From the NCBI GenBank assembly GCA_965247535.1, contig OZ252018.1, positions 1,013,046-1,077,045 of the forward strand: a stretch of 64,000 nt of DNA, in the 5' to 3' direction. Both the position numbers and the translations under genes were made by a program. This DNA is from Dehalococcoidia bacterium. Lineage in GTDB: Bacteria > Chloroflexota > Dehalococcoidia > Lucifugimonadales > UBA2985. Within the stretch, counting starts at the first letter, position 1. Every line of letters begins with the position of its first letter. This document shows positions 1 through 64,000 of this stretch, one piece after another. The notes under the pieces are model-generated. The model saw only the letters and a program-made list of their open reading frames with translations. It was not told the DNA's origin and ran no database searches.

Positions 1-383
1 TTGGGCCAGCCGTCGCCCTGCTCCGGGGTGTGGGTTGGGCCCTTGAGCGTGACGTTGCACTTGCGAATCTCTTCGAGGACGTCGTCCGGAATCGCCTGGA
101 GCTTCTCGGCGCGGTTCTCGATGGTCAGCCCGTCGATGGTGCGGAACACCACCTTGCCACTATCCACCTGTTCCTTGAGAAGGTACTCCAGTACGCTCTG
201 GGCTTCCGCGGTGATGGTGGGGCCAATTCCGTCACCTCCCAGCACGCCAATGACAATTGGATCTATGGCCCCGTAGTCTGTCCAGTCGCCCTCCGCCTTG
301 AGGTTCTCCACTCGCTCCAGCTGACCCTCAAGGACCTTGCCGAAGTGTTCCTTGGCAACTTCCAATACCTGCTTGTCCACCAT
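1..383 (-). CDS. Isocitrate/isopropylmalate dehydrogenase family protein, N-terminal part (gene continues past the left edge of the window)
   Basis: Own translation of the minus strand from ATG (383-381): MVDKQVLEVAKEHFGK...PIVIGVLGGDGIGPTITAEAQSVLEYLL...CNVTLKGPTHTP. The GDGIGP loop and KGPxxTP motif are typical of beta-decarboxylating dehydrogenases. It is absent from the ORF track because there is no stop inside the window. Confidence 0.7.
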   Translation of the reverse strand, partial: MVDKQVLEVAKEHFGKVLEGQLERVENLKAEGDWTDYGAIDPIVIGVLGGDGIGPTITAEAQSVLEYLLKEQVDSGKVVFRTIDGLTIENRAEKLQAIPDDVLEEIRKCNVTLKGPTHTPEQGDGWP

Positions 384-466
384 GTCACGCCTCCTTGTCT
401 GGACTAGGTCCGTAAGCCTGGTGCGCCCTCCCGGGCGCTTTGCCGCCGCGCTGGCCCCTGCCCAGG

Positions 467-2488
467 CTAGCCAATTAGTGCAAGGACCTCGTTCTTCTTC
501 ACCCAACTGCCGGGTGACACCTTGAACTCCTTGACCGTTCCATCCACTGGCGACGGAAGTGAGTTCTCCATCTTCATTGCTTCGATCATGAGCACGGGCG
601 TGCCCTTCTTCACCTGCTGTCCCACCTCCACCACGTATCGAAGGAGGATGCCGGGCATGGGAGCGGTGATGGGCGTGCCGTCAGCGACCGCCGCCGCCTG
701 TGGCGCGGGGGGAGCCGCCGGTTGGGGCGCTGCGGCCGGCTGAGGCGTGGGTGGCGGGGCAACCGGCTGGGGAGCGGGCGCTGCAGCTACGGGCTGTGGC
801 TGTGCAACGGGCGCAACCGCGTACGTTACAGCGCCGTGGCGCCCGTCGCCGTCGAGGGCGAGAGGTTCCACCTGCACCTGGTACATCTCGCTGCCCACGT
901 AGACGTTGAATGAGCGGGCTGCGGCTGACGATGGCGCCATCTGCGCGGCGGCCGGGGCAGCCGCCTCCTGCGAGCCCTTCTCTACGAGCAGGCCCGCACG
1001 CGCCTTGGAAACCAGTTCTTCCTCTTCGGCTATCCTCTGCTTCACCTGCTCCAGCGACTTGGGCTTGACCTCGTCAGGCACCGGTTCCTGGCCGTATTTC
1101 CACTTGAGGAAGCGAAGGCCCGTTGTGGGGTACAGGGCGTACGTCAGCACGTCACCTACGTCCTTCGCCAGGCCTTCCGTATCCTTCCTGGCTCTCTCCA
1201 GCTCTGGGTCAAGGTAGTCGGCGGCGCGGCCTGTGACGGGCTCCTGGCCCCGCTCGTAGCCCTCAAGCACCGTTCGCGTTACCTCCGGGTCGATTGGCAT
1301 TGGACTTCGGCCGTACAGACCGTATACGTAGTCCTTGATTTGACCGGATACCAGCTGGTAGCGGCCGAACAGAACGTTCTGAACTGCCTGGATGCCAACG
1401 ATCTGGCTGGTGGGCGTTACCAGGGGAGGGGTGCCAAGCTCCTTACGCAGGCGTGGAAGCTCCTCGTAGACCTCCTCCAGCCTGTCCAGAGCGTCCGCTT
1501 CCTTGAGCTGCGAGACGAGGTTGCTGGCCATGCCGCCCGGGATCTGGTGGCTGAGCACGGCGGTGTCAACGATGGAGGCGCGGCTGGTGTCGATGTGGTC
1601 GCGGAGCAAAGGCGCGATCGACTCGAAGTATTCGGAGAGCTTGAGCAGTTGCTGGAGGTCCAGCCCGGTGTCTCGCGCAGTACCCTGGAGCGTCACGACC
1701 AGCGGCTCAACGGCGGCCTGGGAGGTGCGCATGGCGTAGGGGGACAGGCAGGTGTCGGCCATGTCGAGGCCTGCCTCGGCAGCCTTGAGGATTGTCATGG
1801 ACGCCATGCCGCTGGTGTAGTGAGTGTGCAGCTGCACCGGGATGGAGATGCTCTCCTTCAGCGCCTTCACCAGGTTGTATGCGTCGTATGGGGCGAGCAG
1901 GCCGGCCATGTCCTTGATGCAGAGCGTATCGGCGCCCATGTCCACCAGAATCCTGGCCTTGCTCACAAAGTAGTCCAAGTTGAAGACGGGCCCACCCATG
2001 TGGGTCTCCGTGACGGAGTAGCAGATGCAGGCCTGGAAGTGCTTGCCCTTCTCCTTGACTGCCTTGGCGGCGGTCTCGAAGTTGCGCTCGTCGTTGACCG
2101 CGTCGAATACGCGGAACACGTCGATGCCCTCGTCGGCAGCGTGGTGCACGAAGGCTGTCACCACGTCGTCGGCGTAGTTGCGGTATCCGACGAGGTTCTG
2201 GCCGCGAAGCAGCATCTGCAGTGGGGTGTTGGGCATGAGCCGCTTGAGTACGCGTACTCTCTCCCACGGGTCCTCGCCGAGGAAGCGAGTGGCCACGTCA
2301 AACGTGGCGCCTCCCCAGACCTCGGCCGACCAGAACCCCGCGCGGTCCATGTCCGCGGCAATGGGTTCCATATCGGCGGTGCGCATCCGCGTTGCTGCGA
2401 GGCTCTGGTGGGCGTCTCGCAGCGTGGTGTCGGTTATCTTGAGCGGGTTGGTGGCATAGTCAGATATCATTGCTTCCGTGCGCGCCAA
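467..2488 (-). CDS. Carboxyltransferase of the oxaloacetate decarboxylase alpha / transcarboxylase 5S type, fused to a C-terminal biotinyl carrier domain
   Basis: 673-aa ORF. ITDTTLRDAHQSL and HTHYTSGMA motifs indicate the HMGL-like 5S fold. A long Pro/Ala linker follows, then the C-terminal biotinylation motif IEAMKMEN. The start may be the ATG at 2470 rather than the TTG at 2488. Confidence 0.9.
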   Translation of the reverse strand: MARTEAMISDYATNPLKITDTTLRDAHQSLAATRMRTADMEPIAADMDRAGFWSAEVWGGATFDVATRFLGEDPWERVRVLKRLMPNTPLQMLLRGQNLVGYRNYADDVVTAFVHHAADEGIDVFRVFDAVNDERNFETAAKAVKEKGKHFQACICYSVTETHMGGPVFNLDYFVSKARILVDMGADTLCIKDMAGLLAPYDAYNLVKALKESISIPVQLHTHYTSGMASMTILKAAEAGLDMADTCLSPYAMRTSQAAVEPLVVTLQGTARDTGLDLQQLLKLSEYFESIAPLLRDHIDTSRASIVDTAVLSHQIPGGMASNLVSQLKEADALDRLEEVYEELPRLRKELGTPPLVTPTSQIVGIQAVQNVLFGRYQLVSGQIKDYVYGLYGRSPMPIDPEVTRTVLEGYERGQEPVTGRAADYLDPELERARKDTEGLAKDVGDVLTYALYPTTGLRFLKWKYGQEPVPDEVKPKSLEQVKQRIAEEEELVSKARAGLLVEKGSQEAAAPAAAQMAPSSAAARSFNVYVGSEMYQVQVEPLALDGDGRHGAVTYAVAPVAQPQPVAAAPAPQPVAPPPTPQPAAAPQPAAPPAPQAAAVADGTPITAPMPGILLRYVVEVGQQVKKGTPVLMIEAMKMENSLPSPVDGTVKEFKVSPGSWVKKNEVLALIG

Positions 2489-2628
2489 AGCGAGACGCTC
2501 TGCTCACTCCTGCCGAGGCGTCTCCGCTTAGCCTGAGCTATGGCTGTCCTCTCGATGGTTATGGAATTCGTCTACCGGGAGCCTCACGTGCCTTGGATGG
2601 TTTCCATCCCTGACGCCCTATCTCCCAA

Positions 2629-4191
2629 CTACAGGGGGATGCTGCCGTGCTTCTTGGGCGGCAGCGTCTCCTGCTTGTTCTGGAGCATTGCAAGAGCGTC
2701 TATTATCCTTGGTCGTGTCTCGGCGGGGTCTATGACATCGTCGATGTAACCCCTGCTGGCTGCAACGTATGGGTTGGCGAAGCGGTCGTGGTACTCCTCG
2801 CTGAGCCGCTCTCGGGTTTCATCCTGGTTCTCGGACTTGCGGATCTCCTCGCGGAATATGACGTTGACTGCGGCATCCGGGCCCATGACGGCGATCTCCG
2901 CGGAGGGCCAGGCCAGGTTGATGTCGCCCCGCAGGTGCTTGCTGCTCATAACGATGTACGCTCCGCCGTAGGCCTTGCGAATGAGCACGCTGACCTTGGG
3001 GACCGTGGCCTCCGCGTACGCGTAGAGCAGCTTGGCGCCGTGGCGAATGATGCCGCGGAACTCCTGGTCCGAGCCAGGCAGGAAGCCCGGCACGTCAATA
3101 AGCGTAACCAGTGGAATGTTGAAGGCGTCACAGAAGCGCACGAAGCGCGAAGCCTTGGTGGAAGCCTCAATGTCCAGCACGCCGGCCAGGACTGCGGGCT
3201 GCTGCGCCACTATCCCGACCGTATTGCCGTCCATTCTGCCGTAGCCAATGATCAGGTTCTGCGCGTAGCCTTCCTGCACCTCGAGGAATTCGCCGGCGTC
3301 CACAATCTGACGGATGACTTCCTTCATGTCGTAGGACTTGGAGGGGTCCTCCGGCACGATTGCCCGAAGCTCCGGGCTGCTCCTTCCCGCCGGGTCCGTC
3401 GAGGGGACCGGAGGGGGGTCGTCGCCGTTGTTCTGAGGCAGGAACGTCAGCAACTGGCGGACCTGCTGCAGGCACTCCTCCTCGGTCGGGCTGGCGAAGT
3501 GAGCGACGCCTGTGCGCGTAAAGTGGGTCATCCAGCCGCCCAGTTCCTCGTGGGTGACCTCCTCGCCCGTGGCAGCCTTGATGACGTCCGGGCCGGTGAT
3601 GTACATCTGCCCGACGCCGTTGACCATGAAGATGAAGTCCGTCAGGGAAGGGGAGTACACCGCGCCGCCCGCCGTCGGCCCCATGATTACGGAGATCTGG
3701 GGTATGACCCCGGAGAACAGGACGTTGCGGAGTATGATCTCGCCGTAGCCCGCGAGGCTGGTCACACCCTCCTGGATGCGAGCGCCGCCGGAGTCGTTGA
3801 GACCCACGATGGGAGCGCCGTTCTTGGCGGCCAGGTCCATCACCTTGGAGATTTTCTCGCCCACCACTTCGGATACGGAGCCCCCGAGCACGGTGAAGTC
3901 CTGCGAGAAAACGAACGTGAGACGGCCGTTCACACGCCCGTAGCCTGTGACGACTGCGTCTCCCAGGTAGTGCCGCTCCGCCAGTCCCAGGTCCGTCGAG
4001 CGATGCGTGACGAACGGGTCCAGCTCACGGAACGTGCCTTCGTCCAAGAGCGCGTCTATTCGCTCCCGGGCGGTTAGCTTGCCCTTTGCGTGCTGCTGAT
4101 CTATGCGGGTCTGACCGCCTCCAAGGGAGGACAGTTCCCGCAACTTACCGAGCTCTTCCAACCTCTCGGAAGCCGCTTTTATGAATGCCAT
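2629..4191 (-). CDS. Acyl-CoA carboxyltransferase beta chain (methylmalonyl-CoA carboxyltransferase 12S / propionyl-CoA carboxylase beta family)
   Basis: The ORF track gives 2629..4257. I prefer the internal ATG at 4191 (MAFIKAASERLEELGKL...), the usual N-terminus of this family. There are crotonase-like carboxyltransferase repeats throughout (GGARIQEG, AYGGAY). No biotin carboxylase gene lies nearby. Confidence 0.9.
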   Translation of the reverse strand: MAFIKAASERLEELGKLRELSSLGGGQTRIDQQHAKGKLTARERIDALLDEGTFRELDPFVTHRSTDLGLAERHYLGDAVVTGYGRVNGRLTFVFSQDFTVLGGSVSEVVGEKISKVMDLAAKNGAPIVGLNDSGGARIQEGVTSLAGYGEIILRNVLFSGVIPQISVIMGPTAGGAVYSPSLTDFIFMVNGVGQMYITGPDVIKAATGEEVTHEELGGWMTHFTRTGVAHFASPTEEECLQQVRQLLTFLPQNNGDDPPPVPSTDPAGRSSPELRAIVPEDPSKSYDMKEVIRQIVDAGEFLEVQEGYAQNLIIGYGRMDGNTVGIVAQQPAVLAGVLDIEASTKASRFVRFCDAFNIPLVTLIDVPGFLPGSDQEFRGIIRHGAKLLYAYAEATVPKVSVLIRKAYGGAYIVMSSKHLRGDINLAWPSAEIAVMGPDAAVNVIFREEIRKSENQDETRERLSEEYHDRFANPYVAASRGYIDDVIDPAETRPRIIDALAMLQNKQETLPPKKHGSIPL

Positions 4192-4344
4192 CTTCCTTTT
4201 CCGAATCCTTTCGTAGGATTTAGGTAGGATTGTGATGCTCTGAACCTTGCGCGCCATATCCTATCAGATATTCCTGCGCCTTGCAATGCCAGTCTCAGTC
4301 ATTTGGCCTGCCGCGAGGCACTCCTCCGCCCCGAGCGGACTCAG

Positions 4345-4373
4345 CTTGAATGGCAGTTTGGCCTATGGTATTC
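4345..4373 (+). promoter_or_regulatory. Sigma70-type promoter for tRNA-Pro
   Basis: TTGAAT (4345-4350), a 17-nt spacer, then TATTCT (4368-4373). The -10 ends 11 nt before the first tRNA nucleotide. Confidence 0.45.
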
Positions 4374-4384
4374 TACCGTATGTA

Positions 4385-4461
4385 CGGGGTGTAGCGCAGC
4401 CCGGAAGCGCACTTGCATGGGGTGCAAGGGGCCGTCGGTTCAAATCCGACCACCCCGACCA
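4385..4461 (+). tRNA. tRNA-Pro (anticodon GGG), CCA encoded
   Basis: Hand-folded cloverleaf. Acceptor CGGGGTG/CACCCCG. D arm GCGC-AGCCCGGAA-GCGC. Anticodon stem CTTGC/GCAAG with loop ATGGGGT (anticodon GGG). Variable loop GGGCC. T arm GTCGG-TTCAAAT-CCGAC. Discriminator A plus CCA. Confidence 0.9.
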
Positions 4462-4519
4462 GTCGTATCGAAGCCCCTCGCGGGGCTCTTGGCGCCACGT
4501 TTTCGCTCACACCGCCCCG

Positions 4520-6037
4520 ATGCGTCTGCCCTGCGCGCCTGCGCAGTTCGCGGCCCGCATCCAAGCCTCCGAGCAGGAAGTGCCCTTGCGCCAGGATAGC
4601 GGCAGAAGCAGCAACTCCCCAGCCCGCTGGACGACCGTTGGACTGGTCGCGCTGGCCGTATTCTTCACAGCGCTCGACCAAACCGTGGTGGCAACCGTGC
4701 TGCCGCACGTCATGGTCGACCTGCGGATTCCCGTGTCGGAGCTGGACCAGGCGTCCTGGATCATCACTGGATACCTGGTGGGCTACACGGTCGTCATACC
4801 CCTGGCTGCCCGCCTGGCCGATGCCCACGGCCACGCCATCCTCTTCCGGCTCTCGCTGGTGCTGTTCGGTGTCGCCTCGGTCGCGGTAGCGCTCTCTCCA
4901 GATCTGCCCTGGCTGGTGGGCTCCCGCGTTGTACAGGCGGCTGGAGGCGGCGCAACGATCCCGATAGGCCTTGCCCTCGCCACACAGGCCATGCCGCGCC
5001 ACCGCCGCGCGATCGCGGTGGGAATAGTGGGCGCCGCTGCCGAAATGGGCGTGGTGCTCGGCCCTCTGTACGGGGGCGTCATCACCGAGGCCTGGGGCTG
5101 GCGATGGCTCTTCTGGCTGGACGTGCCGCAGGCACTGCTCATCCTGGTCCTGCTCCAAAACCTGCCGAAGACGTGGAGCCGGGGCGTCAAGGTCGACTAT
5201 GCGGGCGGGCTGTTGATGGCCGTGGCCCTGACGCTGACGGTGGTGGCGCTCTCGCGGCGCGACCTGTTCGACGGCTCTTCGGCTGTGCCTTACGCGCTGG
5301 CTGCGGCCGCAGCATTAGTGCTCGTCGCGCTTGTGTGGCTCGAGAGGCGGATGGAGCAACCGCTCTTGTCGCCAGACTTCTTCCGATCGTGGTCGGTCCT
5401 GGCAACACTGTCGGCAAAACTGCTCATGGGGGCGTCCCTGATAATTTCGATGGTGACGGTGCCTCTCATGGCCAACACAGTCCTCGGGCGGGGCTCACTG
5501 GAGGGCGGGCTGATGCTCATGCGACTCACGGCGGCCGTGCCGGTGGGAGCGCTGCTCGGCGGATACCTGGCGTACAAGCTGGGGCATCGGTTCGTATCGG
5601 CGCTGGGGCTGCTGCTGGCGGCCGCAGGCCTCTTCCTCATGAGCGGGTGGACGCCCGACGAAGGCGATACGATGCTAACGCTGCACCTCCTGCTGGCCGG
5701 TTTCGGGTTCGGGCTGGTGATCGCGCCCCTGTTCGTGGCCGCGATGGACGCAGGCCCCGACGACTACCAGGCGACAGCGGCCTCCATGGTGACGGTTGCC
5801 CGCATGATAGGCATGGCGCTTGGCCTCGCGGCGCTAAGTGCGTGGGGCATGGACCGGTTCCTGCTGCTCGCCGCGGAGCTGCCTTCGGCTCTCTCGCCGG
5901 ACTACGGCGAGCTGCTCGCGGACGCCTCGATCACGCTGTTCCAGGACTTCTTCCGGGTATCGGCGTGGCTGTGCGTTGCTGGGCTGGTACCTGTAGCTGC
6001 GATGGGCGGAATAGGTCGGCGCGCAGTGGGCGAGTGA
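4520..6037 (+). CDS. MFS transporter, drug:H+ antiporter-like (EmrB/QacA-type, about 14 TM segments)
   Basis: The track ORF 4247..6037 overlaps the tRNA, so I use the first ATG after the tRNA (4520). Many hydrophobic segments. The LDQTVVATVLPHV start and the GxxxDxxGRR-like loop (LAARLADAHGH) are typical of the family. Confidence 0.8.
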   Translation: MRLPCAPAQFAARIQASEQEVPLRQDSGRSSNSPARWTTVGLVALAVFFTALDQTVVATVLPHVMVDLRIPVSELDQASWIITGYLVGYTVVIPLAARLADAHGHAILFRLSLVLFGVASVAVALSPDLPWLVGSRVVQAAGGGATIPIGLALATQAMPRHRRAIAVGIVGAAAEMGVVLGPLYGGVITEAWGWRWLFWLDVPQALLILVLLQNLPKTWSRGVKVDYAGGLLMAVALTLTVVALSRRDLFDGSSAVPYALAAAAALVLVALVWLERRMEQPLLSPDFFRSWSVLATLSAKLLMGASLIISMVTVPLMANTVLGRGSLEGGLMLMRLTAAVPVGALLGGYLAYKLGHRFVSALGLLLAAAGLFLMSGWTPDEGDTMLTLHLLLAGFGFGLVIAPLFVAAMDAGPDDYQATAASMVTVARMIGMALGLAALSAWGMDRFLLLAAELPSALSPDYGELLADASITLFQDFFRVSAWLCVAGLVPVAAMGGIGRRAVGE

Positions 6038-6071
6038 GGCGCGTAGGCGCTTCACTTACCGGGATGTCAAC

Positions 6072-7319
6072 ATGAGTTCGACGAGCGGAACGCAGACACA
6101 GAGGTACCACGGGCTGGACGGCCTGAGGGGGTTTGCGATGCTGCTGGGCATCCTCCTCCACGGCTCGCTGCCATATTTCTCGCGAATCAACGGGTTTGAG
6201 TTCGTTTGGCCGGCGGACGACGACCAGTCCGTCCTGTTGGCCCTGGTGTTTGATTTCATCCACTCGTGGCGTATGCCGACGTTCTTCTTGATGGCGGGGT
6301 TCTTCGCCCACCTGGTGCTGGAGCGCCGCTCCACGTCGGTCTTCATCGTTGACAGGCTCAAGAGGATAGGATTGCCGCTCCTAATATTCGGGGCGGTGAT
6401 GGCGATTATCGTGCCGGTCATCTGGGTGTACGGGCGGCGCGGCGAAGTGTCGCTGGAGATTCTGCGACGTGTACTGGAGTACAGGCAAGACCTCGATTCC
6501 AGCGGCGAGCTGGTAGCACATCTGTGGTTCCTCTACTACCTGCTGGTTATGTACGCCACGCTGATGGCCTTTCGATGGCTGGGAGGGCTTGGCCGAGCGT
6601 GGCCAGTAGCGGCAGCAGGAATCCTTCGCCTTGGTTCGTACCTTGGCAACGCCGTCTACTCTCGCATACCAGTCCTGTTGGCGCTGGCGGCGGTTGTGCT
6701 GCTCGTTATCCGCGCGTCAGACGAGTCGAAACCGATCTGGCCGCTGAACGTGCCGGATCTGCTTTACGGCATGCTGTTCTTCTTCTACGGGTACGGGCTC
6801 TACGCGCGACGACAGTTCATCGACGAGCTCAGAGGTCCGGGGACGCTGCCCGCGCTGTTGGGGGCCGCGGCCGTGGTGTACCTTGTACACATCGTGCTGC
6901 TTGGAGTCTTGGACGAAGCGAACAAACAGGGCGAGAGCCAGGGGGCCATCGAGTTACTGTGGATTGTCCGAACTGTCTTCTACGGGGCGGCGGCTGCGCT
7001 GTTCAGCGTCGGGCTGGTCGGCCTGTTCGAGCGGGTTCTGAGGACGCCGCAGCCGTGGGTGCGCTGGCTCGCCGACTCCTCTTACTGGATTTACATCATG
7101 CACCTGCCGGTGGTGGCCTTTCTGACGTTCTATCTCGCCCACCTCGACAGGCAGGGCCGGCTCGAGAGTCTGACGGGCCTCAGCTGGAGCGCGGAGGCCA
7201 AGTTCCTGGTGGCGTGCGTCGCTACCGGAGCGCTGGGCGTTGTGACGTACCGGTACCTGGTAAGGTACACGCCTCTCGGAACACTGCTGAACGGTAAGAG
7301 GACGAGGGGTCAGAACTAG
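6072..7319 (+). CDS. Acyltransferase family 3 (membrane O-acyltransferase, OpgC/OafA-like)
   Basis: 415-aa polytopic ORF. The N-terminal YHGLDGLRGFAMLLGILLH signature matches acyltransferase_3. Confidence 0.8.
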   Translation: MSSTSGTQTQRYHGLDGLRGFAMLLGILLHGSLPYFSRINGFEFVWPADDDQSVLLALVFDFIHSWRMPTFFLMAGFFAHLVLERRSTSVFIVDRLKRIGLPLLIFGAVMAIIVPVIWVYGRRGEVSLEILRRVLEYRQDLDSSGELVAHLWFLYYLLVMYATLMAFRWLGGLGRAWPVAAAGILRLGSYLGNAVYSRIPVLLALAAVVLLVIRASDESKPIWPLNVPDLLYGMLFFFYGYGLYARRQFIDELRGPGTLPALLGAAAVVYLVHIVLLGVLDEANKQGESQGAIELLWIVRTVFYGAAAALFSVGLVGLFERVLRTPQPWVRWLADSSYWIYIMHLPVVAFLTFYLAHLDRQGRLESLTGLSWSAEAKFLVACVATGALGVVTYRYLVRYTPLGTLLNGKRTRGQN

Positions 7320-7433
7320 CGCCGCATGGCTCGGCGCATCGTTGAGGGAATGGCCCGGTTGCTGTAAGCTTAGGGTAGCAGGGCGCGGTCGTGCGCGTTC
7401 TGCGATCGTGCGCTCAGCGCGCAGCCGGACGAA

Positions 7434-7841
7434 TTGAATGACGCGGCACAAGTAAGGATTAACGTGAGCACTACAACGTATCGAGAGCAAAGCCGGGCGT
7501 TCCTGGCGCAGGCGTCGGAGGAGCTGGAGCGCGGCGACCTGAGGCAGGCGTCTGAAAAAGGCTGGGGCGCGGCGGCGCAGATCGTCAAGGCCTCTGCCGA
7601 CGCGCGCGGCTGGGAGCACGATCGTCACGCAACGCTGTTTCGTGTCGTCCGCGGGCTGGCCGATGAGTCGGGCGATGCGGAACTAAGGTACATGTTTGCG
7701 GTCGCCGGTGAATTGCACAGCAACTTCTACGAGCTTTTCCTCGACGCAGAGGACGTGGAGACTTACCTTCACCGGGTGGCCGCGTTTGTAGACAGGGTAG
7801 AGACTCTGTTGCCGGAAGGGCTGAACGGCGAGAAGGGTTAG
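7434..7841 (+). CDS. PaREP1-family (HEPN-like, all-helical) protein, paralogue 1
   Basis: YREQSRAFLAQASEELERGDLRQASEKGWGAAAQIVKA...RGWEHDRHATLF...AGELHSNFYE matches my recollection of the archaeal PaREP1/PaREP8 pattern (ASEK..GAA..VKA, RGW.H..H, LH.NFYE). The real start is probably the GTG about 30 nt downstream (RINVSTT...), after AAGGA. Confidence 0.6.
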   Translation: MNDAAQVRINVSTTTYREQSRAFLAQASEELERGDLRQASEKGWGAAAQIVKASADARGWEHDRHATLFRVVRGLADESGDAELRYMFAVAGELHSNFYELFLDAEDVETYLHRVAAFVDRVETLLPEGLNGEKG

Positions 7842-8255
7842 CCCGAGCGCCTAATCCGTGCCTTTGGTGACGCGGCACAAGTGAGGATTAACGTGGGCAC
7901 CACTGCGTACCGAGAGCAAAGCAGGGCGTTCCTGGCGCAGGCGTCGGAGGAGCTGGAGCGCGGCGCCTCGAGGCAGGCGTCAGAGAAGGCTTGGGGTGCG
8001 GCGGCGCAGTTCGTCAAGGCGGCGGCGGAAGTACGCGGCTGGGAACATCATCGCCACGCAACGCTGTTTCAAGTGGTACGCGCTCTGGTCGAGGAGATGG
8101 GAGGTCCGGAGATCAGGCGTTTGTTTGCCGTGGCGGGAGAGTTGCACAGTAACTTCTACGATGGCTTCCTGGATCCGGAGAATGTAGAGATCCACCTGCG
8201 CGACATGGAAGTGCTCGTCCAAAGGGTGGAAGGTCTACTGGCGAGAGACTGAACG
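7439..8255 (+). repeat. Tandem duplication (period about 429 bp) comprising both PaREP1-like genes and their 5' leaders
   Basis: TGACGCGGCACAAGT(A/G)AGGATTAACGTG(A/G)GCAC... occurs at 7439 and 7868. The first roughly 150 nt of the two copies are nearly identical at nucleotide level, including the untranslated leader. Confidence 0.85.
7881..8252 (+). CDS. PaREP1-family (HEPN-like) protein, paralogue 2
   Basis: About 65-70% identical to the preceding ORF by eye, and about 88% over the first 45 residues. The same motifs are present. Confidence 0.6.
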   Translation: MRINVGTTAYREQSRAFLAQASEELERGASRQASEKAWGAAAQFVKAAAEVRGWEHHRHATLFQVVRALVEEMGGPEIRRLFAVAGELHSNFYDGFLDPENVEIHLRDMEVLVQRVEGLLARD

Positions 8256-8282
8256 GGCAACCCATGCCCTTGTGGCCGCTCC

Positions 8283-9272
8283 CTACGCCCCCAGCGGCGC
8301 GGGGTGGAGGTGGCAGGCGGCCATGTGTCCCGGCTTCACCTCGATGAGCGGCGGGTCGACCACCTCACAGGTGCCGGTGATGGCAAACGGACACCGGGGA
8401 TGGAAGCGGCAGCCCGTGGGTGGCTCCGTGGGGCTGGGCGGTTCGCCCGGTATGACGGGGCGTTGCCGCAGGCGGTTGGACGGGTCCGGCTCCGGGATGG
8501 CGCGAATGAGCGCCTCCGTGTAGGGGTGCAGAGGCTCGTCGATGACCTGCCCGGCGGGGCCGCTCTCCACCACGCGGCCTGCGTACATCACCGCAATCCT
8601 GTCTGAGAAGTGGCGCGCCGTGGCGATGTCGTGCGTGATGTACAGGAAGCCGATCTTATACGTGCGCTGCAGTTCCAGCATCAGGTAGAGAATCTCGGCC
8701 CGGCTGGAGGCGTCGATCATCGAAACCGGCTCGTCGGCCAGGATGAAGTCCGGTCGCAGGATGAGCGCCCTAGCGATGCCCACGCGCTGCCTGAGTCCGC
8801 CCGAGAGCATGTGCGGAAACTTGGTCGCCAATTCCTCCGGCGGCGACATGCGCACGTCCCGCAGCGCGTCATGTATCATTTCGATTCGTTCTGAGGCCGT
8901 GCCGACGCCGTGAATGACGAGCGGCTCCTCCAGTATCTGGGCCACGCTCATGAAGCCGTCCAGGCTGGAGTACGGGTCCTGGAAGACGCCCTGGGCCCTC
9001 CGCCTGAACGCGCTCAGCCCGGAGTCCGACAGGTTCGTCACGTCTTCGCCGCGGAAGAGGATGCGACCGCCGGTGGGCTTGATCAGTCTGAGCGCGGCCC
9101 TGCCAAGCGTCGTCTTGCCGCTGCCGGACTCGCCGACAACGGCCAGCGTCTCGCCGGAGCGCACCTCCAGCGTCACGCCGTCCAGGGCCTTCACGGCCAC
9201 GGAGCCGATGAGCCCCTTGCGGGCTTGGTAGTGGACCTTCAGGTCCTCCACCCTGAGAAGCTCGGAGTTCAT
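8283..9272 (-). CDS. Oligopeptide/dipeptide-type ABC transporter ATP-binding protein (OppF/DppF-like)
   Basis: Walker A GESGSGKTT, LSGGLRQR signature, C-terminal GCRFHPRCP motif. I prefer the ATG at 9272, which overlaps the upstream stop as ATGA. Confidence 0.9.
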   Translation of the reverse strand: MNSELLRVEDLKVHYQARKGLIGSVAVKALDGVTLEVRSGETLAVVGESGSGKTTLGRAALRLIKPTGGRILFRGEDVTNLSDSGLSAFRRRAQGVFQDPYSSLDGFMSVAQILEEPLVIHGVGTASERIEMIHDALRDVRMSPPEELATKFPHMLSGGLRQRVGIARALILRPDFILADEPVSMIDASSRAEILYLMLELQRTYKIGFLYITHDIATARHFSDRIAVMYAGRVVESGPAGQVIDEPLHPYTEALIRAIPEPDPSNRLRQRPVIPGEPPSPTEPPTGCRFHPRCPFAITGTCEVVDPPLIEVKPGHMAACHLHPAPLGA

Positions 9273-10234
9273 GGAGCCTTCCTGGTCAGGAGCCAGCACC
9301 GGGCCTCGTGGCCTTCACGGGCGGCTGCCAGTGGTGGGTCGTCTCGGTCGCACGGCTCGAAGATGAACGGGCAGCGCGGATGGAAGCGGCAGCCCGACGG
9401 CGGGCCGGTCAGGTCGGGGGGCGCGCCCGGTATGAACTGCGGTGGCTGGTCTGCGGCCAGCCGCGGGATGCTGCCCAGGAGTAGCTGCGTGTACGGGTGG
9501 CTCGGCTGCGTGAGAGCGTCGTCGGCGCTGCCGATCTCCACCATCTGGCCTGCGTACACCACCGCGATCCGGTCGCAGATGTCGCTGGCCAGCGCGATGT
9601 CGTGCGTGATGAAGATGAACGAGATGCCCAGCTCGCTCTTGAGGTCTTTGAGCAGGTTCATCATCTGCGCCTGAATGCTGACGTCGAGCGCGGACGTGGG
9701 CTCATCTAGGATGACCAGGGCGGGATCCAGCACCAGCGACATGGCGATCATGACGCGCTGCTTCATGCCGCCGCTCAGCTCGTGGGGGTAGCGGTCTACG
9801 GCCTCCCGCGGCAGACGTACAAGATCGAAGAGGCGCAGCACCCTCTCCCGCGCCTGCGCCTTCCGCGCTCCGCTCTCCAGCATGAGTGGCTCGGCCACCT
9901 GGTGTCCCACGCGCAGCACCGGGTTGAGCGAGTTCTGCGCGCCCTGAAACACCATCGACATCTTGCGCCATCTGACCTGCCTGCGAAACTCGTCGTCGCT
10001 CAGCGCCATGACGTCCTGTCCGTCCAGCACCACGCTGCCGCCGTAGCCCGTCGCGTTGGAGGGCAGCAGGCGCATTAGGGCAAGCGAGAGGCTGGTCTTG
10101 CCGGAGCCGGACTCGCCCACGATGCCCAGCGCCTGGCCGCGCTCCAGCTGGAATGTGACGCCGTCCACGGCCCGCACCGGATTCTCGCGGGTAGCGTAGT
10201 GCAGCGTCAGGTCGGTGACCTCCAGCAGGCTCAC
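9269..10234 (-). CDS. Oligopeptide/dipeptide-type ABC transporter ATP-binding protein (OppD/DppD-like)
   Basis: Walker A GESGSGKTS, LSGGMKQR, C-terminal GCRFHPRCP. The GTG start overlaps the upstream stop (GTGA). Confidence 0.9.
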   Translation of the reverse strand: MSLLEVTDLTLHYATRENPVRAVDGVTFQLERGQALGIVGESGSGKTSLSLALMRLLPSNATGYGGSVVLDGQDVMALSDDEFRRQVRWRKMSMVFQGAQNSLNPVLRVGHQVAEPLMLESGARKAQARERVLRLFDLVRLPREAVDRYPHELSGGMKQRVMIAMSLVLDPALVILDEPTSALDVSIQAQMMNLLKDLKSELGISFIFITHDIALASDICDRIAVVYAGQMVEIGSADDALTQPSHPYTQLLLGSIPRLAADQPPQFIPGAPPDLTGPPSGCRFHPRCPFIFEPCDRDDPPLAAAREGHEARCWLLTRKAP

Positions 10235-11673
10235 TGGCGCACCGTCCTGAGCCTGGGGTCAACCACCCGCTCCATGCCCAGCGCAATCAGCACGAAGGTG
10301 AGCGCCGTGAGCACGATAAGCAGGCCGGGCGGGAACACCCACCACCAGTAGCCGACGTACACGGCGCCGGTCCTGAATCCCTGGTCCAGGATCTGGCCCC
10401 ACGTGGGTATCGACGGGTCACCCAGGCCGAGGAAGCTCAGGCCCGCCTCCGCGAGTATGGCCGCGGGCGTGAAGAATATCATCTGCGCGAAGACGAAGGG
10501 GGCAATCTGCGGGAAGATGTGCCTGAGCATGATTCGCCACCGGGACGCGCCCAGCGCGGTGCTCGCCTCGACGAGCTGGCCGGACCTGAGCTGGAGCACC
10601 ATCGAGCGAATAACGATGGTCATGCCGGGCCATCCGAACACTATGAGTATGACTATGACGATCCACAGCTTCTGGCCCAGGATGAACGCGAGAAACAGCA
10701 GAATGGGGAGCAGCGGGATGTTGGAGAGCACGTCCGAGAAGCGCTGGATCCCAATGTCCGTCTTGCCGCCGCTGTACCCGCTGATGATGCCCATGGTGGT
10801 GCCGATCACCGTGGCCATGATGGCCGTCACCAGCCCAATTGACAGCGCAACCGGGAAGCCGAACACGAGGCCTCGCGCCAGGTCGCGGCCCAGCGAGTCG
10901 GTGCCCATCAGCCCGAACTGCGAACCACCCAACACGAAGCGCACGCGCTCGATGCGGTCGTGCTCGTCCTGGAAGCGGGCCGTTACCTGGATGCGGTAGT
11001 CGCCGCGAAGAGGCCGGAACCCCGTATCACTCTGCGGGTCGGGCAAACCGAATACCGCCTCATCGACGCGGCCTACGAGGCTGCCGCTCTGATCGCTCAC
11101 GCCGAGCTCGTTCTGCAGGAACGACGAGACCTCACTTGCCACGGACGGTTCGCCGGTGAGGTGTACGCGGAATGGCGTGCTTACGTACCGGCGGTAAGGT
11201 GGCGCCTCGTTGTCGCGGGGGGCCGGAACGACCAGCCGGTAGAGGTTCACCGTCTTGCCGTCCGGGCGCGTCACCGAAACGGTTACGCTGGGAGGCCGCT
11301 GCTGGTAGGTCACTCCCTCCAGGGAGAAGGACGTGAAGGTGGGTGCCTCGTCGTATTGGAAATCCATGTCGAAGGCGTACACCCGCTCGACGAAGCGAGT
11401 GGACAGCCGCGTCTCGGCCGGCTCCGTGGCGTCGAGGATCGAGTGTGTGACGCGGCGTGAGCCGCCAAGAAGGCCGGTCCAGGCAGGCGGTACGTTCTTC
11501 GGGTTGTCAGCCCACGCGGCGGGGTTGTTCCAGAGGCGGTCGCCAAAGTCCACGGGGTTGGAGGCGAGCGCGTAGATCGAAATCAGCACCATGATCGAAA
11601 GGAACGTCACGCCAACCTTGCCGGTGACCGACGTGAGCAGTTCGCTCAGCGTGCCGCGAAGTAGCCCTCTCAC
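10231..11673 (-). CDS. ABC transporter permease (OppC/DppC-like) with a large extracytoplasmic loop after TM1
   Basis: 480 aa. TM1 is followed by about 270 non-hydrophobic residues, then a typical BPD_transp_1 core (EAA-like loop ...ASTALGASRWRIMLRHIFP). Confidence 0.85.
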   Translation of the reverse strand: MRGLLRGTLSELLTSVTGKVGVTFLSIMVLISIYALASNPVDFGDRLWNNPAAWADNPKNVPPAWTGLLGGSRRVTHSILDATEPAETRLSTRFVERVYAFDMDFQYDEAPTFTSFSLEGVTYQQRPPSVTVSVTRPDGKTVNLYRLVVPAPRDNEAPPYRRYVSTPFRVHLTGEPSVASEVSSFLQNELGVSDQSGSLVGRVDEAVFGLPDPQSDTGFRPLRGDYRIQVTARFQDEHDRIERVRFVLGGSQFGLMGTDSLGRDLARGLVFGFPVALSIGLVTAIMATVIGTTMGIISGYSGGKTDIGIQRFSDVLSNIPLLPILLFLAFILGQKLWIVIVILIVFGWPGMTIVIRSMVLQLRSGQLVEASTALGASRWRIMLRHIFPQIAPFVFAQMIFFTPAAILAEAGLSFLGLGDPSIPTWGQILDQGFRTGAVYVGYWWWVFPPGLLIVLTALTFVLIALGMERVVDPRLRTVRQ

Positions 11674-12734
11674 GAGTACCGCACCCGCGGGTCCACCACT
11701 ATGTACAGCACCTCCAGCGTGAACCGGGCGCTGACGTAGATGAGCGTGAACATGAATGTGAGCGCAACAACCACCGTCTCGTCAACCGAGAGGATGGCGT
11801 CGTAGTAGAGGCGGCCCATGCCGGGCCAGTTGAAGACGGTCTCGGTGAGGATTGCTCCCCCCACGGACGAGGCTATTCCAAGGATCAGGCCGGTCAGAAT
11901 TGGCGGGGCGGCAACTCGCAGTATGTGGCTTCGCATCACCGTGCTTTCCGGCAGCCCCTTGGCCCTTGCCACGGTCACGAAGTCCTCCTGTGCTGTGTTC
12001 ATCACCATGGTACGGACCACGTACGTCCACGAGCCAACCGAGATGAGCACGATCGTGATTACCGGCAGTGCGGCGTGCCACATCAGGTCGAGCAGGCGCG
12101 ACAGCCCTCCCTCGGGCGGTGGCGCGCTGTACATTCCGCCGGGCGGGAACACCCTCACTCCGAAGGTCGAGAGGATGACGTATGTGAGCAGTATCAGGAG
12201 GATGCCGGCCCACCAGGCGGGCAGGGCGTTGGACGTGGCAGCGAAAAGCGATGCAATCCTGTCCGACCTGCTCCCCACCCGCGTCGCCAACTTTACGCCG
12301 AAGAATAGGCCGAATCCGGCCGTGATGAACGATGCTGTTGTAACCAACATCATGGTGCGCGGCAGGCGTTCGCGAATCAGGGCCGTGATGCTGCTGCTTC
12401 CGTCGGCGGTCTTGAGGGTGCGCGCCTCGCCCAGGTCAAGCCGTATCACACGTCCGATCATCTGGGGAAGGCGCCGGTACCAGGCCTGGTCCAGTCCGTA
12501 TGACGCTTCCAGCTCCTGTCGGTGGTCGCGAAGGGCGGCCTCCAACTCGTCGGCGTTGCGGATGGTCTGGGCAAGGCCCTGGCGGAGCCCGCGAACCTCC
12601 TCGTTGACGATGGCCGTCAGCATCCGGTCCGAGAAGCCTGTGGCGCCTAGCGTCACGACGACCATGACCAGCACCGCGAAGAGGACGCCCACCAGTGTGA
12701 CGCCTCTGATGGCTAGGGTCTTGGCAATGGTCAT
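11670..12734 (-). CDS. ABC transporter permease (OppB/DppB-like)
   Basis: 354 aa, six hydrophobic segments. The EAA-loop region reads VTVARAKGLPESTVMRSHILR. It is translationally coupled (GTGA) to the next permease gene. Confidence 0.85.
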   Translation of the reverse strand: MTIAKTLAIRGVTLVGVLFAVLVMVVVTLGATGFSDRMLTAIVNEEVRGLRQGLAQTIRNADELEAALRDHRQELEASYGLDQAWYRRLPQMIGRVIRLDLGEARTLKTADGSSSITALIRERLPRTMMLVTTASFITAGFGLFFGVKLATRVGSRSDRIASLFAATSNALPAWWAGILLILLTYVILSTFGVRVFPPGGMYSAPPPEGGLSRLLDLMWHAALPVITIVLISVGSWTYVVRTMVMNTAQEDFVTVARAKGLPESTVMRSHILRVAAPPILTGLILGIASSVGGAILTETVFNWPGMGRLYYDAILSVDETVVVALTFMFTLIYVSARFTLEVLYIVVDPRVRYS

Positions 12735-12780
12735 CTGGACACCGCCGGCGCCCCGCCGCTCTGAAGGAGGCTCGCCTGGG

Positions 12781-15384
12781 CTACTGCGGCCCTCGCCGCG
12801 TCCTCGTTATTAGAAACACCAGTCCGAGAACCAGGGCGAGCACTGAGGCCGCGGCAATGGCAGTTATCAGAATGGTCGTTGAGCCACCGCCGTCTTCCGA
12901 GTCGCCGTCGGAGGTCGCCGCTGTTGGCGTGGCCTCCGCCTGTGTCGTGGGCTGCGTTTCCTCCGTTGGCACCACGGCCTCGCCGAACTCCACGTCTACT
13001 CGCTGTTCCAGCAGCGTGGAGAGTTCGTCCGAGTAGGCCGCCACGTACAGATGGTACAGGTCGCCGGCGAGGCCCGCGGCCACGTCTGCGCTAACGTCCA
13101 CGCGGAACGTGCCGCCCGACTCGGCTTGCGCCGGCCCGGATGCGATGATCTCGCCCGTGGCCGGGTCCTGGAACACGTACTGCACCGAAAGCTCCCCGGG
13201 GCCTTCCACGGAAACCGTGGCGCTCATCCCGCTGCCCTCCACAAGTGCGGCTCCGTCAACGCTCGTGATGCGGAGCGTCTGGGGCTTGCCGTAGTAGAGG
13301 TCGCCCGGCTTGAAGGGGTAGCCCGGGTCCCGGAATGCCGTGATCTGTGCGAACTGTGCGCTGCTGTCGAACGTCTCCAGCAGGTATGGGCCGTTGCTGA
13401 TGACCATGTGGCCCTTGTCAGAGAACCACTCGATTGCTGCGGCGTATCGCTCGGAGGCCTCCTCGCCGGTGACCAGGGACTTGCCGTTCACGTCGAACAC
13501 GTTGTCCGGCAGCAGCTCGTCCTCCGCAAAGTCCCTGAGCGTGTTCCTGGTGAGCCTTGCGAACCTGTCGAGCACCAGGCTTATCGGGTCCACGTTGAAC
13601 CGGGCTGCAGCGGTGTCGCTGTAGGCCACAATCCTCTGCTCGAAGACCATGTCGTCCATGGCCGCCAGCACCTCCCACGGCATGGTGACTCCGGAGATGT
13701 TGGCGTACTGGGCGATGTAGTCGTCCACGAAGTGCCAGTAGTCCACGTAGACCTCGAGCTGGTTATCCTCCGTGATCCGGAAGCCGCGGAAGGTGTCGGT
13801 GAAGGGCTTGCTGGTGGTGGAGATGGACACCTCGATGTTGGCCTTCTCCTCGTCGTAGACCAGGTCGAATGTCTGGGCGATGGAGTAGATGACGTCCGCC
13901 ATTGTTATGGGCTTGCCGTGGTGCCAGTTCGACTGGAAGTACTTCGAGTAGTCGAACGTGACCTTGCTGGTCGCGCGCGTGTCTGCGGGGACGCTGCTCC
14001 AGCTGTCCGCGCCTGCGTCCCACTGGAATGCGTCCGCGGGCACGTCCAGGCTGGCGCCGGGGCCTGCGGTCTCCACCTCGTAGTCTGCGCGGAAGGGGAT
14101 GGGCACGCCCGTGAACGGGTGAGTGGCCAGGGGCGTATCGCGCACGTTGTTCCAGATGTCGTTGCTGTAGACGTCGCCGAAACCGCCCACCGGGTTCCAG
14201 GTGGTGCGGTTGGTCCAGACCCACAAGTTGCCAACGTTCAGCTCTTCGGTGTTGCCGGGAACATGGGCCTCCCTAAGCGTCCAAAAGCTGCGAGGACCGG
14301 AGATGACGTCCTCCGTGATGCCTTCGATGTTGGACAAGGCAGGCAGGTTGTTCACGGCGGTGACTACCCAGATTCGGACGGACTCCTCCAGGCACGCCTC
14401 GGTTGCCTCAACGTACAGCCGGTTACGCTCCTCCAGCCCGTCAAAGTCGCCGGTGAAGATGCGCTGGCCCAGGTCGTCCAGCTCAGGCGACTCGTACTGC
14501 CAGAATCCCACCTCCTGCCAGCCCGGCATGTTTCCCAGCCACGGCGAGCACATCGAGTTGATGTTGCCGAAGTCGTAGCGCTGCGGCGCGCCGCGGCCCC
14601 AGCCCTCGGTGTATAGGTGCCACTGGAAGAGCTGCGGGTCCGTGCCGTACACGGTGAAGATGGCCGGCCCGAACTGCATCGGAATAAGCGTCACCGAGAA
14701 GCCGAGCGTCTCCAGGTTGGCGCGCAGGTCGTTGCCGATGTCCCACCGCTCGTCCTCCGTCCGCACGATGAACTTCAGGTTGACGCGCTGGTCGTTGAAG
14801 TGCCAGAAGTCGTCCTGCATCACCGCGCCGGCCTCGGTCATGGCCTGCGAAACCATTTCGGCAGCCAGCCCAGGATCGTAGGTGATCCTCGACTCTCTGG
14901 CCAGGTTGTAGACCGTCAGGTAGTCGAAATCGCTGGGGCTGACGTGGGTGAGCATGGGCAGTGCAAAGCCCTTGTAGATCTCCTGCGCGATGAACGGCCT
15001 GTTGACCACAAACTGGATGGCCTGACGCACCTCTCTTATGGAGAGGGGGTTCAGCTCGCCCTCCCGCGCCGGAGCGGGGTTCAGGATTATTGAGGCTGTG
15101 GAGGCGGGCGCCTGGTACACGGTGATGTCCGGGTTGTCCCGGAGCGCCTCTGCAGCCGGTGTCTTGAGGCTGAAGATGTACATGTCCATTGCGCCGGCCT
15201 CAAGTTCCCGCGAGGCGATGCCAACGTCAAAGGCGCTGAAGTTGATCGTGTCCGTGGCCGGCCCTGGCTGGGAGTGCGGCGGTGAGTAGTCCTGGAATGA
15301 GGGCGCGGATAGCACCATGAAGAGTGCAGGCGCCAGTGCCAGCAGGAGGAGTCGCTTGGCGATGTTCGATCTCATTTTAATCAT
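12781..15384 (-). CDS. Family-5 (Opp/Dpp-type) extracellular solute-binding protein, unusually long, with a C-terminal transmembrane anchor
   Basis: 867 aa. N-terminal signal sequence (RLLLLALAPALFMVLSAPS). An SBP_bac_5-like core is followed by an extra domain of about 200 aa, a Thr/Glu/Asp-rich linker (TEETQPTTQAEATPTAATSDGDSEDGGGS) and a hydrophobic tail with a basic end (ILITAIAAASVLALVLGLVFLITRTRRGPQ). Confidence 0.8.
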   Translation of the reverse strand: MIKMRSNIAKRLLLLALAPALFMVLSAPSFQDYSPPHSQPGPATDTINFSAFDVGIASRELEAGAMDMYIFSLKTPAAEALRDNPDITVYQAPASTASIILNPAPAREGELNPLSIREVRQAIQFVVNRPFIAQEIYKGFALPMLTHVSPSDFDYLTVYNLARESRITYDPGLAAEMVSQAMTEAGAVMQDDFWHFNDQRVNLKFIVRTEDERWDIGNDLRANLETLGFSVTLIPMQFGPAIFTVYGTDPQLFQWHLYTEGWGRGAPQRYDFGNINSMCSPWLGNMPGWQEVGFWQYESPELDDLGQRIFTGDFDGLEERNRLYVEATEACLEESVRIWVVTAVNNLPALSNIEGITEDVISGPRSFWTLREAHVPGNTEELNVGNLWVWTNRTTWNPVGGFGDVYSNDIWNNVRDTPLATHPFTGVPIPFRADYEVETAGPGASLDVPADAFQWDAGADSWSSVPADTRATSKVTFDYSKYFQSNWHHGKPITMADVIYSIAQTFDLVYDEEKANIEVSISTTSKPFTDTFRGFRITEDNQLEVYVDYWHFVDDYIAQYANISGVTMPWEVLAAMDDMVFEQRIVAYSDTAAARFNVDPISLVLDRFARLTRNTLRDFAEDELLPDNVFDVNGKSLVTGEEASERYAAAIEWFSDKGHMVISNGPYLLETFDSSAQFAQITAFRDPGYPFKPGDLYYGKPQTLRITSVDGAALVEGSGMSATVSVEGPGELSVQYVFQDPATGEIIASGPAQAESGGTFRVDVSADVAAGLAGDLYHLYVAAYSDELSTLLEQRVDVEFGEAVVPTEETQPTTQAEATPTAATSDGDSEDGGGSTTILITAIAAASVLALVLGLVFLITRTRRGPQ

Positions 15385-15420
15385 CTCGATGTTAGATGCT
15401 TGCGGGCCGCCGCAGGACCT

Positions 15421-17736
15421 TTAGAGAGTCTCCCTGCGCCCCATGCGTGCGCCAATGAACAGTCCAAACAGCAGCGCGCCGGTTGCCATTGGCAGGGCTA
15501 CGGCGGCGAGCACCCAGACTGGCAGGCCCTCCTGCGCAGTTGTGCCTTCGCCGGTTTCCAGGTTCTCCAGCGCCGTGCGTATCTGCGGCAGCTGGTCCAG
15601 GTCTTGCACGGCCGCCTGAATTGCGGACAACTGCGCGGTCGTGTCTCCGTTCAGGTCTCCATCCGTAGTGGTTTCAAGCTGATTGATGATGGTATCCACT
15701 GCGACCTGGATGTTATCGAAGCCGAAGTCCATGAAGAAGGAGCCGGCAGCGATGTTTCCGGAGGCGTCTATGGCGCGGAAGTCGTGCGCGCCCTCGCCTG
15801 ATATGGGAATGAACAACCTCGCCGTGAACCTGCCGTCGTCGTCGCTCCTGACGGTGCTCACCACGGCGCCGCTGATCTCGAGGAACACGTCCTGGTCCGG
15901 CTGAAAGTTGGACCCCTGGATGGTGATGTCCTTTCCGCCCGGCCCCGACGGAGGCGAGAGGAAGATGGACGGCAGGGGCATAAGCTCCCTGCGTGCGAAC
16001 GCGATCTTCTGGTTCTGCCCACCGAACTCGCCGAGGCGTGCGTCCGGCCACGCCATGTACACCTCGTCCTCCGTTGCGACAATGGTGAAGTAGTCGCCTA
16101 TGAAGGCGCCGCCGGGGAATGCGTAGTTGGGATTGGACGGGAAGTCCGTGACGCGTGCGTTCTCGATCCACGTCTCGCCCCCGTCCTCCGAGCTGGTATA
16201 GTAGACGTGGTACCGAGCCTCCACCGGGTCGTCGCGCATGTCGCCCCACATGGCGTGAAGGACACCGTCCGGACCTGCGGAGATGGAGGGGAAGAACTGG
16301 AGACGAGTTGTGTCGTCGTCGTTCAGCGCCTTCTTGGAAGTCCAGGTCTTGCCTCCGTCCGTGGACGCCACGAAGAAGATGTCGCCGTCGTCCGTGGTCT
16401 TGTCCGGCGGCAGGCCGGTGTACACCACGTAGACCTCGCCGCCCGGGCCGGTGGTGATCTGCGGGAAGTTGGCGCCCCAGTAGCGGAAGAAGGTGTTGCG
16501 CGGGCTGAACGGAATCTCGTTGAAGTCGGATGCGCGGACGGTATTCCAGGTCTGGCCGTCGTCCCTGGACGAGGCTACGTATATCTCCGCCCGCCCCTCG
16601 AAGGAGTCGTCATCCGTGCTATCGACCCAGTTGACGTAGACCGTGCCATCCGGCGCGACGGCGGGCTGCGAGCCCTGTACCACGCGCTTTGGGGCGTCCT
16701 CCCCCTGCGAGCTTTCCACGATTGGGCTTATTGTGACCGGATCGCTCCACGTTTGTCCGCCGTCCTCCGAGGTTACCATTTCGATGCTGGTCTCGGTGCG
16801 GGGCACCAGCGTGAAGGCCTCTACGTCGAAGAGGAAGAAGATGGGGAAGACGGTCACGAACTTGGTGTAGGTGACGTAGATGATGTCCTTGTCCGGGTCG
16901 GTGCGGCTGGGCCCGACTGCCAGCCAGGGCTTGTCCAGGAAGGGGAGCCTCAGGTCGTACGTGGTGCGTCCCTCTTCGCTTTCTATGGGCGGTCCGGTGT
17001 CCACGTGGCTCTCCGCGGAGGCTATGGACTCCTCCCAGGTGTAGCCGCCGTCACGGGAGACGGATATGGGAATGGATGACACGGCAGCGCTGCCCACGGA
17101 ATTCCTGATGGTGAACTCCTCCACGTCAATGGAGATGGACGCAGCGTAGGCGTTGCCCTCGCGGTCGAAGGCCAGGACGGGGTCACCGGCGCCGCCCAGA
17201 TCGCCCGAGGGGTACTTGACCTGGTACGGTCCCTCCCACGTGACGCCGGCGTCGATCGAGTTGTAGGTGGTTATGCCCGGGAAGTTATAGTCGATCAGGC
17301 CCAGGATCAGGTGCTCCGGGTCCTTGGGATTGACGGCAAGGTGAGGCTCAGTCTGGAAGGGGACACGGCTGAAGTCGCGGGTCACGAGGATGTTGCGACT
17401 GAACTTTGGCGAAGGGTTGCGGTAGGGTACCAGCGGGCCCTGACCGCCGCCGCCGGACTGAGGGGTGATGCCACGAATCTGGGCGTCCTGCGGCTTGAAC
17501 TCGGCGCCCAGCGGGTTGCCCTTGGCGGTGGTCAGGCGCGGGTCTAGTCCCTTCGACATGAGCCACATGGAGCCGGACAGGTTCTTATCGAACGCCTCGA
17601 TGAGCGCGAAGTTCAGCGGCCGCGGCCACTTGAAGGTGGGGCCTTCCTCGTGGGCGGCCAGCGCTGGGCTTGCGATGGTCGCCGTCAGGAGTAGTAGTGC
17701 GAGGAGGGCGCTCCCCCTCAGGAATCTCCTTGTCAT
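15421..17736 (-). CDS. Secreted six-bladed BNR/Asp-box (sialidase-like) protein with a C-terminal Ig-like region and membrane anchor
   Basis: Six SxDxGxTW Asp-boxes: SIDAGVTW, SRDGGYTW, SEDGGQTW, SRDDGQTW, STDGGKTW, SEDGGETW. A YRNP motif resembles the sialidase FRIP motif. I chose the start at ATG 17736 (MTRRFLRGSALLALLLLTATIASPALA, a signal peptide). The C-terminal tail is hydrophobic (VLAAVALPMATGALLFGLFIGARMGRR). Confidence 0.8.
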   Translation of the reverse strand: MTRRFLRGSALLALLLLTATIASPALAAHEEGPTFKWPRPLNFALIEAFDKNLSGSMWLMSKGLDPRLTTAKGNPLGAEFKPQDAQIRGITPQSGGGGQGPLVPYRNPSPKFSRNILVTRDFSRVPFQTEPHLAVNPKDPEHLILGLIDYNFPGITTYNSIDAGVTWEGPYQVKYPSGDLGGAGDPVLAFDREGNAYAASISIDVEEFTIRNSVGSAAVSSIPISVSRDGGYTWEESIASAESHVDTGPPIESEEGRTTYDLRLPFLDKPWLAVGPSRTDPDKDIIYVTYTKFVTVFPIFFLFDVEAFTLVPRTETSIEMVTSEDGGQTWSDPVTISPIVESSQGEDAPKRVVQGSQPAVAPDGTVYVNWVDSTDDDSFEGRAEIYVASSRDDGQTWNTVRASDFNEIPFSPRNTFFRYWGANFPQITTGPGGEVYVVYTGLPPDKTTDDGDIFFVASTDGGKTWTSKKALNDDDTTRLQFFPSISAGPDGVLHAMWGDMRDDPVEARYHVYYTSSEDGGETWIENARVTDFPSNPNYAFPGGAFIGDYFTIVATEDEVYMAWPDARLGEFGGQNQKIAFARRELMPLPSIFLSPPSGPGGKDITIQGSNFQPDQDVFLEISGAVVSTVRSDDDGRFTARLFIPISGEGAHDFRAIDASGNIAAGSFFMDFGFDNIQVAVDTIINQLETTTDGDLNGDTTAQLSAIQAAVQDLDQLPQIRTALENLETGEGTTAQEGLPVWVLAAVALPMATGALLFGLFIGARMGRRETL

Positions 17737-17825
17737 CTTTGCTCCATTCTCAAAGTCTCTTGGCGTTAGCATGGCGAGGGAGGCGAGCACCCGGAAGTGG
17801 CCGTTAACCGGCAGTTCGGCAGGCG

Positions 17826-18635
17826 TCAGTTCAGCCGGCCTACAATCGCCTCCAGCTGGGATATCGCGGAGAGCAATGCCTCCTTGAAGAAGGCGTCCGC
17901 GGACTCCTGGTATCCGGCAGCCCCGGAAGTGAGGCGCTCCGCCAGCCACGTGATGTACTCGTCGGAGGTCGGCTCCGCGTTGGGGCTTCGTTCTGCCCAG
18001 TCAAAGAAGTTGTCGATCTTGAGGATGACGCGGTCAGCGGGAGAGGAGAGCGCGGGGTTGGCCCGCACGGCGCTATCCTTCATCGTGTTCCAGTACTCGA
18101 ACGCCCCTTCGCGGGAGTCCGGCGGGTCTCTTCGCAGTTCCACCAGCAGCAGCCGGTGGCTCTCCGCTGCGTCTGAGAGACCATCCAGGCCATCCACGCG
18201 ACTCTGCAGAGTATTCACCCGCCCGGTGAGTTCGCTGTACTGCGCCTCGAGGCCGGAAACGGCCTCAACGCCGGACGCCAGCTCCGTTTCCTTTTCTCTG
18301 AGAGCAGTCTCAGCGGTCGTTGCCCTGGCATTGGCATCCTCAAGCTGGCCTCGGAGGTCGGAGCCGGCGCGGTTGGCTGCGTCCAGGGAGGTCAACAGCG
18401 TGTCTTTCTCGCCTTTCTCGGCGTCGAGCTGCGACTGCACCTGCGCGACCTCCGACTTGAGCTCTTCGACCTGCTCATCCAGTTCGCTGGTATCGACCTC
18501 CGGCGAACTCTGAAGGGCCCCCCCGACCGACAGGCCGATTGCCAGGGTAACCAGGGAGGCGACTACCAGCAGGACCAACCACTTGCGGGTGTTGCTGCGC
18601 TGCTCCCTGGTATAAAGCATGTCTCGATTTATCAT
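17826..18635 (-). CDS. Membrane-anchored coiled-coil protein, function unknown
   Basis: 269 aa. N-terminal TM (WLVLLVVASLVTLAIGLSVGG), about 110 aa of heptad-like Glu/Leu/Gln-rich sequence, then a globular C-terminus. I recognise no family. Confidence 0.55.
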   Translation of the reverse strand: MINRDMLYTREQRSNTRKWLVLLVVASLVTLAIGLSVGGALQSSPEVDTSELDEQVEELKSEVAQVQSQLDAEKGEKDTLLTSLDAANRAGSDLRGQLEDANARATTAETALREKETELASGVEAVSGLEAQYSELTGRVNTLQSRVDGLDGLSDAAESHRLLLVELRRDPPDSREGAFEYWNTMKDSAVRANPALSSPADRVILKIDNFFDWAERSPNAEPTSDEYITWLAERLTSGAAGYQESADAFFKEALLSAISQLEAIVGRLN

Positions 18636-18851
18636 TGCTCCCGTGTCCCAAGACTTATGGGCATTCCCTATAGTCTAATCGCTCGGAAAGCCGCGGTCTA
18701 GTCTAGGCCAAGAATTGAGGTCTTACAGTTTGTGGAATAAGATGCAGTGTGGCCGTGAGCCGTCCCGCGCGGCGCTCGCAACGCCTGTGCAGGGGATGGA
18801 AGCGACAACCGGGGAGCGAGACTGCGGTAGACTTGGTAGGTTCGAGAGGAC

Positions 18852-19031
18852 GTGTTGAACAACGACGAAAGATTGGTGAAGGTACTGAGCAGCCTCTACG
18901 AGTCGGTGTCCTGCCCGGAATGCGGCACTCGGCTCAGGCTGGGCGACCTGGACTGCCCGCACTGCGGCCTGGACACGGACGAACCGTTCCGTCAATGGGC
19001 CGAGATGCTGCTTCAGAAGCTGGACGCTTAA
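18852..19031 (+). CDS. Small zinc-ribbon protein (59 aa), not in the supplied ORF track
   Basis: Own translation from GTG 18852: VLNNDERLVKVLSSLYESVSCPECGTRLRLGDLDCPHCGLDTDEPFRQWAEMLLQKLDA*. It has two CxxC pairs and a purine-rich GAGAGGA stretch just upstream. Confidence 0.5.
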   Translation: MLNNDERLVKVLSSLYESVSCPECGTRLRLGDLDCPHCGLDTDEPFRQWAEMLLQKLDA

Positions 19032-19207
19032 AGGGCTGGGCATTCGCCAGTCGCGCTGAGTGGTGAAGCCAAGGTATTGCGTCTTCGGCAGGCCGGACCA
19101 TTGGAGGCGCCTACCTGTCCGATTGCGGGCGCGGGCCAGGTTCGTGGTATCATTGGAGGGCATGGGCTGGGTGAGTTGCGCGAGCGACCTGTGAATCGGA
19201 GGTTAAC

Positions 19208-19426
19208 ATGCCTGGGGACATGATCAACATAGTGCAGCTGTGCAGAGAGTGCGGGTCCGAGGTGGGCAGCATCTCCGAGAAGAAGGAAAACATGATGCTG
19301 GCAACCATTGACCATGTGTGGTGTGAGCGCTGCAATGCGGTGATGCCGGCCTCCCGAGACGTTGCCGCACGGCTGAAGTCCATCGAGCGGGAGGTCGAGA
19401 CCTATCCGAGGCTGCTGCCTCAGTAG
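19208..19426 (+). CDS. Small zinc-ribbon protein (72 aa)
   Basis: MPGDMINIVQLCRECGSEV...HVWCERCNAVM has CxxC...CxxC. GGAGG lies 7 nt upstream of the ATG. Confidence 0.55.
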   Translation: MPGDMINIVQLCRECGSEVGSISEKKENMMLATIDHVWCERCNAVMPASRDVAARLKSIEREVETYPRLLPQ

Positions 19427-19575
19427 GCAAGGTCAAGCGCATGGACTAAGCCCGACGGGCACGTGAGGGTCGGGCAGTGGAAACTCGCTTGGCGGGAGGA
19501 CTGCTCACCGCTAGCCGGCGAGCGTTAATGGACCGCGGGCGGCCCTGACGCCGGAAGAGGCGCTTCGTGTGGCAA

Positions 19576-19604
19576 TTGCCCTGCCGAGGCTTCCGTGCTA
19601 TAGT
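19576..19604 (+). promoter_or_regulatory. Sigma70-type promoter upstream of the 84-aa ORF
   Basis: TTGCCC (19576-19581), a 17-nt spacer, then TATAGT (19599-19604) preceded by TGc (extended -10). Confidence 0.45.
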
Positions 19605-19639
19605 CGGCATACTCCCCGGTCGAAAGCGAGGCAGCCGCC

Positions 19640-19894
19640 ATGATGCCCAATGATCCCTTCCAGCATGACCGCATGGAGTACTGGGCCGAGCGGTCGACTC
19701 ACCACACTCGCCACGGCTACAGCACCGGACACCTCAGGGCCGCTGACAAGATGTGGGAGATCATGGAGGCCACCGTCAAATACCTGACACTTCCCATCTG
19801 GTGGCCCATTGTCCAGTGGAACAAGCGAAAGAAGCGCAGGAAGCAACCCGTGGACCCGTTTGCCACGGACATATACAGGCCGCCCTTCAAGTAG
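19640..19894 (+). CDS. Hypothetical small Trp/Lys-rich protein (84 aa)
   Basis: ORF with its own promoter-like element 35 nt upstream. No recognisable family (…LPIWWPIVQWNKRKKRRKQ…). Confidence 0.4.
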   Translation: MMPNDPFQHDRMEYWAERSTHHTRHGYSTGHLRAADKMWEIMEATVKYLTLPIWWPIVQWNKRKKRRKQPVDPFATDIYRPPFK

Positions 19895-19928
19895 TCGATC
19901 TCCACCTGCAGTATTCGTGCTGACGAGG

Positions 19929-20276
19929 CTAGCCCAGCGCCTCCTCCAGCGTCCTCTGCGACGCACCTATCACAAGCCTGCCATCCACGCTGACCAGCGG
20001 CCTTCTGATTAGCCGCGGCTCCTGGATCATCAGCTCTAGCATCCGGCCGTCGTCAAGTTCGGAGGCGGTCAGCCCGAGATCCTTGAACGATGGGCTGTTC
20101 CAGGCAAAGGCGTCTGAGACCCTGATGCCGCCCAGAAGGACCCTCAGCTCATCCGCGTCGAATCTGTCCTTGAAAAAGTCGCGTTCCTCAAATTCTATGT
20201 TATTCTCGTGGAGCCACGCTCGCACCCTTCGGCACGTGGATCAGCGGCTCCACCAGTACAGGGTCGCCTTGGTCAT
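19929..20276 (-). CDS. ArsC/Spx/YffB-family thioredoxin-fold protein with an in-frame TGA (predicted selenocysteine, UxxC redox motif)
   Basis: The track gives only 19929..20225 (98 aa, GTG start). Reading upstream in the same frame gives ATG(20276) ACC AAG GCG ACC CTG TAC TGG TGG AGC CGC TGA(20243-20241) TCC ACG TGC, i.e. MTKATLYWWSR-U-STCRRVRAWLHENNIEFEERDF. This aligns with the LYGIKNCDTCKKARRWL N-terminus of YffB/ArsC, with U at the catalytic Cys column. GGAGG lies 8 nt before the ATG. Confidence 0.75.
20210..20251 (-). other. Candidate bacterial SECIS-like hairpin enclosing or following the UGA
   Basis: mRNA GGAG-CCGCUGAU-CCACG-UGCCGAAGGGUGCGAG-CGUGG-CUCC. CCACG/CGUGG and GGAG/CUCC pair, the UGA sits in the 5' internal loop, and the apical region is G-rich (GAAGG). 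Folded by hand only. Confidence 0.45.
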
Positions 20277-20306
20277 CTTCAAGCCTCCGTCCTGAATTTG
20301 CGTCGA

Positions 20307-20336
20307 ATTATACCGGAAGCGTCGATTCTCCCGTAA
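20307..20336 (-). promoter_or_regulatory. Promoter of the selenoprotein candidate
   Basis: The minus strand reads TTACGG, an 18-nt spacer, then a perfect TATAAT (complement of 20307-20312). This is followed about 30 nt later by GGAGG and the ATG. Confidence 0.45.
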
Positions 20337-20340
20337 GCCT

Positions 20341-20907
20341 TCACAGCCGCCGAGCGGAGCACCGCGATTCCAGGAGCTCTCGGCGGCTGATCTCCAGCCG
20401 TAGCTCAACGCCCGGGTTCGGAAGCGCGGCCGTCCCGTCGCCGAGTCGAACTATCCTTGCCGACAGCCGTTCCGCATCCACTTCAATCACGCCGACGGTG
20501 CCCAGTCGCGTCGACAGGTGATGGGGCAGCGTGGGGCTGCCTGAGTTCGCATAGACCACTCCGTCGAGCAGGGCAAGCCGCTCGTAGTGGGTGTGCCCGC
20601 TGACCAGCACGTCCACCGGGGACTCAAACCGGATGCCGGAGGTGACGTCGTGGAGCATTCCGATTCGCCAACCCTCCACGTCCAGAGTGTGGGTTGGCTT
20701 GACTCGCGGGTCGTCCAGGTCGAAGTCGTTGTTGCCGAGGGCTGCCAGCACTGGCGCGATACTCTCAAGCCAGTCCAGCACACCGGACGTAACGATGTCG
20801 CCTGCGTGGAGAATCAGCTCCACGTCCCGGAAGGCAACAGCAACCTCCGGCCAGGGCTCGCGGATGGTGGACGGCAGGTGGGTGTCCGCAATCAGCCCTA
20901 TGCGCAT
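20341..20907 (-). CDS. Metallophosphoesterase, YfcE/MJ0936-like
   Basis: MRIGLIADTHLP, HAGDIV, GNND and SGHTH are the calcineurin-like phosphoesterase motifs. 188 aa. Confidence 0.85.
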   Translation of the reverse strand: MRIGLIADTHLPSTIREPWPEVAVAFRDVELILHAGDIVTSGVLDWLESIAPVLAALGNNDFDLDDPRVKPTHTLDVEGWRIGMLHDVTSGIRFESPVDVLVSGHTHYERLALLDGVVYANSGSPTLPHHLSTRLGTVGVIEVDAERLSARIVRLGDGTAALPNPGVELRLEISRRELLESRCSARRL

Positions 20908-20970
20908 GGCGTTGGCGCTTGAGGTGGCCTGAAGGCGCCGCCGTGTGCGAGGGCGGCCTGGCGCGCCGGG

Positions 20971-22140
20971 CTACTCCTGCGCCCGGTGTCCCTCCGCGAC
21001 CAGTCGTTCCAGGACCTCTGCCACCTTGTCCACCTCGCTGGCCGTGTTGAAGTAGTGTGTGCTGAAACGCACGCCGTCCGGGCCGTGGACGGTCCGCCCC
21101 ACGATGCTGAACCTGTTCTGCAACGCGGAGACGAGGTCCTCCGGCGGCCAGCCTTCAAGTCCGAGCGTGACCAGCCCGCACGCGGAATCCTGGTCCGTCG
21201 TGCTCAGCAGCTCACAGCCCTTGATCATGGTCGCGCGCTCGCGGAGCATGTTTCCCAGGCGCATGGCGTGCGCCTCGATGCGTTCGATGCCAATCTCCGA
21301 TACCAGCCGCAGGCTCTCGGTGAGGCCGGCTGCCAGGCCTGGGCTGTTGGAGACCAGCGAGAAGCGCCCCAATGCGCCGCGTCGGAACCCTTGCCGACCT
21401 GCCTCCAGCGCGTTGGTCGAAAACAGAGGCTCCAGCATTTCGCGCCGGTCCGGGTGAACGTACAGGGCGCCGGTGCCCACCGGTCCCATCGGCCACTTCT
21501 GGCCGGACATTGTGTAGAAGTCGCAGGCCAGGTCGGTGACGTTTACGGCGATCTGGCCGACGCTTTGCGCGCCGTCCACCAGCACTGGCACCCCGGCCGC
21601 GTGCGCCGCCGCCGTGATTTCACCGATGGGCAAGCGCAGGCCGCAGGTGAACTGAATGTGGCTTAGGCCCACCAGCTTCGTGCGTTCGGTGATCGCGGAC
21701 TTGACGAGGTCAAGCGCCTCTGCGGCCGTGGACATGGGCTGGATCGGCGCGGACGTCACGTTCACACCATTGCGTTCTGCCACGACCTTTGCGGGAGCCG
21801 TTAGCGCGGGGTGCTCGAGGTCGCAGATGAGCAGCTCGTCGCCCGGCTGCCAGTCCATGCCGTAGATGACTACGTTCACGCCCTCGCGAGTGCTGTGTGT
21901 GAGGATGACGTCGTCTTCGGAGGCGCCGAGCAGGCTGGCGGCGGCCGCAGTGGCCTCTCGATTCGCCTCCCGCGTGAGTTCGACCCCGCGGGCGCTTGCG
22001 GGTCCTATCATGGCCTCCTGCTCCAGCGTCTCCGCCACGCGGCGGAGCGCCGACGTGGGCGTTGGGCCGGCCCACCCGGTGTTCAGGTAGATTAGGTCGC
22101 GAGTGATCGGCAGGAGCTCCCTCAGCTGGTCAGTGTTCAT
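20971..22140 (-). CDS. Class-V aminotransferase-fold PLP enzyme (cysteine desulfurase / selenocysteine lyase / isopenicillin-N epimerase-like)
   Basis: I chose the start at ATG 22140 (MNTDQLRELLPITRDLIYLNTGWAGP). The PLP-lysine motif is SGQKW and the fold pattern is typical. The longer track ORF (to 22428) adds an implausible Arg/Ser-rich extension. Confidence 0.8.
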   Translation of the reverse strand: MNTDQLRELLPITRDLIYLNTGWAGPTPTSALRRVAETLEQEAMIGPASARGVELTREANREATAAAASLLGASEDDVILTHSTREGVNVVIYGMDWQPGDELLICDLEHPALTAPAKVVAERNGVNVTSAPIQPMSTAAEALDLVKSAITERTKLVGLSHIQFTCGLRLPIGEITAAAHAAGVPVLVDGAQSVGQIAVNVTDLACDFYTMSGQKWPMGPVGTGALYVHPDRREMLEPLFSTNALEAGRQGFRRGALGRFSLVSNSPGLAAGLTESLRLVSEIGIERIEAHAMRLGNMLRERATMIKGCELLSTTDQDSACGLVTLGLEGWPPEDLVSALQNRFSIVGRTVHGPDGVRFSTHYFNTASEVDKVAEVLERLVAEGHRAQE

Positions 22141-22313
22141 CTCTACCGTCCGAATAATTGAGTGCGCCGCTGCGGGGACCTTGACGCCGTGTGCGATGGC
22201 ACAAGCGGCGGTGGAAGCGGCAACCGCAGCCATTCTACCACGGAGCCGCCGGAGTGACCAATCGCCGGAGGGTGTGGATTGCCGGAGGGCGGGATAGCCG
22301 GTACACTCGCTGC

Positions 22314-23060
22314 GTGTTCCGGATACGTCACAACCTCCTCGCCGCAGAGTCGGCGGCGAGGCGCGGCCTCTTTCTGCTTGTGCTGACGGCGTTGACCGCG
22401 GGCTGTAGTGGGGATGAGCCGTCACCAACAGCGACGACCGCGGCCACGCCGACTGCCATGCCCGCGGCGACGGCTACTGCGGCCGCTCCTCAGACGCATA
22501 CCCCGTCGCCCTCGTCAACCCCACTAGCCACGCTGACGCCCGCGCCGACCGCGACCCCGACTCCTGCGCCTCCGCCGGCCGCCACTGCAACTGCGGCCTC
22601 CACGCCAACCACGACCGCAACGTCGACTCCAACAGCCACGCAGGGCGACCTCTCGCGGTTCGGGCCGCCGGACCCGGAGGCGGGAGCCGCGAGCGCGTCC
22701 GAGGCGCTGATAGCGGGGCAGGTCTTCCAGCTTGAGGTCGTAAGCACGCCTGCGGAGCGCGCCCGAGGCCTGATGGGCCAGCAGCGCATACCGGACGACT
22801 ACGCGATGCTGTTCGTGTTTGAATCCGAGCGCCGGCTCAGCTTCTGGATGAAGGGTACGCTCATTCCGCTGGACATCCTCTTCCTGGACTCGAATGGCAT
22901 GGTCGTGGACGTGCAGACGATGATCCCGCAACCCGGCGCGCCGGACAGCGAGCTGATCGTGTATACATCGGCTAGGCCGGCACGATACGCGATGGAGATG
23001 AACGCGGGACTGGCTGAGGCGCTCGGCGTGGTGCCCGGAGCGGCAGTGCTCTTCGACTAG
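22314..23060 (+). CDS. DUF192-family lipoprotein with a long Thr/Pro/Ala linker
   Basis: C-terminal FQLEVVSTPAERARGLMGQ...MLFVFE...FWMKGTLIPLDILFLDSNG is the DUF192 pattern. The lipobox is LTALTAGC. About 75 aa form a TPA-rich low-complexity region. A GTG start at 22314 is assumed. Confidence 0.7.
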   Translation: MFRIRHNLLAAESAARRGLFLLVLTALTAGCSGDEPSPTATTAATPTAMPAATATAAAPQTHTPSPSSTPLATLTPAPTATPTPAPPPAATATAASTPTTTATSTPTATQGDLSRFGPPDPEAGAASASEALIAGQVFQLEVVSTPAERARGLMGQQRIPDDYAMLFVFESERRLSFWMKGTLIPLDILFLDSNGMVVDVQTMIPQPGAPDSELIVYTSARPARYAMEMNAGLAEALGVVPGAAVLFD

Positions 23061-23100
23061 AGTCTGGAATTCTTCCGTCCATTTGTGCTAGAATCGCCAC

Positions 23101-26100
23101 ATGTCCTTGACAGAGCTTCACCCCCTGGTACGTGACTGGTTCCTGTCCCGCTTCGACGCGCCCACGGAGGCGCAGTGCCTCGGCTGGCCGGCCATCGCAC
23201 GGGGCCGCCACACGCTCATAGCCGCCCCCACCGGCTCCGGCAAGACGCTGGCTGCATTCCTGATGTGCATCGACGGGCTGGTGCGCCGCGCCCTCACGGG
23301 CGACCTCCCGGACACGACGCAGGTGGTCTACGTTTCGCCGCTCAAGGCCCTTTCGAACGACATACGCAAGAACCTGGAGGCCCCTCTCAGCGAGATTCAG
23401 GCGCTTGCCCTGGAGCGGGGCCTGATCCTCCCTGAAATACGGGCCACCGTCCGCACCGGCGACACCCCGGCCTACGAGCGGCAGAAGATGGCAAAGCAGC
23501 CACCCCACATCCTGATCACCACGCCGGAGTCTCTGTACATACTGCTCACGTCGGAGAGCGGGCGCAGGGGGCTGAAGGGCGTGCAAACGCTGATACTCGA
23601 CGAGATTCACGCTGTGGCCGACGACAAGCGCGGCTCCCATCTGGCACTCTCCGTGGAGAGACTGTGCGCCCTTACCGACGCTCCGATTACCCGCGTCGGC
23701 CTGTCCGCGACACAGCGGCCAATCGAAGAGATGGCCCGCTTCCTGGTCGGCAACGCCCACATCGACGGGGACGGCACTCCGAACTGCCTGGTCGTTGACA
23801 CCGGCCACGCCCGCAAGATCGACCTGGCGATCCGGCTGCCCAAGCGTGAGCTCGGCCCAATCGCCAGCCACGAGCAGTGGGGCGAGACGCTGGACGACGT
23901 GGCGGAACTGGTGCAGGCCCACGACACGACACTGGTGTTCGTCAACACCCGCAGGCTGGTCGAGAGACTGTCGCACCAGCTTTCTGAGCGGCTTGGTGAG
24001 AGCGCGGTCGTGGCGCATCACGGCAGCCTCTCCCGCGCTACGCGGCTGGCTGCTGAGGACAAGCTCAAGCGGGGAGAGGTGAAGGTGTGCGTGGCGACCG
24101 CCTCACTGGAGCTTGGCATAGACATAGGCGACGTTGACCTGGTGTGCCAGATAGGCTCGCCTCGCTCAATAGGGCTGCTGCTTCAGCGTATAGGGCGTTC
24201 TGGCCACAGCCTGGGCGGTGTGCCCAAGGGCCGTCTCTTCCCCATGACCCGCGACGAGCTGGTGGAGTGTACTGCGCTGCTCAGGGCCGTTCGCAGGGGA
24301 GAGTTGGACACACTTCGAATACCACCCTGGCCTCTGGACGTCATGGCGCAGCAGATGGTGGCAGCCTGTGCGGTGGAAGAGTGGAGCGAGGACGCGCTGT
24401 TCGACCTGTGCAGGCAGGCATACCCGTACCGCTACCTGAGCCGTGAAAAGTTCGATCAGATAACGCAGGTGCTGTCCGAGGGATTCACCTCGCGGCGCGG
24501 CGGCGGCGGCGCATACCTCCACCGCGACGGCGTGCACGGCCGTCTCACCGGGCGACGGGGCGCGCGAATCGCCGCCATGACCGGCGGAGGAGCCATCCCC
24601 GACAACGCCGACTACGACGTCATTGCCGAGCCGGAGAATGTCTTCGTGGGCACCGTCAACGAGGACTTTGCCATCGAGAGCATGGCGGGAGACGTGTTCC
24701 TGCTCGGCAACAGCCCGTGGAAGATTCGGCGAATCGAGAGCGGGCGGGTCAGGGTGGAAGATGCACAAGGACTCGCGCCCAGCATACCCTTCTGGCTCGG
24801 AGAGGCGCCCGGCCGGACGTGGGAGCTCTCGCAGGAGGTGACGGAGCTGCGGGAGGCGATGTCGCAGCGCCTGGAGCGCCGGCAAACCGCCGTGCGTTGG
24901 GTGATGGACGAGGCCGGCGTGGACAACGAGGTCGCGGGGCAGCTCGTGGCCTACATGGCGGAGGGTGTTCGTGTGCTGGGCATGGTGCCCACGGCACGGC
25001 GCGTGGTCGCGGAGCGGTTCTTCGACGAAAGTGGCGGCATGCAGCTTGTGATCCACGCCCCGTTCGGCTCGCGCATAAACCGAGCGTGGGGCATGGCGCT
25101 GCGAAAGAAGATCTGCCGCACGTTCGACTTTGAGCTTCAGGCCGCCGCCACCGATGACGGAGTGAATTTCTCGCTGGGGCCTTCGCAGTCCTTCCCTCTG
25201 GAGGATGTGTTCAGGTATATACGCTCGGCCAACGCCGAGGAGGTGCTGCTTCAGGCGGTGCTGCAGGCGCCTCTATTCGGGACGCGATGGCGATGGGATG
25301 CAACGCGCGCCCTGGCCGTCATGCGATTTGCCGGCGGTCGCAAGGTGCCGGCTCAGCTCCTGCGGATGCGCTCCGACGACCTGCTGGCCGCCGTGTTCCC
25401 TGAGCAGGTTGCCTGCCAGGACAACGCCATGCCCGGCGACATCGAGGTTCCCGACCATCCGCTGGTGTTCGAGACAGTTCGCGACTGCCTCACGGAGGCA
25501 ATGGACGTGGACGGGCTGAAGGCGGTGCTCGCCTCGATAGAGTCGGGCGAAATCGAGGTATTTGCCCGCGACACCGTGCAGCCCTCGGTCTTTGCCCACC
25601 AGCTTCTGAACACCATGCCATACGCCTTCCTCGACGACGCACCGCTGGAGGAGCGCCGCGCCCGCGCTGTGCCCCTGCGCCGGGCTCTCCCGGACGCCCG
25701 TGACCTGACTGCGCTGGACCCCGATGCCATCCGGCTGGAGTCGGAGCACGCCTGGCCTCTGGTGCGCGACGCTGCTGAGCTTCACGACGCGCTCCTTGTT
25801 CTGGGCGTGCTGCCTCTTGCAGCCCGGTGGCCTGAGTGGAGCGCGCCCGCGGAGTCGCGGGAGGTGTGGTACCGCGCCCTTGTGGATGACGGCCTTGCGT
25901 ACCTGCTGCATCGCGGAGGCGTTCCCTTCGCGTGGGTTGCCGCCGAGCGTGTCTCCATGGCGCTGACCGTGTACCCGGACGCGACGCTGGAGCCTGCATT
26001 CGCTGGGCCGGCCGCGGCCGAGGTGGAGCGCGAGGAGGCGGTCGTGGAGGTACTGCGAGGCTGGGTGGAGTGCGGCGGGCCGTTCACCGCCGGCGAGATG

Positions 26101-27387
26101 GCAGACGGACTGGGACTCTCTCGGTCGGACGTGGCGATAGCCGTGGCCCGGCTCGAGGCCCAAGGTCAGCTTCTAGGGGGCAGGTTCCGCCCCGGCGTCG
26201 TCGAGGAGGAGATGTGCGACAGACGCGTGCTGGCGCGCATCCATCACGCCACCATCGGGCGCCTCCGCAGGGAGGTGGAGCCGGTCTCGCCCGCCGTCTT
26301 CATGCGTTTCCTGCTGCGCTGGCAGCACGTGCTCCCGCACCAACGTCTTCACGCTGAGGACGGGGTGCTGGAGGCCATCGAGCAGCTGCAGGGGTTCGAG
26401 GCCGCCGCGGGCGCGTGGGAGGCGGAGATCCTGCCCATGCGCGTGGCAAACTACAGCCCTGAGCTGTTGGACAGGCTGTGCTGGGAAGGTGAGGTGACTT
26501 GGGGTCGGCTGAGCCGTTCCAACGGAAACGGAAGCTCAACATCGGGACGCGGCTCGCTGACCAGAGCAACGCCCATAACCCTCGCGCTGCGTGAGTCACT
26601 CGACTGGCTGCTGGAGCAGACTCTCTCGGACGACTCTCATCTCTCGGGCGGCTGCCGCGAGGTACTTGAGCTTCTCACCCGACGTGGCGCGTCATTTACG
26701 GCCGACATAATCGCCGCCACTCGCCGGCTGCCGTCCGACGTAGAGGACATCCTGTGGCAGCTGGCTGCCGCCGGCCGCGTCACCTCAGACGGCATGGAGG
26801 CGTTGAGGCGGCGCGTGCGAGGCAGCGACTCGGCCGCTCCCGCCCGCCGGTCCACCCGGTCGAAACGGGCTGCTCCACGTCGCAGGGGCGGATTCAGCCG
26901 GTGGTCGGCTCTCGAGACCCTGCGGCCTCCCGACGACCTGACAGAGGAGCGCGCCCGGCAGCTTCTGGCCCGGTATGGCGTACTCTTCCCGGAGCTGCTG
27001 GCGAGGGAGTCGTCCGCGGCGCCGTGGCGCGAGCTGGTCCGCCTCTTGAGGCGAATGGAGGCGCGTGGCGAGATTCGCGGAGGGCGGTTCGTGTCGGGCT
27101 TCGTGGGCGAGCAGTTCGCGCTGCCGGAGGCGGTTGCGCTGCTGAGAAGCCTTCGACACGCTGAGGCCGAAGGCGAGATTGTGACGCTGTCCGCGGTGGA
27201 CCCGCTGAACCTGGTGGGGATCCTCTCGCCGGGCGAGCGCGTGCCGGCCCTTCCGGGCAACCGAGTAACGTACCGCGACGGCGTGCCGGTCAGGTCCGTG
27301 GACGGCGGCGAGGTGGAAGCGCAAATTGACTCCTCTCAAGATGGCCCCGACGCGCCTGTAGAGGTAGGGGTGGTACGTCCGGTTTAG
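23101..27387 (+). CDS. lhr: Lhr-family large ATP-dependent DNA helicase
   Basis: 1428 aa. Walker A APTGSGKTLAAF, DEIH box, SAT-like and HHGSLS motifs, then the long Lhr-type C-terminal extension. Confidence 0.9.
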   Translation: MSLTELHPLVRDWFLSRFDAPTEAQCLGWPAIARGRHTLIAAPTGSGKTLAAFLMCIDGLVRRALTGDLPDTTQVVYVSPLKALSNDIRKNLEAPLSEIQALALERGLILPEIRATVRTGDTPAYERQKMAKQPPHILITTPESLYILLTSESGRRGLKGVQTLILDEIHAVADDKRGSHLALSVERLCALTDAPITRVGLSATQRPIEEMARFLVGNAHIDGDGTPNCLVVDTGHARKIDLAIRLPKRELGPIASHEQWGETLDDVAELVQAHDTTLVFVNTRRLVERLSHQLSERLGESAVVAHHGSLSRATRLAAEDKLKRGEVKVCVATASLELGIDIGDVDLVCQIGSPRSIGLLLQRIGRSGHSLGGVPKGRLFPMTRDELVECTALLRAVRRGELDTLRIPPWPLDVMAQQMVAACAVEEWSEDALFDLCRQAYPYRYLSREKFDQITQVLSEGFTSRRGGGGAYLHRDGVHGRLTGRRGARIAAMTGGGAIPDNADYDVIAEPENVFVGTVNEDFAIESMAGDVFLLGNSPWKIRRIESGRVRVEDAQGLAPSIPFWLGEAPGRTWELSQEVTELREAMSQRLERRQTAVRWVMDEAGVDNEVAGQLVAYMAEGVRVLGMVPTARRVVAERFFDESGGMQLVIHAPFGSRINRAWGMALRKKICRTFDFELQAAATDDGVNFSLGPSQSFPLEDVFRYIRSANAEEVLLQAVLQAPLFGTRWRWDATRALAVMRFAGGRKVPAQLLRMRSDDLLAAVFPEQVACQDNAMPGDIEVPDHPLVFETVRDCLTEAMDVDGLKAVLASIESGEIEVFARDTVQPSVFAHQLLNTMPYAFLDDAPLEERRARAVPLRRALPDARDLTALDPDAIRLESEHAWPLVRDAAELHDALLVLGVLPLAARWPEWSAPAESREVWYRALVDDGLAYLLHRGGVPFAWVAAERVSMALTVYPDATLEPAFAGPAAAEVEREEAVVEVLRGWVECGGPFTAGEMADGLGLSRSDVAIAVARLEAQGQLLGGRFRPGVVEEEMCDRRVLARIHHATIGRLRREVEPVSPAVFMRFLLRWQHVLPHQRLHAEDGVLEAIEQLQGFEAAAGAWEAEILPMRVANYSPELLDRLCWEGEVTWGRLSRSNGNGSSTSGRGSLTRATPITLALRESLDWLLEQTLSDDSHLSGGCREVLELLTRRGASFTADIIAATRRLPSDVEDILWQLAAAGRVTSDGMEALRRRVRGSDSAAPARRSTRSKRAAPRRRGGFSRWSALETLRPPDDLTEERARQLLARYGVLFPELLARESSAAPWRELVRLLRRMEARGEIRGGRFVSGFVGEQFALPEAVALLRSLRHAEAEGEIVTLSAVDPLNLVGILSPGERVPALPGNRVTYRDGVPVRSVDGGEVEAQIDSSQDGPDAPVEVGVVRPV

Positions 27388-27474
27388 CTGGAGTCTGTAC
27401 GGGACTCAGCAGGTGTCCTGCCCCCTTGCCGTCATTGCGAGCGACTATTTCCACGGTTAGGAGTCCTTAGCTGC

Positions 27475-28035
27475 CTATCCGGCGCGGTCGTAAGAGGCTT
27501 GGATCCACGCCGCAACGTCGGCGTCGACTTCGTCCGGACTCGCAATGTCGACGCCGTGCGTACACATCCCGCTCGTCGAAACTACTCGGGGGTCTTCAGG
27601 CGTAGCGCCGAGGTTCAGTCCCAGCTGTATGCGCTTCGCGGAGGGCGCCTGAATGAGCGCAAACTGCTTCTTTCTGCGAAAGCTCACGCCGGTTTTCTGG
27701 ACCACTGTCACAACATCGGGCCCAATGCTTTCGGCAACTGCCGAAAGTGCGTGGTAGGTTGGGAGCAGCGCCGCCTTGGAGCCTGAGTACTGAGCGGCCA
27801 ACTGGTCCTCCGGAGCCATTGGCCCGCCCGCGAGCCGTTCGCGAACCACCTGAGCGAGCAGGTTGGCGTTCCCGTGGGTGAGACCGTGAGTGGTCTTGAG
27901 AAACGCGACGACCTCGGAATGACGCTCGATTCCATTCCGCCCGATCTCGTCTGCCACCTCGGCAGCCGTCTTCCCCAGGGCTTCCTCGATGCGCCGAAGC
28001 TGGACCTCCGCCTGTGCTCTTGGGTCCGTTGACAT
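27475..28035 (-). CDS. DUF4287/DUF5655-type protein
   Basis: 186 aa. The N-terminal ...IEEALGKTAAEVADEI...FLKTTHGLTHGNANLLAQ pattern is as I remember for DUF4287. Function unknown. Confidence 0.55.
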   Translation of the reverse strand: MSTDPRAQAEVQLRRIEEALGKTAAEVADEIGRNGIERHSEVVAFLKTTHGLTHGNANLLAQVVRERLAGGPMAPEDQLAAQYSGSKAALLPTYHALSAVAESIGPDVVTVVQKTGVSFRRKKQFALIQAPSAKRIQLGLNLGATPEDPRVVSTSGMCTHGVDIASPDEVDADVAAWIQASYDRAG

Positions 28036-28493
28036 GCCTGAGCCTCCAAATGTGCTAGAGATGTTCCCGTCCGTCTACAACAAAGAGAGCGCGGCGCAGG
28101 CGTCGGCCCGTCGTCACGGCAAGTCCGGGCCCTGCGGCCTGCGACTACTCAGCGCCCAATCCGGAATGTCCCCGATTGGCAGTCTTCGATCTCGGAGCGC
28201 AGTAAGAGCGAGACGTTAGAATGATATTCAGGACTTGCGAAGAACGTCAAGCGCTCGTCTATTCAATGGGGTATGCATTTGCAGTCGTAGACCACTTGAC
28301 TAGGCCAGAACCAGTCGGGCGGCGCAATTGAGGATATCCGGCTGAACCGGAGCGGTGCGGGAAGTCAACCATGACCTCTCGCTGCCTCCAGAGTCAGCCG
28401 CGCGCAATTTCTGTCGATCCCAGTGACAACCGAGCATTGGGGGTGCACGAGCTCTTAATTGGCGGCTCCGAGGGCCGCGGCCTGCGCCACGAA

Positions 28494-28523
28494 TTGACAC
28501 CTGAATTGGCGTGGTGCTATATT
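28494..28523 (+). promoter_or_regulatory. Sigma70-type promoter for the CoA-transferase pair
   Basis: TTGACA (28494-28499), an 18-nt spacer, then TGcTATATT (-10 at 28518-28523). This is about 108 nt upstream of ATG 28632. Confidence 0.5.
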
Positions 28524-28631
28524 CCAGCGCAGGCCTACCCTTCCCGGGCAGGCCGGTCTTGGCACGCTGCCACCGACTCCTCGTGCCATGGCCCAATGAG
28601 GCGTCCGCAATTCTGGAGTGAGGAGGACACC

Positions 28632-29900
28632 ATGGCAAAGCCCCTACCCTTGGAGGGCGTTCGCGTACTGGACTTCACACACATCGTGGCTGGGCCGCAG
28701 TGCACCCGCATTCTCGGTGACCTGGGCGCACAGGTCATCAAGGTGGAGCAGGGCCAGGCCATGGACGTCACACGCTCCGCCGCTCTCGGCGGCATAGGCG
28801 GGATACCGGGCGTCAACCGCAGCGGCATGTTCGAGTACTTCAATCGCAACAAGCTGAGCATTACCATCAACGCCCTGATGCCCGCCGGCCTGGACCTCAT
28901 CAAGAAGCTGGTGTCCGTTTCGGACATTGTGATCGAGAACTTCAGCTCCCGCGTCCTGGAGCGGTGGGGTCTCTCCTACGAGGAGCAGTGCGAGCTGAAG
29001 AAGGACATCATCTACGTGAGCATAACCGGCTTCGGTCACATAGGCCGCCTGCGCGACTACAGCACTTGGGGGCCCACGGCCCAGGCCCTGTCCGGTCTGA
29101 CATTCATGTCCGGCCTTCCCGGCGAGCGGCCGGCAGGCTGGGGCTACAGCTTCCTCGATCATACGGCAGGCTACAACGCCGCCATCGCCACTCTCATGGC
29201 GTTGCATCACCGCAACCGCACCGGCGAGGGCCAGTGGCTGGACGTGTCGCAGGTGGAGAGCGGCATGGTGCTGACCGGCCCAGCCGTCCTGGACTATACC
29301 GCCAACGGCCGGCCGTATCGCAGGCCCGGCAACCCGACGGGCAATCGCTCCAGTAACCCGCGCGTCGCGCCCCACAACGCCTACCGCTGCGCAGGCGACG
29401 ACGAAATAGTGGCCGGCGAGCCACGGCAGCGCTGGTGCGTCATCTCCATCTTCACGGAAGAGGACTGGCAGAAGTTCTGCAAGGCGATCGGCTCGCCCGA
29501 GTGGACGTCCGATCCTAAGTTCGCAACCAACGCCGATCGCGTCGCCAACGAGGACGAGCTCGACCGCCTGATCGAGCAGTGGACCATCGACAAGATGCCC
29601 CACGAGGTCATGCACCGCCTGCAGAGCGCGGGCGTGGCCGCAGGCGCGGTCCAGACCAACGAGGACAAGGTGGTGCGAGACCCACAGCTTCGCTCACGGG
29701 AGTTCATTCAGAAGGTGCCGCACAGGGAGGTAGAGGAGCCGTTCGAGACCGACAGCCTGCCGTTCAAGTTCTCCCACACGGAGCACAGGATACGGCAGGG
29801 GTCGCCGCCGCTGGGGTCGGACACCAACTTCATTCTGACCGAAGTGCTGGGCCTCAGCGAGGCTGAGATAGCTGAGATGTCCGAACAGGCGGTGTTCTAG
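28632..29900 (+). CDS. Family III CoA-transferase (CaiB/BaiF family)
   Basis: Start at ATG 28632 after GAGGAGG. The N-terminus is MAKPLPLEGVRVLDFTHIVAGPQCTRILGDLGAQVIKVE. The upstream 87 codons of the track ORF have no support. Confidence 0.9.
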   Translation: MAKPLPLEGVRVLDFTHIVAGPQCTRILGDLGAQVIKVEQGQAMDVTRSAALGGIGGIPGVNRSGMFEYFNRNKLSITINALMPAGLDLIKKLVSVSDIVIENFSSRVLERWGLSYEEQCELKKDIIYVSITGFGHIGRLRDYSTWGPTAQALSGLTFMSGLPGERPAGWGYSFLDHTAGYNAAIATLMALHHRNRTGEGQWLDVSQVESGMVLTGPAVLDYTANGRPYRRPGNPTGNRSSNPRVAPHNAYRCAGDDEIVAGEPRQRWCVISIFTEEDWQKFCKAIGSPEWTSDPKFATNADRVANEDELDRLIEQWTIDKMPHEVMHRLQSAGVAAGAVQTNEDKVVRDPQLRSREFIQKVPHREVEEPFETDSLPFKFSHTEHRIRQGSPPLGSDTNFILTEVLGLSEAEIAEMSEQAVF

Positions 29901-29938
29901 TCGATGAGGCACCGCCGGCCGGTGCAGCGAGGAGCGAA

Positions 29939-31216
29939 ATGACGATAACGAGCAACCTCGATTCACAGCCCATGGCCCTGGAAGACCTGGTCGTCATCGA
30001 CCTGACGGACGAGAAGGGCATGTACATGGGCAAGATGATGGCGGACATGGGCGCAAGGGTGACCATCGTGGAGCCGCCGGCGGGCCATCCGGCGCGGCAC
30101 ATCGGCCCTTTCTACCAGGACAGGCCGGACCCCAACAACAGCCTGCTCTTCTGGTACCACAGCACCAACAAGGAGAGCATCACGCTGGACATCACCACTG
30201 GCCGCGGCGCCTCCATACTCAAGGAGATGGTGAAGAAGGCGGACGTGGTGCTGGAGTCGTTTCAGCCTGGCTACCTGGACTCCCTCGGCCTAGGCTATGA
30301 AGAGCTGTCCAAGATCAACCCGCGGATAGTGATGACGTCGCTGACGCCGTTCGGTCAGACGGGGCCCTACAGGGACATGAAGGCGTCCGACCTGGTGTCC
30401 ATGGCCATGGGCGGCATCATGGCCAGCTGCGGCTACGATCACATCGAGGACGCGCCTCCCATCTGCAGCGACGGCTGGATGGGCTATGCGACGGGCTGCA
30501 ACTTCGGCGTGATGGGCACCATGACCGCCGTGGTCTATCGTGACTTCACGGACCAGGGCCAGTGGGTCGACGTGTCCATCCACGAGTCGCTTTCCTGCAC
30601 GACCGAGGCTGCCATGCCCAACTGGTTCTTCGATAGGAAGGTGCCGATCCGCCAGACGGGGCGACACCACGGCCTCACGCCCACGCCGTCGAGCCAGTTC
30701 ACCAGCTCCGACAACAAGCTCATAAACGGATTCGACATTCCGCCCAGGTCGCTCGACCGGTGGAACCGCATGGTGACGTGGATGGACGAGAAGGAGATGG
30801 CGGAGGGCCTCAAGGAGGACAAGTACCGGGAGCTAATCAGCCAGGGCGTGCGCAGCGGCCCGGAGATGGACTTCCTCAGGGAGCGAATCGAGGAGTTCAT
30901 CGCCGCGCAGCCCGCGGACGAGTCCTACCACGGTGGCCAGGAGATCAGGCTTGCGTGGGCGGTGATCCGCTCGCCGGAGGAGAACCTGGAGGACGAGCAC
31001 TTCCGCGACGATAGAGGCTTCTTCCCGGAGGTGGAGCACCCGGAGCTTGGAAAGTCGTTTGCCTATCCCGGCCACCCGGCGATGTTCAGCAAGACACCGT
31101 GGCGAATGCGCCGCCGTGCGCCGATGCTTGGCGAAGACAACGAGCGTGTCCTGAGCCAGGAGATGGGCTTCAGCCCGTCCGAGATGGTGCTCCTCCGCGA
31201 GAGCAGGGTGATCTAG
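29939..31216 (+). CDS. Family III CoA-transferase (CaiB/BaiF family), second paralogue
   Basis: LEDLVVIDLTDEKGMYMGKMMADMGARVTIVEPP and the overall architecture match family III. 425 aa. Confidence 0.85.
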   Translation: MTITSNLDSQPMALEDLVVIDLTDEKGMYMGKMMADMGARVTIVEPPAGHPARHIGPFYQDRPDPNNSLLFWYHSTNKESITLDITTGRGASILKEMVKKADVVLESFQPGYLDSLGLGYEELSKINPRIVMTSLTPFGQTGPYRDMKASDLVSMAMGGIMASCGYDHIEDAPPICSDGWMGYATGCNFGVMGTMTAVVYRDFTDQGQWVDVSIHESLSCTTEAAMPNWFFDRKVPIRQTGRHHGLTPTPSSQFTSSDNKLINGFDIPPRSLDRWNRMVTWMDEKEMAEGLKEDKYRELISQGVRSGPEMDFLRERIEEFIAAQPADESYHGGQEIRLAWAVIRSPEENLEDEHFRDDRGFFPEVEHPELGKSFAYPGHPAMFSKTPWRMRRRAPMLGEDNERVLSQEMGFSPSEMVLLRESRVI

Positions 31217-31226
31217 CCGGGCGATT

Positions 31227-31586
31227 CTACCGAGCCGGGTCTGCGCGAAGGTATGCGTCGGAGCCGTCCAGCCAGTCCGTGCGTATGGGGCCGAACGCGT
31301 CGATGTCGTCGGTTTCCTCCAGCGCTTCGGCGCTGTGCTCGACGAACGACGGTATGACGAGCGTCTCGCCGGCGTGCACTACCATCTCCTCACCCGCGAC
31401 GACGAAGCGAAGGGCGCCGCTGACCACGTGGGTTATCTGCTCACTCTCGTGGGTGTGGGCGGGAACCTTGGCGCCCTTTGGGAAGTGCAGGCGTCCCAGC
31501 ATCACTTTGTCGCCGGTGACTATGCGACGAGTGATGCCCTCAATGAGCCGGTCCTCTTGAATTCGATCCCAGGCTACTGGGTCCAT
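31227..31586 (-). CDS. Cupin-domain protein
   Basis: 119 aa. Two-His/Glu cupin motifs (PAHTHESEQITHVVSG ... HAGETLVIPSFVEHS). Confidence 0.75.
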   Translation of the reverse strand: MDPVAWDRIQEDRLIEGITRRIVTGDKVMLGRLHFPKGAKVPAHTHESEQITHVVSGALRFVVAGEEMVVHAGETLVIPSFVEHSAEALEETDDIDAFGPIRTDWLDGSDAYLRADPAR

Positions 31587-31749
31587 TTGGGTCCTCCTTG
31601 CGCCTGAGGTGTTTCAATGTGCGCGGCTGTCATTGTAGCCGCCAACGAAGGGCGTGAGAAGCGCGCGGGGCGGGCGGGTCAACCTCCTACCGCCGTCATC
31701 CCTGCGGAAGCAGACCTTTGCGTAACTCGCGTCCAAGACGCGTTCCAAT

Positions 31750-32080
31750 GTCATTCTGAGCGCAGCGAAGAATCCAAGACGATCGTGCAATGTCGGCCCT
31801 ACGAGGGCAGGACCGGTCCGGTTCTGGGGACGGGTGGTGGAGCCAGCAGAGGCTTTGGATTCTTCGGCTCCACTGCGCTGAGTTTATCCTGAGCGTAGCC
31901 GAAGGACTCAGAATGACAAGTGAAGGGCATTTCCTAGCGGACAACGCTGGAGCTAATCAAGAGTCTGCGGAAGCAGGGAGCTGGCACCCGGGCGAGGCGG
32001 ATAGCAGGCCGCGCCACTATGCCGCGGGGCGCGCATGATGGCGGCAGGCTTTGGACTCTTCGCTGCGCTCAGAGTGACCA
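31750..32080. repeat. Composite of family-A inverted repeat units (GTCATTCTGAGCGCAGCGAAGAATCC and variants)
   Basis: Forward unit at 31750-31775. Reverse units at 31857-31917 (with two insertions) and 32055-32080 (GGACTCTTCGCTGCGCTCAGAGTGAC). Related units lie at 36967-37014, 62256-62281 and 62366-62402, and a degenerate one at about 27432. Confidence 0.8.
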
Positions 32081-32105
32081 CGGTAGCAGGCGGCCGCGCC
32101 GCGGC

Positions 32106-32939
32106 CTACTGCTGGCGTGCCCGCCGCTCTCCGGCAGAAGCCGCGTTGCCGTATGCGGAAGCTCGCGCTGCCGCAGTCTTCGGCATGGCGTGGGATGTGG
32201 TGAACAGACCTGCAAACTGCTGTTCGGCCTCGTGCAGCTCCTCCTCCGTGTCGATCTCCGTCCACATGCGCTTGCCGGCGAGGTGGACCGCCATCTGAAG
32301 CTCTCCGCGGCCGATGAGGTCTGACATAACCGCCTCGTAGTACTCGCCGGTGAGTCCCTGGGATACGAATGCGTCCAACCTTGGAACAATCGCCGTGGAC
32401 AGGCTCTCGCGTGAGAGCGTGTAGATATTGACTGTCTTGAGTGCGCGCGTGAAGTCGAATTCGGGCGACTGCTGTGACTTTAGCACCATCGCCGTGCTGA
32501 CGCCGTCTTGGGCCAGAATCACGGTGCCGTTCATTGGCGGACGGAAGCGATCGACCACCGCCACGTTGCTGCTTTGATTCCTGAGCATGTCCTGGAGCAG
32601 CCCGTACTCGTAGACCAGGTCGCCCTCCAGGAGCAGCACGTCGTCGTTGAGCTCGTGGCGGGCTAGCCAGAGCGAGTAGATGTTGTTCGTGCGGTCGTAG
32701 ACCTCGTTGGCGACGTACTTGACGTCGATGCGTCCGAATCGGGTCCCGATTCGTCTGCGCACCATGTCGCCTAGGTAGCCAACCACAATCACGCACTCCC
32801 TGAACCCGGCCCTGTCGAGGTACTCCATCTGGTACTCGATCATGGGCCGGCGGTACATTGGCACCAGGCACTTTGGCAGGTTGTTGGTGAGCGGACGTAG
32901 TCTTGACCCCTGGCCGGCTGCGAGTATGACTGCCTTCAT
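32106..32939 (-). CDS. LicC-like nucleotidyl(cytidylyl)transferase
   Basis: MKAVILAAGQGSRLRPLTNNLPKCLVPMYRRPMIEYQMEYL and the C-terminal W.EIDTEEEL closely parallel phosphocholine cytidylyltransferase LicC. The ATG overlaps the upstream stop (ATGA). Confidence 0.8.
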   Translation of the reverse strand: MKAVILAAGQGSRLRPLTNNLPKCLVPMYRRPMIEYQMEYLDRAGFRECVIVVGYLGDMVRRRIGTRFGRIDVKYVANEVYDRTNNIYSLWLARHELNDDVLLLEGDLVYEYGLLQDMLRNQSSNVAVVDRFRPPMNGTVILAQDGVSTAMVLKSQQSPEFDFTRALKTVNIYTLSRESLSTAIVPRLDAFVSQGLTGEYYEAVMSDLIGRGELQMAVHLAGKRMWTEIDTEEELHEAEQQFAGLFTTSHAMPKTAAARASAYGNAASAGERRARQQ

Positions 32940-34054
32940 CGCTGTGCACCTCCTGCTGCGCTGGCTGCCCCGCTAGCGGCTTCCGGCCGTGCAAGGTCCA
33001 TTAGGGCCTCCACTAGCTGCGCGTTCTCCTCCGCGGTGCGGGACGCCATCCTGACGTATTTGCCGTCCAGGCCGCGCTTGCGGCCGCAGTCGTTGATCAG
33101 GATCCGGCTCTGCTCGAACAGGCGCGTGGTCAGCTCGGTCGATGTGAGGCCGTCGGCCACGCGGCTAAAGACGAAGTTGGCATGCGTGGGATAGGGTGTG
33201 AGGTAAGGCACGTCCTCCAGGCCGTCGTGGAGAAGACGCGTAGCCCGTCTCACCTCGGCGCACGACTCGATGAACTCCTGCCGGAACTCCCCGATGGTTT
33301 CGAGGTAGAACTGCGCCAGGGAGTTTATGCCCCAGATGGGCAGGTGGCTGCGCAGCTCCGCGATCCTGCTCTGGTTCGCGGAGGCGGCATAACCAAGGCG
33401 CAGTCCGGGGATGCCGTAGGCCTTGGACAGGCTCTTCAGCACGATCGCGTTTGGGTAGTCGGCGAGGTGAGGCATGATGGACGGGTGCGGGTCCGCGTCC
33501 ACGAAGTCGATGAACGACTCGTCGACGATGACAAGGTCGAGGCCGCGCAGCGCGTCCAGGAACCGCATGACGTCTGCCTTCGAAGTGGATAGCCCGGTCG
33601 GATTGTTCGGGTTGATGAGAAGGGCCGCGTTGGATCCGGACTCCAGAACGTGACGCGCAAAATCTTCCACGTCCAGGTGGAAGTCGCCGGTGAGCTGGTA
33701 GGCGGACACGGTCTTGCCCTGCGTTGCCGCGCGGTTCACGAACTCGTCGAAGGTGGGGACGGCCACCGCCAGGCGTGAAACGAACCGGTCCGAAATGGCG
33801 CTGATGAGCTCGCTTGCGCCGTTGGCAATGACCAGCTCCTCGTGGGTCAGGCCGAGCGGCTGGGCCGCGAGGGAGGAGAGGTACCAGTTGGTGGACGGGT
33901 AGGACTTCACAAGCCGGGTCAGCCTCCGGCTCAGGGCCTCGATGAAGGAGTCCGGCGGGAAGTACTGGTTAGTCATGTAGCAGAAGTCGCGGACGTCAAA
34001 GCTCCAGAATCCGCCGTAGAGTGACGAGTAGTAGCGGATGTCTCGGTTGTCCAT
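32936..34054 (-). CDS. Class I/II PLP-dependent enzyme, CobD/HisC-like (phospho-amino-acid decarboxylase or aminotransferase)
   Basis: NPNNPTG, DESFIDF, LKSLSKAYGIPGLRLGY (PLP lysine), YPTHANFVF and ...YVRMASRTAEEN parallel the L-threonine-O-3-phosphate decarboxylase / histidinol-phosphate aminotransferase motifs. Confidence 0.8.
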   Translation of the reverse strand: MDNRDIRYYSSLYGGFWSFDVRDFCYMTNQYFPPDSFIEALSRRLTRLVKSYPSTNWYLSSLAAQPLGLTHEELVIANGASELISAISDRFVSRLAVAVPTFDEFVNRAATQGKTVSAYQLTGDFHLDVEDFARHVLESGSNAALLINPNNPTGLSTSKADVMRFLDALRGLDLVIVDESFIDFVDADPHPSIMPHLADYPNAIVLKSLSKAYGIPGLRLGYAASANQSRIAELRSHLPIWGINSLAQFYLETIGEFRQEFIESCAEVRRATRLLHDGLEDVPYLTPYPTHANFVFSRVADGLTSTELTTRLFEQSRILINDCGRKRGLDGKYVRMASRTAEENAQLVEALMDLARPEAASGAASAAGGAQR

Positions 34055-34651
34055 ACGTATAGCTCTCCTCAGGTGTAACGTAAGCAGGCTGGCCGGTCGG
34101 ACGGTTCAATGGGTGTCCGGCCTTAAATCTCTGGGACAGGGTGAGAAAGGGACTTGGGAATGGCAGTAGCCGCAAATTAGCTTGGGCTGCTGCGCTGCAG
34201 TGCGAAGCTGCGCCGGTAATACCTATGGCCGGTGCAGGCTCGGAGGTTCCACAGAGGTGCGGCCGGAATGGCTGATGATTCTGCCGCCGTGCAGCTCAGG
34301 AGGGAGCGTGAAATGCGTGGCGGTTGAGTCGCTCAGGACCATCGGACGTCCCCCTTTCTGCACGCGTAATACCGGCTCGGGCGTCTTTAACGGAACGCCA
34401 ACCGGCTGACTCGATACTATTTCAGCGTGGAGTTCTTGTCAAGCGCTTGGTTTCGTGATGCGGACGACTAAAGTAGTCTAACCAAACGTCAACGGCGTGG
34501 GGCGCGAGTCGTGCCCTTCACCTCATCCGAGAAGCCTACGCTGGCCGGACAAGCGGGCACGACGACGTTCCGGCCGCCTTGGCGTGTCAATCCACGCCAT
34601 CTCTGCTACCATATGTGCAGCGTACCAGATAGAATCAGCAGAGGTGCAGCC

Positions 34652-35326
34652 ATGAGCCAGGAGCTCGGTCGAATGGAGCGGCCCTCATCAGAGGCGTTCC
34701 GGGGCAAGAGGAAGCTGCTTCTGGTGCCCCGCGTGTACCCGCCTCCCGTAGATGAGGCTGAGGGCAGCGCCATCGTGGAGCTCTACTGGGATCAGGTCCG
34801 CGCCCAGGTCGCATCATTGGAGTCGGGCCTCGGCCCGGTCAGGCACGTCTATCACGAGAGCGTGACGGACGGCGGTGTGGAGGCGCTTGCCAGGATGGAG
34901 AGCGTGGACGGGCAATGCCACGCGTTCATAGCGGCGAGGTGCGCCGCCGGAGCCTCGTACGAGGCCACTGAGGACGCGGAGGCCCTGCTGGACACCCTCG
35001 ACCTGCAGGGCTGCCTCATGCTGCCGTTCGCAAGCTCGCGCGTGCCCGCCATGCTGCGCGAGTGGCTCGCGGACGGCACCCGCAGGCGGTACGAGTACGT
35101 GGCTCAACGCATCGACGAGACGCTCGGCGAAGACGAGGTCGGAGTTCTGTTCATCAACGAGCGGCACCAGATCCAGTTTCCCGAAGGCGTGGAGGTGTTC
35201 TTCGTGGCGCCGCCCGCCCTCGACGAGTACCGGCGGTGGCTGAGCGGATGGGCCGATAGGCGGAATGCCGCGTACTCAGAGCGCGTGCCGGACGAATACT
35301 CGCATGAAAACTCCGAGGCGGACTGA
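34652..35326 (+). CDS. Hypothetical protein (224 aa)
   Basis: Start chosen at ATG 34652 (GAGGTG 7 nt upstream). Coding-like composition. No family recognised. Confidence 0.5.
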   Translation: MSQELGRMERPSSEAFRGKRKLLLVPRVYPPPVDEAEGSAIVELYWDQVRAQVASLESGLGPVRHVYHESVTDGGVEALARMESVDGQCHAFIAARCAAGASYEATEDAEALLDTLDLQGCLMLPFASSRVPAMLREWLADGTRRRYEYVAQRIDETLGEDEVGVLFINERHQIQFPEGVEVFFVAPPALDEYRRWLSGWADRRNAAYSERVPDEYSHENSEAD

Positions 35327-35371
35327 TGCGAAACTGGTAATCAGGTAGAGCTAATCCAGAGGAGGTACAGT

Positions 35372-36337
35372 GTGAAGGCCATCAGAATTCACTTCCTTGA
35401 CGACGGCGACGAGCTACGGTTGGAGGACGTTCCGAATCCAGAGCTTGAGGCGAGCCAGGTCATGATCAAGGCCCAGGCGATCGGGCTGAATCGCGCCGAC
35501 CTCTATCGCAGGCGCACGGCCCCGGATGGACAGCCGGAGCCTCCCAGGATTCCCGGGCTGGACGTGGCCGGAGTGGTCGAAGCGGTGGGCGCGGAGGTAA
35601 CCGGCTGGCAGGCCGGCGACTCGGTTACGGCGCTCGTGAGGGGCGCCTATGCGGAGTACGCAGTCACAAACGCCGCGCTGGCGTATCGCCCTCCCGCCGG
35701 CATGTCCATGACCGACGCGGCCTCTCTGCCGTGCGTCTTCCTCACCGCGTGGTACGCATTTCAGATGGCGGGACTCGCTCCAGGACAGACGGCGTTGATC
35801 CACGCGGCGGGCAGCGGGGTCGGCATGGCGGGCATACAGCTGGCGAAGGCGCTCGGAGCGCGCGTGCTCACCAGCGCCGGTTCGGACGAGCGCGTGGCTC
35901 GGGGGTGCGAGCTTGGCGCGGAGGCGGGCGTAAACTACTCCAGCCAGGACGTCGCGGAGGAGCTGCTGCGCCTTACGGACGGCCGGGGCGTGGACATGGC
36001 GCTGGACACGGTCGGGGGCGCCACATTCGATGCGACACTGAAGGCGCTCGCGGAGGGTGGCCGCGTTGTCACGGTGGGCGGCCACACCGGCCCGCGCTCA
36101 GAGTACGAGGAGCGGGAGCTGGAGCGGAAGGGGCAGTGGGTGAAGGCGATGGGCGTGTTCAACGAGGCTCAGGCGGACGAGGCCCAGGCGGGCTGGGAAC
36201 AGATGCTGGCGTGGTTCGAGGACGGGACGCTGCGCACCATCGTGCAGGAGGTCCTGCCGTGGACCGAGGCCACGCGGGCGCAGGAGCTGCTCAACAGCCG
36301 TGGCGTGTTCGGGAAGATCGTGATGGAGGTAGGCTGA
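35372..36337 (+). CDS. NADPH:quinone oxidoreductase / zinc-type alcohol dehydrogenase superfamily (MDR)
   Basis: 321 aa. GLNRADL, AAGSGVGMAGIQLAK (Rossmann GxGxxG) and the typical Qor layout. GGAGG lies before the GTG start. Confidence 0.85.
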   Translation: MKAIRIHFLDDGDELRLEDVPNPELEASQVMIKAQAIGLNRADLYRRRTAPDGQPEPPRIPGLDVAGVVEAVGAEVTGWQAGDSVTALVRGAYAEYAVTNAALAYRPPAGMSMTDAASLPCVFLTAWYAFQMAGLAPGQTALIHAAGSGVGMAGIQLAKALGARVLTSAGSDERVARGCELGAEAGVNYSSQDVAEELLRLTDGRGVDMALDTVGGATFDATLKALAEGGRVVTVGGHTGPRSEYEERELERKGQWVKAMGVFNEAQADEAQAGWEQMLAWFEDGTLRTIVQEVLPWTEATRAQELLNSRGVFGKIVMEVG

Positions 36338-36396
36338 TCGCGTAGCACGCTCATGGTGAGCTTGCCTATTCTTCAAGGCATGGGGAGATTCGAAGT

Positions 36397-36792
36397 CTAT
36401 GGTAAGGCAGGCCAGTAGCCTTCCACGGGGTAGGCTTCGTCGTGGCCAGGCCAAGGCGGCATGGTAACGATCACGAACTTCAGGGCGCGGTCGCCGGTTG
36501 CCCTGAACTGGAAGTGAACCCTAACAGGAATCGACAGGCTACCTCCTGGGGTCACGTCCACGACCCTCTCCTCGTCGCCATGCTTGCGCCAGACCTGTCC
36601 TGTGCCCTCAAGGAAGTACCACACTTCTTCAACCGACCTGTGGGCAACAGGCGCTGACACCTCTCCCCGACCCAGAGTGCAGTGGACCATGCTCCCTCGG
36701 CTCGTCTCTGACAGCAGCCGAATCTCCGAGCCGTCCGGGGCAAGGGCGTCCCGGTCGTTGGCAAGCACTCTGTAGTCCAACTCCAATTTCAT
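36397..36792 (-). CDS. Cupin-domain protein
   Basis: 131 aa. HRSVEEVWYFLEGTGQVW ... GGSLSIPVRVHFQFR cupin motifs. Confidence 0.7.
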   Translation of the reverse strand: MKLELDYRVLANDRDALAPDGSEIRLLSETSRGSMVHCTLGRGEVSAPVAHRSVEEVWYFLEGTGQVWRKHGDEERVVDVTPGGSLSIPVRVHFQFRATGDRALKFVIVTMPPWPGHDEAYPVEGYWPALP

Positions 36793-36966
36793 GCTGTTTC
36801 ACCCACCACAACGAATAATGAGCTTGCCCCATTTACTGTGCCAGTCTGAATGCGTGATTTGCGGGTCATTGAATCCCTGCCGAAGCTGGCAGGGCAAAGG
36901 CCTCCGGGGCCAGGTCTCCCAGAGCGCCATGGCTGCATTCAGCTTGCTACTCTGCACGGACGTCCT

Positions 36967-37014
36967 GGAATCCTCGACTGTGCTCCGCTTGCCCTCGGCT
37001 TCGCTCGGAATGAC
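36967..37014 (-). repeat. Solo family-A repeat unit with an internal insertion
   Basis: The reverse complement reads GTCATTCCGAGCG[AAGCCGAGGGCAAGCGGAGCAC]AGTCGAGGATTCC. It sits between the DUF1786 stop and the cupin start. Confidence 0.7.
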
Positions 37015-37036
37015 GTGGTGGTTGGCGGGCGCCGTC

Positions 37037-38152
37037 TCAGTGGTGGTGATGCGCCGCATCCTCGCCCACGGCGCGGAGCGCGTGCAGAATCTCCTCGCGA
37101 TGTGATGGCATGCGCTCTGCCCAACCTCTGACGAGGCCGAACGACCCCGCAAGCATCATGGAGCCGTGGGGCGCTGCGAAGTAGGGTTGCAGCCGGGAGC
37201 CCGCCATCAGGCCGCGCATGGGCCCAATGATGCTGAGGAACCCAATCTCATCGCAGCCGCGGACCACTATCGCGCCGTGGCCCTGCTCCCGCCACACGGC
37301 GTCTCCGTCGGACGCGCCGGTCGCCAGGTTGGCCAGGTGCTGCTCCAGCCGCTCGCGGTTGAGCACGTGGGTGTGGTGCTCCAGGATACCCAGTATCTCG
37401 TCGCCGTGAAGGTGGAATGCGAGGGTGTGCTCGTTGCCGAGGTTGGCAACCACCTTGCACTCCTGAGCGGCCACGTGCTGGTCCTCGAGCGAGCCAAGGA
37501 CGGCCGCCACCGCCGTATCGGTCATGAGGAGCGGTACATCGTCGCCCACCGTGTCAACCACGGCCCTCATACGGGTCAGGTAGTCCGGCACCTCATCGGC
37601 CAGGTAGACGAATGACGCGGCCTCCGAACCGCCAGACTCCACCTGCGTTCGCAGGTGGTCAAAGCGGTACTTCCGGTCGCTGTAGCCGGGCGGCGCGTTG
37701 CCGTGGTCGAATACGGCGATCGCCAGTGCGTCCCACTCCGGCTCCACCTCAAATGCCTGCAGGGCCCGTTGCACCATGAGCAGGTCCACGTCGGCGAGGC
37801 GGACGTGCGCGACCGGCAGGAGGTCCGCCTCCTCCTGCGATACGATGGCCACGCCCATACGGCGCACGACGTCCAGGTCATCGTCGAAGGTCACGGCGGC
37901 TGAAGGGGTTGCGAACGCAGAGAGACCGGCGGCAATGTGGTCGGAGAGCGCGCCTGTTACGGGCCCGCCACCCATGTTCACGCCTGTGAACACCACGCCG
38001 CTGCGGGTTTCGGTGGCGCTTCGAACTCGCTGCGCGGCGATCACGGTTGGAGCCGGCATCACGAGCTGCACGGAGTTTTCGACCGCGCGCCGCGAATCGA
38101 ACAGGAGGATGTCCTGGGTGCCGGTTCCAACGTCAATCGCGAGGATCTTCAT
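37037..38152 (-). CDS. DUF1786-family ASKHA-fold protein (annotated in databases as putative pyruvate formate-lyase activating enzyme-like)
   Basis: The MKILAIDVGTGTQDILLFD N-terminus (actin/hexokinase-like phosphate-1 motif) and the length fit DUF1786. Start moved to ATG 38152. Confidence 0.65.
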   Translation of the reverse strand: MKILAIDVGTGTQDILLFDSRRAVENSVQLVMPAPTVIAAQRVRSATETRSGVVFTGVNMGGGPVTGALSDHIAAGLSAFATPSAAVTFDDDLDVVRRMGVAIVSQEEADLLPVAHVRLADVDLLMVQRALQAFEVEPEWDALAIAVFDHGNAPPGYSDRKYRFDHLRTQVESGGSEAASFVYLADEVPDYLTRMRAVVDTVGDDVPLLMTDTAVAAVLGSLEDQHVAAQECKVVANLGNEHTLAFHLHGDEILGILEHHTHVLNRERLEQHLANLATGASDGDAVWREQGHGAIVVRGCDEIGFLSIIGPMRGLMAGSRLQPYFAAPHGSMMLAGSFGLVRGWAERMPSHREEILHALRAVGEDAAHHHH

Positions 38153-38239
38153 TCCCCATATTCTAGTCTGCCGTGTCCGGCGCTTCAAGGGAATGCGAAG
38201 CGAGAGCTACACGGGCTCGCGTGTGGTATAGTCAACGCC

Positions 38240-38749
38240 ATGAATCAGCAGGACCGGTTCTGCCCATCGTGTGGCGGGACGCTTGAGGCGCGAGTTGCCC
38301 ACGGCGCGGAGCGGCCCGTGTGCGCCGCCTGTGGACGAGTCGTCTTCTATGATCCCAAGCTGGCTGCCACCACCGTTGTGGAGTCGGACGGACGCGTGCT
38401 ATTCGTGCGGAGGCTCACGCAGCCCGGCTACGGCCTCTGGAGCCTGCCCGGCGGCTACGTGGACAGGGGAGAGGTCGTGGAGCAGGCTGCGGCCAGGGAG
38501 GTGCTGGAGGAGACAGGACTTCGCGTCGAGATAACAGGATTGGTGGGCCTTTTCGCAGAGTCGGGACATCCAGTCGTGGTCGCCGCCTACCACTGCCACA
38601 GCGTGCGGGGTGACGCTGCGCCGGGCCCGGAGGTGTCCCAGCTGGGTTACTTTGCCCTGGACTCGCTGCCGCCGCTGGCGTTCGACAGGGATCGGGAGAT
38701 ACTGCGGGCGTGGTGGCGGTTGATCAGGGACGGCGACCCGCCGGTTTAG
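38240..38749 (+). CDS. NUDIX hydrolase with an N-terminal zinc ribbon
   Basis: Start at ATG 38240. CPSCGG...CAACG zinc ribbon, and NUDIX box GGYVDRGEVVEQAAAREVLEETGL. Confidence 0.85.
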   Translation: MNQQDRFCPSCGGTLEARVAHGAERPVCAACGRVVFYDPKLAATTVVESDGRVLFVRRLTQPGYGLWSLPGGYVDRGEVVEQAAAREVLEETGLRVEITGLVGLFAESGHPVVVAAYHCHSVRGDAAPGPEVSQLGYFALDSLPPLAFDRDREILRAWWRLIRDGDPPV

Positions 38750-39309
38750 CCTCGGGCGGCCAGCATCCGGTCGAGCGTTTCGCGCAGGTCGTCCTCGCCT
38801 GACGGGCCGGTGAACTTGGCCACAAGGCGGCCGTCCCGGTCGATGAAGTACTTCTCCGGTATGCCCCTGACGCCGTACTCGACAAGGATGTCACCCGGGA
38901 TGTCCAGGCCGGTGGGGTAGGGCACGCCGAACTCTTCGATGAAGGCCTCGGCCTCCGCGGGTCGCTCCCAAATCCCAACGCCCACGAACTCCACACCCCT
39001 ATCGCGATACTCCTCGTAGACCTGGACCAGCGTTGGCGCTTCTACCCGGCACGGCCCGCACCAGGAAGCCCAGAAATCGACCAGGACTACGCTGCCGCGC
39101 AGCTCCGACAGCGTGAGCGTTCCGCCGTCGAGCAATTCCAGCGTGAAATCGGGGGCCTCTCGCTCCTCGATACTCACCTCTCCGAACACTTCGTTCACGC
39201 CGGGCCCGCCCGGCTGGCCCCCGGACTGAAAGAGCGCCCAAACGAGCAGCCCGAACAGCGCGGCGAACCCCGCAAGAGCCACCCCCAGCACCACGCCGCG
39301 CCTGGTCAA
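38746..39309 (-). CDS. Membrane-anchored thioredoxin-like thiol:disulfide oxidoreductase (TlpA/ResA/CcmG-like)
   Basis: FWASWCGPCRVEAP active site with an N-terminal TM. The TTG start at 39309 overlaps the upstream stop (TTGA). The longer track ORF overlaps the upstream gene. Confidence 0.85.
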   Translation of the reverse strand: MTRRGVVLGVALAGFAALFGLLVWALFQSGGQPGGPGVNEVFGEVSIEEREAPDFTLELLDGGTLTLSELRGSVVLVDFWASWCGPCRVEAPTLVQVYEEYRDRGVEFVGVGIWERPAEAEAFIEEFGVPYPTGLDIPGDILVEYGVRGIPEKYFIDRDGRLVAKFTGPSGEDDLRETLDRMLAARG

Positions 39310-40517
39310 GCCCTCGGTTCCCCCTGTTCGCGCCCATCGCTCTCCGCGGACATCAGTAGCCTGTCTTTCAAGTCCCACCTCTCGCGAAGGTACTCCTGCT
39401 GCTCGATCTCGCCATTGCGGAACCGGTCGTCGAGCAGGGCGATCGCGCCAATGGCTGCGGCACGGTCGGCCTGAACACCTGCGGCGGCTGAGGCAGGCCG
39501 ACCGGAACGCAGCAGAACGTATCCCAGCAGTGCCAGGAGCCACGCGCCAAGCGCGATCGGGATCGACACCAGCACGAATGCGTCATCCGTGGCGGCGCTG
39601 CGTACGCGGGCCAACAGCGAAGGCTGGGGTAGATCGGTGAAGTTGAGCACCACACGCTCGCCGGCCTGTAGGTCACTTCCCTCCAGTCCCTGGTACGTCC
39701 TGTCGCCGAGCGTAAGCGGCTCCATTTCCTGTAGCTCTTGGCTCGAAACGCGGCCCACGCCCTCCGGCAGGAGCACGCGGAATGCCGCCGCACCAAAGGG
39801 CAGGCCGTGGTCGAATGTTAGCCTGCCGGCCGAGTACGAGGTGCGGAAGCTGTAGGCGATTTCGTGTTCGCCTGGCTTGACGGGCGTTGTCATCGCGAAG
39901 CCGCGGTCCACCTGCAGGATGGTGCCTCCCCTCATGCTGCTCTGCACGTCCAGGTCCGTGACGGTCGTGGGCAGCGAGAAGCGGAGGAAGGCCATCTGTC
40001 CGGCCTGCGCCTGCGACAGGTCGGACAGGAAGGAGCGATCACCGCTGTTCTCGAGGCCCACAAGCTCGAGGATTTCGATGGTCTGGCTGTCGGGATCGAT
40101 GCCGCCAACCACCAGGCTGTGCGAGGACACCGCAATGGAGTCGCGGCTGTCGGTGCTCTCGTAGACCATGAGTGTGACAGGCTCCACTGTCAGCGGGTAG
40201 TCGCGCTCGTAGGTGTAGACGATGCCTCCGAATTCGGCGCTGAGGATATAGCCGTGACCCTCACCGCCCGGCACGTCGCTGAATGCGAAGCCGCCGTCGG
40301 CGCCGGTGACCGTTTCGAGCGTCTCCTGCAGGTCGCCGAGCCTGAACACGCTCAGCGTCACCGTAAGCCCGAAGGGTGCCTCCTCCCCGGCGGTGCCGTT
40401 GACCACGCGTCCCTCTACGTCCGTCGTGACCTGCGCGAGCGAGGCGGGCGGCGAGCTCAACTCCAGCGCCGAGGCCAGTGCCAGGCACGCAAGAACGGCC
40501 GCGAACGCTCGACTCAC
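39306..40517 (-). CDS. Secreted carboxypeptidase-regulatory-like (beta-sandwich) domain protein with a C-terminal TM and a SHOCT-like tail
   Basis: GTG start at 40517 (GGAGG upstream, GTGA overlap with the upstream stop). Signal peptide VSRAFAAVLACLALASA. EGRVVNGTAGEEAPFGLTVTL resembles the CarboxypepD_reg fold. TM is IPIALGAWLLALLGYVLL. The tail LLDDRFRNGEIEQQEYLRERWDLKDRLL is SHOCT-like. Confidence 0.55.
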   Translation of the reverse strand: MSRAFAAVLACLALASALELSSPPASLAQVTTDVEGRVVNGTAGEEAPFGLTVTLSVFRLGDLQETLETVTGADGGFAFSDVPGGEGHGYILSAEFGGIVYTYERDYPLTVEPVTLMVYESTDSRDSIAVSSHSLVVGGIDPDSQTIEILELVGLENSGDRSFLSDLSQAQAGQMAFLRFSLPTTVTDLDVQSSMRGGTILQVDRGFAMTTPVKPGEHEIAYSFRTSYSAGRLTFDHGLPFGAAAFRVLLPEGVGRVSSQELQEMEPLTLGDRTYQGLEGSDLQAGERVVLNFTDLPQPSLLARVRSAATDDAFVLVSIPIALGAWLLALLGYVLLRSGRPASAAAGVQADRAAAIGAIALLDDRFRNGEIEQQEYLRERWDLKDRLLMSAESDGREQGEPRA

Positions 40518-40978
40518 TCCGCCTCCGGGGCCGCGCCTGCAGGGCCGATGCTGTCCGTCGTGCACCGCGGGCAGAGCGGGGCGTCGGCGTCCTGAGGACG
40601 GCCGCAGTCCTCGCATTCAATCGTCTTGATAACGCTGCCGTTTGCCTGTCTGTAGGTCAGCACCTCGTCTTCGATTTCGTTCATTCTTGGCGCAAGCTCA
40701 GCCATCATCTCCTCCTCCTGCCTGAGAAGAAGGGCGGCGCGTAGCCGGTGCGCCTCGAACGCCTCCGAGTACTGGTCCGCGGCTACGTGTCCAAGCTCAC
40801 GATCCAGCCCCAGGGTTTGGATGTCGTCGTACACCTGGCTCCGTTGGCGCCGGACCTCCCGCAGCGCGTCGAGCGCGCTGGGACGTGGTAGGGGCGAGGC
40901 AAGTCGGGAGCGTATAAGAGGCCACGCAATGAGAGCAGCGGCCGCGAGAGCCAGCAGTAGGCCGAGGAGATACGGCAT
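40514..40978 (-). CDS. CcmI-like N-terminal module (TM plus helical region) fused to a C-terminal zinc ribbon
   Basis: MPYLLGLLLALAAAALIAWPLIRSR, then ...RRQRSQVYDDIQTLGLDRELGHVAADQYSEAFEAHRLRAALLL resembles the CcmI/CycH N-terminal pattern. It ends with CEDCGRPQDADAPLCPRC. Confidence 0.5.
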   Translation of the reverse strand: MPYLLGLLLALAAAALIAWPLIRSRLASPLPRPSALDALREVRRQRSQVYDDIQTLGLDRELGHVAADQYSEAFEAHRLRAALLLRQEEEMMAELAPRMNEIEDEVLTYRQANGSVIKTIECEDCGRPQDADAPLCPRCTTDSIGPAGAAPEAE

Positions 40979-41033
40979 GGCTACGATGCGCCGGTTGTCC
41001 CGGCACGGAAAGTGCGGACTGCGCTCATGGAGG

Positions 41034-43040
41034 TCAGCCGGCGGAGGCCTCCGGCCTTCTACCGGATCCTGCAGCCAAGCCGCCGGGGGAGAAAGCGTAG
41101 GCGGCCGCCTGTTCTCTCTGAGGCCACAGAGCCACTGTAACGCCCACGATCAGCAGCGGCCCCGCGACCCACATCCACATCACCAGCGGGTTCACGTATA
41201 CGCGGAGGATTGTGCGTCCGTCGTCAAGCAACTCTCCCGGGATGATGTACAGGTCCTCAAGGGGAGTGGACCGTATGGCTGCCAGCGTTGAGGCGATATT
41301 GAAGCTCGGGTAGAAGTCACGTCGCGGATAGTACGTGCCGAGAAATGTGTCGCCGCGGAACGCCTGCACCTCCGCCGTTGCCTCGGTGCGGTCGGAGAAT
41401 GTTCTTGCGGAGGCTCCGATGTATTTGACCGTGTACTCGCCCACGTCGGCGGACTCGCCCGGCGACAGTGCGATGTCACGCTGGATTCCGTAGAAGGAGG
41501 AACCGGTCACGCCCAGCGCCAGCAGCACGACGGCCAGGTGCACGACGTATCCTCCGTATCGAGGCCGGTTGGCGGCAATCAGCCTGCCAAAGGCGACGGG
41601 GTAGCTCTCGCCGCGCTTGTGCCGGGCGTGCGCGCCTCTGGCCCACTCGCGCAGTATCCCCGCCGTCACGAACGCGCACAGGCCGTACGAGATCAGCGCC
41701 CAGGGTATGTACACGCCTATCAGAAGCAGGCCCGCGACCGCCACCAAGGCAGCGGCGGCAGGCACCAGTAGTGCGCGCCTCAGGCTGGCCCAGTTTGCGT
41801 TCCGCCAGGGAATGTACGGGGCCACACCCATCAGCAAGATGAGAAGCAGGAAGATGGGGCCGTTGACCTGGTTGTAGAATGGCTGGCCTACCGTCACGAT
41901 CTCGCCCTGGAACAGCTCGGATACAAGGGGATACACAACGCCCCAAAGCGTTACGAATGCAACTCCCAGAAACAGCAGGTTGTTCACAAGGAACGCTGCC
42001 TCGCGGGACAGAGCGGACTCCAGCGTCTGCGCGCTCTTCAGGCTGTTGTACCGCCAGAAGAACACGGCGAAGGAGACGAGCATCGTGGCGCCCATGAATG
42101 CCAGGAAGATCCAGCCGAGCGTGGACTGGCCGAATGAGTGGACGGAGGGGACCGGCCCGCCTCGATTGATGAACATTCCGAACTGTGCGAACCCGAACGC
42201 GATGATCAGCAGCGCCAGGTTCCACATTCGGAACATGCCCCGGCGCTTCTGCACCATGATCGAGTGGATGAAGGCGGTAATCACCAGCCAGGGCATGAAT
42301 CCAGCGTTCTCCACCGGGTCCCACGCCCAGTACCCACCCCAACCCAGGATGGTGTATGCCCACCATCCTCCCAGCAGCAGGCCGATGCCGAGCAGCGCCC
42401 ACGAGATTATGCCCCACGTCCTGCCGGCGTCGACCCATTCGTCGGCGGTGCGTCCAGCAAGGAGCGAGCCCATCGCAATCGAGAACGGCACCGCGAAGGA
42501 TATGAGGCCGGTCATAAGCATGGGCGGGTGCACGAACATGCCCGGATGCGTCAGAAGCGGGTTGATGCCCCTGCCGTCCGGAGGCACGAGTTCAAGCCGT
42601 GCGAAGGGATTGGCGAGGAATACCATCACCGCCAGAAAGAAGAGCAGCACGAGCATGAGCACCGCGCCGATGTGCGGCATGCTTGGACGCAAAGAGGCGG
42701 GGGCGAAGTACACTGCAAGGGCTGCCAGGACGGAAAGGGCAAATGCGATGAAGAGAAGCGATCCTTCATTTCCGGCGTAGAATGCAACCCAGATGTATTG
42801 TGGCGCCATGGCGCGGTTGCTGTGCTCGGCCACGTAGGACACCGAGAAGTCGGCGTTCACGAATGCGCCCACCAGGCCGGCCGTGGAAACTGCGAGCGCA
42901 ACCGGCGCGAGGAGGACTGCCCGCCGTGCGCTCAGTGTCAGCTGCTGGCTGCCTAGCCGCACTCCCGCCATTGAAGCCACGGGGGAGTATATGGCCAGCG
43001 CTAGCGCAATGAGCAGGCAAATGTAACCGAGATCGGCCAT
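41034..43040 (-). CDS. ccmF: Cytochrome c-type biogenesis protein CcmF (haem lyase component, System I)
   Basis: About 668 aa, polytopic. WGGYWAWDPVENA (WWD-type motif) and conserved His residues. Start moved to ATG 43040 (MADLGYICLL). Confidence 0.9.
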   Translation of the reverse strand: MADLGYICLLIALALAIYSPVASMAGVRLGSQQLTLSARRAVLLAPVALAVSTAGLVGAFVNADFSVSYVAEHSNRAMAPQYIWVAFYAGNEGSLLFIAFALSVLAALAVYFAPASLRPSMPHIGAVLMLVLLFFLAVMVFLANPFARLELVPPDGRGINPLLTHPGMFVHPPMLMTGLISFAVPFSIAMGSLLAGRTADEWVDAGRTWGIISWALLGIGLLLGGWWAYTILGWGGYWAWDPVENAGFMPWLVITAFIHSIMVQKRRGMFRMWNLALLIIAFGFAQFGMFINRGGPVPSVHSFGQSTLGWIFLAFMGATMLVSFAVFFWRYNSLKSAQTLESALSREAAFLVNNLLFLGVAFVTLWGVVYPLVSELFQGEIVTVGQPFYNQVNGPIFLLLILLMGVAPYIPWRNANWASLRRALLVPAAAALVAVAGLLLIGVYIPWALISYGLCAFVTAGILREWARGAHARHKRGESYPVAFGRLIAANRPRYGGYVVHLAVVLLALGVTGSSFYGIQRDIALSPGESADVGEYTVKYIGASARTFSDRTEATAEVQAFRGDTFLGTYYPRRDFYPSFNIASTLAAIRSTPLEDLYIIPGELLDDGRTILRVYVNPLVMWMWVAGPLLIVGVTVALWPQREQAAAYAFSPGGLAAGSGRRPEASAG

Positions 43041-43047
43041 TCCGCAG

Positions 43048-43590
43048 CTATCCCTTACCGCTTCCGCCGCCATCCTCGGCGGTCAGGTTGCGTATATCGC
43101 GGTCAACCGCGGATAGGTAGTTCTCCAGCCCTGCAGCGCCCTGCGAAGGTGCTTGAGAGATGCGGTGGTGCTCACGGCGCATGGCTCTCAGGACCAGCGC
43201 CAGCGAGCCGCCTCCGATGAGCAGTGCGAGCGGAGGAACAACCCAGATTAGGAGGTTGAAGCCGCTCTTTGGAGGCGCAGAGAGGACCTCTTCGCCGTAA
43301 CGCTCCACGAAGAACCGGAGTACCTCGTCACGGCTCTCGCCCTCGGCGAGCCTCTCGCGCACAGTGCGCCTCATCTGTTCGGCGATTTCCGTTTGGGACT
43401 GGTCGATGGTCTCGCTGGGACAGATCGGGCACATGAGGTTCTTGTCGATGCCCTGGGCCACGGCCTCAAGGTCCTGAGATGCCGATGGCCCCGCCTCCGT
43501 TGCGCACGCGGAGAGCACTGCCAGGAAGCCCAGGAGTGCCCCCGGCAGCAGGAGCCGCGAGAATACCGCCCTGCCTGTGCTCAGGGTCAT
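43048..43590 (-). CDS. ccmH: Cytochrome c-type biogenesis protein CcmH (thiol-redox, CxxC)
   Basis: LMCPICPSETIDQS corresponds to the CcmH LRCxxCQNQS motif. C-terminal TM. The start is either ATG 43590 (signal-like MTLSTGRAVFSRLLLPGALLGFLAVLSAC) or GTG 43629. Confidence 0.8.
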   Translation of the reverse strand: MTLSTGRAVFSRLLLPGALLGFLAVLSACATEAGPSASQDLEAVAQGIDKNLMCPICPSETIDQSQTEIAEQMRRTVRERLAEGESRDEVLRFFVERYGEEVLSAPPKSGFNLLIWVVPPLALLIGGGSLALVLRAMRREHHRISQAPSQGAAGLENYLSAVDRDIRNLTAEDGGGSGKG

Positions 43591-43700
43591 AGACGACTTA
43601 GGCTCTTTCGTGGTCCCGCCGCGCTCCACACACCAACTGCACCCGGGTGCTTCGCACGGAGTCGTAAGCGGGCGAGCCCGCCATAGCGCCAGGCTGAGGC

Positions 43701-44180
43701 CTATCTGGCCGTGGACATGGCATCGATGCCGTGCCGGATGGTGGTGAGGACATTGGACAGCTCCTCTTCCAGCTTCGTGAGGGTGGCCTGAGCGTATCTG
43801 TCGGCGTCCGCCCGCCGTGAGTTGGCCTGCATGTCCGCTTCTTCCAGAACCCGCTGTGCTCTTCGTTGGGCCTCGGCGACAATGTCCTCTGACTGCTTGT
43901 GGGCCTCCCTGAGAACTTCGCTCTCCTTCACGCGAGAGCGGGCCTCATCCTCGGAGGACGTCCTGATTCGTCGCGCCTCGGACAGAGCCTGGTTGATGAG
44001 GTTCTCCCGCATCTGAAGAAACTCCTGGGCCTCCTGGAGGTCTGCCGGCAGGGCGGACTGTATCTGGCTCACAAGCTCCGCCATCTTCTCCTTGTCGACA
44101 AGGACCTTCCCGGTTGCGGGAACCCCCGTGCCGGTACTGACCAGTTCCTCCAGCTTCTCCATAAGACTGGCAATGTTCAT
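43701..44180 (-). CDS. Coiled-coil protein (DivIVA / ATP-synthase-b-like heptads), function unknown
   Basis: 159 aa, almost entirely charged helical sequence (…QEAQEFLQMRENLINQALSEARRIRTSSEDEARSRVKESE…). Confidence 0.5.
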   Translation of the reverse strand: MNIASLMEKLEELVSTGTGVPATGKVLVDKEKMAELVSQIQSALPADLQEAQEFLQMRENLINQALSEARRIRTSSEDEARSRVKESEVLREAHKQSEDIVAEAQRRAQRVLEEADMQANSRRADADRYAQATLTKLEEELSNVLTTIRHGIDAMSTAR

Positions 44181-44210
44181 GGCTATCCACCTTTCAGGCG
44201 GCGCCTAAGC

Positions 44211-44693
44211 TCAGGAGCGATATCTGTCCCGAAGGGCTACCGCCACATTATTTGGGACCAGGTGGCTGATATTGCCTTCCCCGGCCGCAATTTCCTTGAT
44301 GAGACTGGACTTTATGTAGATGTGGTTCAGGCTGGCCATCAGGTAGAGTGTGTCTACGTCCGACGCCAGCTTCTGATTGTTGAGAGCCATCTCGCACTCA
44401 TACTCGAAGTCGGAACCCATGCGGAGCCCCCTGACCATAACGGCGGCTCCCAGCTTGTGCGCCAGGTTCACTGTGAGTCCGGTGTATGGAATGACCTCGA
44501 TGTTGGGGAAGTCGCAGAGGGCGTTCTTGCAAAGCTCCAGACGTTCTTCGGTGTTGAACATGATTGACTTGGAGGAGCGGGTGTCCACCACGGCAACGTA
44601 CACCTTATCGAAGAGCGCGGCCGACCTCGTAGCAATATCCATGTGCCCAAAGGTTATGGGGTCAAAGCTGCCTGGATACAGGGCGGTTACCAA
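44211..44693 (-). CDS. coaD: Phosphopantetheine adenylyltransferase
   Basis: YPGSFDPITFGHMDI (the T/HxGH nucleotidyltransferase motif of CoaD), 160 aa, classic rsmD-coaD synteny. Confidence 0.9.
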   Translation of the reverse strand: MVTALYPGSFDPITFGHMDIATRSAALFDKVYVAVVDTRSSKSIMFNTEERLELCKNALCDFPNIEVIPYTGLTVNLAHKLGAAVMVRGLRMGSDFEYECEMALNNQKLASDVDTLYLMASLNHIYIKSSLIKEIAAGEGNISHLVPNNVAVALRDRYRS

Positions 44694-45337
44694 ACCTCCC
44701 CTCCTTCCTTTTGAGCGGCCTGTAGCGCTGCCGGCCGTCCGGCGCTCGTCTCGGTCTGGACGGTGGCCTGATAGATCGAGCAGACGGTATCGCCGTACCT
44801 GCGTTCACGCACCAGTCCCAGGCCGCCATATTCGGCTTCAAGGGCATGATGCTTGGAGTGGCCGGCTGCCACAATGCCCCCCTCTCGCGCCAGGCTTCCC
44901 ACCTTCTCCATAACGTGGTGCACCGGCCCCAGGGTGTAAGGGGGGTCCATGAGGACAATGTCGTAGGCGCCGTCGAGGGACTTGATGGCCCGCTCCACCT
45001 TCATGCAGTAGACGCGGGAGCGTTCGGTGAAGCGGAGCTCGGACAGGCTGCGCCGTAGCAGGGCACAACGCTTCGGGTTGTCCTCGACGAAGTCGGCCCA
45101 CTTTGCGCCGCGGCTCAGAGCCTCGATTCCCAGAGTGCCCGTTCCGGCGTACAGGTCAATGACGCGCTTGCCCTCCAGGCCGTTGGACTCCAGGATTGAG
45201 AACAAGGACGACCGGACTCTCTCGGTGGTGGGTCGTGCGCCCAGCCTCTTGCGACTGGCTATGCGACGACCTTTAGCCTCTCCAGCGATTACCCGCAATT
45301 GATACACCTGACGCCTGAGCGTATTCGATTGTGGCAT
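44687..45337 (-). CDS. rsmD: 16S rRNA (guanine966-N2)-methyltransferase RsmD
   Basis: RVIAGEAKGRRI, DLYAGTGTLGIEALSRGA (SAM motif I), DPPY motif. The start could also be the TTG at about 45295. Confidence 0.85.
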   Translation of the reverse strand: MPQSNTLRRQVYQLRVIAGEAKGRRIASRKRLGARPTTERVRSSLFSILESNGLEGKRVIDLYAGTGTLGIEALSRGAKWADFVEDNPKRCALLRRSLSELRFTERSRVYCMKVERAIKSLDGAYDIVLMDPPYTLGPVHHVMEKVGSLAREGGIVAAGHSKHHALEAEYGGLGLVRERRYGDTVCSIYQATVQTETSAGRPAALQAAQKEGGEVW

Positions 45338-45440
45338 TCTAGCACAGCCTTGCCAATGCGTAAAGTCTCCGGGGTTGAGACATCACCGTTCGCACTTGAA
45401 GGCCGCCTGGCGCCGCTCATGCCCGGCTCATGGCTCCCCG

Positions 45441-45469
45441 TTGACAGCACTACGGCTCAGGCGTATCTT
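45441..45469 (+). promoter_or_regulatory. Sigma70-type promoter for the CoA-binding/acyl-CoA synthetase-like gene
   Basis: TTGACA (45441-45446), a 17-nt spacer, then TATCTT (45464-45469). This is 58 nt upstream of ATG 45528. Confidence 0.5.
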
Positions 45470-45527
45470 GTCCTCATTCCGGGACGCGCCTATCTTCGGT
45501 TCGCGCATTGCAGATGTGGAGGTGTCT

Positions 45528-46946
45528 ATGCCGGTTCTCAAGGAGCAGTTGGACGCAGCCTTCAGTCCGAAAGTCGTCGCCGTGGTCGGGGCCAGGAAAT
45601 TCGACAACTACGTCTGGCTCCGCAACATGAGCGACTTCAAGGGCACGCTCTACTCCGTGCAAATAAACCCGGACGATATCGTAGGCATCGAGGAGATGGG
45701 CATACCCAACTTCAAGAGCCTCGTGGAGATCCCGGAGCCGGTCGACTACGTGGTAGTTGCCGTGCCCCGTCGTGCAGTGCCATTCGTGCTCAAGGACGCC
45801 GTGGAGAAGGGCGTCAAGACTATGCACATGTTCACCTCCGGCTTCGCCGAGTCCGGCAACGAAGATGCCGTGCAGATGCAGCAGCAGATAGCGGAGACCG
45901 CCCGCGAGGCCGGCATACTGGTCATTGGGCCCAACTGCATGGGCGTGTTCAATCCTCACGTAGGCATGCGATTCGGCGAGGGGCAGCAGGTCGACTACAT
46001 AGGCGGCGTGAGCGTCATATCGCAGAGCGGCGCCCACGCGTCGGCCATGACCCAGGGCCTGCAGGCCAGCGGCGTGGGGGTCAACATGACCGTCAGCTTC
46101 GGCAACGCCATCCTGCTGGACAGCCCGGACCTGCTCCAGTACTTCGCGGACGATCCGGCCACCAACGTCATCTGCGCGTACATCGAGGGGCCCAAGGACG
46201 GCCAGCGTTTCTTCCGGGCGCTGCGCGACGTAGCGACGAAGAAGCCGGTAGTGCTGTGGAAGGGCGGACAGACCGACGCGGGCCGCAGGAGCGCGGCCTC
46301 GCACACGGGCTCTCTGGCGGGCTCAATCGAGATATGGAACGCGGGCGCGCGCCAGGCCGGCGCCATTCGCGCCGATTCGCTCCAGGAAGTCATCGACGTG
46401 GCAAAGATGCTCACGTACATGGGGCCCGTGACCGGCGACCGCGTTGGCATCATCGGAGGCAGCGGCGGGCAGTCGGTATCGATGAGCGACGAGTTCTCGT
46501 GGGCCGGACTGGGAGTTCCGACGCTGTCGGAGCCCACCCTGGAGAGCATGGCCGAGTTCTTCCAGCTCGTGGGCGCCAGCTACTTCAACCCGGTGGACAT
46601 CGGAGGCATCAACAGGAGCAACCTGGAGACCATCCTGGACCTCCTCACGGGCGACCCAAACGTGGACGTGGTGGCCTTGATGCGGAGCGTACAGCGCGGT
46701 CGAAGGAGCGCCGAGGACATCGCGTCCGAGCTGAAGCAGTACGGCGAGGCGCGGGACAAGTCCGGTAAGCCGATGATGGCCATGTTCTGGACGCCGGTCC
46801 CATACCCCGAGAGCGGCCCGATGGAGGAGACGGACAGCATTCTGCGCGACCTGGGCATCCCGACCTTCCCATCGCCGTCCAGGGCGGCCCGGGCCCTGCG
46901 CAAGGTTGTGGACTACCACCGCTACCAATCGGGCATGGACGGGTAG
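45528..46946 (+). CDS. CoA-binding, ADP-forming acyl-CoA synthetase alpha-type protein (succinyl-CoA-synthetase-like fold)
   Basis: Start at ATG 45528 (GGAGGTG upstream). FSPKVVAVVGA (CoA-binding Rossmann), GPNCMGV, SQSGA and GHTGSLAG-like (ASHTGSLAGS) phosphohistidine loop. Confidence 0.8.
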   Translation: MPVLKEQLDAAFSPKVVAVVGARKFDNYVWLRNMSDFKGTLYSVQINPDDIVGIEEMGIPNFKSLVEIPEPVDYVVVAVPRRAVPFVLKDAVEKGVKTMHMFTSGFAESGNEDAVQMQQQIAETAREAGILVIGPNCMGVFNPHVGMRFGEGQQVDYIGGVSVISQSGAHASAMTQGLQASGVGVNMTVSFGNAILLDSPDLLQYFADDPATNVICAYIEGPKDGQRFFRALRDVATKKPVVLWKGGQTDAGRRSAASHTGSLAGSIEIWNAGARQAGAIRADSLQEVIDVAKMLTYMGPVTGDRVGIIGGSGGQSVSMSDEFSWAGLGVPTLSEPTLESMAEFFQLVGASYFNPVDIGGINRSNLETILDLLTGDPNVDVVALMRSVQRGRRSAEDIASELKQYGEARDKSGKPMMAMFWTPVPYPESGPMEETDSILRDLGIPTFPSPSRAARALRKVVDYHRYQSGMDG

Positions 46947-46949
46947 CGC

Positions 46950-47290
46950 TCACTTTTCTCGTCACCCCCGCGAAAGCGGGGCCCACCCCCCCCGGTGGAT
47001 TCCTGCCTTCGCAGGAATGGGAAAGGCACGGACGGCCTCAACCCGCTCATGGTGAGCCCGTCGAACCATTTGAGCGAGCGCCGTGACAAGTAACCGCAGC
47101 CCGCTCACGCCCTTCGACGGGCTCAGAGCCTGCCCCGCACACCGATGTGGGGGTGAGCGGACGGAGATCACTCTCGTCACCCCGGCGAAAGGTTGCCCGG
47201 TTCTCCTATGGAGATTCGGCGGCAACTTCTGGTAATATAGGCGGGCAGGCTGCGGCGGGCATCAAGCGCATCCCGCCGGGCCGGGCGAAA
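46950..47290. repeat. Mosaic of short GC-rich palindromic repeat units in one intergenic spacer
   Basis: Units: GTCACCCCCGCGAAAGCGGGG (CCCCGC-GAAA-GCGGGG hairpin, 46962-), ATTCCTGC-CTTC-GCAGGAAT (about 46999-), CTCATGGTGAGCCCGTCGAACCAT (47047-), the 62-nt family-B unit (47101-47162), and a degenerate GTCACCCCGGCGAAAGG (about 47176-). Confidence 0.75.
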
Positions 47291-47303
47291 GGGCCACCTC
47301 AGC

Positions 47304-47750
47304 ATGAAACTTCTGGTCATAAACGGACCCAATCTCAACATGCTCGGACACAGGGACCGGGACGTCTACGGAACCATGACCCTGTCCGACATCGAGGAGA
47401 TGGTGCGCCATCGCGCCAAGGAGTTGGGCGCGGAGGTCGAGTTCTTCCAGTCCAACAGCGAAGGCGCCATCATCGACGTCCTGCAGGCGCGCTACGCGTC
47501 GGTGAACGGCATCGTCATCAACCCGGGCGCGCTCACGCACTACGGCCTGTCGCTGCGGGAGGCCCTGGTTGACACGGGCCTGCCCGTGGTTGAGGTGCAC
47601 ATCTCCAACATATACGCGAGGGAGCGGTGGAGGCATCGCTCAGTGGTGGCCCCGGTTTCCGTGGGCCAGATAAGCGGCCTCGGATGGCGCGGCTACCTGG
47701 CCGCTCTCGACTTTCTGGCCGCCAGCTTCAACGAAAGGGCAGTGGAATGA
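47304..47750 (+). CDS. aroQ: 3-dehydroquinate dehydratase, type II
   Basis: MKLLVINGPNLNMLGHRDRDVYG ... EVHISNIYARE are AroQ signatures. Confidence 0.92.
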   Translation: MKLLVINGPNLNMLGHRDRDVYGTMTLSDIEEMVRHRAKELGAEVEFFQSNSEGAIIDVLQARYASVNGIVINPGALTHYGLSLREALVDTGLPVVEVHISNIYARERWRHRSVVAPVSVGQISGLGWRGYLAALDFLAASFNERAVE

Positions 47751-48823
47751 CTTCGCGACTTGACGCAATCAGGGCTCGTTTCGAGAGCAGCGAAATCGAC
47801 GGCATACTGATCGGTTCAGACGAGAACAGGAGATACGTGTCCGGCTTCAGCGGCACGGCTGGCAACCTCATCATTACCGCCGCCGCCGCCGTGCTCGCAA
47901 CCGACTTCCGCTACATCGAGCAGGCCGGCCAGCAGGCGCCCGAATTCCGCGTGCTCCGGGTCGCCGGGGGCGGCTCGGACTGGCTCACCAACCTCCTGCA
48001 GGAGCTCGAGGTACGTCGTCTCGGATTTGAGAGCCAGCACATGACGGTGGCCACGCACGAGAGGCTCTCCAAGGCACTGGCCGAGGCCGGAAACGGCGAC
48101 GGTGCAAGCCTGGTGCCCACGGTCGGGCTGGTCGAAGAGCTGCGCTCCGTGAAGGACGAGGCGGAAATGGAGCTGCTCGCCCGCGCCATCGAGATTTCGG
48201 ACAGGGCGTTCGAAGAGGTATCCCGGACGCTCAGGGACGGGCAGACGGAGCGTGAGGTGGCGTGGATGCTGGAGAGGACAATGCGAGAGCTGGGCGCCGA
48301 CTCCGTGTCGTTCGATACCATAGTTGCGGCAGGCCCCAACGCCGCTTTGCCGCACCATCGCGCCGACGATACGCCCCTCCGCGAGGGGCAGCCGCTCATC
48401 ATCGACATGGGCGCGCGCTACCAGGGCTACTGCAGCGACCTCAGCCGGACCCTATGCCTCGGCCGGGAGGACGACACCTTCCGCGAGGTGTACACCACGG
48501 TGCTAAGGGCGCAGCAGACCGCCATTGAGGGCGTGCGCAGCGGCATGACGGCAGGCGAGGCGGACGGTCTTGCGCGGGCGGTCATCGAGGAGGCGGGCTA
48601 CGGCGACAAGTTCGGGCACAGCCTGGGGCACGGCGTGGGCCTCGAAATCCACGAGCGGCCCGGCGTCGGGCCTAACTCCCCAGTGGTCCTGGAGGACGGC
48701 ATGCCCTTCACAATCGAGCCGGGGATCTACATCTCCGGCTGGGGTGGCGTCCGAATAGAGGACGTGGTGGTCCTGGAGCAGGGAATGGCGCGCGTGATCA
48801 GCCATGCGCCCAAGATAGACTAG
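47747..48823 (+). CDS. pepP: Xaa-Pro aminopeptidase/dipeptidase (M24B family)
   Basis: Start at ATG 47747 overlapping the aroQ stop (ATGA). Creatinase-like N domain plus M24 metal ligands (DMGARYQGYCSD, HSLGHGVGLEIHE, EPGIY). aroQ-pepP-efp synteny as in Firmicutes. Confidence 0.88.
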   Translation: MTSRLDAIRARFESSEIDGILIGSDENRRYVSGFSGTAGNLIITAAAAVLATDFRYIEQAGQQAPEFRVLRVAGGGSDWLTNLLQELEVRRLGFESQHMTVATHERLSKALAEAGNGDGASLVPTVGLVEELRSVKDEAEMELLARAIEISDRAFEEVSRTLRDGQTEREVAWMLERTMRELGADSVSFDTIVAAGPNAALPHHRADDTPLREGQPLIIDMGARYQGYCSDLSRTLCLGREDDTFREVYTTVLRAQQTAIEGVRSGMTAGEADGLARAVIEEAGYGDKFGHSLGHGVGLEIHERPGVGPNSPVVLEDGMPFTIEPGIYISGWGGVRIEDVVVLEQGMARVISHAPKID

Positions 48824-48838
48824 GTCTGGAGCGTTTAG

Positions 48839-49402
48839 ATGACGATTAGCTACAGCGATCTGAGGCGGGGCACGGTGATTGTGCTGGACGACGAACCCTG
48901 GCAGGTCACGGAGTGGAAGCACACCAAGATGCAGCAGCGGGCCCCGGTTCTCACACTCAAGCTGAAGAACCTCAGGAGCGGCCGCGCCATGGAGCGCAAC
49001 GTGCCCGGCAACCAGAAGCTAACCCTGGCGGAGGTGGACACTCGCCAGGCGCAGTACCTCTACAGCGACGGTGACCTCTACCACTTCATGGACATGACAA
49101 CCTTCGACCAGTACCCTCTCACGAACGACGTGGTGGGGAATGCCCTCCAGTACATGAAGGAACAGGACGTGATGGACCTCGTCTTCTATCGCGACGATCC
49201 CATTTCGCTGGAGCTTCCCACCTACGTGGAGCTGCAGGTGGCCAACACGCCTCCCTCACTGAAGGGCAACACGGCCCAAGGGAGCACTAAGCCGGCCACG
49301 CTGGAGACCGGCCTCACGGTCAACGTGCCGTTCTTCGTGAACGTGGGCGAAACCGTGCGAGTGGACACGCGGAACGGGGAGTACCTGGAAAGGGTGGGCT
49401 AG
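48839..49402 (+). CDS. efp: Translation elongation factor P
   Basis: 187 aa. ...EWKHTKMQQRAPVLTLKLKNL... and the KPATLETG loop are typical of EF-P. Confidence 0.92.
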   Translation: MTISYSDLRRGTVIVLDDEPWQVTEWKHTKMQQRAPVLTLKLKNLRSGRAMERNVPGNQKLTLAEVDTRQAQYLYSDGDLYHFMDMTTFDQYPLTNDVVGNALQYMKEQDVMDLVFYRDDPISLELPTYVELQVANTPPSLKGNTAQGSTKPATLETGLTVNVPFFVNVGETVRVDTRNGEYLERVG

Positions 49403-49405
49403 ACC

Positions 49406-50596
49406 TTGCCGGTCTACTCAGTAGGCCAGGTCACACGTTACCTAAAGGAGTCGCTCGAGGCGGATGCAGTCCTGGGCGACCTGTGGGTGCGCGGCGAGGT
49501 CTCCAACCTTTTCAATTCGGCGGCCGGCCACTACTACTTCACGCTAAAGGACGGCGCAGGCCAGCTCAAGTGCGTCATGTTCCGTCCCGCCACCGGCGGC
49601 GAGAACCTCAGCGACGGTGGCGCAGTCATTACCCACGGCCGCGTCTCCCTGTACGAGGTGCGTGGAGACCTCCAGCTGTACGTGGACATGGTGCAGCCGG
49701 AGGGCGTGGGGGAGCGTCACCTGGAGCTAGAGCGGCTTAAGGCCAGGCTTGAGGCGGAGGGGCTGTTCCATCCATCCCGAAAGAGACCGATGCCCCCGTT
49801 CCCGCGCAGGATCGCCGTGGTAACCTCACCGTTCGGCTCCGTCTGGCACGACATCCAGAACGTTGTCGGCCGTCGGTACCCACTGGCGGAACTTGCGCTC
49901 GCGCCTTCTCCCGTGCAGGGCGAAGGAGCCGCCGCCGCCATCGCGGAGGCGCTGGAGGCCGCGGACCGGGAAGCGGACGTGGACGTGGTAATCGTTGCCA
50001 GGGGCGGGGGCTCCCTTGAGGAGCTGTGGCCCTTCAATGAGGAGGTGGTAGCCCGCGCGATCTACGCCAGCCGTGCGCCCGTCATCAGCGCCGTGGGTCA
50101 CGAGACGGATTACACCGTCGCAGACTTGGTGGCGGACGCGAGGGCGCCCACGCCATCGGCCGCCGCGGAGATGGTGGTGCCGGACAGGACCGAGCTGGTC
50201 GTTCGAGTTCAGGCTCAAGTGAACGTGCTGTCGCAGAGGCTGGGCGACGTCATGGAGACGCGCGTGCGCGATATGGAGCAGTCGGTTTGGCGACTGAACC
50301 GCGGTGCACCGGACGCGACCACCTGGCGGCAGCGCCTCGATGACCTGTCGGTCGCGTCCAGCCGGTCGTTGCAGGCCTACCTGGCCGTGCGCGGCGAACG
50401 CGTCAAGGGGCTGGAGTTCCGGCTGGGCACGCTCAGCCCTGCCAACGTGCTATCGCGGGGATATGCCATGGTGCAGCGGCAGGACACCGGCGAAACCGTC
50501 ACGTCCGTCGCTCAGGTGGCCGCCGGCGACGACGTGCAGGTCAGAGTGAGGGACGGCGAGTTCGCCGCGAGGACGCTTGCCGACGGGCGAGGATAG
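49406..50596 (+). CDS. xseA: Exodeoxyribonuclease VII large subunit
   Basis: VYSVGQVTRYLKESLE...LWVRGEVSN (OB fold N-terminus), GRGGGSLEELW. 396 aa. TTG start. Confidence 0.9.
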   Translation: MPVYSVGQVTRYLKESLEADAVLGDLWVRGEVSNLFNSAAGHYYFTLKDGAGQLKCVMFRPATGGENLSDGGAVITHGRVSLYEVRGDLQLYVDMVQPEGVGERHLELERLKARLEAEGLFHPSRKRPMPPFPRRIAVVTSPFGSVWHDIQNVVGRRYPLAELALAPSPVQGEGAAAAIAEALEAADREADVDVVIVARGGGSLEELWPFNEEVVARAIYASRAPVISAVGHETDYTVADLVADARAPTPSAAAEMVVPDRTELVVRVQAQVNVLSQRLGDVMETRVRDMEQSVWRLNRGAPDATTWRQRLDDLSVASSRSLQAYLAVRGERVKGLEFRLGTLSPANVLSRGYAMVQRQDTGETVTSVAQVAAGDDVQVRVRDGEFAARTLADGRG

Positions 50597-50632
50597 TTCG
50601 ACGGCACTGCTCTGGGGTTGAGAGGCAGGCAA

Positions 50633-50890
50633 ATGAGCAACGAAAAGCCCGGCGAGGCGCAATCATTCGAGGACGCATACAATCGTCTGGAAGACACGGT
50701 CCGCAGGCTGGAGGAGGGTGGCCTTTCCCTGTCGGACGCCACGCGCCTCTTCGAAGAGGGTATGCACCTGGCGCGCATCTGCAACGAGCTGCTGACGTCG
50801 GCTGAATTGCGCATCACGAGACTCCAAACGGCATACGGCGAGCAGATGCGGTTGCTAGCCGACGCTCAGGAGGAGAGCGTTGAGGATTGA
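50633..50890 (+). CDS. xseB: Exodeoxyribonuclease VII small subunit
   Basis: SFEDAYNRLEDTVRRLEEGGLSLSDATRLFEEGMHLARICNELL is the XseB helical hairpin. I prefer the ATG at 50633. Confidence 0.9.
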   Translation: MSNEKPGEAQSFEDAYNRLEDTVRRLEEGGLSLSDATRLFEEGMHLARICNELLTSAELRITRLQTAYGEQMRLLADAQEESVED

Positions 50891-51545
50891 CCTCCACGTC
50901 CACAGCCGCTTCTCGGCCGACTCGTTCATGGGACTGGAGACGCTGGCGCGGCGGTGCGTGGAGACCGGCCTGGACTGCATTGCGCTGACCGACCACAACA
51001 CTATCGAAGGGGCGCTGGAGCTCCAACGACTCGCCTCGTTCCCGGTCATCGTCGGAGAGGAGATCAAGAGCGCCGGCGGCGAGATCATCGGTCTGTTCCT
51101 GCACGAGGAGATACCGCGCGGACTGCCGCCCCTGGAGACTGTTCGGCTCATCAAGGAGCAGGGCGGAATCGTGTCGGTGCCGCATCCCTTCGACCACTTC
51201 CGCCGGTCCGTCATCGAGCGGGAGGCGCTTCTCGAGATCCTCCCGCACGTGGACATCATCGAGGCGTTCAACGCCCGAAACACGCTTCAGCGGGACAACA
51301 GGGCGGCCGAATCGCTCGCGCGGGAGCACGGCGTCCTGACCTCGTCCGTGACCGACTCCCACACGCCCGTGGAGGTGGGCCGATGCTACGTGGACGTGCC
51401 CGCCTTCGAAATGACGCCCGCAGGACTGCTTGAAGGGCTTGCCCGCGGAGCACAGACGAGGCGGCAGATGCTGCCCCTCATTCACTTCGCCACAACGCTC
51501 ACCAAGACGCGCAAGAGGCTCGCAGGCCTGATGCAGCGCGCATGA
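50880..51545 (+). CDS. PHP-domain metal-dependent phosphoesterase
   Basis: MRIDLHVHSRFSADS ... LTDHNTIEG ... VPHPFD are PHP motifs. Confidence 0.8.
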   Translation: MRIDLHVHSRFSADSFMGLETLARRCVETGLDCIALTDHNTIEGALELQRLASFPVIVGEEIKSAGGEIIGLFLHEEIPRGLPPLETVRLIKEQGGIVSVPHPFDHFRRSVIEREALLEILPHVDIIEAFNARNTLQRDNRAAESLAREHGVLTSSVTDSHTPVEVGRCYVDVPAFEMTPAGLLEGLARGAQTRRQMLPLIHFATTLTKTRKRLAGLMQRA

Positions 51546-52363
51546 GGCGACGCAAGGCGATGCTGAAGCTGGGTTGGTTTTCGACGGGGCGAGGTGAGGG
51601 CTCACTGGGGCTGCTCCGGACCGTGCAGGATGCAATCGCGAGCGGGGAGCTTCCGGCCCGGATGGAGTTCGTATTCAGCAACCGCGAACCGGGAGAGGCC
51701 GAGGGCAGCGACCTCTTCCAGCGTCAGGTGAGGGATTCCGGCATTCCCCTGGTCACGCTGTCCTCTCAGCGATTCCGCAGGGAACAGGGCGGAGGCCCCT
51801 TCTCGCGGCATCGCAAGCAGTTCGACAGGGAGGTCATGCGCCTCCTGGAGCCGTACCGACCCGACGTGTGCGTGCTGGCCGGCTACATGCTCATCACTGC
51901 CGGGGAGCTGTGCAACCGCTACACCATGCTCAACCTGCATCCGGCGCTGCCCGGCGGGCCCGTGGGCACCTGGCAGGAAGTGATATGGAGCCTCATCGCG
52001 GAGGGCGCAAAGGAGGCAGGCATTTACATGCATCTTGCCACCGAGAACCTGGACAGGGGCCCGGTGCTGACGTACTGCTCGTTCCCCGTACGAGGCGGGG
52101 AGTTCGACGACCTGTGGAGGCAGGTCGAGGGTCGCAGCGTTGAGGAGCTAAGGGCCTCCGAGGGCGAGGAGCAGCCGCTATTCCGGCTCATCCGCGAGGA
52201 AGGCGTAAAGCGGGAACGTCCACTGGTGCTCGAAACGCTGAAGGCGTTTGCCAGTGGCCGGGTGCGCGTAGTGGAGAGGCAGGTGGTGGACGGCGAGGGC
52301 AATTCGATCGATGGTCTCTGCCTCAACGATGCGATTGAGAAGGCGGTCCGGGACGCCGGCTGA
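51542..52363 (+). CDS. Formyltransferase-domain protein (PurN-like)
   Basis: LAGYMLI and LNLHPALPGGP, which resemble the formyl_trans_N active-site region. The ATG overlaps the PHP stop (ATGA). Atypical insertions leave the exact substrate unclear. Confidence 0.65.
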   Translation: MRRRKAMLKLGWFSTGRGEGSLGLLRTVQDAIASGELPARMEFVFSNREPGEAEGSDLFQRQVRDSGIPLVTLSSQRFRREQGGGPFSRHRKQFDREVMRLLEPYRPDVCVLAGYMLITAGELCNRYTMLNLHPALPGGPVGTWQEVIWSLIAEGAKEAGIYMHLATENLDRGPVLTYCSFPVRGGEFDDLWRQVEGRSVEELRASEGEEQPLFRLIREEGVKRERPLVLETLKAFASGRVRVVERQVVDGEGNSIDGLCLNDAIEKAVRDAG

Positions 52364-52509
52364 CGGTCCGGAGGAAGAGGTTTGGGTCTCACGGCGCTCA
52401 CCTCCATTCAGTCAGGCCTCCGGGACCTGTGCGGAGTTCCCGGAGGTTCATTCACCCACTAGTTGTTGTACCATATCCAAACACTCTGTACACTTGACGA
52501 GCAATTTGC

Positions 52510-53079
52510 ATGGGACGATTGGCGAACGCAGCTCTGCTATTGTTTGGCTTTCTGATTCTCCTGACCACGGGCCTACTCGTGGTGTTCAACATTTTTCGCT
52601 ACGATTGGGATCAGCCTCCACGCACCACAGACGTGGGATACACAGGCCGGATAGCTGCCGAGTTGCCTATGACTCGGCCGTCCTTCCACAACGTAGCCAG
52701 GTATTCGGACACTGTGGTCTTGGGCGAGATCACGGCGAAGAGCGACGAAGTCACGCCCTGGCCCGTCCGCTTGCTCGAGACAATGAACCTGAGCGTTCTG
52801 GATACCTTCAAGGGAAATGCACCTTCTGGCCTAGTCATCAAGGCGAGAAAGCCTACTAGTGGCGGAGTCGGGTACAGCGGAGACGGCGACCTGGAACTCA
52901 TGGTATTTGAGGTCGGCCAGAAGTACGTCCTGTTCCTGATTGAGCGCGAGGGACACTACGTGGTACAAGGCTATTCCAGCGGAATGTGGAGCGTGGACGG
53001 CGGCATTGCCACCTTAGTAAAGACTGGCGGGGCCATACCGCTCTACAGCCTACGTGAGAAGGTGGCCGACTATAGATAG
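52510..53079 (+). CDS. Hypothetical membrane-anchored protein, lower GC than its neighbours
   Basis: 189 aa, N-terminal TM (AALLLFGFLILLTTGLLVVF), no family recognised. Hand counts give about 50% GC, against about 67% in a sample of lhr. Confidence 0.5.
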   Translation: MGRLANAALLLFGFLILLTTGLLVVFNIFRYDWDQPPRTTDVGYTGRIAAELPMTRPSFHNVARYSDTVVLGEITAKSDEVTPWPVRLLETMNLSVLDTFKGNAPSGLVIKARKPTSGGVGYSGDGDLELMVFEVGQKYVLFLIEREGHYVVQGYSSGMWSVDGGIATLVKTGGAIPLYSLREKVADYR

Positions 53080-53192
53080 ACTACCCCACGGCGCTCTACT
53101 CCATCAACCTGTTGGCGGTCACGCTCCTCGCATGGAGGAATGGTTGAGTCACTGTTGGACAGGAGGATTCATGACAATCGATTCTGGTAAGG

Positions 53193-53810
53193 TTGAGATT
53201 CGCAGGCGGCGTAGATTTCTTTAGGTTGGAGGTGGAGTTGAACGAGCCAGAACTGCCCATCGTTGACCTGCTGCCGGACAACGCCTCCGCCGTCGAGCAG
53301 TGCGCCACGCTGCTGTACGAGGTGTTCATGGAGCACCATCCGGCGACATGGCCGGATATGGCGTCGGCCAGGACTGAGGTGGAGGAGTTCTTTGCGGAGG
53401 GTCGCATAAGCCGTATAGCCGTGCACGGAGACGGCACGGTCATTGGCTGGGTGGGGGCAATACGGGCGTACGATGGATTCGCGTGGGAGCTGCATCCGCT
53501 GGTAGTGAGGCCGGAGCAGCAGAGGCGAGGCCTTGGCCGTCGACTGGTCACCGACATCGAGGCCAGGGTTCGGGAGCAGGGCGGCGTCACGATTTGGCTT
53601 GGCACCGACGACGAGGACAACCAGACGTCGCTGGGCGGGATAGAGTTGTACGACGACGTCCTCGGCCACCTGGCGCGCATCCGCAACCTTAACGACCACC
53701 CCTACGAGTTCTATCGCAAGGTCGGCTTCACGATCGTAGGAGTGCTGCCGGACGCCAACGGCTTCGGCAAGCCGGACATCTTCATGGCAAAGCGGATTAG
53801 ACCGGCGTAG
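53193..53810 (+). CDS. GNAT N-acetyltransferase resembling aminoglycoside 6'-N-acetyltransferase AAC(6')-I
   Basis: WELHPLVVRPEQQRRGLGRRLV (acetyl-CoA Q/RxxGxG/A motif), GTDDE, and the C-terminal HPYEFYRKVGFTIVGVLPDANGFGKPDIFMAKRI parallel AAC(6')-I enzymes as I remember them. The real start is probably TTG 53238 or GTG 53232. Confidence 0.7.
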   Translation: MRFAGGVDFFRLEVELNEPELPIVDLLPDNASAVEQCATLLYEVFMEHHPATWPDMASARTEVEEFFAEGRISRIAVHGDGTVIGWVGAIRAYDGFAWELHPLVVRPEQQRRGLGRRLVTDIEARVREQGGVTIWLGTDDEDNQTSLGGIELYDDVLGHLARIRNLNDHPYEFYRKVGFTIVGVLPDANGFGKPDIFMAKRIRPA

Positions 53811-53821
53811 GGAGCGGGCGT

Positions 53822-55120
53822 CTACGCCGTCTTCTGGGTGGGGGCGGTCACCGGCGCGCCGGTTTCGGACTGCAGCAGCGGGGGCTTGCCTTCCCGGATC
53901 GTGTCGGCGTCTATGGTGCAGTGGCTCACGCCCGTCATGGACGGCAGCTCGTACATCACGTCCAGCAGCGCCTGCTCGATGATCGACCGCAGCCCGCGGG
54001 CGCCCGTCTTCATCTGAATCGCGTCCTCCGAAGCGGCCTCCAGCGCCGTGTCAGTGAAGACTAGCTCCACGTTGTCCAGCTCGAAAAGCCGCTGGTACTG
54101 CTTTACGATCGCGTTCTTCGGCTCCGTGAGGATCCGAACGAGCGAGGCCTTGTCCAGCGATTCCAGGCTTACCACCAGGGGCAGGCGCCCAACGAACTCC
54201 GGTATGAACCCGTACGCCAGCAGGTCCTCCGGTATGAGGTGTTGCAGCTCGTTGTCGTGGGTGGCGTCCCTCTCGGAGGCGGCGCTGGAGCGGAATCCGA
54301 TGCCCTGGCGCTCGCGTGACCTCCGTCCGGCCACGATCTGGTCCAGCCCCTCGAAGGCGCCGCCGCAGATGAAGAGGATGTCGTCGGTGCGGATCTGGAT
54401 GAGCTCCTGGTGCGGGTGCTTTCGCCCCCCCTGCGGAGGTACGTTTGCCGTGCACCCCTCGATTATCTTGAGCAGGGCCTGCTGCACGCCCTCGCCGGAG
54501 ACGTCACGAGTGATGGAGGGATTGGCGCTCTTGCGACCGAGCTTGTCCACCTCGTCGATGTAAACGATTCCGTGCTCGGCCCGGGGGATGTCGAAGTCGG
54601 CGGCCTGGATCAGACGCAGCAGGATGTTCTCCACGTCCTCGCCCACGTATCCGGCCTCGGTGAGCGAGGTAGCGTCTGCGATGCAGAACGGAACGTCCAG
54701 CACGCGCGCAAGGGTCTGGGCCAGAAGGGTCTTGCCGCAGCCCGTGGGCCCGGCGAGCAGGATGTTGGTCTTCTCCAGCTCCACGTCCTCGTCCGTTTCG
54801 GCCTCTGACCAGATGCGCTTGTAGTGGTTGTAGACCGCCACGGACAGTACCTTCTTGGCGCGCTCCTGGCCGATCACGTACTCGTCGAGCTTCTGCGAGA
54901 GCGTTCTGGGGTTCAGGCTCTGGGGACGCTTGATGGGTGGGGGCGCGGCGGGCGGAGCGGGTGGAGGCGCCTCGCTGGCGATGGTGTGCTGCCACAGGGC
55001 GATGCACTTGTCGCAGATGAAGGTGCGACCGGGGCCCCTGATGAGCCGCCTGACCTGGCTCTGGCTCTTCCCGCAGAAGGAGCAGGATATGGTGGAGTGG
55101 GTATCGATTGGGTCTGGCAT
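53822..55120 (-). CDS. clpX: ATP-dependent Clp protease ATP-binding subunit ClpX
   Basis: N-terminal zinc finger CSFCGK...CDKC, Walker [22 protein letters not shown]. Confidence 0.95.
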
Positions 55121-55150
55121 GACGCCCTCCGGACGAAGGTAGACTCCGCT

Positions 55151-55768
55151 CTAGGTGGCGGCGCTCTCTACTTGCGCCTTGGCCAGCACTTCGTCTACCA
55201 GGCCGTAATCCATGGCCTGCTCAGCATTGAGGTAGTAGTCCCGGTCGGTGTCTCCGGCGACCCTTTCGTAGGTCTGCCCGGTGTGGTCGGAGATGATCGT
55301 GCGAATCTTGTCCTGCATTCGCAGAATCTCCCGTGCGGCAATCTCGATGTCCGATGCCTGACCCTGAGCGCCGCCCATCGGCTGGTGCATGTGGATGGTG
55401 GAGTTGGGCAGGGCATACCGCTTTCCCTTGGCGCCGGCGCAGAGGAGCACTGTGCCCATGCTGGCCGCGAGGCCCACGCAGATGGTGGACACATCCGGCT
55501 TCACCAGCTGTATGGTGTCGTAGATGGCTAGACCAGAGCTTATGACGCCGCCGGGCGAGTTGATGTACAGGCTTATGTCCTTGTCCGGGTCCTCCCGCTC
55601 CAGGAACAGCAGCTGCGCAACGATGACGTTGGCCAATTGGTCGTGAATTGGCGTGCCCAGGAAGACGATGCGCTCCCGGAGCAGCAGGGAGTAGATGTCG
55701 AAGGCGCGCTCGCCTCGGGCGCCAGTTTCGATGACCATGGGCACAATGTCACGCGGTGGGTAAAGCAT
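55151..55768 (-). CDS. clpP: ATP-dependent Clp protease proteolytic subunit ClpP
   Basis: [26 protein letters not shown] (Ser), MHQP (His). Confidence 0.95.
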
Positions 55769-55769
55769 G

Positions 55770-57125
55770 TCAGGCTCCTTCTTCGGGTTCGCTTTCTTCT
55801 TCTTCGGATGTTTCGCCGGTCGGGCTCGCCGCGGCCGGCAGGGGCTCGGTGGCCTCGCCCTTGGTGATGGCCGTGAGCCGCTCCAGGGTCTTGCGATTGA
55901 GAAGCATGGTGCCGATGGAGTTTCGCGATCCTTCCAGCATCTGCCTCATGGAATCGGTCGCGGCCTCCGACTCCCCGAGCATAGACTCAATTTCCTCGTC
56001 TATCTCCTCCGGGGTCACCTCGATGCCCTCCTTCTCGCGGAGTGCGCCGAGGATAAGTGTGCGCGTGATGCGATCGGCCGCCGACGGCCGAAGCTCCTCC
56101 TGAATCTGCTCCACGCTCTTGCCGATGGTGCTCAGGTAGTCCTCCATCCTCACCTGCTGGCGCTGGAGGGCCTCCTGCTGCTCGGAGATTATGTGCTCGA
56201 TCTCGTGGTCGATAAGTAGCGGCGGGACCTCTATCTTTGAACCTTCCACCAGCGCCTGGACCGCGTTCTCCTGGTAGGTCTGGTCAGCGATGAGCCGGTT
56301 GCGCCTGAGCAGGTCTTCTTGGAGCTTGTCGCGCAGCGCCGGCACAGACTCCACCTCTGCGTTGAGGCTCTTGGCGAATTCGTCGTCCAGGTCCGGCAGC
56401 TTGCGCTCCTTTACCTCGTGCACGGTGAGCGTGAAGGCGCACTCCTTGTCTGCCCAGCTTTCCTGCGGGTGGTCGTCAGGGAAGGGCAGTGAGAACTGCT
56501 GCTCTTCGTCCCGGTTGAGGCCGACGAGACTGTCCGCGAAGCCAGGCATGGGCACCGTGGAGTCGGCCGAAACGCGATAGTCCACTCGCTCTTCTTCGAT
56601 GACCACCTCTTCCTCCACCAGGCCGCGTACCTCTATGGTGACGAGGTCGTCCAAGGCCACGGAGCGCTCCACGGGCTCCCACGTTCCGGCGTCCTCTCGC
56701 ATGGAGTCGATCAGCTCGTCCACGGCCTCCGGCGCGACTTCCACGCTCTCCTGCTCGACGCGGTAGCTGTAGTAGTCGCCAAGATCGATGGCGGGCCTGA
56801 CGGGAACCGTGACCTCGACCATGAGAGGGTCGTACTCGGTGACTCGCACCTTGGGCAGTGAGATCACGTCCAACTCCCGTTCCTGGATTGCCATTGAAGT
56901 GATCTGCGGCAGGAGAGTGTCCAGCGCGTCCTCCACCATTGCGTCCCGGCCAAGCTCTCGCTCCACGACGGAACGCGGCGCCTTGCCTCTCCGAAAGCCG
57001 GGAATGTTCACGCGCTGCACCGCCCGGCGGTAGACCCTGTCCAGATGCTCATCCAGCTCGGGAGGCTCAACCTCAATGCTAAGCACAACCTGGCTCTGGG
57101 CCTCTTCAAGCAGGGATACTTTCAC
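55770..57125 (-). CDS. tig: Trigger factor
   Basis: 451 aa. GFRRGKAP ribosome-binding motif, with an acidic C-terminal tail. tig-clpP-clpX order. Confidence 0.92.
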
Positions 57126-57206
57126 GGACGACTCCTGATAGGGACTGTGCCTTCAATTATAAGCGCACAGTTGCCAGATTGTGAAGCGGTGAACTGCACG
57201 CTGCCG

Positions 57207-59006
57207 CTACTCGCCAACCACGCGTATGTGGAGGTCGCGCAGCTGCTGCTCCGAAACGGGGGACGGTGCACCGAACAGCTGGTCCACGGCGCTCTGCGTC
57301 TTGGGGAAGGCCATCACCTCGCGGATGTTGTTGACGCCCCCTACGAGCATGACCACGCGGTCGATTCCGCTCGCAAAGCCGCCGTGCGGCGGAGCGCCGT
57401 ACTCCAGCGCGTCCAGTATCTGACCGAACTGCTCCTGCATCGCCTCGCGGCTGTGGCCCAACAGCTCGAACACGCGCTCCTGGATCTCACGGTGGTGGTT
57501 GCGCACGCTGCCGCCGGCAAGCTCCATGCCGTTGCACACAAGGTCGTACTGCTTTGCCAGCACCGAGCCCGGATCGGAGTCCATACGCGGCAGGTGGTCG
57601 TCCTTGGGCGATGAGAACGGGTTGTGCGGCGAGTCCCACCTGTTCTCGTCAGGCCTCCACTCCAGCAGCGGGAAGTCCACAATGAAACCGAATGCAAGCA
57701 GGTCCGGGTCCGCAAGCTCCAGCCTCCGTCCCATCTCGACCCGCAGGCCGCCGAGCGCATTGTCGACGCTCTCGCGCGGGCCCGCCACAATCAGCAGCAG
57801 GTCGCCGCGGGAGGCGTTCATGCGGGCAGCCAGACGCTTCACCTCGTCCGTGGACAGGTAGCGGGCCGCGGGCGAGCGAAACTCGTCCTCCGTCAGGTCG
57901 TCCAGGGAGTGGTCCGGGTCTCCGTCGAGGGCGATGGTCACGAGGCCGGACGCGCCGCGCTCGCGAGCCATGTCGGTCAGCGCGTCCAGCTGTCGGCGCG
58001 GGAGCGATGCGCATCCGGGCGCGGCGAAACCCTTGGCCACGCCGCCCGACTCGATCGCCCTATTGAACACCTGAAAGCTCGACTCGGCGGCGATGTCCGA
58101 CAGGTCGGATAGCTCCAGCCCGAATCGCAGGTCGGGCTTGTCGGAGCCGTAGCGGTCCATCGCGTCGGCGTAGGCGAGCCTTGGGAACGGCTTGACCAGT
58201 CGCTTGTGGGGCACAATCGTCTCTGCAAGGCCCGTGAACAGCTGTTCCATAAGCTCTAGCACGTCGCTCTCATCGACGAAGCCCATCTCCAGGTCGAGCT
58301 GCGTGAACTCCGGCTGGCGGTCCGCCCGCAGGTCCTCATCGCGGAAGCAGCGAGCGATCTGGAAGTAACGCTCCACGCCGCCCATGACCAGCAGCTGCTT
58401 CATCTGCTGCGGCGACTGGGGCAGTGCGTAGAACTGGCCGGGATGAATCCGGCTGGGCACAAGATAGTCCCGGGCTCCCTCCGGCGTGCTCTTGGTGAGA
58501 ATCGGCGTCTCCACCTCGATAAACTCCAGCTCGGAGAGGAAGTCGCGGATGTATTTGACGACCCGGTGACGCAGGAACAGGTTGTCGCGGATGGCTGCCC
58601 GCCGCAGGTCGAGGTAGCGATACCTCAGCCTGACGAGCTCGTCGGCCTCCGCTGCCTCCTCTTCGAGGCTGAACGGAGGCGTAATGGACTGGTTGAGGAC
58701 CTCCAGGTTCGCTGCGACGACCTCCACTTCGCCCGTGGGTATGTTGGCGTTCACGGTGCCCGGCGGTCTCTGGCCGACGGCGCCGCGCACGCGAAGCACC
58801 CACTCGCTGCGGAGGCTCTGGGCAGCTTCATGGGCGTCCGGCGCCACCTGTGGGTTGAACACTACCTGCACGATGCCTCGCCAGTCCCGCAGGTCGATGA
58901 ACACGAGACCGCCGTGGTCGCGCCGGCGGTGGACCCAGCCCGCGAGCGTGACCTCACGGCCCTCGTCCTCGATGCGCAGCGCGCCGCAGCTAACGGATTT
59001 CAGCAA
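57207..59006 (-). CDS. aspS: Aspartate--tRNA ligase (bacterial type, about 600 aa)
   Basis: GWVHRRRDHGGLVFIDLRD, FYALPQSPQ, class-II motifs (RCFRDEDLRADRQPEFTQLD, GGFASGIDR). Confidence 0.93.
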   Translation of the reverse strand: MLKSVSCGALRIEDEGREVTLAGWVHRRRDHGGLVFIDLRDWRGIVQVVFNPQVAPDAHEAAQSLRSEWVLRVRGAVGQRPPGTVNANIPTGEVEVVAANLEVLNQSITPPFSLEEEAAEADELVRLRYRYLDLRRAAIRDNLFLRHRVVKYIRDFLSELEFIEVETPILTKSTPEGARDYLVPSRIHPGQFYALPQSPQQMKQLLVMGGVERYFQIARCFRDEDLRADRQPEFTQLDLEMGFVDESDVLELMEQLFTGLAETIVPHKRLVKPFPRLAYADAMDRYGSDKPDLRFGLELSDLSDIAAESSFQVFNRAIESGGVAKGFAAPGCASLPRRQLDALTDMARERGASGLVTIALDGDPDHSLDDLTEDEFRSPAARYLSTDEVKRLAARMNASRGDLLLIVAGPRESVDNALGGLRVEMGRRLELADPDLLAFGFIVDFPLLEWRPDENRWDSPHNPFSSPKDDHLPRMDSDPGSVLAKQYDLVCNGMELAGGSVRNHHREIQERVFELLGHSREAMQEQFGQILDALEYGAPPHGGFASGIDRVVMLVGGVNNIREVMAFPKTQSAVDQLFGAPSPVSEQQLRDLHIRVVGE

Positions 59007-59043
59007 GGCATACCTCTCTCAGACTAATGTGCGAGTCCAGCGG

Positions 59044-59072
59044 ATTATAGGTGAGGCGTGATGGTGTTGCAA
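59044..59072 (-). promoter_or_regulatory. Probable aspS promoter
   Basis: The minus strand reads TTGCAA (59072-59067), a 17-nt spacer, then a perfect TATAAT (59049-59044), about 38 nt upstream of the TTG start. Confidence 0.5.
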
Positions 59073-59077
59073 GGACA

Positions 59078-60196
59078 TGTACTCGTTCAGGACATATGAG
59101 ACAGAGGGGTCTCCGGGTGGCACTGAAGAATATACTCCATGGGAGAGTGATAGCCAAGGGACTGATGTGGGCGGTGTGTGTTGTAGTAGAGTTCGTGGTC
59201 TCTGAGAGCTGGGGTGATGTCCTGGACGGTCCAGTCGCCGTCGTAGAAGGCGTAGAACTCCTCCTTGTGGGTGCGGTGAGCTCGTTCGGCGAAGGCGTTG
59301 AGCTTGGGAGAATGAGGAGGAGTGGTGAAGAGCCGGATGCCTCGGTCTCGGCAAGCGGTCTCGAAGTCGGCCTGGAACTCTGATCCATTGTCCACCTGGA
59401 TGGCGCGTACAGGGAAGGGGCATCGTGTCTGGAGGGCGTCCAGGATGCGGGTGGCGGTGTTGGCGGTAGCACGTGAGGCTATGAGTAGGGTGTCCCATCG
59501 AGAGACGACATCCCGTGCGCTGAAGTGTTTGAGGACTACGCCTGGGAGAGGGCGGAGGTCGGTGGTGTCCAGGTGGAGGAGGTCACCGGGGGCCTTGGGG
59601 CGGTAGTCCCTTGGGGTGCGGCGTAGGGACGGCGGACGCGGCGTTTAGCGCTGGCTACACCGGGGCGTGGTGGTTCCTTCAGGACCCCGCGACGCTTGAG
59701 GTCGGCGAGTATGCGGCCGATGGTGGAGGTGGAGACCATCCATCCACGCTGTCGCAACAGGGGAGCCAGCTTGTCCTTGCCGAACCATGGCGGCTGCCGG
59801 CGCAGGTCCTCAATCGCTGTCACCAGCTGCGGGTCCCACTGGGGCGTCCGCCTGCGGTGGGGTGCACGCGACCTCGGCTCCAGACCCGGGATGCCAACCT
59901 CCCTGCGACGCCGGGCCCAGCGGTACAGAGTGGAGCGGGGTATGCCTATCACCTCAGCAGCGACTTGACCCCGCAGACCCAGCGCCTGGAATTCCCGCCA
60001 CAGGCGCAGTGCCCTCTCCCTTGCTCTCGCTTCGTCACTGACCGGCTCCGCAGTGGTTCTCGCCAGCCGGTCCGCTTGGTACAATACCCTGGGTAGCCCA
60101 ACTACCCGCATGGGGGGCCCCCTTTAGTGTTTACTCACCTCAAGGATGGCCCCTCCTTTTCGTCTTGACTAGTCTCACATGTTTCTGAACGAGAAT
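59078..60196 (-). mobile_element. IS481-family-like insertion sequence (about 1.12 kb) with a 6-bp target-site duplication
   Basis: Imperfect terminal inverted repeats: TGTACTCGTTCAGGACATATGAGAC at the left end, against GTCTCACATGTTTCTGAACGAGAAT at the right end. Direct repeat AGGACA at 59072-59077 and 60197-60202. Boundaries are good to +/-2 nt. Confidence 0.8.
59087..60111 (-). pseudogene. IS481/IS3-superfamily DDE transposase, split by a frameshift
   Basis: The N-terminal HTH part is 59536..60111 (…IPRSTLYRWARRR…). The rve core continues in another frame: YRPKAPGDLLHLDTTDL...AIQVDNGSEFQ...NAFAERAHRTHKEEF...YNTHRPHQSLG (DDE). The frames switch near 59590-59615, around a C-run (GCACCCCAAGGG). 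Confidence 0.75.
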
Positions 60197-60209
60197 AGGA
60201 CACCTCGCC

Positions 60210-60238
60210 TTGACACTCATATCTGCCTCTTGTAACAT
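60210..60238 (+). promoter_or_regulatory. Sigma70-type promoter for the thrC-like cassette
   Basis: TTGACA (60210-60215), a 17-nt spacer, then TAACAT (60233-60238). The -35 starts 8 nt after the IS target duplication. Confidence 0.5.
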
Positions 60239-60312
60239 CAAGCGCAGCTTGCGCTAGAGGCGCAGGCCATCTGCAACTGTCGGTCGGCGGGCAGCCGAGG
60301 GGGTCTCGTTTC

Positions 60313-61539
60313 GTGAGCTACGTGAAGGGGCTGTTCTGCAAGGAGTGCGGCAGGGAGTACCCTGCCGAGCCGCTCAACGTCTGCGACTTCTGCTTCGGGC
60401 CGCTGGAGGTCACCTACGACTACGATGCCATCTCCAGCGTGATTTCCCGCGAGCGAATCGAGAGCGGGCCGCACTCCATGTGGCGCTATCACGACTTCCT
60501 GCCGGCGGAGGCCGAGAACGCAATCGACATCAACGCCGGCTACACGCCGCTCATAAAGGCGAACAATCTGGCAAGGTCGCTCGGCCTTGATGAGCTGTAC
60601 CTCAAGAACGATGCGGTGAACCCGTCGTTCTCCTTCAAGGACCGGGTGGTCGCCGTCGCCAGCACCAAGGCCCGTGAGTTCGGGTTCGACACGCTGGCCT
60701 GTGCTTCCACGGGCAACCTTGCGGGCAGCGTGGCCGCCCACGCAGCGCGGGCCGGAATGCGAGCCTTCGTGTTCATTCCCGCAGACCTCGAACGAGGCAA
60801 GATACTGGGCGCGGCGGTGTACGGCGCAACGCTCGTTGCCGTGGACGGCAGCTACGACGACGTGAACAGGCTGTGCAGCGAGCTTTCGGACAACTACAAC
60901 TGGGCCTTTGTGAACATCAACATGCGGCCCTACTACGCCGAGGGCAGCAAGAGCCTGGGATTTGAAGTGGCGGAACAGCTGGGCTGGCGGGCCCCCGACA
61001 ACTGCATTGTGCCGGGCGCGTCCGGATCGCTGTTCACCAAGATCTGGAAGGGCCTGAACGAGTTCTCGTCGTCAGGGCTGATCGGCGATGTCAACACCAA
61101 GATGTTCATCTGCCAGGCGGAGGGATGCGCGCCCATCGTGGCGGCCTACGAGGCAGGCGACTTCGCCATAAGGCCGGTGAAGCCCAACACGATCGCCAAG
61201 TCGCTGGCCATCGGCAACCCCGCCGACGGCTACTTCGCTCTGAGGGTTCTGGAGGCTACGGGAGGCTCGGGGTGCGCCGTGCCGGAAGAGGAAGTCGCGG
61301 AGGGCATCAAGGAGCTTGCGGAGATGGAGGGCATATTCACGGAGCCGGCCGGCGGCGTGGTGATAGCCTCGCTGAAGAGGCTGGCCCGTTCGGGGCAGAT
61401 CAAGCCGTGGGAGACCACCGTGGCCTTCATCACTGGCAACGGCTACAAGACGCAGGAAGTGGTGGAGGACACAGTGAGGCCTGTTCTCATCAAGCCCACA
61501 TTCGCCTCGTTTGAAGAGGCCCTGAGCGTGAGGCCGTGA
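60313..61539 (+). CDS. thrC: Threonine synthase family PLP enzyme (ThrC-like, with an N-terminal zinc ribbon)
   Basis: 408 aa. CKECG...CDFC ribbon, PLP-lysine motif SFSFKDR, and the GNLAGS / tryptophan-synthase-beta-like fold pattern. Confidence 0.85.
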   Translation: MSYVKGLFCKECGREYPAEPLNVCDFCFGPLEVTYDYDAISSVISRERIESGPHSMWRYHDFLPAEAENAIDINAGYTPLIKANNLARSLGLDELYLKNDAVNPSFSFKDRVVAVASTKAREFGFDTLACASTGNLAGSVAAHAARAGMRAFVFIPADLERGKILGAAVYGATLVAVDGSYDDVNRLCSELSDNYNWAFVNINMRPYYAEGSKSLGFEVAEQLGWRAPDNCIVPGASGSLFTKIWKGLNEFSSSGLIGDVNTKMFICQAEGCAPIVAAYEAGDFAIRPVKPNTIAKSLAIGNPADGYFALRVLEATGGSGCAVPEEEVAEGIKELAEMEGIFTEPAGGVVIASLKRLARSGQIKPWETTVAFITGNGYKTQEVVEDTVRPVLIKPTFASFEEALSVRP

Positions 61540-61581
61540 GCCGGCCGCGGGATTCCCGATCACCAATGGAAGGGGCAGCAA

Positions 61582-61824
61582 ATGGCTAAGCGAAGGGCCA
61601 AGTTCACCTTTCCCAATGACCTCGTCACCGAACCCGTGATCTTCGACCTCGGACACAAGTTCCGCGTGGTCACCAACATCCGCAGGGCGGACGTTAGAGA
61701 GGACGTGGGCTGGGTGATTCTGGAGCTTGAGGGCGAGGACGAGGAGATTGAAAGCGGGCTGGACTGGGTCAAGTCGATGGGCGTCAGGGTCGACCCGGTC
61801 AGCGGGGACGTGATCGAGAGCTAA
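61582..61824 (+). CDS. Stand-alone NIL-domain protein
   Basis: 80 aa. ...EPVIFDLGHKFRVVTNIRRADVREDVGWVILELEGEDEEIESGLDWVKSMGVRVD fits the NIL (MetN C-terminal, ferredoxin-like) pattern. Confidence 0.7.
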   Translation: MAKRRAKFTFPNDLVTEPVIFDLGHKFRVVTNIRRADVREDVGWVILELEGEDEEIESGLDWVKSMGVRVDPVSGDVIES

Positions 61825-61878
61825 CACAGGCCCTATTGCGCTGAAGTGAAAGGCATAGAGGCCCAGGAGGATTACCAG

Positions 61879-62160
61879 ATGAGCGTAGTTGTTCGAATAC
61901 CTACCCCGTTGCGCAGGGTGACCAACGGCCAGGATAAGGCGTCCGTGGACGGGGACAACTTGGTGCAGATCATCGAGTCGCTGGAGGCCCAGTACCCCGG
62001 CCTGAAGGAGCGGCTGTGCGATGAAGCGGGTGACCTGCGCCATTTCGTAAACATTTACGTCAACGGAGAGGACGTGCGATTCTTGGAGGGCCTGGAGACC
62101 GCCATAAGCTCTGGCGACGAGGTTAGCATAGTACCTGCGGTTGCAGGAGGCTCGCGCTAG
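61879..62160 (+). CDS. CysO/MoaD/ThiS-family sulfur-carrier protein with a two-residue extension after the Gly-Gly
   Basis: Start at ATG 61879 (GGAGG 8 nt upstream). [13 protein letters not shown]...[41 protein letters not shown] closely parallels M. tuberculosis CysO (…HRFVNIYVNDEDVRF…DGDSVTILPAVAGG), as recalled. Confidence 0.8.
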
Positions 62161-62255
62161 GCTCAGCTGCAAGCGAAACGCGCGGCCGTCCGCGCAGACT
62201 AACGGTGAGTGTCAGATCCTTCGACTAGCGCAGTGTTAGCGGGCCAGAAACCACA

Positions 62256-62402
62256 GTCATTCCGAGCGTAGTCGAGGAATCTAGAGCGGCTGCGGGCTGT
62301 CAGCAATTGGTAATCCCCAGCGCGCTGCCGGTGAGGGGCGAGGTGTGTACGATGGCGTCAGGTCCTGGATTTCTCGACTACGCTGCGCTCCGCTCGAAAT
62401 GA
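62256..62402. repeat. 147-bp MITE-like element bounded by family-A inverted repeats
   Basis: Left arm GTCATTCCGAGCGTAGTCGAGGAATC (62256-62281). The right arm, reverse-complemented, reads GTCATTTCGAGCG[GAGCGCAGC]GTAGTCGAGAAATCC (62366-62402). Confidence 0.75.
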
Positions 62403-62491
62403 CAATGGAAGGTGGCTGCGTGTCGCCCGAAGGGCTGGTGGGCGGCGGACGCAGCGACCCGGAAGCCCGGCTAGCCGCGTAGCAGCATCCG

Positions 62492-63019
62492 ATGTTGTAT
62501 ATCTTTGGCGGCCTTCCCGGGGTGGGCAAGACAACGATCGCTGGGGGACTGGCACGGGCCATCGGCGCCGTTCATCTGCGCATAGACTCCATCGAGCAGG
62601 CGTTGCGCAACTCGTCCGTAACCATTTCTGGATCAGAGGGGTACGTGGTCGCCTACGCTGTCGCTGAGGATAATCTGAGGCTGGGCCATTCCGTGATCGC
62701 CGACTCCGTGAACCCGATTGAACTGACCCGAGCCGCCTGGCGAAACGTCGCCGTGCGTGCGGGCACGCCCTACATCGAAGTTGAGATCGTCTGTACCGAC
62801 CAGCCTGAGCACCGGCGCAGGGTCGAGACACGGATAGCCGACATTGCGGGACACCGATTGCCAACGTGGCAGCAGGTGTGCGACCGCGACTACGAGCCCT
62901 GGCAGGCCGGCATCGTCATCAATACGGCGGGACGGCAGACCAAGGCAAGCGTTGCAAATCTGCGGGAGCGGCTGGAACGCTTGGAGCAGGCGCTCCGGGC
63001 GACCCGCAATGGTGAGTAA
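62492..63019 (+). CDS. P-loop kinase-like protein (AAA_33 / zeta-toxin-like small kinase fold)
   Basis: The N-terminus is MLYIFGGLPGVGKTTIAGGLA (Walker A). 175 aa. Substrate unknown. Confidence 0.65.
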   Translation: MLYIFGGLPGVGKTTIAGGLARAIGAVHLRIDSIEQALRNSSVTISGSEGYVVAYAVAEDNLRLGHSVIADSVNPIELTRAAWRNVAVRAGTPYIEVEIVCTDQPEHRRRVETRIADIAGHRLPTWQQVCDRDYEPWQAGIVINTAGRQTKASVANLRERLERLEQALRATRNGE

Positions 63020-63067
63020 GGCGATTTGGGGGAACGGCGCAGGTGGGGTTCAGGGCTGGTGCAGTGT

Positions 63068-63129
63068 CCGCTCACGCCCTTCGACAGGCCCAGAGCCTGC
63101 CCCGCACACCGATGCGGGGGTGAGCGGAC
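63068..63129 (+). repeat. Family-B structured repeat (62 nt), second copy
   Basis: CCGCTCACGCCCTTCGACAGGCCCAGAGCCTGCCCCGCACACCGATGCGGGGGTGAGCGGAC is 59/62 identical to 47101-47162. It has an 8-bp closing stem CCGCTCAC/GTGAGCGG and an internal 7-bp hairpin. Confidence 0.8.
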
Positions 63130-63141
63130 ATCACGCGCCTC

Positions 63142-64000
63142 TCACTTTCGGCGGAGCCACTTCTCCTTCTGCGTTCGCCTGACTTCTTCGTCCGTGGCGC
63201 GGTAGCGGGCAAGGAACCCATCGCGGAAAGCGGCATACCGCCCATCCACGATCGCGCCGCGCGTCTCCTCCATCAGCCGCGTGATGAAGCGCAGATTGTG
63301 CACGCTTGCCAGGCGATACGCCAGCAGCTCCCTGGCCCTGAACAGGTGGTGCAGGTACGCCGCCGAGAAGCTCGCGCAGGCGTAGCAGTCGCAGCCGTCG
63401 TCGATGGGGCCGTCGCTCTCGCGGTACGGAGCGGAGTGCACGTTGACGCGCCCGTCCGCAGTGAAGAGGCCTCCGTTGCGGGCGACGCGCGTGGGCAGCG
63501 AGCAGTCGAACATGTCCATACCGAGGCCGATGCAGGTGACCAGGTCTTCCGGCGAGCCTGCGCCCATCAGGTATCGGGGCTTGTCATTGGGTAGCGAACC
63601 GCCCATCAGCGAAACGGTCTCGTAGGTCATCGCCTTGGGCTCACCGACGGTTAGACCTCCCAGCGCGTATCCGTCGAAGTCCATGGCTACCAGCGCGGCC
63701 GCCGACTCCAGGCGAAACTCCCGGCTGACGCCCCCCTGTACGACTGCGAACAGCGCCTGCTCGTCCAGGCGATGCGCCTCGCGGCATCTCAGGGCCCATC
63801 GGTGCGTTCTCACCGTGGCCTCGCGCAGGTCGGGCTCCTCAGCGCCGAAGGGCGGGCAGTGGTCCAGCACCATCGCAATGTCAACCCCAAGCTGCTCCTG
63901 GTACTCGACAGCTAACTCCGGCGAGAGGAACTGCTCGCTGCCGTCGATGTGCGAGCGGAAGGTGACTCCTTCCTCGGATAGGCTGCTCAGACGGCCCAGG
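63142..64000 (-). CDS. tgt: Queuine tRNA-ribosyltransferase (tRNA-guanine transglycosylase), C-terminal about 285 aa; the gene starts beyond the right edge
   Basis: The frame stays open to the window end: ...GVTFRSHIDGSEQFLSPELAVEYQEQLGVDIAMVLDHC...FAVVQGG...DGYALGGLTVGE...CDCYAC (zinc site). Confidence 0.9.
   Translation of the reverse strand, partial: LGRLSSLSEEGVTFRSHIDGSEQFLSPELAVEYQEQLGVDIAMVLDHCPPFGAEEPDLREATVRTHRWALRCREAHRLDEQALFAVVQGGVSREFRLESAAALVAMDFDGYALGGLTVGEPKAMTYETVSLMGGSLPNDKPRYLMGAGSPEDLVTCIGLGMDMFDCSLPTRVARNGGLFTADGRVNVHSAPYRESDGPIDDGCDCYACASFSAAYLHHLFRARELLAYRLASVHNLRFITRLMEETRGAIVDGRYAAFRDGFLARYRATDEEVRRTQKEKWLRRK

Follow-up and report, generated by a model that had tools for sequence, protein, structure and literature searches.

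A minus-strand gene in the 64-kb stretch of Dehalococcoidia DNA analysed here (the window, to which all coordinates refer) raises the question of whether a TGA codon lying ahead of its predicted start is a stop or the selenocysteine (Sec) codon of a longer protein. The frame that opens with the ATG at 20276-20274 runs to the TAG at 19931-19929, and its sole internal stop is the TGA at 20243-20241; in the ORF list the start was placed at the GTG at 20225, which gives a 98-aa product. Our analysis indicates that 20276-19929 is very probably one gene, encoding a 115-residue selenoprotein with an ArsC/Spx/YffB thioredoxin-like fold. The features of the gene are the following:

19929 to 20276, minus strand: full coding sequence of the predicted selenoprotein, 115 codons plus the TAG stop, with an ArsC/Spx fold and a U12-S-T-C15 motif (from the translation, the Pfam ArsC match and the orthologous frames in four related genomes, L001-L004, and in 69 metagenomic loci)
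20241 to 20243, minus strand: in-frame TGA, predicted to be read as Sec, residue 12 (aligned with the Cys of full-length homologues, with Spx Cys10 and with E. coli ArsC Cys12)
20232 to 20234, minus strand: TGC codon for Cys15, the putative resolving cysteine of the U-x-x-C motif (corresponding to Spx Cys13)
20284 to 20288, minus strand: Shine-Dalgarno-like GGAGG, 7 nt before ATG 20276 (read from the sequence)
20307 to 20312, minus strand: TATAAT, candidate -10 box (read from the sequence)

The translated start of the minus-strand frame opening at ATG 20276 is MTKATLYWWSR*STCRRVRAWLHENNIEFEERDFF, and the read-through translation begins MTKATLYWWSR*STCRRVRAWLHENN, where the asterisk marks the TGA position; with Sec at this position, the product reads MTKATLYWWSR-U-STCRR. 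The sequence-only reading of this DNA had pointed to a GGAGG motif 8 nt before the ATG and to a TATAAT further upstream. Both motifs are there, the former at a spacing of 7 nt and not of 8 nt, the latter at 20312-20307. GGAGG is kept in L001-L003 and is reduced to GAGG in L004, and TATAAT is kept in all four genomes. The consensus promoter and terminator scan found no full -35/-10 pair, with no -35 matching the TATAAT, and no intrinsic terminator.

As a single base separates TGA from TGC or TGT, the codon could be a sequencing or assembly error, or the mark of a recent pseudogene derived from a Cys ancestor. However, TGA was found in 10 out of 10 independent assemblies of the same species, obtained from short and long reads and from several samples, with no more than three mismatches in 412 nt; the same-species contigs with this gene include the 659-kb contig ERZ25069191:ctg586363_50x_l. 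It also occupies the same codon in four related GTDB genomes (L001-L004, Dehalococcoidia/Chloroflexota MAGs, L001 being taken from the complete 2.15-Mb chromosome OZ244716.1, on which the neighbouring proteins share 85-98% identity with those of the window), the proteins of which are 68-89% identical to that of the window. Furthermore, a scan of metagenomes with the family alignment returned 80 loci, 70 of which could be parsed at the TGA column: 69 carry TGA and one TGC. These assemblies, genomes and metagenomic loci refute an error, a polymorphism or a pseudogene, a check that the sequence-only reading had called for, and the covariation of the linked RNA hairpin described below argues in the same direction. 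We consider this explanation virtually impossible.

A second explanation is that translation really ends at the UGA, the functional product being the 98 residues read from GTG 20225 and the 11 codons upstream of the UGA being a leader or non-coding. This is the form that gene callers and public records annotate: at least about 110 of the best 120 database relatives are fragments of 89-100 aa that start just after the TGA and do not include the active site, and all the NCBI-sourced entries among the matches examined are fragments of 89-100 residues. The 98-aa product also stays above the Pfam ArsC threshold, with 41.5 bits, but it covers profile positions 24-78 only. Reading through the TGA (U written as C), residues 7-112 match positions 1-78 of the 79 of PF03960 with 53.3 bits (threshold 24). 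The Cys homologue P0026, with 56% identity, was modelled with AlphaFold (pLDDT 88.5); in this model β1 spans residues 4-8, α1 residues 13-24 and the CxxC motif residues 12-15, which places CxxC at the N-terminus of the helix. By this model, the 98-aa product would have neither of the redox residues and would also miss β1 and the first turn of α1; the gene-caller start therefore removes the first beta-strand and the redox motif, as had been noticed from the letters.

The nucleotide conservation speaks against a true stop as well. M[TA]KATLYWWSR is kept before the TGA in L001-L004 through synonymous changes, and across 60 diverse sequences the codons upstream of the TGA are conserved as protein, with a Y-x-W-x-[RK] signature in which the Tyr is near-invariant with a synonymous third base and the Trp is invariant. 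Columns T28 and G29 of the 60-sequence DNA alignment, which belong to the Cys15 codon, are invariant. Conversely, the column of GTG 20225 often holds GTA, GCG or GTC in relatives, and the ribosome binding site and the -10 box precede ATG 20276 and not GTG 20225. Orthologues that genuinely start at the downstream GTG, which would have spoken for the short form, are refuted by the coding conservation of the upstream codons in the four genomes and in 69 of the 70 metagenomic loci. A genuine stop is thus hardly credible.

If the UGA is translated, it may still be read by something other than Sec, either by a near-cognate Trp, Cys or Arg tRNA or through a local reassignment, and no selenoprotein would be made. 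Two observations are in line with this. First, tblastn with E. coli SelA, SelB and SelD found no selA, selB or selD, and ARAGORN and Rfam found no tRNA-Sec, in the 64-kb window and in about 100 fetched loci. Second, some gene callers put W at the UGA position in relatives, and W stands at the TGA column in two full-length database entries. The W forms, however, are translation-table artefacts: P0120, the one that was checked, has TGA in its DNA, and its W is due to the gene caller having used another translation table. Within the window, TGA ends 24 of the 61 predicted genes, several of them in 4-nt overlaps, so that this genome is not recoded, in agreement with what had been read from the gene overlaps.

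The identity of the residue in homologues also argues against non-Sec decoding. In the few full-length homologues among the best 120 database matches, C-[ST]-T-C-R is found where the window has U-S-T-C-R; U12 is aligned with Cys in P0026, P0059, P0066, P0071, P0073 and P0117, and these Cys homologues begin with the same strand as the read-through product. The column is the catalytic position of the fold. Together with a downstream hairpin that fits the SECIS consensus and tends to be lost from Cys forms (see below), this makes decoding by a non-Sec mechanism highly improbable. Regarding the machinery, the support is at lineage level: with 46-49 genes, the selenoproteomes of Dehalococcoidia MAGs are reported to rank among the largest of bacteria (PMC13326102), and most sponge-symbiont bins, from various phyla, contain SelA together with SelB (PMC5649159).

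A bacterial Sec codon is expected to be followed by a SECIS element, and the sequence-only reading had proposed GGAG/CUCC and CCACG/CGUGG stems around and after the UGA. Folding the RNA around the UGA does return stable structures, three of them in competition. The minimum-energy fold of 81 nt (fold A, -30.4 kcal/mol, z = -3.4) is a long stem between 20253-20244, upstream of the UGA, and 20217-20208, with a small hairpin as its cap. A CCACG/CGUGG fold forms in the 45 nt that follow the UGA (fold B, -12.5 kcal/mol, z = -0.8). Finally, the 18-nt hairpin at 20225-20208 (fold C) has -8.0 kcal/mol, so that both larger folds are more stable than it in the window. The two elements that matter for the comparison are:

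20208 to 20225, minus strand: candidate bacterial SECIS hairpin GUG(C)GAGC-GUG-GCUCCAC, starting 15 nt after the UGA (from covariation and consensus fit)
20244 to 20253, minus strand: 5' arm GUGGAGCCGC of the clade-specific long stem, pairing with 20217-20208 and competing with the SECIS hairpin (from the minimum-energy fold)

The first codon of the 18-nt hairpin is GTG 20225, the start chosen by the gene caller. In the window alone this hairpin is thermodynamically unremarkable (z = -2.0 over 19 nt, -0.9 with flanks). We rejected single-sequence thermodynamics as the main SECIS evidence and used covariation instead, on 60 distinct sequences of the Sec form, aligned without gaps. Of the three competing folds, the 18-nt hairpin alone is conserved across the family. 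The family helix has 7 bp, formed by alignment columns 37-43 with columns 49-55, and encloses a loop of 5 nt. Its cells are paired in 90.2% of cases, a share that drops to 42-57% if one arm is shifted by 1-3 columns; compensatory changes occur in four of the seven pairs, and 35 double-change cells were observed versus 3.8 in shuffles. The observed covariation score was reached by none of 500 shuffles. RNAalifold independently recovered the inner five pairs only.

The loop is conserved too. Its G is invariant and the next U is found in more than 90% of the sequences, a GU loop being present in 58 of the 60; the outermost loop bases pair with each other in many of them, which reduces the loop to the triloop GUN. 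The published bacterial SECIS consensus places the apical loop 16-37 nt from the UGA (PMC13188914). The window hairpin agrees with all four conditions of that consensus (PMC13188914), having a (C)GUG(G) loop, a helix of 6-7 bp with a bulge, about 22 nt between the UGA and the loop, and a folding energy of -8.0 kcal/mol. The clade of the window encodes WLHE instead of LLLQ at this point, which leaves the 3' arm a base short and the helix in need of a one-base bulge; for this reason, 9 of the 60 sequences count as unpaired when the ungapped register is kept fixed.

Genes with Cys at the TGA column served as controls. In three of the five Cys forms the helix is lost (1-3 of 7 pairs), and in a fourth 6 pairs are kept around an AUUUU loop without the G. 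The fifth, L105, keeps a perfect hairpin; its sequence closely resembles that of the Sec form L101, which points to a recent replacement of Sec by Cys. Judging from these alignments, the element under selection is the hairpin at 20225-20208 and not the GGAG/CUCC plus CCACG/CGUGG fold described earlier: those pairings do exist in the minimum-energy folds, but as a conserved SECIS they fail, being confined to the close clade.

In the window's clade, however, the working SECIS could be the larger long-stem fold (20253-20244/20217-20208, with its CGUGCC-GAAG-GGUGCG cap) rather than the mini-hairpin. Besides being the minimum-energy fold, it has an apical loop that begins with G, and its long stem is paired at 10 of 10 positions in the window, in L001-L004 and in L010. 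These are the only sequences in which it is complete: pairing falls to 7-9 of 10 in L011, L014 and L020, where nothing compensates for the lost pairs (the Ser codon AGC has become UCC in L011, and the codon is also changed in L014 and L020, so the pairs are simply broken), and the stem is missing in the wider family, where the median is 5 of 10. The apical loop would lie only about 10 nt past the UGA, under the 16-37 nt of the consensus, and the 5' arm, as it sits upstream of the UGA, would probably be inside or behind the ribosome during UGA decoding. Moreover, the long stem occupies bases that form the covarying hairpin. On balance, we regard the long stem as an unlikely SECIS and keep the 18-nt hairpin as the candidate element.

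The selenoprotein reading, first proposed from the sequence, is thus supported by the conserved TGA column, the Cys homologues, the coding conservation and the hairpin. From this sequence evidence, the UGA at 20243-20241 would be decoded as Sec. When the ribosome is at the UGA, the hairpin at 20225-20208, starting 15 nt downstream, would stand just outside it and expose the apical (C)GUG(G) loop, the kind of element bound by SelB·GTP·Sec-tRNASec and hence a putative SelB site here. In the product, Sec12 would be located at the N-terminus of α1, three residues ahead of Cys15, and the protein would most likely cycle between a selenol/thiol and a selenenylsulfide form.

What kind of protein this is can be approached by comparison with the known members of the fold. 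Two ArsC-type selenoprotein groups were described by Zhang & Gladyshev (2008) in the GOS data, "ArsC 1" (UxxS) and "Arsenate reductase 2" (UxxC, cd03032) (PMC2398784). The window protein belongs to the second group: it has the ArsC fold, the Sec column and the U-x-x-C motif of that group, and it is homologous to listed members (PMC2398784). Three of the group-2 reads (JCVI_READ_1318105, JCVI_READ_1121231 and JCVI_READ_1095390070075) carry the signature of its subfamily, Y-x-W-x-K-U-[ST]-T-C-[KR]...ERD[FI]F...SP..KK...EPRLI[RK]RP. The two reads compared directly, JCVI_READ_1318105 and JCVI_READ_1095390070075, show 38% and 41% identity to it over 92-104 residues. Most reads of the group are instead of the NF041106 type, e.g., JCVI_READ_17177, which scores 116 bits on that model and shares 19% identity with the window protein. 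As reads of two subfamilies are included, the published group is mixed. The sources also differ, the window gene being from Dehalococcoidia and the GOS group-2 members being surface-ocean reads.

The entries in later reviews are limited to "arsenate reductase (UxxS)" and "arsenate reductase-like (UxxC, NF041106)". NF041106, the "ArsC family (seleno)protein" model (ArsC_rel_Se_1), likewise describes an ArsC fold with U-x-x-C near the N-terminus, but the window protein scores 28.4 bits and its relatives 26-41 against a cut-off of 85, and they form a different branch. Since the window protein lies outside the NF041106 branch, pipelines fail to rescue its Sec codon and public records hold shortened products, a mis-annotation that the sequence-only reading had anticipated. 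It had also stated that arsenate-reductase-like selenoproteins were known from marine metagenomes, and this applies to the subfamily itself, present in the 2008 GOS list. The kind is thus a known one, and the subfamily, sampled by 2008, has no dedicated model; being already in that list, it calls for an annotation correction and does not amount to new biology.

An arsenate reductase is the function that the name of the fold would suggest. ArsC (E. coli/plasmid R773) has the same fold, with Cys12 in the column taken by Sec, and the equivalent of its Arg94 is kept as R92. In R773 ArsC, the Arg60/Arg94/Arg107 triad binds arsenate. The equivalents of Arg60 and Arg107 are Ala in the window protein, and with two of the three arsenate-binding arginines missing, arsenate reduction is unlikely. 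Furthermore, the motif is U-x-x-C and not the C/U-x-x-S of ArsC and of the GOS "ArsC 1 (UxxS)" group, and the score on TIGR00014 (glutaredoxin-dependent arsenate reductase) is 49.5 bits versus a cut-off of 106.

YffB (PA3664, PDB 1RW1; E. coli b2471) is similar in size (114-118 aa) and in fold (TM 0.84-0.86), with about 25% identity to the window protein and an NF008107 score of 33 against a cut-off of 121. The alignment to the YffB/ArsC/Spx N-terminus had placed the UGA at the nucleophilic Cys column, giving U-x-x-C, and this holds for Spx Cys10 and E. coli ArsC Cys12. The likeness to the YffB fold holds too, whereas the C-D-T-C motif given for YffB does not: the E. coli K-12 protein reads C-D-T-I, with a single Cys.

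The resemblance to Spx is closer. In Spx (Bacillus subtilis; PDB 1Z3E, 3GFK, 7F75), the CxxC switch is in the same place, with Sec substituting for Cys10 and Cys15 aligned with Cys13, and the ...LLRRP... segment is common to both. The closest solved structures by sequence are Spx proteins (E ~1e-12), and the best Foldseek matches of the P0026 model are Spx and YffB. The best NCBIfam match is TIGR01617 (Spx/MgsR, "arsC_related"), where the window protein is borderline but under the cut-off (70.2 vs 75.05) and its relatives range from 69 to 82, P0066 reaching 81.6. The protein could accordingly be an Spx-type redox regulator and not an enzyme, binding the C-terminal domain of the RNA polymerase α subunit and switching through Sec/Cys in place of Cys/Cys. 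Several points weigh against this. The Spx-specific models NF002459 and NF009210 give 53 vs 123 and 52 vs 159, under half of the cut-offs. The alignment has a two-residue gap opposite D51-G52 of Spx, and G52 matters for RNA polymerase binding. The C-terminal tail of Spx is missing (115 aa vs 131 aa). As for the fold, YffB and uncharacterised ArsC-family proteins match it equally well, with TM of about 0.8. A regulator of this type is in our judgement decidedly unlikely.

We thus favour, from fold and motif, a small selenol/thiol-disulfide oxidoreductase or redox switch that would be neither an arsenate reductase nor Spx proper. A bolder version of the regulator hypothesis, in which the Sec-dominant branch would be a selenium-dependent Spx-type switch controlling transcription in marine and sponge-associated Dehalococcoidia and the long hairpin would tune its own synthesis to selenium supply, appears very improbable; if true, it would be the first regulator of transcription to sense through a selenocysteine.

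The genomic context was considered as a further source of functional clues. Two genes lie upstream:

20341-20907: YfcE-family phosphodiesterase, upstream gene
20971-22140: class-V aminotransferase, upstream gene

The sequence-only reading had regarded the class-V PLP enzyme, as a possible cysteine desulfurase or selenocysteine lyase, as a suggestive neighbour. We rejected it as a functional clue: it is far under the SufS and SclA cut-offs (139 vs 475 and 82 vs 525), and synteny of both upstream genes is restricted to the close clade (L001-L004, L009, L010 and L012) and does not extend to the wider family, so that the neighbour says little about function. As for other selenoprotein genes, a motif-based scan of the window was too noisy in this GC-rich DNA; a codon-usage-filtered scan and the upstream extensions of genes beside large gaps gave no candidate for a second one in the window.

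The main value of this finding lies in annotation. With a model of its own for this subfamily, or with gene calling that takes the SECIS into account, the true product would be recovered in many Dehalococcoidia/SAR202 genomes. The biological value is modest, as the protein is one more of the thioredoxin-fold U-x-x-C type; the restored gene would add one to the selenoproteome counts of Dehalococcoidia/SAR202 and fits the picture of a heavy use of selenium by marine and sponge-associated Chloroflexota.

The section headed 'Arsenate reductase 2 UxxC' in supplement file 3 of Zhang and Gladyshev 2008 (PMC2398784), which lists selenoproteins of the GOS group, mixes two ArsC-fold subfamilies, and the identity between them is only ~19%. 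The first is of the type described by NF041106, the NCBIfam 'ArsC family (seleno)protein' model, while the second is of the ERDFF/EPRLIRRP type and includes the window gene. The NCBIfam selenoprotein model covers the NF041106 type only, and not the ERDFF/EPRLIRRP type.

Around the UGA of the window gene, the following additional pairing can be formed, sharing bases with the SECIS hairpin:

20244-20253 with 20208-20217: 10-bp stem enclosing the UGA

This stem is perfect in the closest relatives only. The pairing may simply follow from the codons used for WWSR and AWLH, or it may serve as a clade-specific control of UGA decoding.

The SECIS-like hairpin itself is found also in a Cys form of the family (protein P0117, encoded at the related locus L105:301-651), where it is still perfect, with 7/7 pairs, an AGUUU loop and −8.6 kcal/mol. 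This Cys form is close in sequence to the Sec form at locus L101. Sec appears to have been replaced by Cys recently at L105, with no time yet for the RNA element to decay.

Three small ORFs lie downstream of the selenoprotein gene, on the opposite strand:

18852-19031, plus strand: zinc-ribbon-like ORF, 59 aa, shortly downstream
19208-19426, plus strand: zinc-ribbon-like ORF, 72 aa, shortly downstream
19640-19894, plus strand: 84-aa ORF, immediately downstream and convergent

The two zinc-ribbon-like ORFs are kept alongside the selenoprotein gene in the close clade, and no in-frame TGA was seen. The former weakly matches NF049953, "zinc ribbon-containing (seleno)protein DG" (23 bits vs a cut-off of 130). 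The 84-aa ORF is annotated as a gene in public assemblies and is without a match in Pfam or NCBIfam; it may be spurious.

Elsewhere in the window, two further features were recorded:

22191-23060, plus strand: DUF192 protein gene, with a long Thr/Pro/Ala-rich low-complexity segment ahead of the domain
59087-59605, minus strand: integrase-core (rve / rve_3) fragment, ~172 aa

The start codon of the DUF192 protein is uncertain (289 aa according to the ORF lister vs 95 aa according to the codon-usage model). The integrase-core fragment, probably an insertion sequence remnant, adjoins a gap at 59396-60312 which, at 917 nt, is the longest in the window to contain no genes.

Lastly, some "full-length" versions of the selenoprotein family in public protein databases carry W at the Sec column (P0120, encoded at L101:91-435; also P0065 and L081). 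For P0120, the DNA has TGA where the protein entry shows W; therefore, a TGA=Trp table was applied by the gene caller, on a short contig. In entries of this kind, Sec codons are masked as tryptophans.

Follow-up and report, generated by a model that had tools for sequence, protein, structure and literature searches.

In Mycobacterium tuberculosis, CysM, CysO, Mec and MoeZ make up a cysteine pathway. A homocysteine route was described in Streptomyces only in 2024. The MetM/MetO pathway of Streptomyces albulus reportedly forms homocysteine from O-phosphohomoserine and a carrier thiocarboxylate, and depends on Mec (JAMM) and MoeZ (E1) (Hasebe et al. 2024, Appl Environ Microbiol 90:e01247-24, as summarised in GapMind 2026 and PMC12172450). 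S. albulus metM is reported to be preceded by a SAM riboswitch (PMC12172450). The HcyS/MetY/HcyD/HcyF pathway of Wolinella succinogenes also leads to homocysteine (Krishnamoorthy and Begley 2011, cited in PMC5764234). For the COG1900/NIL-ferredoxin system, a role of the NIL domain in feedback by methionine has been put forward as a hypothesis (PMC12068725).

Here we describe a gene cassette from a marine SAR202 (Chloroflexota) bacterium whose enzyme probably belongs to the same clade as that of the MetM/MetO route. The first-pass annotation of this DNA had named a MetM/MetO pair from Streptomyces; the pair exists and is cited in GapMind 2026 and PMC12172450.

The SAR202 cassette

Three co-oriented genes on the plus strand of the window, the whole 64-kb stretch of DNA that was analysed, share one promoter-like site. 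They encode a ThrC-family PLP enzyme of 408 aa (60313-61539; PF00291, TIGR00260 and NF006050 matches), a stand-alone NIL-domain protein of 80 aa (61582-61824; PF09383 match) and a CysO/MetO-type beta-grasp sulfur-carrier protein of 93 aa (61879-62160; PF02597 match), separated by gaps of 42 and 54 nt. All three reading frames were found where the first-pass annotation had placed them, and the profile matches bear out its family assignments. The thrC-NIL-carrier triplet is conserved among relatives. Gene order and spacing are kept in two close relatives (L001 and L089), and the triplet recurs widely elsewhere; therefore, it is no chance juxtaposition.

The single TTGACA-17 nt-TAACAT site noted earlier ahead of the three genes is present at 60210-60238 on the plus strand, and is a putative sigma-70-like promoter by consensus scan (10/12 matches). 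Three promoter-like sites were found in the region, against 0.4 expected from shuffled sequences. The site is identical in the near-identical relative L001, and a TTGAC-like hexamer lies upstream in most other aligned Dehalococcoidia loci. The short 5' leader that follows (60239-60312, plus strand) carries a GAGGGGG ribosome-binding site and no riboswitch: it matched zero Rfam families, either at the gathering threshold or at E<=5. An upstream alignment indicates that the leader sequence is not conserved beyond close relatives. A GC-rich hairpin read from the sequence, GCGCGG-ccgt-CCGCGC (62180-62195, no strand assigned), is located 20 nt past the carrier stop codon. It is scored terminator-like on the minus strand only, the plus strand having no T-run, and is with low confidence a possible operon terminator.

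With profiles built from related loci, no ThiF-type E1 or JAB/JAMM peptidase was found in the six frames of the window, in agreement with what had been noted before. Pfam scans of the larger window ORFs are consistent with the absences in the profile searches. Likewise, no E1-like adenylyltransferase or JAMM peptidase is encoded within 10 kb on either side of the L001 gene.

The ThrC-like enzyme and its carrier

The enzyme could be read as a housekeeping threonine synthase, with NIL and ThiS-family neighbours that are unrelated or belong to a molybdopterin or thiamin pathway. Besides PF00291 PALP (237.5 bits), it matches two NCBIfam 'threonine synthase' models above their equivalog cutoffs: NF006050 with 312.6 bits (cutoff 303), and TIGR00260 thrC with 275.4 bits (curated equivalog cutoff 167.1), the latter a model that does not discriminate the MetM-like clade, both paralogues in L048 passing it with 289.5 and 328.5 bits. 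Judged by these scores, the protein may have ThrC activity. All close homologues are named threonine synthase in the databases, and no second ThrC, hom, ask or homK was found in the six frames of the window with profiles from related loci. However, a neighbour-joining tree sets a clade of ThrC-like proteins, including the window enzyme, apart from canonical ThrC. NF006050 scores are 286-316 bits for clade members and 189-201 bits for canonical ThrC, the latter scoring 306-328 bits with TIGR00260. The window enzyme shares 59% identity with a Microcystis homologue of the same clade and 51.7% with a SAM-riboswitch-controlled Nonomuraea homologue, but just 37% with a canonical ThrC that co-resides with a clade member. 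In four genomes (L025, L041, L048 and L050) a clade member and a canonical ThrC are found together within one locus. The order in L025 is ask-hom-thrC, then the ThrC-like gene, then the carrier; the other three loci contain the ThrC-like gene, carrier, NIL, thrC, HomK and ask, and the L048 HomK matches TIGR02535 with 566.9 bits. The tree and this co-residence in other genomes are in line with the earlier reading of the gene as a ThrC paralogue.

As for the database names, MetM is often misannotated as threonine synthase (GapMind 2026, bioRxiv 10.1101/2024.10.14.618325). The Microcystis homologue is itself 51.6% identical to MetM, and its neighbour is 47% identical to MetO; it was reported to moonlight as a threonine deaminase and to show no clear MetM function in vivo, which speaks against the pathway reading (PMC12172450). 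Clade members share an N-terminal 4-Cys ribbon (C9, C12, C24 and C27 in the window enzyme), which is kept in 77 of 80 sequences. The window enzyme also has the SFKDR motif with the PLP lysine, K109; S107, K109, D110 and R111 are invariant in the alignment.

Gene neighbourhoods were surveyed in 80 related genomic loci, including 34 from Chloroflexota, 10 from Nitrospirota, 23 from cyanobacteria and 6 from actinobacteria. The clade was found in Chloroflexota, Nitrospirota, Nitrospinota, cyanobacteria, Acidimicrobiia, Planctomycetota and others. A CysO-like carrier gene lies directly 3' of the clade gene in 70 of these loci, which come from some 10 groups ranging from phylum to family level. In favour of a housekeeping enzyme, neither carrier nor NIL adjoins eight of the clade members, and three more have NIL without a carrier. 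The regulatory evidence points the other way. A SAM-I riboswitch (RF00162, 52-91 bits) was observed immediately upstream in 15 orthologous loci, 7 from Actinomycetota and 8 from Chloroflexota, which ties the clade gene to methionine (SAM-responsive) regulation and not to threonine-related control. In three loci (L015, L028 and L030) the riboswitch precedes the full thrC-NIL-carrier triplet; NIL and riboswitch are not mutually exclusive. Within the fetched flanks, ThiF was found in 15 loci and JAB in 10, and the genes clustered with the cassette in relatives are ThiF, JAB, HomK-type homoserine kinase, aspartokinase, homoserine dehydrogenase and canonical thrC. Taken with the carrier described below, these observations make a housekeeping threonine synthase an improbable reading.

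The start of the carrier was assigned to ATG 61879, instead of the GTG at 61846 where the mechanical ORF begins, because an AGGAGG lies upstream of it and the resulting protein aligns residue for residue with CysO. It matches PF02597 ThiS with 62.9 bits. The likeness to M. tuberculosis CysO noted at first sight extends over the full length, CysO (3dwg_C) being the best match of solved structure (E = 2.3e-25, residues 1-91). The second-best PDB match is 4n6e_B, a CysO-type carrier that serves thiosugar biosynthesis; MoaD and SAMP entries rank below both. Assignment as MoaD was rejected, the two best solved relatives being of CysO type and no MoaE/molybdopterin-synthase family being found among the Pfam matches of the larger window ORFs or of the L001 genes within 10 kb. 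Neither moaE nor thiG was seen near the cassette in the scans of the window and of the L001 flanks. The window carrier is 52% identical to the Nonomuraea carrier. As read earlier, its C-terminus is AVAGG-SR, with two residues (SR) past the GG. Extensions of 1-7 residues after the GG are common in the Chloroflexota and Nitrospirota homologues, and the sequence predicts a pro-form that requires C-terminal trimming.

Two other roles for the carrier were considered. The enzyme and carrier might make a different sulfur compound, such as cysteine from O-phosphoserine in the manner of CysM/CysO, another thio-amino acid or a natural-product precursor. This would fit the close likeness to CysO and the use of CysO-type carriers in thiosugar biosynthesis. 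In some loci, however, a CysK/CysM-type PALP enzyme with its own ThiS is located beside the ThrC-like module; separate Cys and Hcy modules stand side by side in L083-L088 and L029, suggesting two distinct products. SAM riboswitch control and clustering with homoserine kinase, aspartokinase and homoserine dehydrogenase also argue for homocysteine, O-phosphohomoserine is the substrate of ThrC-family enzymes, and the cysteate synthase model gives the window enzyme 64.8 bits, far under its 324.9 cutoff. A different product is thus very improbable. We give still less credence to the proposal that the beta-grasp protein is mainly a SAMP-type ubiquitin-like modifier that regulates the PLP enzyme instead of donating sulfur. 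It passes the NCBIfam SAMP1 equivalog model (68.9 bits, cutoff 60), and JAB peptidases and E1s cluster with the carrier in relatives; but E1, JAB, beta-grasp carrier and PLP enzyme are also the established sulfur-transfer set of CysO/CysM and MetO/MetM, and among solved structures the protein is closest to CysO, a sulfur carrier.

The window enzyme is predicted from its sequence to be a MetM-type carrier-thiocarboxylate-dependent homocysteine synthase. Its tie to S. albulus MetM is through the literature and the actinobacterial homologues. The suggestion that O-phosphohomoserine and the carrier thiocarboxylate give homocysteine is supported by clade membership, carrier linkage, SAM-I riboswitches and methionine-related neighbours.

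The NIL protein

The 80-aa protein matches PF09383 NIL with 53.5 bits (cutoff 24) and consists of this domain only. Its translation contains no cysteine. Its AF2 model (pLDDT 65.7) has a beta-alpha-beta-beta-alpha-beta fold, for which Foldseek ranked MetN C2 domains at the top and ACT regulatory subunits next. In a weak alignment (E = 0.37), N32 corresponds to MetN N295, a residue whose substitution by alanine abolishes L-Met binding (PMC6233128). Of 38 aligned NIL sequences, 4 have Ser or Asp in place of this Asn, which is invariant in 48 aligned fusion sequences.

NIL is a recurrent third member of the cassette in several phyla. It adjoins in 22/34 Chloroflexota and 10/10 Nitrospirota loci, in the order thrC-NIL-carrier or thrC-carrier-NIL, and is missing from every one of the 23 cyanobacterial and 6 actinobacterial cassettes surveyed, as well as from the Nonomuraea cassette, which was examined separately. 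Searches of the available literature returned no description of the NIL protein of such operons. This agrees with the first-pass annotation, which had flagged the protein as the undescribed part of the cassette; NIL is frequent, but not a fixed member. In L083-L088 and L029, NIL is found only with the carrier beside the ThrC-like gene and not with the Cys-branch carrier. In L039 and L049 it is fused C-terminally after the invariant GG of the carrier. The ThiS-NIL fusion family comprises at least 120 sequence clusters, the best 120 database matches all sharing the fused architecture, in which an invariant GG is followed by a variable, disordered linker.

We predict that NIL serves the homocysteine branch as an accessory or regulatory subunit, and its likeness to the C2 domain of MetN, which binds methionine, makes it a candidate methionine sensor. 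Several observations weigh against this role: the weakness of the MetN alignment, the Asn replacements, the co-occurrence of NIL with the riboswitch, and the LarE neighbours and the AF2 model of a fusion described below. Alternatively, in an otherwise MetM/MetO-like cassette, NIL could be a sulfur relay or adaptor that presents the carrier to the activating enzyme or JAMM, or a removable C-terminal cap made 1:1 with the carrier. The fusions lend this some weight, since a GG-linker-NIL architecture means that NIL must be cut off before carrier activation. In two Acidimicrobiaceae loci (L071 and L074), NIL adjoins a LarE-type ATP-dependent sulfurtransferase (TIGR00268, 298.6 bits), which could hint at a role in sulfur transfer instead. 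On the other hand, the one NIL domain for which a function is known to be established binds methionine (PMC6233128), and most of the aligned sequences keep the Asn. The Cys-branch carriers of the same operons work without NIL; the cyanobacterial and actinobacterial cassettes lack it, so that NIL is dispensable for the core chemistry. The AF2 model of a natural ThiS-NIL fusion (pTM 0.42) also predicts no fixed docking and no defined interface between carrier and NIL. We consider an adaptor or cap role rather unlikely.

Sensor and cap could also be combined. NIL might then be a ligand-gated control element of the ubiquitin-like carrier cycle, which would bind methionine, homocysteine or SAM and then block either the MetM-type enzyme or the MetO-type carrier, the latter at its maturation or its activation; a fused NIL would cap the Gly-Gly as a sensor and would have to be removed by the neighbouring JAMM peptidase. 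This proposal is speculative and rather unlikely. If it is true, NIL-gated cap removal would be a case of metabolite-controlled pro-protein processing that resembles ubiquitin-fusion processing, and would set methionine flux in uncultured lineages such as SAR202, Nitrospira and Omnitrophota.

Proposed pathway and comparison with known systems

Our preferred reading, to which we assign a probability of about 0.7, is that the three genes form one operon of the MetM/MetO type, in which homocysteine synthesis depends on O-phosphohomoserine and a protein thiocarboxylate, and that the NIL protein is a dedicated accessory of the homocysteine branch, most likely a small-molecule sensor. Gene content, linkage, clade membership and the fusions are direct observations, as is riboswitch control in the orthologous loci; the chemistry is taken over by homology, and the role of NIL is likewise inferred. 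The 93-aa carrier would be made as a GG-SR pro-form, from which a JAMM/Mec-type peptidase encoded elsewhere would expose the Gly-Gly. A ThiF/MoeZ-type E1, also encoded elsewhere, would adenylate the terminal glycine and lead to the thiocarboxylate. The 4-Cys-ribbon ThrC paralogue would bind O-phospho-L-homoserine on its PLP (Lys109) and eliminate phosphate, and C-gamma would be attacked by the carrier thiocarboxylate. An S-to-N acyl shift, followed by hydrolysis of the carrier-homocysteine adduct, would give L-homocysteine and the regenerated carrier. The NIL protein would act as the small-molecule sensor, with methionine the favoured ligand; ligand-bound NIL may throttle the enzyme or the carrier cycle post-translationally, by analogy with the NIL/C2 domain in MetN.

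The clade is widespread and includes many uncultured lineages, and databases uniformly label its genes 'threonine synthase'. For the groups that carry it, predictions of auxotrophy and reconstructions of the methionine pathway would change. The recurrent NIL partner provides a concrete, testable hypothesis of post-translational feedback on a MetM/MetO-type pathway, which is based on the two gene orders, the ThiS-NIL fusion clusters and the finding that NIL is confined to the homocysteine branch.

The closest described system is MetM/MetO of S. albulus. Both have a ThrC-homologous PLP enzyme followed by a CysO-like carrier, with O-phospho-L-homoserine as the proposed substrate, and a metM-type SAM riboswitch is found at the orthologous actinobacterial and Chloroflexota loci. 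The window differs in that it lacks a riboswitch, has a NIL gene in addition to, and located between, those of the enzyme and the carrier, has a GG-SR extension on the carrier and comes from the phylum Chloroflexota (SAR202). With CysM/CysO of M. tuberculosis the cassette shares the logic of a PLP enzyme that acts on an O-phospho amino acid with a thiocarboxylated carrier, a JAMM hydrolase freeing the product. The window enzyme is of the ThrC type, however, and not CysM/CysK, O-phosphohomoserine is expected to be converted to homocysteine, and the surveyed Cys-type modules have no NIL partner. The Wolinella HcyS/MetY system is likewise protein-thiocarboxylate-dependent, leads to homocysteine and has a carrier C-terminus that is processed before activation; its enzyme, however, is an O-acetylhomoserine sulfhydrylase of the MetY type, with PLP fold type I, and it is not known to use a ThrC paralogue or a NIL protein.

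For the NIL protein, the C2 (NIL) domain of the MetNI importer belongs to the same fold family, and the Asn equivalent to N295 is mostly kept. The sequence relation is remote, as the E value of 0.37 indicates, and in these cassettes NIL is free-standing or fused to the ubiquitin-like carrier rather than to an ABC ATPase. IlvH, the ACT-type regulatory small subunit of acetohydroxyacid synthase, sets a precedent for a small, separate ligand-sensing subunit that controls a biosynthetic enzyme. The L-aspartate-semialdehyde sulfurtransferase of methanogens and Desulfovibrio (COG1900/DUF39 plus NIL-ferredoxin, MA1821/MA1822) also ties NIL genetically to homocysteine synthesis. The window NIL was rejected as an MA1822-type NIL-ferredoxin subunit: at 80 aa it is NIL only, with no cysteine and no ferredoxin domains. 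Its partners are a ThrC-like enzyme and a ThiS-type carrier and not COG1900, no COG1900/DUF39 family being found among the Pfam matches of the larger window ORFs, and the window route would run via O-phosphohomoserine. NIL is required in that unrelated pathway, and the same small domain is now found in two unrelated homocysteine routes.

Organization and surroundings of the operon

The window encodes three proteins in the same orientation on the forward strand: a ThrC-like PLP enzyme of 408 aa (60313-61539; PF00291, 237.5 bits), a stand-alone NIL-domain protein of 80 aa (61582-61824; PF09383, 53.5 bits) and a 93-aa sulfur carrier of the Pfam ThiS family (61879-62160). The intergenic gaps are 42 and 54 nt, and a purine-rich ribosome-binding site precedes each gene. 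The closest homologues carry names of SAR202 / Dehalococcoidia, phylum Chloroflexota. The best solved relative of the carrier is M. tuberculosis CysO (3dwg_C), which aligns with it end to end (E = 2.3e-25). The carrier ends in AVAGG-SR, and a JAMM peptidase would therefore be needed. Neither such a JAB peptidase nor a ThiF-type E1, a second ThrC, hom, ask or homK was found in any frame of the 64-kb window or by Pfam scans. A promoter-like site, TTGACA-17-TAACAT, was recovered by a scan on the forward strand at 60210-60238; close relatives keep it, and most other aligned Dehalococcoidia upstream regions have a TTGAC-like hexamer. Conservation of the leader is confined to close relatives, and Rfam, searched at the gathering threshold and at E<=5, gave no riboswitch or leader-RNA match in the window. 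These results confirm what the first-pass annotation had observed on the triplet from sequence alone, namely the three ORFs and their families, the likeness of the carrier to CysO, the promoter, and the absence of the E1 and the JAMM peptidase from the window.

An IS-like insertion of 1125 bp (59072-60196) lies 13 bp upstream of the -35 hexamer of the operon. It contains a split transposase on the minus strand (HTH_32 ORF, 59536-60111; rve_3 ORF, 59087-59395) and has imperfect terminal inverted repeats of ~23 bp, with AGGAC at both junctions. It is missing from the near-identical locus L001, and in L089, a 99% relative, different insertions flank the same intact triplet. An AAA_33 P-loop kinase-like gene (62492-63019) is located 330 bp downstream of the carrier. 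We rejected it as the homoserine kinase of the cassette, as it occurs only in the window and near-identical relatives and has no NCBIfam match; it is frameshifted in L001 and sits at the edge of L089. An Aminotran_5 protein is encoded on the minus strand at 20971-22428, with sub-threshold SufS/IscS-type similarity (best 138 bits, cutoff 475). It is conceivable as a sulfur source for carrier thiocarboxylation, but is 38 kb off and unlinked to the cassette. Elsewhere in the window, two adjacent PaREP1/PaREP8 ORFs (7434-7841 and 7881-8252; PF05942, 73.9 and 83.1 bits) belong to a family that Pfam names archaeal, yet it is present here in Chloroflexota. A tRNA gene (RF00005, 59.9 bits) at 4385-4458 falls within the called start of an MFS transporter ORF (4247-6037), so the true start of that ORF must be further downstream.

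Assignment of the enzyme and the carrier

The window enzyme passes the NF006050 ‘threonine synthase’ model with 312.6 bits, against a cutoff of 303, and reaches 275.4 bits on TIGR00260; its scores as a cysteate synthase or a threonine dehydratase are far under the cutoffs, and both identities were rejected. Its N-terminus is ~55 residues longer than in solved ThrC structures and includes C9, C12, C24 and C27. Homologues were surveyed by a representative search and by scanning 185,579 species genomes once, with an alignment of six ribbon-bearing homologues as the query. The scan gave 80 loci among the matches listed (58-71% identity), to which the survey counts refer. The surveyed taxa are Chloroflexota, Nitrospirota, Nitrospinota, Cyanobacteria, Acidimicrobiia and other Actinomycetota, Aquificaceae, Planctomycetia, Syntrophaceae, Elusimicrobia and Omnitrophota. 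In a neighbor-joining tree, a check that the first-pass annotation had proposed, the ThrC-like proteins group together, in a single clade that excludes canonical ThrC and CysK-like enzymes. The four ribbon cysteines are present in 77 of the 80 members. Clade members score 286-316 bits on NF006050, and canonical ThrC proteins 189-201 bits on that model and 306-328 bits on TIGR00260; the two kinds can thus be told apart by these ranges.

Both paralogues occur in one locus in four genomes. The order in L025 is aspartokinase, homoserine dehydrogenase, ThrC, ThrC-like enzyme and carrier; this locus also has a T-box leader (7116-7542; RF00230, 104.3 bits) directly 3' of the carrier gene and 5' of other ORFs. 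In L041, L048 and L050 the order is ThrC-like enzyme, carrier, NIL, ThrC, a TIGR02535 ‘proposed homoserine kinase’ (566.9 bits in L048) and aspartokinase. The TIGR02535 kinase represents the HomK family, which is reported to form O-phosphohomoserine (GapMind 2026). Identity between the window enzyme and a canonical ThrC from such a two-paralogue locus is 37%. Since it passes curated ‘threonine synthase’ thresholds, it may itself have ThrC activity; MetM, the ThrC homologue of the Streptomyces albulus homocysteine pathway (Hasebe et al., 2024), is frequently misannotated as threonine synthase (GapMind 2026). In three loci of Microcystis-group cyanobacteria (L051, L062 and L077), three of the four ribbon cysteines are lost, with SGCT instead of CCCC. 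We identify this subgroup with that of the Microcystis homologue reported to moonlight as a threonine deaminase and to have no clear MetM function (PMC12172450).

In 70 of the 80 loci the clade gene is directly followed by one for a CysO-like carrier. Fifteen loci have a SAM-I riboswitch (RF00162, 52-91 bits) immediately in front of the clade gene: the six Actinomycetota loci of the survey, Nonomuraea gerenzanensis and eight Chloroflexota loci. In N. gerenzanensis the riboswitch is followed by the ThrC-like gene and a carrier with an AVAGG end. A SAM riboswitch is reported upstream of S. albulus metM (PMC12172450), and the layout of these relatives is the architecture reported for S. albulus metM-metO. 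The window enzyme shares 51.7% identity with its Nonomuraea homologue and 59% with that of Microcystis; for the carriers of the window and Nonomuraea the figure is 52%. In turn, 51.6% identity to MetM is given for the Microcystis homologue, and 47% to MetO for its neighbour (PMC12172450). In the flanking sequence retrieved with the cassette, 15 loci have ThiF-type E1 genes and 10 have JAB peptidase genes; GapMind 2026 gives MetM, MetO, Mec and MoeZ as the pathway members. The carrier linkage, the SAM riboswitches, the S. albulus architecture, the identities and the E1 and JAB neighbours all point to a window enzyme and carrier of the MetM/MetO kind, a sequence-based assignment to which we give a probability of about 0.7. 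The homocysteine chemistry of the pair is what we infer from it. The MetM/MetO-type interpretation in the first-pass annotation is thus supported by the clade, the carrier linkage and the riboswitches of orthologous loci.

Distribution and fusions of the NIL partner

The same survey of neighbourhoods, also envisaged in that annotation, found NIL genes in many of these loci. An adjacent NIL is present in 22 of 34 Chloroflexota loci, in the order thrC-NIL-carrier, and in all ten Nitrospirota loci and the single Elusimicrobia locus, in the order thrC-carrier-NIL. It is absent next to the cassette in Cyanobacteria (0/23), Actinomycetota (0/6) and Nitrospinota (0/2). NIL sequences of this subfamily are well conserved even between phyla; the window protein and a Nitrospira protein share 43% identity. 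In Chloroflexota the riboswitch is somewhat more frequent in loci without NIL (5/11) than in NIL-bearing ones (3/22; 21 searched plus the window). That NIL replaces the riboswitch was rejected as a general rule, because in three Chloroflexota loci (L015, L028 and L030) the whole triplet is under a SAM riboswitch.

C-terminal fusions of NIL to the carrier occur in L039 (Planctomycetia) and L049 (Syntrophaceae); in the L039 protein, Pfam places ThiS at residues 5-91 and NIL at 117-182. A database search with that fusion gave the ThiS+NIL architecture in the best 120 of 120 matches listed (172-193 aa). In an alignment of 48 of these, PAIAGG is invariant, and the linker between it and NIL varies in both length and sequence. 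We examined the contexts of three fusion proteins on six contigs (L083-L088). Their order is sulfate-activation genes, a cysteine module of JAB, ThiS (71-79 aa) and a CysK/M-like PALP enzyme (309 aa), then the ThrC-like enzyme, the ThiS-NIL fusion and an Rrf2 regulator, with ABC transporter genes between the PALP module and the ThrC-like gene in L083-L086. The ThrC-like enzyme (420 aa) is 60% identical to that of the window. In L085 and L086, ThiS and the CysK/M-like PALP enzyme of the cysteine module are one 379-aa protein (1720-2859), with ThiS at its N-terminus. In a Nitrospira locus (L029, Nitrospiraceae; 3957-9161), two complete carrier modules stand back to back and have separate ThiF-type E1 genes: ThiS(70 aa)-CysK-like(309)-ThiF(272) and ThrC-like(415)-carrier(90)-NIL(79)-ThiF(270)-JAB(169). 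In both arrangements NIL accompanies the homocysteine-branch carrier, and the cysteine-branch carrier is without it. We consider it likely that NIL belongs functionally to the homocysteine pathway.

Possible roles of NIL and relation to known systems

An AF2 model of the window NIL has a beta-alpha-beta-beta-alpha-beta fold at moderate confidence (pLDDT 65.7). Foldseek ranked the C2/NIL domains of MetN top; next came ACT-type regulatory subunits, IlvH among them. A weak HMMER alignment (E = 0.37) puts N32 of the window protein (TNIRRA motif) opposite N295 of E. coli MetN, in what we take to be the correct numbering. The equivalent Asn is invariant in the 48 aligned fusions and is Ser or Asp in 4 of 38 aligned NIL sequences. 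With N295A, L-methionine binding by MetN falls below detection (PMC6233128), and in methanogens the NIL domain of the L-ASST ferredoxin subunit was proposed to mediate product inhibition by methionine (PMC12068725). Our preferred reading is that NIL is an accessory subunit for the homocysteine branch, sensing methionine or a related metabolite; methionine itself is a tentative choice of ligand.

A serious rival is that NIL acts in sulfur relay or carrier handling. In the ThiS-NIL fusions, activation of the carrier requires prior cleavage of NIL from the GG. In addition, a NIL gene follows that of a LarE-type ATP-dependent sulfurtransferase (TIGR00268, 298.6 bits; PDB 5udq, E = 2.5e-44) in two Acidimicrobiaceae loci (L071, 5543-6711; L074, 11685-12730), 3.5-4.5 kb downstream of a SAM-riboswitch-controlled ThrC-like/carrier pair. 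LarE makes thiocarboxylates and could thus be an alternative carrier-activating enzyme there, or its association with NIL could be unrelated. What looked like a LarE-NIL fusion in L074 was produced by ORF calling; the two are adjacent genes that overlap in different frames. An AF2 model of a natural carrier-NIL fusion has two confident domains and a disordered linker (pTM 0.42); it gives no evidence for a fixed interface, and neither supports nor excludes docking of the domains.

The core system is a further member of the MetM/MetO pathway known since 2024. The first-pass annotation had singled out the NIL gene as its undescribed part. Full-text searches combining NIL with threonine synthase, sulfur carriers or thiocarboxylates yielded only work on NIL-ferredoxins of methanogens and Desulfovibrio, in a coverage that the primary MetM paper lies outside; GapMind 2026 and a 2006 survey of prokaryotic ubiquitin-like systems make no mention of NIL. 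The cassette is a variant of the known MetM/MetO system, set apart by a NIL partner that recurs at permuted positions and by the large family of ThiS-NIL fusions; these features lead to a regulatory hypothesis that is open to test.
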